64,000 bases of DNA from Escherichia coli. Lineage in GTDB: Bacteria; Pseudomonadota; Gammaproteobacteria; Enterobacterales; Enterobacteriaceae. The position numbers were made by a program, and so were the translations under genes. The notes beneath the pieces are model-generated. The model saw nothing but the letters and a program-made list of their open reading frames with translations, was not told the DNA's origin and searched no databases. Location: assembly GCF_003334335.1 (NCBI RefSeq), contig NZ_QOWQ01000028.1; one strand, written 5' to 3'. This document shows positions 1 through 64,000 of the stretch, piece by piece. The first letter of the stretch is position 1, and the number at the start of each line of letters is the position of its first letter.

Positions 1-210
1 CGTACCATTCAGAACTGGCAGGAACAGGGAATGCCCGTTCTGCGAGGCGGTGGCAAGGGTAATGAGGTGCTTTATGATTCTGCCGCCGTCATAAAATGGT
101 ATGCCGAAAGGGATGCTGAAATTGAGAACGAAAAGCTGCGCCGGGAAGTTGAAGAACTGCGGCAGGCCAGCGAGACAGATCTCCAGCCACCCGCGCTACG
201 GCATGGGTAA
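1..210 (+). pseudogene. nohA: Phage terminase small subunit (lambda Nu1-like) 3' fragment, truncated at both ends; stop at 208-210
   Basis: Frame-1 translation from base 1 reads RTIQNWQEQGMPVLRGGGKGNEVLYDSAAVIKWYAERDAEIENEKLRREVEELRQASE, matching lambda Nu1 as recalled, then diverges and stops; 5' end runs off the window. Confidence 0.75.
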
Positions 211-1468
211 ACGTCTTGGTGCGGCAGATGTGGATAAATGGGCGCTGTATGTCATCGGCCAGTGTTGCGACCAGTCGGTGCCGGACGGTTTTGGCGGCAC
301 GGAGCCGCGCATCACCTGTAATGCCTGGCTGACCACACAGCGTAAGGCGTGGGATGTTCTCAGTGATTTCTGCTCGGCGATGCGCTGTATGCCGGTATGG
401 AACGGGCAGACGCTGACGTTCGTGCAGGACCGACCATCAGATAAGGTGTGGACCTATAACCGCAGTAATGTGGTGATGCCGGATGATGGCGCGCCGTTCC
501 GCTACAGCTTCAGCGCCCTGAAGGACCGCCATAATGCCGTTGAGGTGAACTGGATTGACCCGGATAACGGCTGGGAGACGGCGACAGAGCTTGTGGAGGA
601 CACGCAGGCCATTGCCCGTTACGGTCGTAACGTCACGAAGATGGATGCCTTTGGCTGTACCAGGCGGGGGCAGGCGCACCGAGCCGGGCTGTGGCTGATT
701 AAAACGGAACTGCTGGAAACGCAGACCGTGGACTTCAGCGTGGGTGCCGAAGGGCTTCGCCATGTACCAGGTGATGTCATTGAAATCTGTGATGATGACT
801 ATGCGGGGATCAGCATCGGCGGGCGCGTGCTGGCGGTGAACAGCCAGACGCGGACACTGACGCTCGACCGTGAAATCACGCTGCCATCCTCCGGCACCAC
901 GCTGATAAGCCTGGTTGACGGGCAGGGTAATCCGGTGAGCGTGGAGGTCCAGTCCGTCACCGACGGCGTGAAGGTGAAAGTGAGCCGGGTTCCTGACGGC
1001 GTTGCCGAGTACAGCGTGTGGGGGCTGAAGCTGCCGACGCTGCGTCAGCGCCTGTTCCGCTGTGTGAGTATCCGTGAGAACGATGACGGTACGTATGCCA
1101 TCACTGCCGTGCAGCATGTACCGGAGAAAGAAGCCATCGTGGATAACGGGGCGCACTTTGACGGTGACCAGAGCGGCACGGTGAATGGTGTCACGCCGCC
1201 AGCAGTTCAGCACCTGACCGCAGAAGTCACCGCAGACAGCGGGGAATACCAGGTGCTGGCGCGCTGGGACACGCCGAAGGTGGTGAAGGGGGTGAGCTTT
1301 ATGCTTCGCCTGACCGTGGCAGCGGACGACGGCAGTGAGCGGTTGGTCAGCACGGCCCGGACGACGGAAACCACATATCGCTTCACGCAGCTGGCGCTGG
1401 GAAATTACAGGCTGACAGTCCGGGCGGTAAATGCATGGGGACAGCCGGTGCACATACCCATTCGATGA
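203..1468 (+). pseudogene. stfQ: Lambda J-like host-specificity (central tail fibre) protein internal fragment, no native N- or C-terminus
   Basis: ORF 101..1468: from residue ~35 (GKRLGAADVDKWALYVIGQ...) to ...RAVNAWGQ it follows the lambda J central region as recalled; J homology ends near 1444 and a stop follows 8 codons later; different frame from the upstream nohA remnant. Confidence 0.7.
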
Positions 1469-1743
1469 CATTTGTTTCAGGTGGTTCCAGTGGTGCTCCG
1501 GGAAGTGGATCACCTGATTATTCTAAATACAGTGTTAACACTTCTTCTGCAGGCGCTCATACGCACTCTGTATCGGGTACTGCTGCAAGCGCAGGTGCAC
1601 ACGCACATACTGTCGGTATTGGTGCTCATACGCACTCCGTTGCGATTGGTTCACATGGACATACCATCACCGTTAACGCTGCTGGTAACGCGGAAAACAC
1701 CGTCAAAAACATCGCATTTAACTATATTGTGAGGCTTGCATAA
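1435..1743 (+). CDS. Side tail-fibre C-terminal tip segment with repeated GAHTHS (HxH) motifs; out of frame with the upstream J-like fragment
   Basis: ORF 1435..1743 contains four G-A-H-[TA]-H-[ST] repeats typical of phage tail-fibre tips; its stop overlaps the tfaQ start (TAATG). Confidence 0.55.
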
Positions 1744-2318
1744 TGGCATTCAGAATGAGTGAACAACCACGGACCATAAAAATTTATAATCTGCTGGCCG
1801 GAACTAATGAATTTATTGGTGAAGGTGACGCATATATTCCGCCTCATACAGGTCTGCCAGCAAACAGTACCGATATTGCACCGCCAGATATTCCGGCAGG
1901 CTTCGTGGCTGTTTTCAACAGTGATGAGGCATCGTGGCATCTCGTTGAAGATCATCGGGGTAAAACGGTTTATGACGTGGCTTCCGGCGACGCGTTATTT
2001 ATTTCTGAACTCGGTCCGTTACCGGAAAATGTTACCTGGTTATCGCCGGGAGGGGAATATCAGAAGTGGAACGGCACAGCCTGGGTGAAGGATACGGAAG
2101 CAGAAAAACTGTTCCGGATCCGGGAGGCGGAAGAAACAAAAAACAGCCTGATGCAGATAGCCAGTGAGCATATAGCGCCGCTTCAGGATGCTGTGGATCT
2201 GGAGATCGCAACGGAGGAAGAAACCTTGTTGCTGGAAGCCTGGAAAAAGTATCGGGTGTTGCTGAACCGTGTTGATACATCAACTGCACCGGATATTGAA
2301 TGGCCAGCACTGCCGTAG
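1743..2318 (+). CDS. tfaQ: Prophage tail fibre assembly protein (Tfa family)
   Basis: 191 aa ORF recognised as Tfa-family; immediately follows the tail-fibre tip and is adjacent to an invertase. Confidence 0.85.
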
Positions 2319-2415
2319 GGTAAAACATATAAATTCTATAATTAGATGTATCTCTCCATTTACGGCAAGGAAGGGGGCTTGGAAGACGTAAAGCATCTCA
2401 CACCGAGATTATTTT

Positions 2416-3006
2416 TTATATGTCAGGTGTCTGAAGTTTTGCTTTGGCTCTTAAAATGGTTTGCCGCGAGGTTTTGAATTCCCGGGCAATGGCACTTATA
2501 CTTACACCTGACTTAATTCGTTCGAATACCACCTGTTTCTGTTCTTCATTTAACACAGGTGGTCGACCAAAACGTTTCCCTGCGCCGCGGGCTCTTACTA
2601 TCCCGGAATGAGTGCGTTCAAGTAAAAGGTCTCGTTCAAATTCAGCGACTGCTGAAATTACGTGCATCATCATTTTTCCTGTTGGACTGGTCAGGTCAAT
2701 GCCCCGCAATGCTAAGCAATGCACTCTGATACCTGTTTCGGTCAGTTGTTCCACTGTTTTCCTGATATCCATTGCATTACAACCAAGGCGATCCAGTTTT
2801 GTCACAATCAATTGATCACCACATTTCAGGCGAGCAAGCAACCGGTTAAAACCAGGACGCTCACTGGTTGCTGCTGAGCCGCTAATGTGTTCTTCGATTA
2901 TTTGCTGAGGTTTGATTTTAAAACCTGCACTTTCGATTTCCCGGCGTTGATTTTCGGTGGTCTGATCCAGCGTTGATATCCGACAGTAAGCAAAAATTCG
3001 AGACAT
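2416..3006 (-). CDS. pinQ: Serine-recombinase DNA invertase (Pin/Gin/Hin family)
   Basis: 196 aa ORF with N-terminal resolvase catalytic motif (YCRISTLDQ) and C-terminal HTH; recognised as PinQ. Confidence 0.9.
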
Positions 3007-3322
3007 AGTGAGACTCTATACGAAATTGGTGTTCATATCATAATGCATCTCAGAAAATAATTTTGATTATTTTTGTGCATATTTGTATGTACACGTTCGA
3101 AAATAAACGAATGCGTATGCAACCCCGTAACTTTGGTGAGACCCAAAATCGATTTTGTGAAAAATGGCTTTAACTCGGTTTGTTTTTCGAGTTCCGGGCG
3201 GACTCAAGGAAGAAGAATAGTGTTGCGTGTTATTTTAACCAGATTTCAAGTTGTTTGGTCGTGGAAAAGTGGAGCAAAATGTTGTTAAAGTGGAAAAATG
3301 ATAAAAAAGTAAGTTTATTATA

Positions 3323-3556
3323 TTACATTTTACCATTTAAATTTTGGTTGTCTTTAAGAACTGATATCGCTGTTTGTAATAATTCTTTGTTATCCAGCCA
3401 TGATTTTTTCTTTATGTTTCCTTCAATGTAATCAAGCAATGTTCTGGTATTGATAGGTCTTCCCTGTTTTGCTACTTCCACTACAGCATCCCCTAGGATA
3501 ATTCTGACTTCAGGAAGCTGCGCAGGGAACCACTTTAGGGTGTCTTTTGATTTCAT
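3323..3556 (-). CDS. ydfK: Small prophage-encoded protein YdfK (77 aa)
   Basis: ORF 3323..3589; start placed at the internal Met (MKSKDTLKWF...) preceded by AAGGAA RBS; matches YdfK/YnaE as recalled. Confidence 0.75.
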   Translation of the reverse strand: MKSKDTLKWFPAQLPEVRIILGDAVVEVAKQGRPINTRTLLDYIEGNIKKKSWLDNKELLQTAISVLKDNQNLNGKM

Positions 3557-4341
3557 GAATATATTCCTTAAAATATTATTGATTTTCATTGCGATATTGT
3601 ATGTCTGATTCAGGATATGTTGACTTATACATCGGTTTTGTCTGGGTTATTGGATATGCCAATCCCTAATTTTATTAGAGCATGACTAAAAATGCTGAAT
3701 ATGATAAGGAGCGAAGTGATTATCAGTATGCTGTTCATATAGCCTCGAATTAATAATGTGTTATATATGATATAGTTGACAATTTTTATCCTGGGTGTTC
3801 TTAAAGTTCGTAGATAAACATTGTCGTTTCAGGTATACAGGAATGCTAACAGATGGCGGCAAAAATCAGGCGGTTTATGGCGCAAGCTGAAGTGGCAACT
3901 GCAAACTATCTTATGCAGAGACTCTACACGGATTGGGTTTAAAAGTATACATAGATAACAGTTTTTATCTGAAGAAGAAAAATATCAAGGTGATATAGCC
4001 TATATGCCTTTGATGTGGAGGAATGAATGTGATGGGAGTGATGTATCTGAATAGTTGAAAAACCGCAGACACGCCTTATGCAAGAACGTGCTGCGGTTGG
4101 CTGGTAAATTTTTCGATAGTGCGAGTATTGAATGATTTCCAGCCGTTATTGATTTTACGCGTAACTCCATGAAAAAACTACTTATCTGTTGAGGAGTTTT
4201 TTTGGGGCATATATGGGACAGAAATGGGCCCCAGATAGACACTGAGATCGAACTTAGGATGCTTTTTAAAAAATGCAACTATCTGAAAAAACCTAGAAAA
4301 CGCCAAGGAAACCACAGGATGGGAAAAAACACCTGTGAATT

Positions 4342-5625
4342 ATGGATTTCCAGTTATATTCGCTCGGCGCAGCGTTAGTGTTTCATGAAATATTTTTTCC
4401 TGAATCATCAACGGCAATGGCGTTAATTCTGGCAATGGGAACCTACGGTGCAGGTTATGTGGCGCGTATTGTCGGAGCATTTATTTTCGGCAAAATGGGC
4501 GACAGAATAGGGCGTAAAAAAGTGCTCTTTATTACCATCACCATGATGGGGATCTGTACCACCTTAATTGGTGTGTTACCGACCTATGCACAGATTGGTG
4601 TTTTTGCACCCATCTTGCTGGTGACGTTGCGTATTATTCAGGGGTTGGGTGCAGGTGCGGAAATTTCCGGTGCCGGTACGATGCTGGCGGAATATGCGCC
4701 AAAAGGTAAGCGCGGAATTATCTCCTCATTTGTGGCTATGGGAACTAACTGCGGAACCTTGAGCGCAACGGCAATCTGGGCCTTTATGTTCTTCATTCTC
4801 AGTAAAGAGGAACTGCTGGCGTGGGGATGGCGTATACCGTTCCTGGCGAGTGTTGTCGTGATGGTCTTTGCTATCTGGTTGCGTATGAATCTGAAAGAAA
4901 GCCCGGTCTTTGAGAAGGTTAACGACAGTAACCAACCGACAGCAAAACCTGCACCTGCTGGTAGCATGTTCCAGAGCAAATCCTTCTGGCTGGCAACAGG
5001 GCTGCGTTTTGGTCAGGCGGGTAACTCCGGGTTAATTCAGACTTTCCTTGCAGGCTATTTAGTGCAGACGTTATTGTTTAACAAAGCAATTCCAACAGAT
5101 GCATTGATGATCAGTTCGATTCTCGGCTTTATGACCATTCCGTTCCTTGGTTGGTTATCCGATAAAATTGGTCGCCGGATCCCGTATATTATTATGAATA
5201 CCTCCGCGATTGTGCTGGCATGGCCAATGCTTTCTATCATTGTAGATAAAAGCTATGCCCCGAGCACCATTATGGTTGCACTGATTGTGATTCATAACTG
5301 TGCGGTGCTGGGATTATTTGCTCTGGAAAACATTACCATGGCAGAAATGTTCGGCTGTAAAAACCGCTTTACCCGGATGGCTATTTCTAAAGAAATTGGT
5401 GGTCTTATCGCTTCCGGTTTTGGTCCTATCCTGGCGGGTATTTTCTGCACCATGACGGAATCCTGGTATCCGATCGCCATTATGATCATGGCATATTCAG
5501 TGATTGGTTTAATCTCTGCGCTGAAAATGCCAGAGGTGAAAGACCGTGATTTAAGTGCGCTGGAAGACGCTGCGGAAGATCAACCGCGTGTTGTAAGAGC
5601 TGCGCAACCTTCCAGAAGTCTGTAA
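4342..5625 (+). CDS. ydfJ: MFS-family transporter, probably 5'-truncated at the prophage boundary
   Basis: 427 aa multi-TM ORF with MFS loop motif GKMGDRIGRKK only ~55 residues from the N-terminus, suggesting a missing first helix; followed by an intrinsic terminator. Confidence 0.8.
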   Translation: MDFQLYSLGAALVFHEIFFPESSTAMALILAMGTYGAGYVARIVGAFIFGKMGDRIGRKKVLFITITMMGICTTLIGVLPTYAQIGVFAPILLVTLRIIQGLGAGAEISGAGTMLAEYAPKGKRGIISSFVAMGTNCGTLSATAIWAFMFFILSKEELLAWGWRIPFLASVVVMVFAIWLRMNLKESPVFEKVNDSNQPTAKPAPAGSMFQSKSFWLATGLRFGQAGNSGLIQTFLAGYLVQTLLFNKAIPTDALMISSILGFMTIPFLGWLSDKIGRRIPYIIMNTSAIVLAWPMLSIIVDKSYAPSTIMVALIVIHNCAVLGLFALENITMAEMFGCKNRFTRMAISKEIGGLIASGFGPILAGIFCTMTESWYPIAIMIMAYSVIGLISALKMPEVKDRDLSALEDAAEDQPRVVRAAQPSRSL

Positions 5626-5633
5626 ACCCTTAA

Positions 5634-5663
5634 TCCCTTCTCTTACCGGAGAGGGGATTTTTA
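5634..5663 (+). terminator. Rho-independent terminator after ydfJ
   Basis: 9-bp stem TCCCTTCTC/GAGAGGGGA with one G-U pair, then TTTTT. Confidence 0.6.
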
Positions 5664-5713
5664 TTCATATAACAAAACATATAGCTTGCCATATTTATAT
5701 TTAAGGAATTGTT

Positions 5714-7174
5714 ATGGGAAATAATTTGTTATCAGCAAAAGCGACACTCCCTGTTTATGATCGTAATAACCTGGCTCCAAGAATTGTTCATTTAGGCTTT
5801 GGTGCATTTCACCGTGCGCATCAGGGTGTGTATGCCGATATTCTTGCTACGGAACATTTCAGTGACTGGGGATATTATGAGGTCAACTTAATCGGCGGCG
5901 AACAGCAAATTGCCGATTTACAACAGCAAGATAATCTTTATACCGTTGCGGAAATGTCGGCCGATGTGTGGACGGCTCGCGTCGTTGGCGTCGTTAAAAA
6001 AGCCTTGCACGTACAGATAGATGGCTTAGAAACCGTGTTGGCAGCGATGTGTGAACCGCAAATCGCGATTGTCTCTCTGACAATCACCGAAAAAGGGTAT
6101 TTCCACTCTCCGGCGACCGGACAGTTAATGCTCGATCACCCGATGGTAGCTGCCGACGTGCAAAATCCCCACCAGCCGAAAACAGCAACAGGGGTGATTG
6201 TTGAGGCGCTGGCTCGCCGTAAAGCGGCAGGACTTCCCGCATTTACCGTCATGTCATGTGACAACATGCCAGAAAACGGTCATGTTATGCGTGACGTTGT
6301 CACTTCCTACGCACAAGCCGTTGATGTAAAACTGGCACAATGGATCGAAGATAACGTGACTTTCCCATCAACAATGGTGGACCGTATTGTGCCCGCAGTG
6401 ACAGAGGATACGCTGGCGAAAATCGAACAACTTACCGGTGTGCGCGATCCTGCGGGCGTTGCCTGTGAACCTTTCCGCCAGTGGGTAATAGAAGATAACT
6501 TTGTTGCCGGACGTCCGGAATGGGAAAAAGCGGGAGCCGAACTGGTTAGCGATGTGCTGCCTTATGAAGAGATGAAGTTGCGCATGCTCAACGGCAGTCA
6601 TTCATTCCTGGCGTATCTGGGGTATCTTGCAGGATATCAGCACATTAATGACTGTATGGAAGATGAACATTATCGTTATGCGGCGTATGGCTTGATGTTG
6701 CAGGAACAAGCGCCGACGTTGAAAGTGCAGGGCGTTGATTTGCAAGATTACGCTAACCGATTAATTGCACGCTATAGCAACCCGGCGTTACGTCATCGAA
6801 CCTGGCAGATTGCGATGGATGGTAGCCAGAAATTGCCACAGCGGATGTTGGATTCTGTTCGCTGGCATCTGGCGCATGACAGCAAGTTCGATCTGCTGGC
6901 GCTGGGCGTCGCGGGTTGGATGCGTTATGTCGGTGGTGTTGATGAACAGGGAAATCCGATAGAAATCAGTGACCCACTGTTACCTGTTATTCAGAAGGCT
7001 GTACAAAGTAGTGCCGAAGGGAAAGCGCGCGTCCAGTCATTGCTGGCGATTAAGGCGATCTTTGGTGATGATTTGCCAGACAATAGTTTGTTTACTGCAA
7101 GAGTGACGGAAACGTACTTGTCTTTATTAGCGCATGGCGCGAAAGCGACCGTGGCAAAATATTCCGTGAAGTAA
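5714..7174 (+). CDS. ydfI: Mannitol dehydrogenase family oxidoreductase (mannonate/altronate oxidoreductase-like)
   Basis: 486 aa ORF; N-terminal Rossmann-type motif ([13 protein letters not shown]); recognised as YdfI. Confidence 0.85.
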
Positions 7175-7201
7175 AAAAGCAATGCCGCCATCGGCGGCAT
7201 T
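7172..7201 (-). terminator. Hairpin terminator serving ydfZ (minus strand), shared with the ydfI 3' end
   Basis: Stem AATGCCGCC/GGCGGCATT with loop ATCG; T-run on the minus strand. Confidence 0.55.
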
Positions 7202-7208
7202 CACACGC

Positions 7209-7412
7209 TTAGTTCATGCCGAGACGAATCAGGTCCAGTGGTGCCAGTTTCTCTTCACAACCTTCAACAACTACGGTTTTTCCGCGGCGGATTTGCTCAG
7301 CGGTCAGACCTTCAGTATCAATCGACAGGATCTTGCCAGTGTGACCGGTGCCGCTAACCATAACACGGCTGCCAGTGGTGATTGCGTTACGGTTACGATC
7401 GTAGGTCGTCAT
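7209..7412 (-). CDS. ydfZ: Small protein YdfZ (67 aa)
   Basis: 67 aa ORF matching YdfZ as recalled. Confidence 0.8.
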
Positions 7413-7588
7413 AGGTGTTTTCTCCTTTCTGATTTACAGTCGAAGCCCACGTAACGGGCGCAATATAAATACTCCTGTCGAGTGAAATATTTTTTGTTTT
7501 TGATCAAGCTCACATCTTTTTTGATGCATGCATGAGCCATAAGGCGGGGGAAAAGACTCTCACCCCGGATGGGATGAGAGGAAATGAA

Positions 7589-8275
7589 TTACTCTTCGCT
7601 AAACCAGTCGCTGTTTTCCTGGCGGATCTGGCGCACGGATTCGCTGATTTCCTGCAAATGTTGCGTCATTGCACGTTCTACCGCATCGCCATCACGTTTT
7701 TGCAGGGCAGAGAAAATATCAAGATGCTGGCGTAACAGCATTTCTGGTGGAGAAACGTGGTCGAAACTCATATAGCGCACGCGATCAACGGTCGCTTTCA
7801 GGTTCTCAATGGTATCCCACGCCAGTTGACAGTCGGCAATCTGCGTCAGGAGTTGATGGAAGTTGTCATCAAGTTCAAAAAAATCATCCAGTTGCTTGCG
7901 CTCAATGGCAATGCGTTGCTGGTGAAGATTTTGTTCCAGTTGATAGCACTGGCTTTCGGTAATCATGCTCGCCGCCCGACGCGCCACCGCGCACTCAATG
8001 GCCTGACGGATAAAACTGCCGTTGCGCACCTGGGCCATGGAAATTTTGTTGACGTAGCTGCCACGTTGCGGACGAATTTGAATCAGGCCGTTTTCCGCCA
8101 GTTTAATAAAGGCTTCACGAACCGGCTGGCGTGACACATTGAAACGAACAGAAACTTCTTTTTCCGACAACGGTGTGCCTGGAGCAATCAGGCAATGGAC
8201 AATGTCGCGACGAAGAATACGATAAATCTGCTGATTGACAGGCTGTGTGGGATTAAGTTGCGTTTCGACGGTCAT
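7589..8275 (-). CDS. ydfH: GntR/FadR-family transcriptional regulator
   Basis: 228 aa ORF with N-terminal winged HTH and FadR-type C-terminal domain; recognised as YdfH (RspR). Confidence 0.85.
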
Positions 8276-8363
8276 TCGTTCTTGCTTGTGAGTGAGTTAA
8301 CTGCATGAGTCTACCACTTTTTTGTGACAAGCAATAACCCGGCAGTTACGCCGGGTATAAAAA

Positions 8364-9110
8364 TTACTGACGGTGGACATTCAGTCCGGCATAGCTTTGG
8401 GTAACCGGCATCATTTCCAGGGTATTGATATTGACGTGAGCAGGCAGCGTTGACACCCACCAGACGGCTTCGCTGACATCTTCTGGCGTCAATGCAACGG
8501 TATTTTGATAGGTTTTTTCTGCTTTACCGTCATCGCCTTTAAAGCGGACATTGGAAAACTCGGTACCACCCACCAGACCCGGTTCGATGTCGGTGACGCG
8601 CACCGCCGTACCATGCAGATCCGTACGCAGATTCAGGCTAAACTGACGAACAAACGCTTTCGTCGCACCGTAAACGTTACCACCGGCATACGGCCAGCTA
8701 CCTGCCGTTGAGCCAATGTTAATAATATGACCATGATTACGTTCAACCATACCCGGTAAGACGGCGCGCGTCATATATACCAGGCCTTTGTTGTTGGTAT
8801 CAATCATCGTTTCCCAGTCTTCAACGCTGGCTTTATGCGCAGGCTCCATGCCCAACGCCAGGCCGGCATTATTTACCAGGATATCAATATTGCACCACTC
8901 GGCAGGAAGCGATGCCAGCATCTCTTCAATAGCGGCGCGGTTGCGAACGTCCAGTTGGGCGATATACAGATTATCTCCCAGTTCGTCTTTTAACTCCTGC
9001 AACCGTTCCTGGCGACGGCCAGTGGCGATAACTTTATGCCCTTGTTGAATAAAACGACGAGTAATGCATTCACCAAAACCTGCCGTTGCTCCAGTTACTA
9101 AAACGATCAT
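8364..9110 (-). CDS. ydfG: NADP-dependent 3-hydroxy acid dehydrogenase (short-chain dehydrogenase/reductase)
   Basis: SDR motifs TGATAGFG and YxxxK; start placed at MIVLVTG with AGGA RBS, giving 248 aa. Confidence 0.85.
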   Translation of the reverse strand: MIVLVTGATAGFGECITRRFIQQGHKVIATGRRQERLQELKDELGDNLYIAQLDVRNRAAIEEMLASLPAEWCNIDILVNNAGLALGMEPAHKASVEDWETMIDTNNKGLVYMTRAVLPGMVERNHGHIINIGSTAGSWPYAGGNVYGATKAFVRQFSLNLRTDLHGTAVRVTDIEPGLVGGTEFSNVRFKGDDGKAEKTYQNTVALTPEDVSEAVWWVSTLPAHVNINTLEMMPVTQSYAGLNVHRQ

Positions 9111-9246
9111 CTCACTGTTCCTCAACGCTTTTGTGTGTCAATAACATAGCACGGGATGCTTAAGAGCGGGTAATACTGGATTGCAAGATTGCACTCCGTT
9201 ATCAGTAAGCCTACGCTATGGAACACCTCGCGTTCAGGAGAAGAAA

Positions 9247-19748: not shown

Positions 19749-20864
19749 TTAATGACGTTCAGGGAGGTCTGGCGTTTTGGCGGTTGCGGGTATAGGTGGT
19801 CTGACAGGGGAGCGAGGCCTGTTTTTCACCAGGTCTTCGTGAGTAACTTTTGGCGGTGTTTCATTTTTTACAAACAGTTTGAGGGTCCTGCGCGCCATAT
19901 GTTTGATAATTTTATCATCACTTAATGATGCTGGCATCAACACGTCATTCAAATCACTTTCATTGGGATTCATAAATTGGTGATAGTGCAATAACATATT
20001 GGCGAAAAATAAAAACAAGTTCTGAAAATGAGGAGATTCTTGTTCTGCTAAAAGGGATAAAAAGCAGATGCAGACTTCGGGTAGTACATGTTTGTTAGAA
20101 CCTAATGAATCCATCAGGCTTTGCAACAAATCCTCTTTTAATTCGCTGTCCGTTATGTCGAGAATGGCGGTGATCAAGTTAGGATCTTTATTGACGAACC
20201 ATCTGTGAACCTCAGAGTTATTCCATAATCGGGGGAGTATGACAAAATTACCGCGAGAGATAAAATTCAGGACAAGCAAATCAAACTGGCGTAAGTAATC
20301 TGCAGCGGTATGGTGATCCGAAGGCAGGGGTTCAATATGTGGTGTATGCGCTCTTTTGATGGGAACACCAGGGTTGGTCATTGGAAATTGTTCAATAAAA
20401 TCATTCAGAAACAGAAAGAGTACACGCTCGACGCCGGTCTGAAATACGCGCCCCATAGTGACAGGCTTTGGGTTGGGAGCACAAAAAATATTAATTTCTC
20501 CATCATGGCGAAAATTATCTAAATAAATAGGGCTTAAATTTATTACTACCTGAAATTCAATATTTTCTTTGTGTCTTCCATTCCTGGCGGGATAAGTGAG
20601 TTTAAACTGAACCTTTTCATTGTATAGCGTGTCGTTACCCCGAAAAGAAGTCCTCTGAATATATGATAAATTGTCAAGGTTATTAAATATCTTTTTTGTG
20701 GCTGAGTTGATGTTTAAAGACGTGCGCCACTCTTCATTACATATTATTGTACTAAGTGCATCAATAAAATCCTTTAAAACTTCTTTTACCTGCGGTGCAA
20801 TATTACGTACGGGAAAATCATCAGGAAGAGATATGTAATTGCTGATGCTTACTGGCGTAACCAT
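19749..20864 (-). CDS. yneK: Uncharacterised protein, no domain recognised by eye
   Basis: 371 aa ORF in an AT-rich stretch; recognised as YneK. Confidence 0.75.
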   Translation of the reverse strand: MVTPVSISNYISLPDDFPVRNIAPQVKEVLKDFIDALSTIICNEEWRTSLNINSATKKIFNNLDNLSYIQRTSFRGNDTLYNEKVQFKLTYPARNGRHKENIEFQVVINLSPIYLDNFRHDGEINIFCAPNPKPVTMGRVFQTGVERVLFLFLNDFIEQFPMTNPGVPIKRAHTPHIEPLPSDHHTAADYLRQFDLLVLNFISRGNFVILPRLWNNSEVHRWFVNKDPNLITAILDITDSELKEDLLQSLMDSLGSNKHVLPEVCICFLSLLAEQESPHFQNLFLFFANMLLHYHQFMNPNESDLNDVLMPASLSDDKIIKHMARRTLKLFVKNETPPKVTHEDLVKNRPRSPVRPPIPATAKTPDLPERH

Positions 20865-20941
20865 ATTTGCCCCATATAGTCATAAGTCATCGGAACATCA
20901 CTATATAGAGCATATTAACCGCAAGAACTATCAAAAATAGC

Positions 20942-21823
20942 TCATTGATATCCCTGTCTTGCCGAGTCAGGCACATCCAGCAGTTGAATAAATGCCTCGA
21001 GCGGACGTGTTTTCGCACCACGACGCCAGACCAGCCAGGTTGTTAACCAACGCCATTGCTCAGCTAACGGCCACGCTTCAACCTGGTGATGCCCCGGCAT
21101 ACTTTCCAGCATAGAGCGCGGAATAAGCGCAATGCCTGCTCCTGCGATCACACAGGCCAACATTCCGTGATAAGACTCCATCTCATGGATAGTTCCCGGA
21201 GCGGCACCGTCAGCATGAAACCAGCTCTCGAAGTGGCGACGATACGAACAATTGGCGCGGAAGGCATAAATGTTACTGCCATTAACCTGACTGGCACGGG
21301 TTACTGGCGCATATCCTTGTGGCGTGACGATCATCAGTTCCTCGCGGTATACCGGTATCCCGTCGATGGCAGTATGGTTAATGGGTCCATCAATAAACGC
21401 CGCATTCAGTTTTCCCTCCAGTACACCATCCAGCATAGTGCCGGAAGGGCCGGTGGAAAGTGAAAACTGAATTTTGGGATAACGACGGTTGAATTCCGCC
21501 AGCGTGGCTGGAATGCGCACTGCAGCGGTGCTTTCCAGCGAACCAAGAGAAAATAAACCTTGCGGCTCATCGCCAGCGACAACGCTCCGCGCTTCATCCA
21601 CTAACGCGAGAATTTGTTGGCTATAGCGTAAAAAGTTATGCCCGGCAGGAGAGAGACGTAAACGCTGATTCTCGCGAATAAACAGATCAACCCCCAGTTC
21701 TGTTTCCAGCTGGCGCAGACGGGTAGTGAGATTCGACGGCACGCGATGCACTTTTGCTGCAGCCTGGGTTATGCTGCCAGCTTCGGCAACCGCGTTGAAC
21801 ATCTCCAGTTGGGTCAGATCCAT
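20942..21823 (-). CDS. yneJ: LysR-family transcriptional regulator
   Basis: 293 aa; N-terminal HTH; divergent from sad. Confidence 0.85.
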
Positions 21824-21923
21824 AGCATTCTCGATTCGTGAATAAGTGGCTTAATATTATTCATTTTAAAGCAAGAGTAAATCTGCGTATCTTCATACCA
21901 TGACTCATAAAGGAGATACCCCG

Positions 21924-23312
21924 ATGACCATTACTCCGGCAACTCATGCAATTTCCATAAATCCTGCCACGGGTGAACAACTTTCTGTGCTGCCGTGGGC
22001 TGGCGCTGACGATATCGAAAACGCACTTCAGCTGGCGGCAGCAGGCTTTCGCGACTGGCGCGAGACAAATATAGATTATCGTGCTGAAAAACTGCGTGAT
22101 ATCGGTAAGGCTCTGCGCGCTCGTAGCGAAGAAATGGCGCAAATGATCACCCGCGAAATGGGCAAACCAATCAACCAGGCGCGCGCTGAAGTGGCGAAAT
22201 CGGCGAATTTGTGTGACTGGTATGCAGAACATGGTCCGGCAATGCTGAAGGCGGAACCTACGCTGGTGGAAAATCAGCAGGCGGTTATTGAGTATCGACC
22301 GTTGGGGACGATTCTGGCGATTATGCCGTGGAATTTTCCGTTATGGCAGGTGATGCGTGGCGCTGTTCCCATCATTCTTGCAGGTAACGGCTACTTACTT
22401 AAACATGCGCCGAATGTGATGGGCTGTGCACAGCTCATTGCCCAGGTGTTTAAAGATGCGGGTATCCCACAAGGCGTATATGGCTGGCTGAATGCCGACA
22501 ACGACGGTGTCAGTCAGATGATTAAAGACTCGCGCATTGCTGCTGTCACGGTGACCGGAAGTGTTCGTGCGGGAGCGGCTATTGGCGCACAGGCTGGAGC
22601 GGCACTGAAAAAATGCGTACTGGAACTGGGCGGTTCGGATCCGTTTATTGTGCTTAACGATGCCGATCTGGAACTGGCGGTGAAAGCGGCGGTAGCCGGA
22701 CGTTATCAGAATACCGGACAGGTATGTGCAGCGGCAAAACGCTTTATTATCGAAGAGGGAATTGCTTCGGCATTTACCGAACGTTTTGTGGCAGCTGCGG
22801 CAGCCTTGAAAATGGGCGATCCCCGTGACGAAGAGAACGCTCTCGGACCAATGGCTCGTTTTGATTTACGTGATGAGCTGCATCATCAGGTGGAGAAAAC
22901 CCTGGCGCAGGGTGCGCGTTTGTTACTGGGCGGGGAAAAGATGGCTGGGGCAGGTAACTACTATCCGCCAACGGTTCTGGCGAATGTTACCCCAGAAATG
23001 ACCGCGTTTCGGGAAGAAATGTTTGGCCCCGTTGCGGCAATCACCATTGCGAAAGATGCAGAACATGCACTGGAACTGGCTAATGATAGTGAGTTCGGCC
23101 TTTCAGCGACCATTTTTACCACTGACGAAACACAGGCCAGACAGATGGCGGCACGTCTGGAATGCGGTGGGGTGTTTATCAATGGTTATTGTGCCAGCGA
23201 CGCGCGAGTGGCCTTTGGTGGCGTGAAAAAGAGTGGCTTTGGTCGTGAGCTTTCCCATTTCGGCTTACACGAATTCTGTAATATCCAGACGGTGTGGAAA
23301 GACCGGATCTGA
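21924..23312 (+). CDS. sad: NAD(P)-dependent succinate-semialdehyde dehydrogenase (aldehyde dehydrogenase family)
   Basis: Aldehyde dehydrogenase motifs (catalytic Cys in GQVCAAAKR); start at MTITPATHA after AGGAG RBS, 462 aa. Confidence 0.85.
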
Positions 23313-23375
23313 CGCGACATATTCAGCTCTGATATACTCGCAGGTCTTTTCAGACCTGCGGTCCAGGAGTAGAAA

Positions 23376-24302
23376 GTGGCAGTCGCCATGGATAATGCAA
23401 TTTTAGAAAACATCTTGCGGCAAGTGCGGCCGCTCATTGGTCAGGGTAAAGTCGCGGATTATATTCCGGCGCTGGCTACAGTAGACGGTTCCCGATTGGG
23501 GATTGCTATCTGTACCGTTGACGGACAGCTTTTTCAGGCCGGAGACGCGCAAGAACGTTTTTCCATTCAGTCTATTTCCAAAGTGCTGAGTCTCGTTGTC
23601 GCCATGCGTCATTACTCCGAAGAGGAAATCTGGCAACGCGTCGGCAAAGATCCGTCTGGATCACCGTTCAATTCCTTAGTGCAACTGGAAATGGAGCAGG
23701 GTATACCGCGTAATCCGTTCATTAATGCCGGTGCGCTGGTGGTCTGCGATATGTTGCAAGGGCGATTAAGCGCACCACGGCAACGTATGCTGGAAGTCGT
23801 GCGCGGCTTAAGCGGTGTGTCTGATATTTCCTACGATACGGTGGTAGCGCGTTCCGAATTTGAACATTCCGCGCGAAATGCGGCTATCGCCTGGCTGATG
23901 AAGTCGTTTGGCAATTTCCATCATGACGTGACAACCGTTCTGCAAAACTACTTTCATTACTGCGCTCTGAAAATGAGCTGTGTAGAGCTGGCCCGGACGT
24001 TTGTCTTTCTGGCTAATCAGGGGAAAGCTATTCATATTGATGAACCAGTGGTGACGCCAATGCAGGCGCGGCAAATTAACGCGCTGATGGCGACCAGTGG
24101 TATGTACCAGAACGCGGGGGAGTTTGCCTGGCGGGTGGGGCTACCGGCGAAATCTGGCGTTGGTGGCGGTATTGTGGCGATTGTTCCGCATGAAATGGCC
24201 ATCGCTGTCTGGAGTCCGGAACTGGATGATGCAGGTAACTCGCTTGCGGGTATTGCCGTCCTTGAACAATTGACGAAACAGTTAGGGCGTTCGGTTTATT
24301 AA
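23376..24302 (+). CDS. glsB: Glutaminase 2
   Basis: 308 aa ORF with serine-dependent glutaminase fold signature (SISKV); recognised as GlsB (YneH). Confidence 0.85.
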
Positions 24303-24661
24303 TGCAGTCTCTCGATCCACTCTTCGCGCGTTTATCCCGTTCAAAATTTCGCTCTCGCTTTCGTCTGGGCATGAAAGAGCGTCAGTATTGCCTGGAGAAA
24401 GGCGCGCCAGTCATCGAACAACATGCGGCGGATTTTGTCGCTAAACGTCTTGCTCCGGCATTACCGGCTAATGACGGTAAGCAAACCCCCATGCGCGGGC
24501 ATCCGGTGTTTATCGCTCAGCACGCCACCGCGACCTGCTGTCGCGGTTGTCTGGCTAAGTGGCATAACATTCCGCAGGGTGTTTCGTTAAGCGAAGAACA
24601 ACAACGTTATATCGTGGCGGTAATCTATCACTGGCTGGTTGTACAGATGAATCAGCCATGA
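24302..24661 (+). CDS. yneG: DUF4186-family protein
   Basis: 119 aa ORF; start overlaps the glsB stop (TAATG). Confidence 0.8.
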   Translation: MQSLDPLFARLSRSKFRSRFRLGMKERQYCLEKGAPVIEQHAADFVAKRLAPALPANDGKQTPMRGHPVFIAQHATATCCRGCLAKWHNIPQGVSLSEEQQRYIVAVIYHWLVVQMNQP

Positions 24662-24772
24662 GAATTGCGGAAAACGACAAAATAGCATTCCCAGGGTACC
24701 TTTATTTGCCGCCGCTGTCAGCGAACATGCTATCTTGGTTCGGTCAGTATTGATAGTCTGGATTTCTGGCCT

Positions 24773-25720
24773 TTGCTTGCGGACTGGTTCAGTGAGCAAT
24801 TCTCAACGGGCGTGTTGATCGTGCCTTGTATGCTGACGTTGGCTATTCCTGGAGTGCTGCCGCGCTTTAAAGCAGAACAGATGATGCCCGCCATCGCGCT
24901 TATTGTGTCGGTTATTGCCTCGGTAGTCATTGGCGGAGCGGGGAGTCTGGCGTTCCCGCTGCCTGCATTAATCTGGTGTGCAGTGCGCTATACGCCGCAG
25001 GTAACATGTCTGTTGACCTTTGTCACCGGTGCGGTGGAAATCGTACTGGTGGCAAATTCGGTGATTGATATCTCGGTCGGTTCGCCGTTCTCCATTCCGC
25101 AAATGTTCTCCGCACGTCTCGGTATTGCCACGATGGCGATATGCCCAATTATGGTTTCTTTTAGCGTGGCAGCGATCAATTCGCTAATGAAGCAAGTTGC
25201 GCTGCGAGCCGACTTTGATTTTCTGACTCAGGTTTACTCACGGTCCGGTCTTTATGAGGCGCTGAAAAGTCCATCGCTGAAACAGACACAACATCTGACT
25301 GTCATGCTGCTTGATATCGACTATTTCAAAAGCATTAACGATAACTATGGACATGAATGTGGCGATAAAGTGTTAAGCGTGTTTGCCCGGCATATTCAGA
25401 AGATTGTCGGTGATAAGGGGCTGGTGGCGCGAATGGGCGGCGAAGAATTTGCTGTTGCAGTGCCGTCGGTGAATCCTGTCGATGGTCTGCTAATGGCGGA
25501 AAAAATCCGTAAAGGCGTTGAACTGCAACCATTCACCTGGCAACAAAAAACGCTTTATCTCACGGTAAGTATTGGCGTCGGTAGTGGTCGCGCATCGTAC
25601 CTAACGCTGACCGATGACTTTAATAAATTGATGGTCGAAGCCGATACGTGTCTGTATCGCTCGAAGAAAGATGGGCGCAACCGTACCAGCACTATGCGTT
25701 ACGGTGAGGAAGTTGTCTGA
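24773..25720 (+). CDS. dgcF: Membrane-anchored diguanylate cyclase
   Basis: N-terminal TM helices plus GGDEF domain with RMGGEEF active site. Confidence 0.85.
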   Translation: MLADWFSEQFSTGVLIVPCMLTLAIPGVLPRFKAEQMMPAIALIVSVIASVVIGGAGSLAFPLPALIWCAVRYTPQVTCLLTFVTGAVEIVLVANSVIDISVGSPFSIPQMFSARLGIATMAICPIMVSFSVAAINSLMKQVALRADFDFLTQVYSRSGLYEALKSPSLKQTQHLTVMLLDIDYFKSINDNYGHECGDKVLSVFARHIQKIVGDKGLVARMGGEEFAVAVPSVNPVDGLLMAEKIRKGVELQPFTWQQKTLYLTVSIGVGSGRASYLTLTDDFNKLMVEADTCLYRSKKDGRNRTSTMRYGEEVV

Positions 25721-25946
25721 CATCTTTATTCATTACGCGCGATTTGAATGCAATGTGTTCTACCACTTTATGATCCAGGAAAAGGCGTTTTTCCTCGATT
25801 AAACCATGATCCGCGCCACACTTTTCTCATAAAACTGCTCATTAATCATCAGGAGTTGATCAAAACAGGGGTTCGGCGTATTAAAGTTTGCTAACCTGTC
25901 GTACCAATTCAAACAGGTTGTATGACTAATCAGAAGGGAACCCATT

Positions 25947-27398
25947 GTGAAAACACTAAATCGTCGCGATTTTCCCGGTGCACAGTATCCAGAACGTATC
26001 ATTCAGTTTGGTGAAGGTAACTTCCTGCGCGCCTTTGTTGACTGGCAAATCGATCTCCTGAATGAGCACACCGATCTGAATTCTGGCGTGGTCGTTGTTC
26101 GTCCGATTGAAACTTCATTCCCGCCGTCACTGAGCACGCAGGATGGTCTGTACACCACCATTATCCGTGGCCTGAATGAGAAGGGGGAAGCGGTCAGCGA
26201 CGCGCGTCTGATTCGCTCGGTTAATCGTGAAATCAGCGTCTACAGTGAATACGATGAATTCCTGAAACTGGCGCACAACCCGGAAATGCGCTTTGTTTTC
26301 TCTAACACCACCGAAGCGGGTATCAGCTACCATGCGGGCGATAAATTCGATGACGCGCCAGCGGTAAGCTATCCGGCAAAACTGACCCGTCTGCTGTTCG
26401 AACGCTTTAGCCATTTCAACGGTGCGCTGGATAAAGGTTGGATCATCATTCCGTGTGAGTTGATTGACTACAATGGCGACGCGTTGCGTGAACTGGTGCT
26501 GCGCTATGCGCAAGAGTGGGCACTGCCAGAAGCATTTATTCAATGGCTGGATCAGGCTAACAGCTTCTGTTCTACGCTGGTGGACCGTATCGTTACCGGT
26601 TATCCGCGCGATGAAGTGGCTAAACTGGAAGAAGAACTGGGTTATCACGATGGTTTTCTCGACACCGCTGAACACTTTTACCTGTTTGTGATTCAGGGAC
26701 CGAAATCCTTAGCGACTGAACTGCGTCTGGACAAATATCCGCTCAACGTGCTGATTGTTGACGATATTAAACCGTACAAAGAACGCAAAGTGGCAATCCT
26801 CAACGGTGCGCACACCGCGCTGGTGCCGGTGGCGTTCCAGGCAGGGCTGGATACCGTAGGTGAAGCGATGAACGATGCTGAAATTTGCGCATTCGTTGAA
26901 AAAGCTATCTACGAAGAAATTATTCCGGTACTGGATTTGCCTCGTGATGAACTGGAATCTTTCGCCAGTGCAGTCACCGGGCGTTTCCGTAACCCGTACA
27001 TTAAGCATCAGCTGCTGTCTATCGCGCTCAACGGTATGACCAAGTTCCGCACCCGCATCCTGCCACAGCTGCTGGCAGGGCAGAAGGCAAACGGCACACT
27101 TCCGGCGCGCCTTACTTTCGCATTAGCGGCATTGATTGCGTTCTATCGTGGTGAGCGTAACGGCGAAACATATCCGGTACAGGACGATGCACACTGGCTG
27201 GAACGTTATCAGCAACTCTGGAGCCAGCATCGTGACCGTGTTATCGGCACCCAGGAACTGGTAGCGATTGTTTTGGCAGAAAAAGACCACTGGGAGCAGG
27301 ACCTGACGCAAGTGCCTGGTCTGGTCGAGCAGGTTGCTAATGACCTGGATGCGATTCTCGAAAAAGGGATGCGCGAAGCTGTACGTCCGTTGTGCTAA
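25947..27398 (+). CDS. uxaB: Altronate oxidoreductase (tagaturonate reductase)
   Basis: 483 aa mannitol-dehydrogenase-family ORF; recognised as UxaB. Confidence 0.9.
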
Positions 27399-27415
27399 TA
27401 ACACCGTTACTTCTG

Positions 27416-27443
27416 AACCCGGTTTCGACCGGGTTTCTTATTT
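27416..27443 (+). terminator. Rho-independent terminator after uxaB
   Basis: Stem AACCCGGT/ACCGGGTT then TTCTTATTT. Confidence 0.6.
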
Positions 27444-27604
27444 CACCATATTAGTTACAACATCCTATATGCCTTTATCATTAACAGGTGCCACATGCAG
27501 CGCCTGCTAATGTTGTAAGCTTGTAGGTAATTTGTAAGTAGCGTCTTGAGAATGTGATCTTAATCACGTTTAATAGGGCGACTTTTCCACGCCTGAAGAT
27601 AACC

Positions 27605-28519
27605 ATGATTGTTCGTCCACAACAACACTGGCTGCGCCGTATTTTTGTCTGGCACGGCTCAGTATTATCCAAGATATCCTCGCGCTTACTACTCAATTTT
27701 CTCTTTTCTATCGCTGTTATTTTCATGCTGCCCTGGTACACGCATCTGGGCATCAAATTCACCCTCGCACCGTTCAGCATTCTCGGTGTCGCCATCGCCA
27801 TTTTTCTTGGTTTTCGTAATAATGCCGGGTACGCCCGTTACGTTGAAGCGCGAAAACTTTGGGGGCAGTTGATGATTGCCTCACGGTCGTTACTGCGCGA
27901 GGTAAAAACGACATTGCCGGATTCGGCAAGTGTAAGGGAGTTTGCCCGGCTGCAAATCGCTTTCGCCCACTGTTTACGCATGACATTACGCAAACAGCCA
28001 CAGGCGGAAGTGCTGGCTCATTATCTCAAGACTGAAGATCTTCAGCGTGTACTGGCTTCGAACTCTCCAGCTAACCGTATCTTGTTAATAATGGGAGAAT
28101 GGTTGGCGGTTCAGCGCCGCAATGGACAGCTTTCAGATATCCTGTTTATTAGCCTCAACGATCGGCTTAATGATATTTCAGCGGTCCTGGCAGGATGCGA
28201 GCGCATTGCCTATACGCCAATTCCCTTTGCCTACACCCTGATTTTGCATCGTACCGTTTATCTGTTTTGTATCATGCTGCCGTTCGCGCTGGTCGTGGAC
28301 CTGCATTACATGACGCCTTTTATCTCTGTGCTGATTTCCTACACTTTTATTTCGCTGGATTGTCTGGCGGAAGAACTGGAAGATCCGTTCGGTACTGAAA
28401 ACAATGATTTACCACTGGATGCCATCTGCAACGCTATTGAAATTGACCTGTTACAGATGAACGATGAAGCCGAAATTCCAGCAAAAATTCTTCCCGATCG
28501 TCATTACCAGCTGACGTGA
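27605..28519 (+). CDS. yneE: Bestrophin-family membrane protein
   Basis: ORF 27554..28519; start placed at MIVRPQQHW, giving 304 aa; recognised as YneE. Confidence 0.75.
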   Translation: MIVRPQQHWLRRIFVWHGSVLSKISSRLLLNFLFSIAVIFMLPWYTHLGIKFTLAPFSILGVAIAIFLGFRNNAGYARYVEARKLWGQLMIASRSLLREVKTTLPDSASVREFARLQIAFAHCLRMTLRKQPQAEVLAHYLKTEDLQRVLASNSPANRILLIMGEWLAVQRRNGQLSDILFISLNDRLNDISAVLAGCERIAYTPIPFAYTLILHRTVYLFCIMLPFALVVDLHYMTPFISVLISYTFISLDCLAEELEDPFGTENNDLPLDAICNAIEIDLLQMNDEAEIPAKILPDRHYQLT

Positions 28520-28522
28520 TAT

Positions 28523-29281
28523 TTACTCCATACGCCGGGCAACAATAAACAGACGCGGAAATGCCAGCAGTATCTGTCCGTTCTCTTGCAGTGGATACTG
28601 CTCTTCCAGCATCTGATGGTAGCGCTTAAGAAAAAGCTGCTGTTCGCTCTCGGTCAGATCCTGTAACCACGGACGTAATCCAGTGGCAGTCACCCAATCG
28701 ATAATCGCCTGGTGTGACGGCATCTGGTGATAGTAGGTGGTTCGCCAGATATCGACCTCACATCCGGCTTCGCTCAAAATATCGTAGTAAGCATGAACGC
28801 CAGCCAACGGCTCACGCCCGCGATCCGGGTAGTTTTGTTCCCAGGCAACTTCGCGCATGAGCACATGGGTCGGCTCCAGCCAGTTATCTGGCATCTGTAC
28901 TGCCAGCACGCCCTGCGGATTAAGTAAAGAAACCAGATGAGGAAACAATTCGTAGTGGTCGGGCAGCCATTGCAGTGAGGCATTAGCAAAAATCAGATCG
29001 AGTGCCTGTACCGGTTGCCAGTTGCGGATGTCTGCTTCCACGAACTGGCAGTCTGGCAAAGCACTGCGCGCTTCAGCAATCATCGCCGGAGACGAGTCGA
29101 TGCCTGTTATCCTGGCCGCAGGCCAACGTTGTTGTAGAAGGGCGGTGCTGTTACCTGGGCCACAGCCAAGATCGGCAACATATTCGACATTTTCCAGCGG
29201 CACTCTGGCAAGCAGCTCCACCGCCGGACGCGATCGTTCAGCGGAAAAGTGTAGATATAAAGAGGGGTTCCAGTCAGACAT
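28523..29281 (-). CDS. tam: Trans-aconitate 2-methyltransferase (SAM-dependent)
   Basis: 252 aa ORF with SAM-binding motif DLGCGPG. Confidence 0.9.
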
Positions 29282-29337
29282 TTTTTTACTCCCGTCAGCG
29301 CGTTACCCCAATTGTAGATAAAATTGATAAATTCGCC

Positions 29338-29628
29338 TCACGGCATCAAACCATTGAACAGACGTTTTTTACGCGGCCCGGTCATTAAAGATTCCAGTTT
29401 CGCGACACAGGTTTTGTAGTGGGGCGTGGTTTTATGGAACGCCACTGCGTCTTCATCTTTATAGGCTTCGTAGATATAAAAGCGCGAATTCACTTCCGGG
29501 TCCTGTAAGACATCGAAGCGCAAATTGCCTTCTTCCTGTACAGAGCCCAGGTGGTTCTGGCGAAAAACTTCGATAAACTCGTCAACCTTGTCTTCATGAA
29601 CGTTAATTTCAACCAGTGTGACGTGCAT
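29338..29628 (-). CDS. lsrG: Phospho-AI-2 isomerase LsrG
   Basis: 96 aa ORF at the 3' end of the lsr operon. Confidence 0.9.
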
Positions 29629-29651
29629 AATTCTTCTCCTTAGATCCGCAG

Positions 29652-30527
29652 TTACTGTTTTTCACTCAGATAGAGTTCATATGCCCGATCAGCCGTTTCG
29701 TTATGGTGAACCACCGCCTGTACGGCTTTCATCATCGCCACCGGATGGTCAGACTGGAAAATATTACGCCCCATATCCACACCAGAAGCGCCCTGATCGA
29801 TAGCCTGCCAGCACATTTCCAGCGCCTCGCGCTCCGGTAATTTTTTACCGCCAGCAATAACAATGGGTACCGGACATCCGGCAACAATCCGTTCAAAACC
29901 TTTTTCGACATAATAGGTTTTGATAATTTGCGCCCCCATTTCAGCGGCGATTCGAGTCGCGAGCGAGAAATAACGCTGATCGCGCACCATATCTTTGCCC
30001 ACGCCAGTCACGGCCATGGTCGGCATTCCCACTTTCATTCCGGCATCAACCAGCTGAATAATATTTTTGATCGACTGATGTTCATATTCGCTGCCGATAT
30101 AAACCTGCGCCGCCACCGCGCAACTGTTCAGGCGCACGGCGTCATCCATCGATAACGCCACGGCTTCATTACTTAATTCCGCCAGAATAGAGTTCGCACC
30201 TGACGCCCGCAGTACCACCGGCCTATTGGTCGCAGGGGGAACTACGCTGCGCAAAATGCCGCGCGTACACATTAATACATCGGCATGTTCAAACAGCGGG
30301 GCGATATTTATATCAATGCGTTCAAGTCCGGTAGTCGGTCCCTGAAAATAACCATGGTCAAAAGCCAGCATCACGGTTTTACCCGTTTTCGGATTAAATA
30401 TCCGCGATAAGCGTGACTGCATTCCCCAATCCAGCGCACCGCAACCTTTCAGGGTAAAAGGGATATTTTTTTGCGGTTGATCGGTACGAAAATCTTTACC
30501 ATCTTTAATATCGTCTAAATCTGCCAT
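29652..30527 (-). CDS. lsrF: Aldolase-family thiolase LsrF
   Basis: 291 aa class I aldolase-like ORF. Confidence 0.9.
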
Positions 30528-30553
30528 AACTTACTCCGGTTAAGTAATGCACA

Positions 30554-31576
30554 TCAGAAATCGTATTTGCCGATATTCTCTTTGTTGAATATCACGCGCT
30601 CCGGTAACAGTACGATGCCATTACCATCCGCTTCGTAGTCATAGCCCTGAACGCTGTTTGGCGAGACTTCAACCTGACCTACGCCCTTGATATCCAGCTT
30701 GTCGCCCGTTTTCATTGATCCTTTTTTCAATAATGCATCCGCGACATACACTGAAATTTTGCCTTGCTGAACCACATCCCACAGGCCAAATTCTTTCACC
30801 GTGCCGCGCTCTACATACGGGCGCATCACATTTGGCGTACTGAATCCGACAATCGCTACTTTGTCATTTTTCAAGTTTTCTGCGGCTTGTGCGGCAGCGG
30901 GCAGGGCGTTGGCATCGGGGGCGATAATGGCGTCGAGATCGCTATACGCTTTTAATATTCCTTCTGCGGTTTGTAACGATTTAGTGGCATCGTTATAGCC
31001 AAACTGCGTAGTGACAATTTCCCAGCCTGGATGCTCTTTGGCGATTTTCGCTTTCGCTTCTTTCACCCACTGGTTTTGGTCCGTAACGGTGGGGCTTGAG
31101 TAGAAAAACGCGACTTTGGCTTTGTCTTTATTCACCTGACGCGCCGCCATATCCACCAACATACCTCCTAACTGGGCGGGCGTTCCCTGATTAATGTAGT
31201 AAGAGCGGCACTCCGGTTTAGTATCAGAGTCCCAGGTCAGCACTCTCACACCACGTTGCATGGCGCGTTTCAGTGCCGGACACAAGCCATCAGGCGAAAC
31301 CGCAGAAACGATAATGGCGTTATAACCTTGATTGACGAAGTTATTAATCAACTGTACCTGACCAGAAACACTGGGTTCTGTCGGCCCGTCGTAGGTCACA
31401 TCAACGCCCAGCTCTTTACCCGCTTGTTGTGCGCCGTTGCCACCGCTGGTAAAAAATCCCACGCCAACCAGTTTGGGAATAAATGCAATACGCTCTGCGG
31501 CCTGCACATTCATAGAGATTGCGGCAATGCCAAGAGCGCTAAGTAAGGCGATTTTCTTAAAGCGATGAAGTGTCAT
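30554..31576 (-). CDS. lsrB: Periplasmic AI-2 binding protein LsrB
   Basis: 340 aa ORF with signal peptide, periplasmic-binding-protein fold. Confidence 0.9.
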
Positions 31577-31587
31577 GAAGATATCCT

Positions 31588-32580
31588 TTATGGCAATGGG
31601 TTATTGGCCCGACGCGCCAGCCACTCTTTAATTTGCTGGCGATGCAGGCTAACGGAACGACCTACGACAACGACGATAAGTAGCGCACCGGAAAGGGCGC
31701 TGGACACCTGATTTGGCACTCCTGCCATTTGCAAACCTTGTTGCAAATATCCCACTAATAAAACCGCAATGGCGGTGCCGATAATGGAACCGGAACCACC
31801 ATAAATATTGGCCCCGCCAAGCACCACGGCGGTGATGGCGGGCATCAGAAACGACGCACCGAGATCGGAACGTGCTGAACCAAAATACGATACCAGCAGC
31901 ACAGCGGCGACCGCAGACGCCAGCCCCGTCATGGCATAGAGCGCACATAAGGTACGGTTAACTGGAATCGCGCTATAAAGCGCCACGCGCGGGCTTTGCC
32001 CAATCAAAAACACATTACGTCCGGCATGGGTTTTATGCAGCCAGAGCCAGAAAACGAGGAGACATATCAGGAAGATAATCAGCGGAACGGGGAGTCCCAG
32101 CACATCCAGGTTAGCGAAATCTGTAAACGCCATCGGGAATCCACCAATACCTTCGTACCCCGTCGCTCCGGCCATACCGGAAAGCAGCAGAGCGCTTCCG
32201 GCAAACAGATACAGCGTGCCAAGCGTAATCACCAGCGGGTTAACTTTGGTATAGATAATTAATCCGGCGTTGATCAGCCCGCACAATGCGCCGAGCAGTA
32301 AGGTCAGGAGTATCGCCAGCGGCATCGGCACACCACTTTGAAACAGTACGCCCAATGCAATGGCGCAGAGGCCGATGGTCGAACCAAACGAAATATCGAT
32401 CCCGCCACTGACAATCACCATCGTTAGCGGTAGGGCGACAATGCCAATGCAGATAAAGTCACTGGTGCTGAACAGCAACATATTGAGATCTAACATTCGC
32501 GGGTTAATTGCACCAAATGCGACAATCTCAATAACGAGCAGTGCGGCAAGAGCCAGTTCCCAACCGTAGCGAATACGCAT
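31588..32580 (-). CDS. lsrD: AI-2 ABC transporter permease LsrD
   Basis: 330 aa multi-TM permease. Confidence 0.9.

Positions 32581-64000: not shown

Follow-up and report, generated by a model that had tools for sequence, protein, structure and literature searches.

Debris of phage late genes at the probable end of the defective Escherichia coli prophage Qin, and sister alleles that point to stepwise deletion at short repeats

Three phage gene fragments and their junctions

The window, by which we mean the whole 64,000-nucleotide stretch of DNA analyzed here, begins inside a remnant of a phage terminase small-subunit gene. This is followed by an internal fragment of the tail-tip gene J and the tip of a side tail fibre gene (stf), all of which lie within the first 1,743 positions. 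An intact tail fibre assembly gene (tfaQ), an intact serine DNA invertase gene (pinQ) on the opposite strand, and a truncated host gene (ydfJ) come next (Table 1).

Table 1. Features of the window, alleles of the same prophage end, and loci with a deletion endpoint at the Nu1 3' end. Positions refer to the window in the upper rows; the left sides of the alleles are given in lambda coordinates.
Feature	Position or genome	Strand	Details
Nu1/nohA-homologue remnant (terminase small subunit)	1..189	+	lambda Nu1 codons 17-79, frame 1
Junction 1	187..189	.	3-bp microhomology CCA; Nu1 side lambda 425-427, J side lambda 16347-16349
J internal fragment (tail-tip/host-specificity)	187..1445	+	lambda J residues 282-700 of 1132, frame 2
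Junction 2	1442..1445	.	4-bp microhomology CAGC; J (lambda about 17605-17608) / side tail fibre gene 300 nt before its stop
Side tail fibre C-terminal tip	1442..1743	+	last 100 codons, repeated His-x-His motifs, frame 1
tfaQ, intact tail fibre assembly gene	1743..2318	+	191 aa; ORF listing, annotation, profile match
pinQ, intact serine DNA invertase gene	2416..3006	-	196 aa; ORF listing, annotation, profile match
ydfJ, 5'-truncated (MFS transporter)	4342..5625	+	ORF listing, annotation, K-12 alignment; Qin right boundary ~4350
ORF at right flank	5714-7174		ORF listing; supports placement at the ydfJ site
Allele A	FDAARGOS_1337		Nu1 to 699, TACC, J from 16135; junction 2 present
Allele B	window type		Nu1 to 427, CCA, J from 16347; junction 2 present
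Allele C	FORC 064		Nu1 to about 697, GATA, J from 17302; junction 2 present
Allele D	300709		five junctions: 703/2177, 3501/5294, 5626/9780, 10687/15668, then junction 2
Allele E	ETEC4073		intact nohA, then 956/13434 and 13575/16534; junction 2 present
Loci with an endpoint at the Nu1 3' end	L007 4369-4372, L008 about 5763, L010 about 4572, L012 about 3100, L033, L069, L102, L126

The terminase piece aligns with lambda 239-427 at 98.4% nucleotide identity, and its translation matches lambda Nu1 at E=4e-45; the start of the gene lies 47 bp upstream of the window. Functional Nu1 has ~181 aa, including a C-terminal region that binds gpA, and the remnant reaches residue 79 at most before ending in seven foreign codons and a stop. 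Its 59-aa ORF runs into J-derived DNA and stops at 208-210. An earlier note, made from the sequence without database searches, had described a Nu1-like remnant with this stop, and both nucleotide and protein alignments to lambda Nu1 bear it out.

The J piece is 92.6% identical in nucleotides to lambda 16347-17608 and 98.3% identical to the J gene of mEp460, and the match extends to 1448 with one mismatch. Its translation is 95% identical to the corresponding residues of lambda J. A working J (TipJ) protein of 1132 aa comprises an N-terminal hub and a C-terminal receptor-binding part, and only residues 282-700 are retained here. Consistent with this, the only Pfam domains found are Phage-tail_3 and Ig_J, and PHROG 31 is matched over profile positions 544-951 of 1565 alone. 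The ORF at 203..1468 is therefore, as the earlier note had proposed, an internal fragment of J and not a full-length family member. That note placed the beginning of the J-like segment at about 203, which is merely the first ATG inside J; homology to J begins at 187/188.

The fibre tip is equivalent to the C-terminal 100 residues of an Stf protein of 1075 aa (99% amino acid identity, E=1e-63). More broadly, window 1442-2305 has its counterpart in the intact lambda-like prophage of strain B27, in the last part of a 3,228-nt stf gene together with its tfa. A functional Stf carries an N-terminal tail-attachment domain and a shaft in addition to the tip, and here the tip is all that is left. It can be read as a 102-aa ORF (1435-1743) whose ATG comes from J-derived DNA and whose stop overlaps the tfaQ start (ATAATG). 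At position 1740, in the last alanine codon of the tip, the window has a synonymous A, as do K-12 and intact stf genes at the equivalent position; the A-type, B-type (CFS3292), and C-type genomes examined have G.

The three segments do abut as claimed earlier, with similarities far beyond chance, and each of the two joins shifts the reading frame. They do not, however, occupy three different frames, since Nu1 codons from position 1 and tip codons from 1441 are both in frame 1 and J codons from 188 are in frame 2. Because the pieces are mutually out of frame, only short chimeric ORFs remain. ORF 101-1468 (455 aa), which contains the J fragment, takes its first 29 codons from out-of-frame Nu1 DNA and its last seven from out-of-frame stf DNA.

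Base-level alignment places junction 1 just outside the bracket of about 190-210 suggested before, and junction 2 within the bracket of 1440-1470. Microhomology, which the earlier note had proposed looking for, is present at both joins and amounts to 3-4 bp (CCA and CAGC). With so few bases shared at the crossover and the parent sequences otherwise unrelated, both junctions have the form expected of short-homology illegitimate recombination. This agrees with the earlier claim of at least two deletion or illegitimate recombination junctions, and the sister alleles described below indicate at least three events. The observation behind that claim is thus partly confirmed, and its interpretation is supported as essentially right, with small corrections.

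Could the chimeric order instead be an assembly artefact, or the natural gene arrangement of a viable phage? We regard either as next to impossible, having found nothing in favor of them. Junction 1 occurs as an uninterrupted single match at 100% identity in 25 independent complete E. coli genomes, and junction 2 in 90 of 5,426. The whole Nu1/J/stf-tip arrangement was absent from 50,697 phage records, none of which covered more than 53% of window 1-2400; the records match either the J part alone or the fibre/tfa part alone. J, lom, and stf each form a complete gene of their own in lambda, mEp460, and the B27 prophage. In lambda and B27, J and stf lie ~5 kb apart with lom between them, and in the window truncated parts of the two are joined directly. 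The J-like and tip segments are thus not naturally separate genes of intact relatives, which would have spoken against the earlier note. Measured against B27, junction 2 represents a loss of 4,958 bp, namely the 3' 1.3 kb of J, the whole of lom, and the 5' 2.9 kb of stf. Automated annotation (PGAP) also marks all three pieces as partial pseudogenes.

An Rfam scan of window 1-1743 found no RNA family, and the promoter and terminator scan gave weak consensus matches only. Elsewhere in the window, full-length Rfam matches were seen to IS009 (RF02111; 2086-2284, + strand, within the 3' portion of tfaQ; 221 bits, gathering score 117) and to the Hfq-binding sRNA STnc560 (RF01407; 13679-13892, + strand, 281 bits).

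Placement within Qin and comparison with K-12

We estimate a probability of about 0.88 that window 1-1743 is debris from the late-gene end of the defective E. coli prophage Qin, inserted in ydfJ. In the near-identical strain CFS3292, PGAP lists a "terminase small subunit" pseudogene lacking its C-terminus, a "host specificity protein J" pseudogene lacking both termini, and a "tail fiber protein" pseudogene lacking its N-terminus. After them come intact tfaQ, pinQ, ydfK, and ynfT and then truncated ydfJ and ydfI, which is the gene order annotated for the right arm of Qin in K-12. The remainder of the Qin gene set, ynfO, ydfO, gnsB, and cspI, lies upstream of the remnant; these genes fall outside the window and were seen in CFS3292. 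Beyond the right end, annotation of CFS3292-like genomes and of K-12 gives ydfI, ydfZ, and rspR, as expected for an insertion in ydfJ. Further to the right than the truncated MFS transporter gene, the ORF listing of the window includes a gene of the mannitol-dehydrogenase family. From position 1555 onward, the window aligns with K-12 at 99.2%, and this alignment places the boundary between Qin and ydfJ near window 4350. CFS3292 also has, upstream of the part shared with the window, an ISApl1 (IS30-family) transposase gene just after rzpQ (L001 4207-5181) in a Qin that is otherwise of the window type. Its rzpQ (3720-4202) is 483 nt long, compared to 498 nt in K-12.

A megablast search of 5,426 complete E. 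coli genomes returned matches to window 1-2400 at 99.9-100% identity, and in only 40 of these genomes was at least 80% of that segment covered at one place. Qin has been described as varying in size from strain to strain (PMC6379469). The remnant itself is ordinary and already known, its pieces being annotated as pseudogenes in public genomes.

Compared to the late operon of lambda (Nu1, J, lom, stf, tfa), each piece in the window is 92-98% identical in nucleotides and the gene order is the same, but lambda 428-16346 is missing, as are lom, the C-terminal region of J, and the greater part of stf. Loss of genes A through I, of the receptor-binding part of J, and of stf is enough to prevent virion formation. 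To this extent, the earlier suggestion that the junctions explain why the element is cryptic holds, since the loss of head and tail genes suffices for the defect. These deletions need not have been its first or sole cause; Qin of K-12 also has a broken integrase. Given their truncation, frame disruption, and variable retention among alleles, the fragments are probably non-functional.

Qin of K-12 (nohA-stfQ-tfaQ-pinQ, b1545-b1548) occupies the same ydfJ insertion site with the same flanking genes (ynfO, ydfO, tfaQ, pinQ, ydfK, ydfJ', and ydfI), and both versions contain Nu1 and fibre remnants followed by intact tfaQ and pinQ. They differ in what lies between. In K-12, Nu1 extends to lambda 719, a 320-codon stfQ follows immediately, and no J fragment intervenes, whereas the window allele has Nu1 to lambda 427, 1.26 kb of J, and only 100 stf codons. 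Judging from these sequences, neither allele can be converted into the other by deletion alone. The segment from cos/Nu1 to attR, which is complete in CFS3292 (L001 7500-12400) and corresponds to about 1 to 4350 of the window, is 1-4% divergent from K-12, while the Qin interior and ydfJ/ydfI are at least 99.9% identical. Because the end segment diverges between two nearly identical flanks, this suggests that it was replaced by recombination in either the K-12 or the window-type lineage.

Sister alleles and a proposed order of deletions

To the window type we compared four other Qin-end alleles, all of them at the Qin locus and in backgrounds that match the window at 99.8% identity or more. Junction 2 was contiguous and near-identical in all five, and their left sides differed (Table 1). 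This common possession indicates that junction 2 is the oldest event and that the left side was eroded several times independently. The length of J retained, as annotated by PGAP, varied across the alleles (1938, 1467, 1260, 1071, and 303 nt), which fits neutral decay. Attempts to polarize the alleles by SNPs yielded four variable sites over 1.2 kb, too few for a tree, and three of the four form a cluster seen only in FORC064.

A close relative of the window type is the FDAARGOS_1337 allele, which keeps nearly all of Nu1. Removing exactly 480 bp from it reproduces window 1-2409 with a single mismatch in 2,409 positions, and the window-type genome CFS3292 is identical to FDAARGOS_1337 over a further 4.1 kb. 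The same Nu1 (lambda 699)/J (lambda 16135) junction is also found in E. coli B REL606, at 95.9% identity over 2 kb, which indicates that it is old. There it lies in DLP12, a different prophage at a different chromosomal locus, again with nearly full Nu1 and, unlike in the window, with J running through to its end and a full stf.

RecA-independent illegitimate recombination at short-repeat junctions, whether by replication slippage or by microhomology-mediated joining, is an established process. The homologies, breakpoints, microhomologies, and sister alleles can be seen directly, and from them we infer the order of events and a mechanism of slippage or microhomology-mediated end joining. In our proposed history, a starting order of Nu1-A-W-B-...-J-lom-stf-tfa would have been cut down by such recombination at very short direct repeats. 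The oldest step would be a ~5.0-kb deletion from CAGC in J to CAGC near the end of stf, after which J lacked its receptor-binding C-terminus, lom was gone, and only the last 100 codons of stf were left. A ~15.4-kb deletion from TACC at the Nu1 3' end (lambda 696-699) to TACC in J (lambda 16138-16141) would then have taken out every head gene and, with them, the tail genes (A through I), a state that would survive in FDAARGOS_1337. Finally, a 480-bp deletion between two CCA triplets would have eliminated the junction made by the second step and created the join at 187-189.

The last of these steps could be challenged. A direct deletion of ~15.9 kb (15,922 bp; lambda 428-16349) from a fuller ancestor, with no FDAARGOS_1337-type intermediate, would leave junction 1 with an identical sequence. 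Large deletions have occurred independently at this locus several times, as ETEC4073 and 300709 (with its five junctions) illustrate, and junction 2 must once have been carried by a fuller ancestor whose background was near-identical, 300709 being a known fuller allele. Yet the window differs from FDAARGOS_1337 by nothing more than a clean 480-bp gap and one SNP in 2.4 kb, and the FDAARGOS_1337-type junction is old, being present at ~96% identity in DLP12 of REL606. Moreover, a slip of 480 bp is far more modest than an additional, independent deletion of 16 kb within that recent lineage. We therefore consider the single large deletion conceivable but rather doubtful, and hold that a later deletion of 480 bp probably gave rise to junction 1 as it now stands, erasing the older 15.4-kb Nu1/J junction.

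Recurrent endpoints, an orphan invertase, and the fate of the fibre end

The second step of this history would have one endpoint at the 3' end of Nu1, a part deleted in the window. As a separate observation, left deletion endpoints cluster there (lambda 697-720), just upstream of the gene A start. At least seven different right-hand partners follow GAACTGATA (lambda 689-697) either immediately or after two further bases (CC), and these occur at Qin, DLP12, a prophage at the attλ locus, and viral-contig loci. IMG/VR was scanned with an 18-mer ending at the Nu1 3' site, and 120 loci among the matches listed were examined. Among these listed matches, 6 of the 27 loci with broken lambda colinearity break within the 24 bp of lambda 697-720, compared to ~0.1 breaks expected if breaks fell uniformly across the examined 5.7 kb; these loci are not mutually independent, and both figures should be read in that light. 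Recurrent breaks with different partners were also seen among the listed matches at lambda 880, 1646-1650, 2268-2271, and 3467-3470. A right endpoint recurs too: the right-hand partner of the K-12 nohA/stfQ join, ACCGCGCTGACAGACAATACGCAGG (L002, reverse strand near 7848), starts at the same base in IMG/VR locus L048, where it is joined to lambda 880 instead of 719.

We tried several explanations for the cluster at the level of local sequence. Folding of single-stranded DNA at the Nu1 3' end gave no hairpin, the fold being no better than that of shuffled sequence (z = -0.46), and the motif GATANNGGGG was not significantly in excess in lambda (two copies vs. 0.56 expected). A Chi-like sequence, GCTGGATG, lies just upstream of the cluster; it is two positions off Chi and its orientation presumably gives no clear prediction, so it was rejected as well. 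Candidate causes include a mutational hotspot, selection, and the re-use of old junctions.

The intact invertase gene next to the remnant offered another possible source of rearrangement. No pix-like crossover site was found in window 1-3200 with up to three mismatches, the sole match in the whole window (at 40537) being at chance level, and no inverted repeat suitable for an invertible segment was found. The region thus lacks the invertible tail-fibre segment that accompanies Din-family invertases in e14, Mu, and P1, and pinQ is an orphan invertase with neither a pix-like site nor an invertible segment adjacent to it. Invertase crossover was accordingly rejected as the origin of either the junctions or an invertible segment. 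In K-12, PinQ was reported in 2025 to work in trans, inverting the e14 P segment, with a chimeric fibre protein keeping T2 from adsorbing (PMC12529663). That study found no inversion within Qin itself (PMC12529663), in agreement with the lack of pix-like sites near the remnant.

Might the fibre end have been retained for a function? On such a reading, the 102-aa tip ORF, TfaQ, and PinQ would form a domesticated module under selection, with the Nu1 and J pieces as neutral debris; a tip folded by TfaQ, for example, might mask a surface receptor against incoming phages. The block of tip, tfaQ, and pinQ is identical in all five alleles even as their left sides decay differently, and the ORF that junction 2 brought into being (1435-1743) begins with ATG and ends in a stop coupled to the start of tfaQ. 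PinQ of K-12 is, moreover, reportedly active, conferring resistance to T2 by way of the chimeric e14 tail-fibre protein (PMC12529663). However, the alleles are ~99.9% identical, and conservation among them is therefore uninformative about selection. Inspection by eye reveals no convincing ribosome-binding site ahead of 1435, the promoter scan found no promoter-like site on the + strand near 1435, and PGAP calls the tip a pseudogene. The published effect of PinQ, moreover, acts via e14 rather than the Qin fibre genes (PMC12529663). We consider selection on such a module very unlikely. Only slight credence goes to the broader suggestion that the remnant may be a retained anti-phage or surface-masking module (tip ORF, TfaQ, and PinQ) and, separately, that the Nu1 3' end (lambda 697-720) may be a true deletion hotspot in lambda-like prophages. 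If true, retention of the module would explain why the block is kept in every allele despite many independent decays of the left side.

The reading of window 1-1743 as late-gene debris of Qin remains the one we favor. Taken alone, this remnant matters little and is an example of prophage decay in a well-studied element. Together with the K-12 form, though, the Qin-end alleles, at least five of them and all in near-identical backgrounds, document step-by-step loss at repeats of 3-4 bp, and such an allele series can be used to calibrate the rates and mechanisms of prophage erosion.

Follow-up and report, generated by a model that had tools for sequence, protein, structure and literature searches.

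The closest structurally characterised system to the locus described here is the T4 fibre protein gp37, for which the structure 2XGF covers residues 785-1026. Residues 811-881 and 1010-1026 of gp37 make up a collar (D10), and residues 882-1009 form a needle (D11) along which seven iron atoms are coordinated by histidines (PMC6957217). An iron site takes one HxH motif from every chain of the trimer, and descending and ascending strands together make the needle a six-stranded sheet; the iron ligands H929 and H931, together with the tip residues that follow them, are essential for receptor binding (PMC6957217). For the cryptic prophage e14, PinQ is reported to act in trans on the P segment and so to generate the chimera StfE2, a proposed blocker of T2 adsorption (PMC12529663). 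For assigning a function to a fibre fossil StfE2 is the sole precedent, and it depends on inversion, unlike the remnant considered below.

The stretch of Escherichia coli DNA analysed here (64,000 nucleotides of contig NZ_QOWQ01000028.1, referred to as the window) carries close to its left end a short open reading frame with five HxH motifs. It belongs to the structurally characterised family of T4 gp37 and lambda Stf HxH needle tips, of which it is an ordinary and already known member, and it is almost certainly inert.

The tail end of prophage Qin

The window is assigned by its gene content to the tail end of the E. coli cryptic prophage Qin, at the known ydfJ insertion. The first 3.1 kb are matched end to end, at 99.9% identity, in about 40 complete E. 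coli genomes. In RefSeq (strain CFS3292, L001) the gene order is nohA', J', stf', tfaQ, pinQ, ydfK, ynfT, ydfJ', ydfI, ydfZ and rspR, and ydfJ is annotated there as missing its N-terminus. The leftmost gene, nohA' (1..210, + strand), codes for a lambda Nu1-type terminase small subunit; it starts upstream of the window and ends with a stop codon at 208-210. It is 98.4% identical to K-12 nohA over positions 1-189, where the homology ends, and RefSeq lists it as a terminase small subunit without its C-terminus (to about 204). The adjoining J' (185..1445, + strand) is a pseudogene that preserves only codons ~281-701, the interior of a gene for the lambda-type tail-tip protein J, with both ends absent. 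It covers positions 279-699 of the 1163 in the NCBIfam profile lambda_TipJ, is 95.4% identical over 187-1445 to the J gene of strain Res13-Lact-PEA12-26 (L003), and is annotated in RefSeq as host specificity protein J without N- and C-terminus (185-1444).

The remnant itself, stf' (1442..1743, + strand), is what is left at the stfQ locus of a lambdoid side-tail-fibre gene, its final ~100 codons, with 98.9% identity to the corresponding end of the stf that L003 carries intact (1007 aa). It lies within an open reading frame of 102 aa (1435..1743, + strand) that runs from an ATG at 1435 to a TAA at 1741-1743. The remnant is not new: RefSeq annotates it as a truncated tail-fibre pseudogene of Qin, lacking its N-terminus and placed at 1537..1743.

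Two intact genes follow. The first, tfaQ (1743..2318, + strand; tfaQ in RefSeq), codes for a tail-fibre assembly chaperone of 191 aa (phrog_105, 6e-100), and the second, pinQ (2416..3006, - strand; pinQ in RefSeq), for a Pin/Gin-family serine DNA invertase of 196 aa (phrog_125, 5e-69). With tfaQ and pinQ both intact and widely conserved, the neighbourhood is not wholly dead. In the ribosome-profiling papers found, tfaQ and pinQ are excluded as multi-mapping duplicates of tfaR and pinR.

HxH motifs and homology to the gp37 needle tip

A six-frame scan of the whole 64-kb window finds five G[AS]HxH[ST] sites, all of them within the remnant reading frame; base-shuffled windows (n=50) contain 0.14 such sites on average and never more than 1. 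A chance origin of these motifs is likewise excluded, since the segment is directly homologous to T4 gp37. The motifs comprise a first GAHTHS (aa 5-10, 1447-1464), and then a block at 1552..1665, defined by the 2XGF alignment and the motif scan, that contains GAHTHS (aa 40-45, 1552-1569), GAHAHT (aa 54-59, 1594-1611), GAHTHS (aa 63-68, 1621-1638) and GSHGHT (aa 72-77, 1648-1665), all on the + strand. The first is the last HxH of the descending strand and the equivalent of gp37 H929/H931, an assignment made through the intact relative aligned to 2XGF. The other four belong to the ascending strand, with HxH residues 42/44, 56/58, 65/67 and 74/76 corresponding to gp37 H966/968, H980/982, H989/991 and H998/1000 respectively. 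Four tandem GAHTHS-type repeats followed by GSHGHT had been noticed in the original prediction, and both the motifs and their coordinates are recovered by the scan; the description as a simple tandem array does not hold, since the first motif is descending and the others ascending. The ascending motifs are spaced by 14, 9 and 9 residues, and a segment of 28 aa separates them from the first motif. This variable tip segment (1465..1548, + strand) occupies the same position as the tip subdomain of T4 gp37 and, by that correspondence, would set the receptor contact. The last 25 aa (1666..1740, + strand) end in the returning strand of the collar (T4 D10, residues 1010-1026).

Residues 26-102 of the reading frame align to the last 77 residues of 2XGF with E = 4.4e-25 and 52/77 identities (68%); over the final 43 residues the identities number 39. 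2XGF is the single match among all PDB chain sequences searched. Against PHROG profiles the reading frame maps to the C-terminal ends of several tail-fibre families, including phrog_295 (tail fibre, 3e-40). The Pfam profile PF03335 (Phage_fiber) gives four matches with i-E values from 0.014 to 1.2, none at or below 0.001; this profile is only a 14-residue repeat, and because it is so short the homology of the remnant rests on 2XGF and the PHROGs. Together with PHROG tail-fibre matches down to 1e-40 and a tfaQ gene directly 3', the 2XGF match bears out the original proposal of a gp37/Stf-type metal-binding HxH needle tip: there is homology to a solved tip, five HxH motifs lie in register with it, and a Tfa-type chaperone gene is placed immediately downstream.

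The intact relative extends this alignment over the whole domain. The C-terminal 214 aa of L003 Stf match 2XGF with E = 1.5e-89 over collar, needle and tip, in an alignment that takes in all seven HxH motifs, the descending three (SHTHS, GAHTHS, GAHTHS) as well as the ascending four. The same plan, three descending and four or five ascending motifs on either side of a variable segment of 28-50 aa, is present in all eight fibres compared: seven intact ones (from lambdoid prophages, phage 2H10, a 106-kb plasmid and three Tevenvirinae) and K-12 StfQ, which is truncated N-terminally and whole in its C-terminal domain. A single-chain AF2 model of the remnant as a linker-joined pseudo-trimer (three copies, (GGGGS)5 linkers, 8-sequence alignment) has a mean pLDDT of 37.9 and a pTM of 0.27, and the control, the intact 214-aa C-terminal domain, scores equally low (34.6). 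The approach is thus uninformative, because it failed equally with an intact homologue of 2XGF, and sequence identity to the solved structure speaks more strongly for the likeness to a fibre tip.

Placed on the gp37 structure, the remnant begins two residues ahead of the third descending HxH, at the equivalent of approximately gp37 residue 927. It retains one of the three descending motifs, the whole 28-aa tip, all four ascending motifs and the final collar strand; the attachment domain, a shaft of ~800 aa, the collar core (the part equivalent to gp37 811-881) and two descending motifs are gone. A functional Stf carries an N-terminal virion-attachment domain and shaft, ~900 aa ahead of the tip, and here codons 1 to ~907 are deleted. 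With the attachment domain, the shaft, nearly all of the collar and two of three descending motifs missing, no fibre can be built. Neither would the remnant be able to rebuild the native needle over most of its length, given a six-stranded sheet built of descending and ascending strands and iron sites that each draw on three chains. The tip had been described as cut off from its shaft, a view that can be refined: the cut lies inside the needle itself, so that two of seven HxH motifs and almost the entire collar have been lost as well.

Deletions, expression and possible roles of the remnant

An intact module of J, lom, stf, tfaQ and pinQ is present at the same chromosomal site in Res13-Lact-PEA12-26 and in 0H23 (L004), with a J of 1133 aa and an stf of 1007 or 1116 aa. 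Window positions 1442-3100 are 98.9% identical to the stf end, tfaQ and pinQ of L003. A three-way alignment of the window, K-12 nohA and L003 J places the first junction, nohA'::J', at a CCA microhomology (187..189, + strand), where an upstream deletion fuses nohA to J at codon ~281. The second junction, J'::stf', lies at 1442..1445 (+ strand), a CAGC that is present in both parental sequences when window 1411-1480 is aligned to both L003 sides. Compared with L003 the window is short of 4,754 bp, the stretch from J codon ~701 as far as stf codon ~908, which takes in the end of J, all of lom and the stf codons up to ~907; it is this deletion, joining the middle of J to stf, that accounts for the separation of tip and shaft noted from the window alone. 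J' and stf' are in different frames. L003 is best taken as a relative and not as the literal ancestor, because its J is only 95% identical and the deleted form occurs in another O157:H16 strain.

In K-12 a single deletion, distinct from these two, has put nohA directly before a StfQ of 320 aa, so Qin has decayed independently from one lineage to another. When 5,426 complete E. coli genomes are searched with a 120-bp probe spanning the J'::stf' junction, 91 carry this junction. Among the matches listed, the junction-bearing genomes are 99.6-99.9% identical over 936 bp without gaps, as expected if the deletion was inherited vertically; the reading frame is uninterrupted in these same genomes, which at such identity is uninformative about selection.

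The start codon of the reading frame is fortuitous. The ATG at 1435..1437 (+ strand) is made up of J sequence in the +1 frame, where the J codons are GCA TGG (A-W of ...AVNAWGQ), and both it and the opening two to three residues of the product result incidentally from the junction. Because this ATG comes from out-of-frame J, the reading frame has no sign of a designed small gene. The only candidate ribosome-binding sequence ahead of it is a weak GGCGG, 7 nt upstream, and no + strand promoter-like site is found between 78 and 2474 (none within ~1.3 kb upstream); the native start codon and translation signals of a functional Stf are thus replaced by a J-derived ATG with no strong Shine-Dalgarno sequence and no nearby + strand promoter-like site. 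Translation from the ATG at 1435, or read-through transcription from upstream Qin genes, may occur. A further point against expression is that the genes directly upstream are themselves fragmentary pseudogenes. We infer from these signals that the remnant is unexpressed and functionless.

The reading frame is very likely a pseudogenised leftover of the Qin stf, its final ~100 codons, made inert by a microhomology-mediated deletion of 4.75 kb. In the intact fibre this region would form the distal end of a trimeric needle of the T4 gp37 type, each chain presumably running down the needle with three HxH motifs, through a short variable tip that contacts the receptor, and back up with four, and each triplet of HxH motifs from the three chains would bind one iron ion. 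The deletion at the CAGC microhomology took out the 4.75 kb and joined an internal part of J to the stf tip in another frame. Two residual roles may be compatible with this: the 3' end of stf' could supply translation signals to tfaQ in cis, and the region could passively offer homology for recombination with incoming phages, by analogy with Qin in K-12. On its own the locus has little importance, and its interest is as a resolved example of cryptic prophage decay, with two microhomology deletions that are independent of that in K-12.

Stronger forms of either role are improbable. The translation-initiation region of tfaQ (1731..1745, + strand) lies inside the 3' end of stf', with a GAGG at 1731-1734 and a TAATG stop/start overlap at 1741-1745, and tfaQ itself has stayed intact in the window, in K-12 and in the majority of E. 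coli genomes, regardless of how much of stf survives. Selection for a host-beneficial TfaQ could accordingly have preserved this 3' end, with the HxH coding capacity irrelevant. This is quite unlikely: ~15 nt would suffice for such a purpose and not 300, fibre assembly is the only function shown for TfaQ, and neutral persistence fits the data equally well.

A second proposal, held to be less likely again, is that the remnant and tfaQ serve as a reservoir that donates the tip allele to lambdoid and T-even phages by recombination in the HxH-coding flanks. The DNA flanking the tip is 94-97% identical to K-12 stfQ and the tip itself is divergent; a 106-kb plasmid has this tip cassette at 100% identity, and a Mosigvirus has a related one; and lambda gains a marker inserted in the stf-tfa region of K-12 Qin at a frequency of ~2e-6 (PMC3945230). 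However, donation of this kind would be a consequence for phages and not a selected function of the bacterial locus, and the upstream stf flank is only ~20 bp (1442-1464), too short for efficient exchange on that side.

Least likely of all is a domesticated product: with TfaQ as folding helper, the 102-aa protein, or a 92-aa form initiated at M11, would become a short trimeric needle tip that binds metal and serves the host, for instance by occupying an outer-membrane receptor so that phages with the same tip fail to adsorb. The reading frame is open, has an in-frame ATG and precedes an intact, translationally coupled tfaQ; a complete variable tip and five of seven HxH motifs are kept; the tip type is shared with the lytic Mosigvirus AV116; and StfE2 of e14, with its block to T2 adsorption, provides a precedent (PMC12529663). 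Set against this are the accidental J-derived ATG with neither a good Shine-Dalgarno sequence nor a promoter, and the loss of two of three descending motifs and nearly the whole collar, with which a needle is possible over only a fraction of its length. Furthermore, there is no signal peptide or export route, the PADLOC profiles have no match to stf', TfaQ or PinQ at E values up to 0.01, and the junction is confined to 91 of the 5,426 genomes, with other lineages holding different remnants. It is accordingly hard to credit that the accidental reading frame is expressed and, with TfaQ, gives a short trimeric iron-binding tip on, or competing for, an outer-membrane receptor. If it did, the ~2% of E. 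coli with the junction would partly exclude phages of the same tip type, among them AV116-like Mosigviruses and lambdoid phages carrying this allele of stf, and a deletion would have produced a counterpart to the proposed receptor blocker StfE2; expression together with an adsorption block would add to an emerging view of tail-fibre fossils as host defences.

An invertible fibre cassette of the Mu G, P1 C or e14 P type is ruled out despite the adjoining pinQ, since neither the window nor L003 has Mu gix (≤3 mismatches) or e14 pix (≤2 mismatches) crossover sites or inverted repeats on the two sides of stf'-tfaQ, and there is just one tfa gene. An inert pseudogene relic is the most likely state of the remnant.

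Comparison with known fibres and fibre fossils

The remnant resembles T4 gp37 in having its variable tip between descending and ascending strands, with the HxH motifs of the two aligned. It differs from gp37 in lacking the D10 residues 811-881 and the motifs 883/885 and 915/917, in a tip whose sequence is unrelated, and in deriving from a lambdoid prophage and not from a T-even phage. StfQ of K-12 (b1547) is the same gene by position, in the same prophage and at the same locus, with the same downstream tfaQ-pinQ, and 65 of the last 68 residues are identical. However, K-12 StfQ is a protein of 320 aa that retains the whole collar, needle and tip, is fused to nohA and carries a longer, different tip allele, and K-12 has no J fragment.

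The fibre fragments StfE2 and StfP2 of e14 are comparable in that they belong to a cryptic prophage and adjoin a Pin invertase, and a receptor-blocking defence has been proposed for them (PMC12529663). They are products of PinQ/PinE inversion at pix sites, whereas the remnant in the window was born of a deletion.

A further likeness is to intact Stf and Tfa, as in the 1007-aa fibre of Res13-Lact-PEA12-26 and in phage 2H10, with 98.9% DNA identity over stf'-tfaQ-pinQ, and the tip allele of the remnant is the same as in L003, L004 and L005; the window keeps just codons ~908-1007 of the 1007. A gp37-like fibre of Mosigvirus AV116 has the same type of tip, with 77% DNA identity over 98% of the remnant, but that fibre is complete and functional, belongs to a lytic T-even phage and has one extra ascending HxH. 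Tips shared across lambdoid and T-even fibres are a well-known outcome of mosaic exchange. The gp37/Stf tip is a variable cassette between conserved HxH-coding flanks that is common to lambdoid prophages, a plasmid and T-even phages.

Exchange of the fibre-tip cassette

The tip allele carried by the stf' remnant, the 3'-terminal part of a side-tail-fibre gene at the end of prophage Qin, recurs with 100% DNA identity on a 106-kb E. coli plasmid (NZ_CP141793.1; locus L005, positions 5001-5302), where it sits in a complete tail-fibre gene and is accompanied by phage tail genes. A version 77% identical at the DNA level is found within a gp37-like gene of the lytic T-even phage Mosigvirus AV116 (locus L006, 701-1026). 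The presence of this allele on a prophage, a plasmid and a T-even phage illustrates how tip cassettes pass between phages of widely differing type. When K-12 stfQ (L002) is compared with the intact relative in strain Res13-Lact-PEA12-26 (L003), both flanks of the tip are 94-97% identical and ~100 bp of the tip itself (L003 8014-8110) cannot be aligned; the HxH-coding flanks thus set sharp limits to the variable receptor-contact segment.

The locus also varies within a single serotype. Strain Res13-Lact-PEA12-26 (O157:H16) has an intact J-lom-stf module here, and strain 98-3133, also O157:H16, has the deleted J'::stf' form at the same locus, a difference suggesting that, within O157:H16, the prophage at the ydfJ site was either replaced or repaired through recombination.

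An intact Pin/Gin-type invertase gene, pinQ, is located nearby (2416-3006, - strand), but no crossover sites can be recognised in its vicinity in either the window or L003; according to a 2025 paper (PMC12529663), the P segment of e14 is a substrate for PinQ acting in trans.

Additional features of the window

Two full-length Rfam matches lie on the + strand. One, to IS009 (RF02111; 2086-2284, scoring 221.5 bits where the gathering cutoff is 117), lies wholly inside the tfaQ coding sequence, in its 3' half, and may stand for a genuine RNA or simply for conservation of tfa as a coding sequence; the other, to the Hfq-binding sRNA family STnc560 (RF01407), is at 13679-13892 (281 bits). Further rightwards, overlapping + strand open reading frames of 1302 aa (38541-42449) and 516 aa (42410-43960) correspond to positions 1-1281 and 1291-1806 respectively of the ECSE_1600-family autotransporter profile, and look like parts of a single large adhesin gene that a frameshift near 42410-42449 has divided.

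Prophage boundary and upstream deletion junction

The boundary between Qin and the chromosome is at ~4.3 kb of the window, and is marked by a truncated ydfJ (MFS transporter; 4342-5625, + strand), which is annotated in RefSeq without its N-terminus because the prophage sits inserted in the gene. At 187-189 is a second deletion junction of the same prophage, where nohA, a Nu1-type terminase small-subunit gene, is joined to approximately codon 281 of J, with CCA microhomology at the point of fusion. This nohA::J' deletion has removed all of the head genes and most of the tail genes, and differs from the K-12 arrangement, in which nohA is joined to stfQ.

Follow-up and report, generated by a model that had tools for sequence, protein, structure and literature searches.

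The attR junction of a Qin-type prophage in the transporter gene ydfJ of an Escherichia coli chromosome

Genes and features between ydfK and ydfI

The window—that is, the whole stretch of 64,000 nucleotides that was analysed—belongs to an E. coli host, and a sequence comparison of its positions 3300–5700 gave 100% identity to the E. coli strain GDSC2BY4G, in whose RefSeq annotation the genes follow one another in the order tfaQ, pinQ, ydfK, ynfT, ydfJ, ydfI, ydfZ, and rspR. The same 2.4-kb region is 99.1% identical to the K-12-derived laboratory strains and runs in the orientation opposite to that of MG1655. The phage cargo gene ydfK (3323–3556, minus strand), annotated in the RefSeq entry of GDSC2BY4G as the cold shock protein YdfK and matching phrog_2718 at 160 bits, terminates on its start-codon side exactly at position 3556, about where an earlier note on this DNA, made from the letters alone, had placed the end of the last prophage-type gene; and this gene occupies the same position in the free phages mEp460 and HannyBb. 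The next large open reading frame begins at 4342, so that 785 bp lie between the two, and corresponds to ydfJ' (4342–5625, plus strand), which comprises the 3' 427 codons of the 455-codon gene of an MFS transporter of the MHS family, as deduced from a 455-aa orthologue and from the PGAP label "incomplete; missing N-terminus." Beyond that remnant lies ydfI (5714–7174, plus strand), a gene of the mannitol dehydrogenase family recognized through the annotation and by comparing how the genes are ordered at occupied and at empty loci. The comparison of those loci further indicated that rspA, rspB, ydfJ, and ydfI form a cluster that is split by the prophage, with ydfI being its downstream member.

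On the far side of ydfK, within positions 1–2320 of the window (locus 44786–46576 in GDSC2BY4G), a truncated small-terminase gene abuts a fragment of the gene for the tail-tip protein TipJ along with a tail-fibre fragment. The prophage is internally collapsed, with its morphogenesis genes almost all deleted.

Phage DNA between ydfK and the attachment core

The interval following ydfK had been described in the earlier note as about 780 bp of AT-rich sequence with no convincing gene. The length and the composition were as stated—785 bp, with a GC content over 200-bp windows of 0.325–0.405, compared with about 0.43–0.51 inside ydfJ—but the interval is not devoid of genes, in that it contains ynfT (3625–3738, minus strand), which encodes a small hydrophobic protein, 37 aa long, belonging to the YnaM/YnfT family, is annotated by RefSeq and in MG1655 (b4748), and matches both the NCBIfam model NF041477 (63.9 bits for a cutoff of 35) and phrog_35882. 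Two other open reading frames, one at 4202–4378 (plus strand, 58 aa) and the other at 4000–4278 (minus strand, 92 aa), were set aside as having neither a RefSeq annotation nor independent support. An Rfam scan of positions 2900–4600 returned sub-threshold matches only, those to mir-263, 7SK, and NsiR4 being at chance level.

The DNA from the last large phage gene to the attachment core (3557–4339, without assigned strand) was identified by its identity to the free temperate lambdoid phages HannyBb, Tritos, and mEp460, which identity ranged from 97.6 to 99.6% over positions 3557–4055 and from 97.8 to 99.4% over positions 4040–4350. Judged by these alignments, all of 3557–4350 is phage DNA, with no neutral spacer in it. 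The different portions of this DNA have different distributions. Some other prophages integrated in ydfJ have in common with the window only the left flank up to the core, from 4056 or 4077 to 4336; and the block from 3300 to about 4159—containing ydfK, ynfT, and the hairpin described below—recurs with 93.5% identity in a prfC-adjacent prophage of the strain 729_021014_1_4 (locus 2001–2859), while those genomes that match a query consisting of the ydfK–ynfT–hairpin block mostly contain two matching places (median 2). Because the sharing of the flank varies among prophages and the block recurs at prfC, we delimited the P arm to positions from about 4160 to 4339 and considered the rest to be cargo. 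On these comparisons, the ydfK–ynfT–hairpin block, which within the gap extends from 3557 to about 4159, acts as a mobile module of cargo whose occurrence does not depend on the integration specificity, and the segment at about 4160–4339 is, by the same token, the integrase-specific P arm. In an EHEC-type prophage present at the same attachment site in the strain 99_0849, a DinI-like gene (locus 2588–2830) is inserted at about the equivalent of window position 4188, within the stretch that separates the hairpin from the P arm, and the type III effector gene nleC (locus 1231–2217) is located just upstream.

Inside the P arm, a tandem of TGGGGCA and TGGGACA spaced 11 bp apart (4203–4220, plus strand) was singled out, by motif count and by conservation, as a candidate for arm-type integrase sites. 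In the 5.3-kb locus of mEp460 the motif TGGGRCA has only four matches, all of them in one orientation and distributed as two tandem pairs with the same 11-bp spacing, one pair in each arm (2665–2682 and 2872–2889), for an expectation of about 0.08 matches in 450 bp; and the pair at 4203–4220 is invariant across three prophage types. These pairs are probably the arm-type sites of the integrase that carries the PF12167 domain.

A second conserved element of the interval is a stem-loop at 4061–4098 (minus strand), recognized by folding and conservation, which has a free energy of −20.7 kcal/mol (z = −4.0, with 0 of 200 shuffled sequences being as stable) and is followed on the minus strand by UUUUU. 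Compensatory changes in the two strands of the stem preserve the pairing in three prophage types integrated at ydfJ, and the hairpin is also found in prophages with other integration sites. In the circular phage mEp460 the hairpin is situated on the int strand, about 290–330 nt downstream of the int stop codon, a position that would make of it a terminator-like element downstream of int, analogous in location to tI/sib of lambda. In lambda, too, a hairpin with a T-run occurs on the int strand beyond the core, at about 150–190 bp compared with about 240–280 bp in the window; however, an alignment of the P arm and sib of lambda with the window arm revealed no detectable sequence similarity. Moreover, the U-run is absent from the arm of the ZF8-1-type prophage, which absence weakens the terminator reading. 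A simple terminator scan found nothing at this hairpin because of its bulge and long loop, while direct folding exhibits it. The region also gave 28.7 bits with the Rfam model of CssrB (RF02799), for which the gathering score is 76, and the similarity was concentrated in the 3' hairpin, mainly at 4061–4098; since the score is below the gathering threshold and the signal rests mainly on the hairpin, we discarded an identification of the region as the CssrB sRNA. CssrB, which is a Shigella sRNA, may itself derive from a prophage-end hairpin of this kind.

The attachment core and the displaced start of ydfJ

To locate the junction between the phage and the host DNA, we compared the four attachment sites: attP from mEp460 and HannyBb, attB from the prophage-free strain AVS0467, attL from GDSC2BY4G, and attR as present in the window. 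All four have in common an 11-bp identity, TTATGGATTTC, which constitutes the att core or overlap region, covers codons 28–31 of ydfJ, and is located at positions 4340–4350 of the window (without assigned strand), at about 26735–26745 of the attL locus of GDSC2BY4G, and at about 4006–4016 of the attB locus of AVS0467. The attP sequence reads ...cacctgtgaat TATGGATTTC aagagtc..., and that of attB ...gcgcttgaatt TATGGATTTC cagttat...; the window joins the left side of attP to the right side of attB, and attL the left side of attB to the right side of attP, so that on paper a recombination between attL and attR yields exactly attB and attP with nothing being lost. The unoccupied site of other strains is likewise the exact join of both host flanks, and in an alignment with such empty-site strains the identity of the window begins only at the core, the parts upstream being unrelated. 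In MG1655 the annotated feature of the cryptic prophage Qin ends at the position equivalent to 4350 of the window. The prophage–host boundary that the earlier note had expected somewhere within 3557–4420 therefore lies at 4340–4350.

The alignment with prophage-free orthologues that had been proposed as a check was also performed. In AVS0467 and in 17-07187, both free of the prophage, ydfJ has 1368 nt (455 aa) and is separated by a 57-bp spacer from the preceding rspA–rspB. The intact protein begins with MTIEKHERSTKDLVKAAVSGWLGTALEF and continues with MDFQLYSL, the very residues with which the open reading frame of the window begins; accordingly, the gene of the window lacks the first 28 codons—a figure just under the 30–40 of the earlier note—and starts at Met29 of the intact gene, the orthologues from unoccupied sites thus having an N-terminus that the window does not have. 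The loop motif GKMGDRIGRK, which had been noticed about 55 residues into the protein, is indeed at residues 50–59, and at 78–87 in the intact protein. With the model TIGR00883 (metabolite/H+ symporter; cutoff, 443.45 bits), the open reading frame of the window scored 453.5 bits over profile positions 7–400 and the intact protein 462.9 bits over positions 1–400, and the alignment with the ShiA model began at position 37 in the window protein and at position 12 in the intact one. As far as those profiles allow us to judge, the YdfJ of the window is a member of the MHS family by descent, though an incomplete one.

These same data bear on the possibility that the 455-aa form is simply an over-extended gene call and that Met29 is the native start in every strain, a proposal for which we found no support. 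Upstream from Met29 the sequence of the empty site is unrelated to that of the window, which argues against a single locus having been called in two different ways, and the additional residues of the longer form align to the MHS profiles, from position 12 in the instance of ShiA and from profile position 1 in that of TIGR00883. The over-extended call is thereby refuted, and we accord it practically no probability.

The 84 nt missing from the window were found intact in GDSC2BY4G at attL, about 22.5 kb away, where they stand directly after rspB, with 37 bp separating them from the integrase stop codon. The int end is outside the window. The excisionase gene follows the integrase gene at that attL; and the integrase, which belongs to phrog_1, contains both the catalytic domain of the tyrosine recombinases (PF00589, 8.4e-18) and the arm DNA-binding domain (PF12167, 8.5e-22), while the xis product matches phrog_539. 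In mEp460 and HannyBb, attP runs without interruption from the P arm of the window through the core into the P' arm, and on to int and xis. The 5' fragment of ydfJ at attL runs on into phage sequence and stops after 36 codons, and is equal to the ynfP of MG1655, a strain in which the 84 nt likewise adjoin the integrase gene at the other prophage end and whose annotation lists, together with the Qin prophage, a ydfJ of 427 aa and ynfP as its N-terminal fragment. In the window, direct reading of the sequence locates a phage-derived TGA (4336–4338, plus strand) in the frame of ydfJ and one codon before the ATG, because of which stop codon the phage supplies no N-terminal extension to the protein.

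The short N-terminus might, as another possibility, have arisen through a deletion or some other rearrangement bordering a prophage that had integrated nearby and not through an insertion into ydfJ itself, for which scenario one might invoke the heavy internal rearrangement of this Qin copy, with its truncated genes for the terminase, the tail tip, and the tail fibre. Against that scenario, the missing 84 nt are preserved at attL and the attachment sites rejoin without loss, such that the four-way comparison refutes it; this explanation, too, we regard as having next to no chance of being correct. Rather, the supposition of the earlier note that the integration of the prophage had removed the 5' end of the transporter gene is sustained by the recovery of that end at attL and by the presence of the core in all four attachment sites.

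We therefore consider it close to certain that positions 3557–4350 constitute the right end, attR (P-O-B'), of a lambdoid prophage of the Qin type integrated in ydfJ. By this account, the prophage entered the 5' portion of the ydfJ gene of the chromosome through site-specific recombination by a tyrosine integrase, with the strand exchange occurring inside the 11-bp core at codons 28–31 and the gene being cut between codons 28 and 29. The integration carried the ydfJ promoter region—with rspA–rspB upstream—the start codon, and the first 28 codons about 22.5 kb off to attL, where the displaced 5' end forms the 36-codon open reading frame ynfP, while the window side retains the 427-codon remnant from the internal Met29, behind the phage TGA. 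As read from the four sites, the integration is complete and loss-free. The checks made on this model—the core at the other end, the start of ydfJ in prophage-free strains, and the contiguity of attP in free phages—were all favourable, and no contradiction was found among them.

The closest known counterpart is the Qin (Kim) prophage of K-12, which has the same insertion site, the same core, and the same order ydfK–ynfT–attR–ydfJ–ydfI as does the window, along with a 427-codon ydfJ remnant that is identical in nucleotide sequence; the two differ in the divergence over the 2.4 kb given above and in the int and xis genes, which are intact in GDSC2BY4G, whereas intQ is a pseudogene beside an IS2 in K-12. 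The phages mEp460, HannyBb, and Tritos are live counterparts of the prophage end of the window, with which they share the arrangement tfa–pin–ydfK–(ynfT)–P arm–core–P' arm–int–xis and an identity of 97.6–99.6% over 3557–4350, but they are complete phage genomes of 45–46 kb as opposed to the degraded prophage present here. The organization also resembles that of attP in lambda, in that int reads toward the core and the far-side arm bears Int arm sites, for which the window has candidates. The attB of lambda lies between gal and bio, whereas the site used by this prophage is inside a gene. In the latter respect, Rac, in ttcA, and e14, in icd, are comparable examples of a site-specific insertion by a tyrosine integrase into a coding sequence. 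Integration of e14 at the 3' end of icd results in a duplicate of 163 bp, a pseudo icd' fragment, Rac at the 5' end of ttcA alters the N-terminus of TtcA, and Qin at the 5' end of ydfJ results in the loss of the promoter and of 28 N-terminal codons (PMC6379469, a 2019 review). In contrast to Rac and e14, the phage of the window contributes a stop codon in the frame of ydfJ without supplying a new 5' end, and the gene is thereby truncated.

The truncated transporter gene and the distribution of the junction

We determined the frequency of the two states of the site over 5426 complete E. coli genomes. The uninterrupted 301-bp rspB–ydfJ junction, indicative of an intact ydfJ, was present in 2009 of them (37%), and the attR junction as it appears in the window in 3169 (58%), with a subset of 1987 of the latter genomes having the full ydfK–ynfT–attR arrangement. 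Data from the literature, for their part, give ydfJ as the insertion site of Qin for the strains W, K-12, B, and Crooks (PMC3032704).

We infer that the remnant ydfJ' is non-functional. A scan of positions 3600–4340 detected no promoter-like site on the plus strand, and the remnant has no recognizable Shine–Dalgarno sequence and is directly preceded by the in-frame TGA. The cut, at LEF|MDF, lies within the conserved N-terminal block that opens the MHS profile, and would by that position be inside the first transmembrane helix. A single-sequence AlphaFold2 model of the intact YdfJ was too poor to place that helix (mean pLDDT, 41), a Kyte–Doolittle scan of the N-terminus did not make it stand out, and a PDB sequence search returned no solved homologue of YdfJ at E ≤ 1e-10.

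An opposite proposal would have the 427-aa remnant alive: transcribed from within the phage arm or through it, translated from Met29 or a later Met, and working as a transporter or in some other manner. The remnant is an open reading frame in 10 of the 10 truncated alleles examined, with few non-synonymous changes (dN/dS 0–0.06), and its score with TIGR00883, as stated, exceeds the cutoff of that model; furthermore, the RefSeq entry of MG1655 retains ydfJ as a CDS, "putative transporter YdfJ," with no pseudogene label, and a preprint lists the gene among those differentially expressed after DicC induction, so that some transcript exists. Opposed to those arguments are the features of the junction just enumerated, the PGAP label of incompleteness, and the condition of the neighbouring ydfI, which is broken in two occupied strains, in one by an internal stop (locus 3914–5374) and in the other by an IS1 insertion (locus 3919–6156). 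The breakage of ydfI, though anecdotal, is consistent with the decay of a split cluster. With respect to the low dN/dS, we noted that among Qin-bearing strains the mostly non-coding phage end (3300–4341) differs by at most 2.1%, whereas the synonymous sites of ydfJ' differ by up to 11%. Since divergence is several-fold lower in the phage end than at those synonymous sites, that of ydfJ mostly predates the present association between prophage and host, and the low dN/dS is consequently uninformative as a sign of continued selection on ydfJ'. The same contrast in divergence implies a repeated acquisition or a recombinational spread of the prophage end, and not one ancient insertion. On balance, we deem it improbable that the remnant is alive, and favour the non-functional reading.

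A broader alternative would regard the occupied site as more than a dead end, either because the Met29 remnant is made and functional or because an excision mediated by int and xis rebuilds the 455-codon ydfJ joined to rspAB; this possibility we consider somewhat more doubtful still. Excision that restores ydfJ may still be possible in strains with both int and xis, such as GDSC2BY4G. The degraded prophage of this strain retains full-length integrase and excisionase genes (locus 26783–28349), as distinct from the intQ pseudogene of K-12. In E. coli CFT073 the cluster has reportedly been associated with the catabolism of L-gulonate; and should the excision version be true, the prophage would constitute a reversible switch on a sugar-acid utilization cluster.

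The junction described here is real, ordinary, and already published. What the present analysis adds are the exact core, the confirmation of attP in free phages, the candidate arm sites, the tI-like hairpin, and the frequencies, which additions are refinements of a textbook case and have little import beyond a correct annotation. Within those bounds, the junction explains why ydfJ receives a label of incompleteness from automatic pipelines and why the gene is N-terminally short in K-12-like strains, as well as why rspAB and the repressor gene rspR, parted from that target by Qin, are about 26 kb away from each other in K-12 (PMC8249747).

Follow-up and report, generated by a model that had tools for sequence, protein, structure and literature searches.

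AT-rich genes of xenogeneic origin that are bound by H-NS have been described in Escherichia coli and Salmonella by Navarre, Lucchini, Oshima, Grainger, and others. The gene yneK, which lies between yneJ and sotB in the 64,000-nucleotide stretch of E. coli DNA analyzed here (the window), resembles these genes in its low GC content, poor codon adaptation, and restriction to one lineage, and also in its occupancy by H-NS in vivo and the lack of a σ70 signal at its 5′ end. It is unlike typical xenogeneic islands in being a single gene with no integrase, tRNA, or repeat border. It also differs from the described H-NS-bound genes in that it predates the split between E. coli and E. albertii with no drift of its composition toward that of the host, and in that YneK is still under purifying selection. 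Like the orphan genes of the E. coli y-ome, yneK yielded no homologue outside the genus and no domain, confident fold, or phenotype; compared with most orphan genes, however, its product is larger (371 amino acids), shows measurable long-term constraint, and has a well-defined insertion history.

The sequence-only reading of this region had proposed a gene of unknown function with the signature of horizontally acquired, H-NS-silenced DNA. We conclude that yneK is an ordinary case of old foreign DNA and not a new kind of system. We are highly confident of its identity, origin, and chromatin state taken jointly, and consider our explanation as a whole probable. The gene is real and constrained, derives from foreign DNA, and matches the genus in age; it is a clean natural example of a lone xenogeneic gene that is long-lived, has kept its own composition, and has repeatedly been lost. 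It is a part of the K-12 genome still without an assigned function, and the problem has been narrowed rather than solved.

Identity and composition of yneK

The features to which we refer are given below with their coordinates in the window.

18409 to 19599, minus strand: sotB (ydeA), MFS sugar exporter, the conserved downstream neighbor (dN/dS 0.033 relative to E. albertii)
19338 to 21586, no strand: H-NS region in anaerobic glucose minimal medium, spanning yneK entirely, along with the 3′ part of yneJ and the promoter and 5′ end of sotB (PMC3688515 Table S3)
19600 to 19690, minus strand: ancestral sotB upstream (promoter) region, outside the insert, kept in E. fergusonii and Salmonella according to alignments
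19691 to 20941, minus strand: probable Escherichia-specific insert of ~1.25 kb (leader, yneK, and 3′ hairpin), delimited by outgroup spacer alignments
19692 to 19739, minus strand: stable hairpin just past the yneK stop (inverted repeat I2), core stem 19701-19709 / 19722-19730
19749 to 20864, minus strand: yneK (b1527) coding sequence, 371 aa, from the ORF list and NCBIfam NF033404
19943 to 20730, no strand: IHF ChIP-chip region inside yneK (PMC3688515 Table S4: 1,613,921-1,614,708)
20865 to 20941, minus strand: yneJ-yneK spacer or yneK leader, 77 nt, from the sequence
20942 to 21823, minus strand: yneJ (ptrR), LysR-type regulator of putrescine utilization, the conserved upstream neighbor, co-directional with yneK (dN/dS 0.048 relative to E. 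albertii)

The ORF of 371 codons noticed in the sequence-only reading is yneK, an E. coli gene that is already annotated yet uncharacterized; it begins with an ATG and has a GGGG Shine-Dalgarno sequence 7 nt upstream. The equivalog HMM for YneK, NCBIfam NF033404, gave the ORF a score of 811 bits (cutoff 40), with residues 1-371 corresponding to profile positions 1-371, and the name yneK is carried by the annotation in 5,418 of 5,426 E. coli genomes, as well as in MG1655. The K-12 gene (b1527, UniProt P76150) is the same gene by its full-length HMM match and its neighbors, and the two copies differ at 3 nt and one amino acid (I163T). Substitutions at nt 384 and nt 488 are private to the copy in the window; none of 15 other alleles examined has either. 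The order yneJ/ptrR, yneK, ydeA/sotB was alike in MC1061, MG1655, E. albertii, and every sampled E. coli genome, and over ptrR to marR the window is collinear with MG1655 (4,751 bp with 3 mismatches). The sotB upstream region contains a promoter-like site at 19663-19636, and an Rfam scan of 17000-24000 gave only a chance match to a miRNA model.

yneK is a genuine protein-coding gene. The stop-free run at this position extends for 376 codons, while the same DNA simulated 2,000 times under a first-order Markov model gave a mean of 92 and a maximum of 188. Its composition is atypical, as had been judged by eye: GC is 39.7% and GC3 39.0%, compared with 51.3% GC for sotB, 53.5% for yneJ, 52.9% for sad, and 47.6% for the whole window. 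Measured against all 41 long ORFs in the window, its GC had a z-score of −2.1, and just 7.5% of 1,116-bp windows were equally AT-rich. Codon usage is also poor, with a codon adaptation index (CAI) of 0.193 that is the lowest of the 41 ORFs (mean 0.279), the value being approximate, with weights after Sharp and Li (1987). Six rare codons account for 5.4% of yneK codons, relative to a mean of 2.8%. The flanks, which had been described as long and AT-rich, are indeed AT-rich (41.6% and 35.1% GC) but are not long (149 bp and 77 bp).

H-NS occupancy and the hairpins at the two ends of yneK

ChIP-chip data from anaerobic growth include an H-NS region at 1,613,065-1,615,313 (Myers 2013, PMC3688515 Table S3). 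When the ChIP regions were mapped to the window via MG1655 coordinates with three anchors, this region was found to enclose yneK (1,613,787-1,614,902) and to be centered on it. In aerobic growth yneK falls within a 15-kb H-NS region (PMC3688515), a block that also spans well-expressed genes and is not specific to yneK. In the anaerobic rows of PMC3688515 Table S1, yneK lies between consecutive σ70 ChIP-seq peaks at 1,612,749 and 1,615,025, the second of which corresponds to about position 19626 in the sotB promoter region. The sad/yneJ promoter and the sotB promoter thus carry peaks in these rows, and the 5′ end of yneK carries none. The gene is absent by name from the supplementary tables of Myers 2013 (PMC3688515) that we examined, Table S11 included. 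Two parts of the proposed H-NS silencing, occupancy by H-NS and the lack of a σ70 peak at the 5′ end, were thereby borne out; as to silencing itself, H-NS would keep yneK transcriptionally quiet under laboratory conditions.

We did not count an H-NS motif scan as independent evidence: there were seven near-matches to TCGATAAATT in yneK, relative to ~1.6 per kb across the window, and they were set aside because they mostly restate AT-richness. Genomic SELEX had placed peaks of NtrC, RpoH, and RpoS at the 5′ end of yneK or close to it. These were likewise rejected, being weak in vitro signals of a kind that AT-rich DNA typically gives; no σ54-type motif could be seen by eye.

Neither a σ70-like promoter nor a terminator was detected in the yneJ-yneK spacer, which forms two hairpins and is more conserved than the yneK coding sequence. 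An invariant mini-hairpin lies directly 3′ of the yneJ stop at 20927-20941, and a larger one at 20863-20915 (inverted repeat I3) takes into its pairing the GGGG Shine-Dalgarno sequence (20870-20873) and the first two nucleotides, AU, of the start codon. Folds of the larger hairpin in four alleles gave ΔG values of −23 to −26 kcal/mol with modest z-scores (−1.9 to −2.5), and from this pairing we infer a role in occluding the Shine-Dalgarno sequence. The hairpin just past the yneK stop has a ΔG of −27.1 kcal/mol and a z-score of −4.2, none of 200 shuffles being equally stable; in E. coli, in the ST131 remnant, and in E. albertii its stem is conserved and its loop variable. It has no U-tract and was not scored as an intrinsic terminator. 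We propose that yneK mRNA comes mostly from yneJ read-through or from a weak activator-dependent promoter, and that its translation may be further limited by the leader hairpin and by poor codon usage. Silencing by H-NS in the laboratory would explain the lack of phenotypes.

Selection, repeated loss, and the YneK protein

The dN/dS of yneK was 0.175 relative to E. albertii and 0.15 relative to the 84% allele, and pN/pS among E. coli alleles was ~0.2. As dS of yneK is near that of its flanks (1.13 relative to E. albertii, with 0.8-1.0 for the flanking genes) and dN/dS is 0.18, we concluded that the gene encodes a real protein and that purifying selection on it is relaxed; the neighboring genes are under selection 3-5 times stronger. 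A pN/pS of ~0.2 was also obtained among alleles carrying the common frameshift described below, an apparent paradox. Mosaic site patterns suggest that recombination has brought in segments from intact alleles, and we therefore did not take this pN/pS as a sign that alleles with the frameshift retain function.

Loss of yneK has been frequent. The junction of a common deletion of ~1.0 kb, which leaves both ends of the gene behind, is present in 1,116 of 5,426 genomes (ST131-type), and 629 genomes or more have an exact T6-to-T5 frameshift allele. Together these two lineage-wide lesions affect at least 32% of the complete genomes. Disruptions by IS3 and IS1 and a nonsense allele were also found, and the type strain of E. 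albertii has an in-frame stop. When 20 genomes sampled at even steps were classified by PGAP pseudogene calls, yneK was intact in 9 and inactivated in 11. The gene is present and intact in the K-12 and BL21 laboratory strains, and intact full-length copies are still found in both species, with several divergent allele classes of E. coli among them. These results show that yneK is conditionally dispensable, has been inactivated repeatedly, and can be done without in large clinical lineages, ST131 included.

The high frequency of loss, in 11 of the 20 even-step genomes and at least 32% of the complete ones, together with the stop codon in the E. albertii type strain, raises the alternative that yneK is a decaying relic, now effectively neutral, which is turning into a pseudogene across E. 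coli and contributes nothing to fitness. The lowest CAI in the window and the lack of a σ70 peak fit with such decay, as do the Keio yneK knockout, which had no significant effect in the single screen flagging the gene (PMC12757027), and the harmless loss of yneK by deletion in laboratory-evolved strains. We nevertheless regard this as unlikely, because dN/dS values of 0.15-0.18 over a dS above 1 and a pN/pS of ~0.2 are far from neutral, a neutrality test on allele pairs gave P = 0.0002-0.016, and intact ORFs have survived in the two species and in divergent allele classes of E. coli.

Several reported associations with yneK were rejected as phenotypes. A match in a screen for CAST host factors was not validated; for tolerance to butanol or isobutanol, the authors of one study credit marC and the other deletions span nine genes; and papers on a B. 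subtilis 'yneK' concern an unrelated gene.

YneK is a soluble protein of ~42.8 kDa with a pI of 6.4, as judged from its physico-chemical properties, and has neither a transmembrane segment nor a signal peptide. The impression that it holds no recognizable motif was correct: a Pfam search found no domain (best i-E 0.34), there was no match in the PDB by sequence, comparison with PHROGs gave only noise, and no family in the PADLOC catalogue matched at E ≤ 1. No housekeeping homologue emerged from these comparisons, which were made by sequence and by profile, or from structure searches. Within the protein there is a conserved cluster of histidines (H173, H176, H184, and H185), an N-terminus, MVTPVSISNYISLPDD, that is rich in Ser, Ile, and Pro and is modeled without structure, and a tail, 24% of it proline, that contains an invariant RPRSPV and, at 350-355, a PxxPxR motif. 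AlphaFold2 gave a pLDDT of ~47-48 for both the full-length protein and residues 136-340, values that are low because the alignment is shallow, and the only AFDB50 entries that Foldseek recovered were members of the family, at a TM of ~0.3; we therefore dropped any fold assignment from the models.

We would predict a small α/β part at the N-terminus, a conserved core rich in His, a C-terminal half that is entirely helical and repeat-like, and a disordered tail whose conserved basic, proline-rich sequence may serve as a docking peptide. Our tentative guess, which we think possible but would not favor strongly, is that YneK is a non-enzymatic, soluble, cytoplasmic protein-binding or adaptor protein useful only in some natural niches. 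As both models are of low confidence and the AFDB models of family members agree poorly with them, the domain layout and the adaptor guess are weakly grounded, and the His cluster could equally be a metal site or a catalytic center, which would speak against an adaptor.

The same N-terminus, Ser/Ile/Pro-rich and modeled without structure, and the same proline-rich tail with its PxxPxR motif and invariant RPRSPV, could be those of a protein that is secreted or interacts with the host. It might be an orphan substrate of a type III secretion system such as ETT2 or LEE, with a tail that docks onto an SH3-type host domain. An AT-rich, H-NS-bound, genus-restricted gene would suit such a role, and so would the distribution of yneK, which may resemble that of ETT2. 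Against it, no Pfam effector family was matched, no chaperone, secretion gene, or prophage adjoins yneK among neighbors that are housekeeping or regulatory, the gene is intact in the K-12 and BL21 laboratory strains, and the arginine of PxxPxR is not kept in E. albertii. A pangenome association of yneK with adherence to bovine recto-anal cells (PMC11540155) also favors secretion, but it brought no role of yneK to light, and the authors of that study suggest linkage to an unknown effector. The association is possibly confounded by phylogroup, and given the pattern of loss and distribution described above this is likely for pangenome associations flagging yneK in general. We consider a secreted YneK quite improbable.

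Also quite improbable is the more ambitious view that YneK founds an Escherichia-only family with a new fold, gated by H-NS and the hairpin, and acts outside laboratory physiology, for example as a secreted factor or one interacting with a host or niche, and possibly as a leftover substrate of the ancestral ETT2 system. If this were true, the conserved proline-rich tail would be a docking element, and the loss of yneK in ST131-type strains, the frameshift lineage, and Shigella would reflect a change of niche and not neutrality.

Origin of the yneK insert

All 48 matches in an exhaustive profile search of 1.84e9 representative proteins were Escherichia yneK or its fragments, the weakest being frameshifted pieces of the gene, and a word-indexed search of 5.8e9 proteins found nothing besides Escherichia yneK. 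A contig of a 'Caldithrix MAG' with yneK at 100% identity was rejected as E. coli contamination, plasmid matches proved to be mislabeled chromosomes of 4.8-4.9 Mb or remnants, and there was no copy among the phage sequences searched. In E. albertii, yneK occupies the same position between yneJ and sotB. In E. fergusonii and Salmonella, the junction is otherwise syntenic but lacks yneK, and the spacers of 91 bp and 115 bp, respectively, align only to about 19600-19690 of the window (the sotB promoter region) and contain no remnant of the gene. yneK is 12-14 points lower in GC than the flanking genes in both E. coli and E. albertii, and its GC is low in every lineage (39.7%, 38.0%, and 36.5%). 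At this locus dS from E. coli is ~1.6 for E. fergusonii and ~0.9 for E. albertii.

The occupied site in E. albertii and the empty junctions of E. fergusonii and Salmonella point to a single insertion of ~1.25 kb in an Escherichia ancestor. It occurred on the branch to E. coli and E. albertii, exactly between the yneJ (ptrR) stop codon and the sotB promoter region, from a donor absent from all collections searched, and the gene has since been inherited vertically in place. Outgroup absence and composition support horizontal acquisition, and the shared position in E. albertii, with a dS equal to that of the flanking genes, indicates that the event was ancient rather than recent, having preceded the split of E. 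coli and E. albertii. The idea of foreign DNA advanced in the sequence-only reading thus holds on composition, empty outgroup junctions, and the lack of homologues beyond Escherichia, yet the acquisition is ancient and carries no mobility signature: there is no tRNA anywhere in the window, no boundary or flanking direct repeats were found at the yneK segment, and no integrase or transposase ORF adjoins it.

This lack of a mobility signature would also fit a gene that was ancestral in enterobacteria and lost elsewhere, or one born de novo in situ from non-coding DNA, and the site is variable in that Citrobacter has a different gene at the same junction. We judge both highly improbable, as no homologue was present in other genera among the 1.84e9 proteins, the 91-115 bp of outgroup spacer can be aligned in full to the promoter region of sotB whereas the ST131 deletion leaves both ends of yneK, and the 12-14 point GC deficit is seen in both species; moreover, outgroups without the 1.25-kb DNA offer no non-coding precursor for de novo birth. 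That yneK is a stand-alone anti-phage defense or abortive-infection gene, as a single AT-rich accessory gene of unassigned function with a patchy distribution among strains might suggest, is hardly credible in view of the missing PADLOC match, the fixed chromosomal site and vertical descent for the whole life of the genus without the turnover of defense islands, neighbors that are neither defense nor mobile genes, and the lack of a detectable enzymatic domain.

Returning to the ancient insertion that we prefer, the gene at the yneJ-sotB junction of Citrobacter sedlakii is an unrelated PhzF gene. The C-termini of YneJ diverge from those of the outgroups after '...EAFI.LL', and the insert may extend at its left edge into the final ~10 codons of that gene.

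Composition and identity of the yneK reading frame

The 371-aa reading frame described between sotB and yneJ is present, with a GGGG Shine-Dalgarno sequence 7 nt 5' of its ATG.

18409-19599, same orientation as yneK: neighbouring gene sotB/ydeA
19749-20864, minus strand: yneK ORF, 371 aa, ATG start
20942-21823, same orientation as yneK: neighbouring gene yneJ/ptrR

The NCBIfam equivalog NF033404 'YneK' matched the product end to end, at 811 bits relative to a cutoff of 40; the DNA of the locus was matched in 5,418 of 5,426 complete E. coli genomes, with the annotation yneK among the matches listed; and in MG1655 the gene is annotated as yneK, b1527 (1,615,763-1,616,878). Over the 4,751 bp from ptrR to marR the window and MG1655 had only three differences, all within yneK (nt 195, 384, and 488); C>T at nt 384 and T>C at nt 488 (I163T) were private to the window among 16 alleles compared. 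The gene is an annotated one, known already, and is xenogeneic DNA of the textbook type.

The stop-free run at yneK spans 376 codons; whereas, in 2,000 first-order Markov simulations, the mean was 92 and the maximum 188, showing that the open frame is no chance product of AT-rich DNA. Its GC content was 39.7% (GC3 39.0%), relative to 51.3% for sotB, 53.5% for yneJ, and 52.9% for sad, giving a z-score of −2.1 against the window's 41 long ORFs; only 7.5% of equal-length windows were as AT-rich. Its CAI, calculated with approximate Sharp & Li 1987 weights, was 0.193, the lowest among the 41 ORFs (mean 0.279), and rare codons were about twice as frequent as in the window's ORFs. Calculation therefore upheld the composition that the sequence-only reading had judged by eye. 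The flanks, taken there to be long and AT-rich, are AT-rich but short (149 bp and 77 bp).

Origin of the segment and relatives of the protein

The gene order in E. albertii, sad - yneJ - yneK - sotB - marRA, is the same as in E. coli. The corresponding junction in three outgroups, and the segment delimited by comparison with them, were as follows.

E. fergusonii, yneJ-sotB junction: 91-bp spacer
Salmonella enterica, yneJ-sotB junction: 115-bp spacer
Citrobacter sedlakii (contig L010), yneJ-sotB junction, 5867-6655: PhzF-family gene unrelated to yneK, orientation reversed
Window, about 19691-20941: Escherichia-specific segment of leader, CDS, and 3' hairpin, from spacer alignments

Alignment of the outgroup spacers was limited to the ~90 nt of the E. 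coli spacer next to sotB, which sets the limits of the segment, and the Citrobacter PhzF-family gene, compared with yneK, indicates that different single-gene insertions occupy this junction according to genus. De novo birth of yneK in situ is excluded, because the outgroups do not have this DNA at all. One gain on the branch leading to E. coli and E. albertii suffices to account for the distribution, since at this locus the distance from E. coli is greater for E. fergusonii (dS ~1.6, dN ~0.10) than for E. albertii (dS ~0.9, dN ~0.04). Between E. coli and E. albertii the dS of yneK was 1.13, matching the 0.80-1.01 of its flanks, indicating vertical inheritance at this position since the species split; the acquisition is as old as that split. 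GC content was low in each lineage (39.7, 38.0, and 36.5%), and no tRNA, repeat, or mobility gene marking the insertion was found. The segment is best read as an ancient acquisition from a donor that is AT-rich and unsampled. The proposal of horizontal acquisition thus stands in the sense that the segment is foreign by origin, with outgroup junctions empty of it and a low GC content.

YneJ/PtrR is 293 aa long in both E. coli and E. albertii, whereas the E. fergusonii, Salmonella, and Citrobacter proteins have 288-290 aa; its last ~10 residues (window 20942-20975) are unrelated between the E. coli/E. albertii and outgroup forms. Possibly the original end of yneJ was replaced when yneK inserted.

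No motif had been recognised in the product, and HMM and structure-library searches agreed, giving no Pfam domain and no PDB relative by sequence or by profile; PADLOC gave no match and PHROGs only noise. Among 5.8e9 clustered proteins, YneK members came only from E. coli, Shigella, and E. albertii (68-70% identical in the last), and 1.84e9 representatives, searched exhaustively with an HMMER profile, yielded 48 matches, all of them yneK or its fragments, the weakest being frameshifted pieces from noisy assemblies. A published study likewise found yneK only in E. coli and in Shigella (PMC12757027). Species-representative genomes contained it only in E. albertii and on one contaminated MAG contig; phage records gave no match, and 'plasmid' matches were rejected as mislabelled chromosomes. 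The 31-kb contig SMXE01000224.1 ('MAG: Caldithrix sp.') carries yneK at 100% identity, almost certainly through E. coli contamination of the Caldithrix bin.

YneK is soluble, about 42.8 kDa with a pI of 6.4, lacks both TM segments and a signal peptide, and is enriched in residues with AT-rich codons. Its N-terminal part is predicted to be alpha/beta and its C-terminal half helical; AlphaFold2 pLDDT, from a shallow alignment, was 47-48 for the full length and for residues 136-340 alike. The core is strongly conserved, with invariant histidines H173, H176, H184, and H185, and the tail (residues 334-371) is basic, 24% proline, and carries an invariant RPRSPV motif. The literature assigns yneK no function; a CAST host-factor screen listed it as a putative activator, not significant on validation (PMC12757027). 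Tentatively, YneK might be a non-enzymatic, niche-specific protein-binding factor acting through the proline-rich tail; a secreted or host-interaction protein is a much more improbable assignment.

Constraint on yneK and its repeated loss

The dN/dS of yneK was 0.175 relative to E. albertii and 0.15 relative to a divergent 84% allele, sotB, yneJ, sad, and marR gave 0.03-0.06, and pN/pS of yneK within E. coli was about 0.2. These values indicate that the protein is constrained, 3-5 times less than its neighbours, and intact yneK is still under purifying selection. On L005, a human gut metagenome contig with yneK at 179-1294 and sotB at 1442-2632, yneK is deeply divergent from the window (84% aa, dS 0.58), and the sotB protein is 99.7% identical (dS 0.20). 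The yneK divergence there was ~3 times that of its neighbour, compared with ~1.1 times relative to E. albertii, which suggests either introgression or an allele class that is old. Of the records from the E. coli genome search, 21 had identities in the 80-90% band.

Inactivated forms were of several kinds; the sampled genomes are 20 taken at even steps from the rows of the first genome search.

~1.0 kb net deletion with an identical junction, both gene ends kept: 1,116 genomes, ST131 and an APEC O2:K1:H4 strain among them
T6-to-T5 frameshift at nt 377, leading to a stop at codon 153: 5 of the 20 sampled, from five countries
IS3 insertion; IS1-associated deletion; nonsense mutation at codon 263: one sampled genome each
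Stop codon in frame at codon 86: type strain of E. albertii

Only 9 of the 20 had an intact gene, and about half of E. coli genomes have lost yneK to inactivation. The exact 81-mer of the T6-to-T5 frameshift was found in at least 629 genomes, and two of the five sampled copies had acquired further frameshifts. These alleles form one haplotype group, and the differences among them look mosaic, which accounts for their low pN/pS. A Scoary analysis associated yneK with bovine recto-anal cell adherence, where its authors suspect linkage (PMC11540155); lineage-wide deletion of yneK makes phylogroup confounding of that association likely. Deletions in butanol-adapted strains took out yneK and marC together.

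Chromatin, leader, and 3' hairpin

The ChIP tables of Myers et al. 2013 (PMC3688515) were mapped via the MG1655 annotation with an offset of 1,976 bp, which fits three anchors (the gSELEX spacer peak and the sigma70 peaks at sad/yneJ and marC/marR) and puts yneK at 1,613,787-1,614,902. On this mapping the anaerobic H-NS ChIP-chip region (1,613,065-1,615,313) encloses yneK and centres on it; the aerobic region is 1,612,526-1,627,806. The gene suspected of H-NS silencing is thus H-NS-bound in vivo. The IHF ChIP-chip region (1,613,921-1,614,708) also falls at the gene.

19943-20730: IHF ChIP-chip region, wholly within the yneK CDS (PMC3688515 Table S4, mapped)
20863-20941, minus strand: yneK leader with a mini-hairpin and a larger hairpin
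52938-53699: AT-rich ORF, 39.4% GC
55835-56992: AT-rich ORF, 38.7% GC

Consecutive anaerobic sigma70 ChIP-seq peaks at 1,612,749 and 1,615,025 map to the sad/yneJ and sotB promoters, respectively, and that data set has no peak at the yneK 5' end. A consensus scan of the 77-nt yneJ-yneK spacer found neither a sigma70-type promoter nor a terminator; weak gSELEX peaks of NtrC, RpoH, and RpoS holoenzyme have been reported at the AT-rich yneK 5' region.

Other stretches of the window are as AT-rich as yneK, at most 40% GC per 1.1 kb (~2400-4650, 11600-12950, 37650-39150, 51900-54800, and 55750-58050), and contain the two AT-rich ORFs listed above. With the same offset, H-NS regions 1,573,459-1,583,266 and 1,583,789-1,588,686 (PMC3688515 Table S3) would map to about 46000-61200 and overlap the last two.

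The leader is about 84% conserved between E. coli and E. albertii, compared with 74% for the CDS, and has an invariant 6-bp mini-hairpin directly 3' of the yneJ stop codon. The larger predicted hairpin, with modest z-scores and an outer stem kept in E. albertii, pairs with the GGGG Shine-Dalgarno sequence and the AU of the yneK start codon. In E. coli a 13-codon out-of-frame upstream ORF (ATGACTTATGAC...) overlaps the yneK start; its ATG is in frame with yneK in E. albertii. Directly after the yneK stop codon lies a very stable hairpin without a U-tract (dG −27 kcal/mol, z −4.2).
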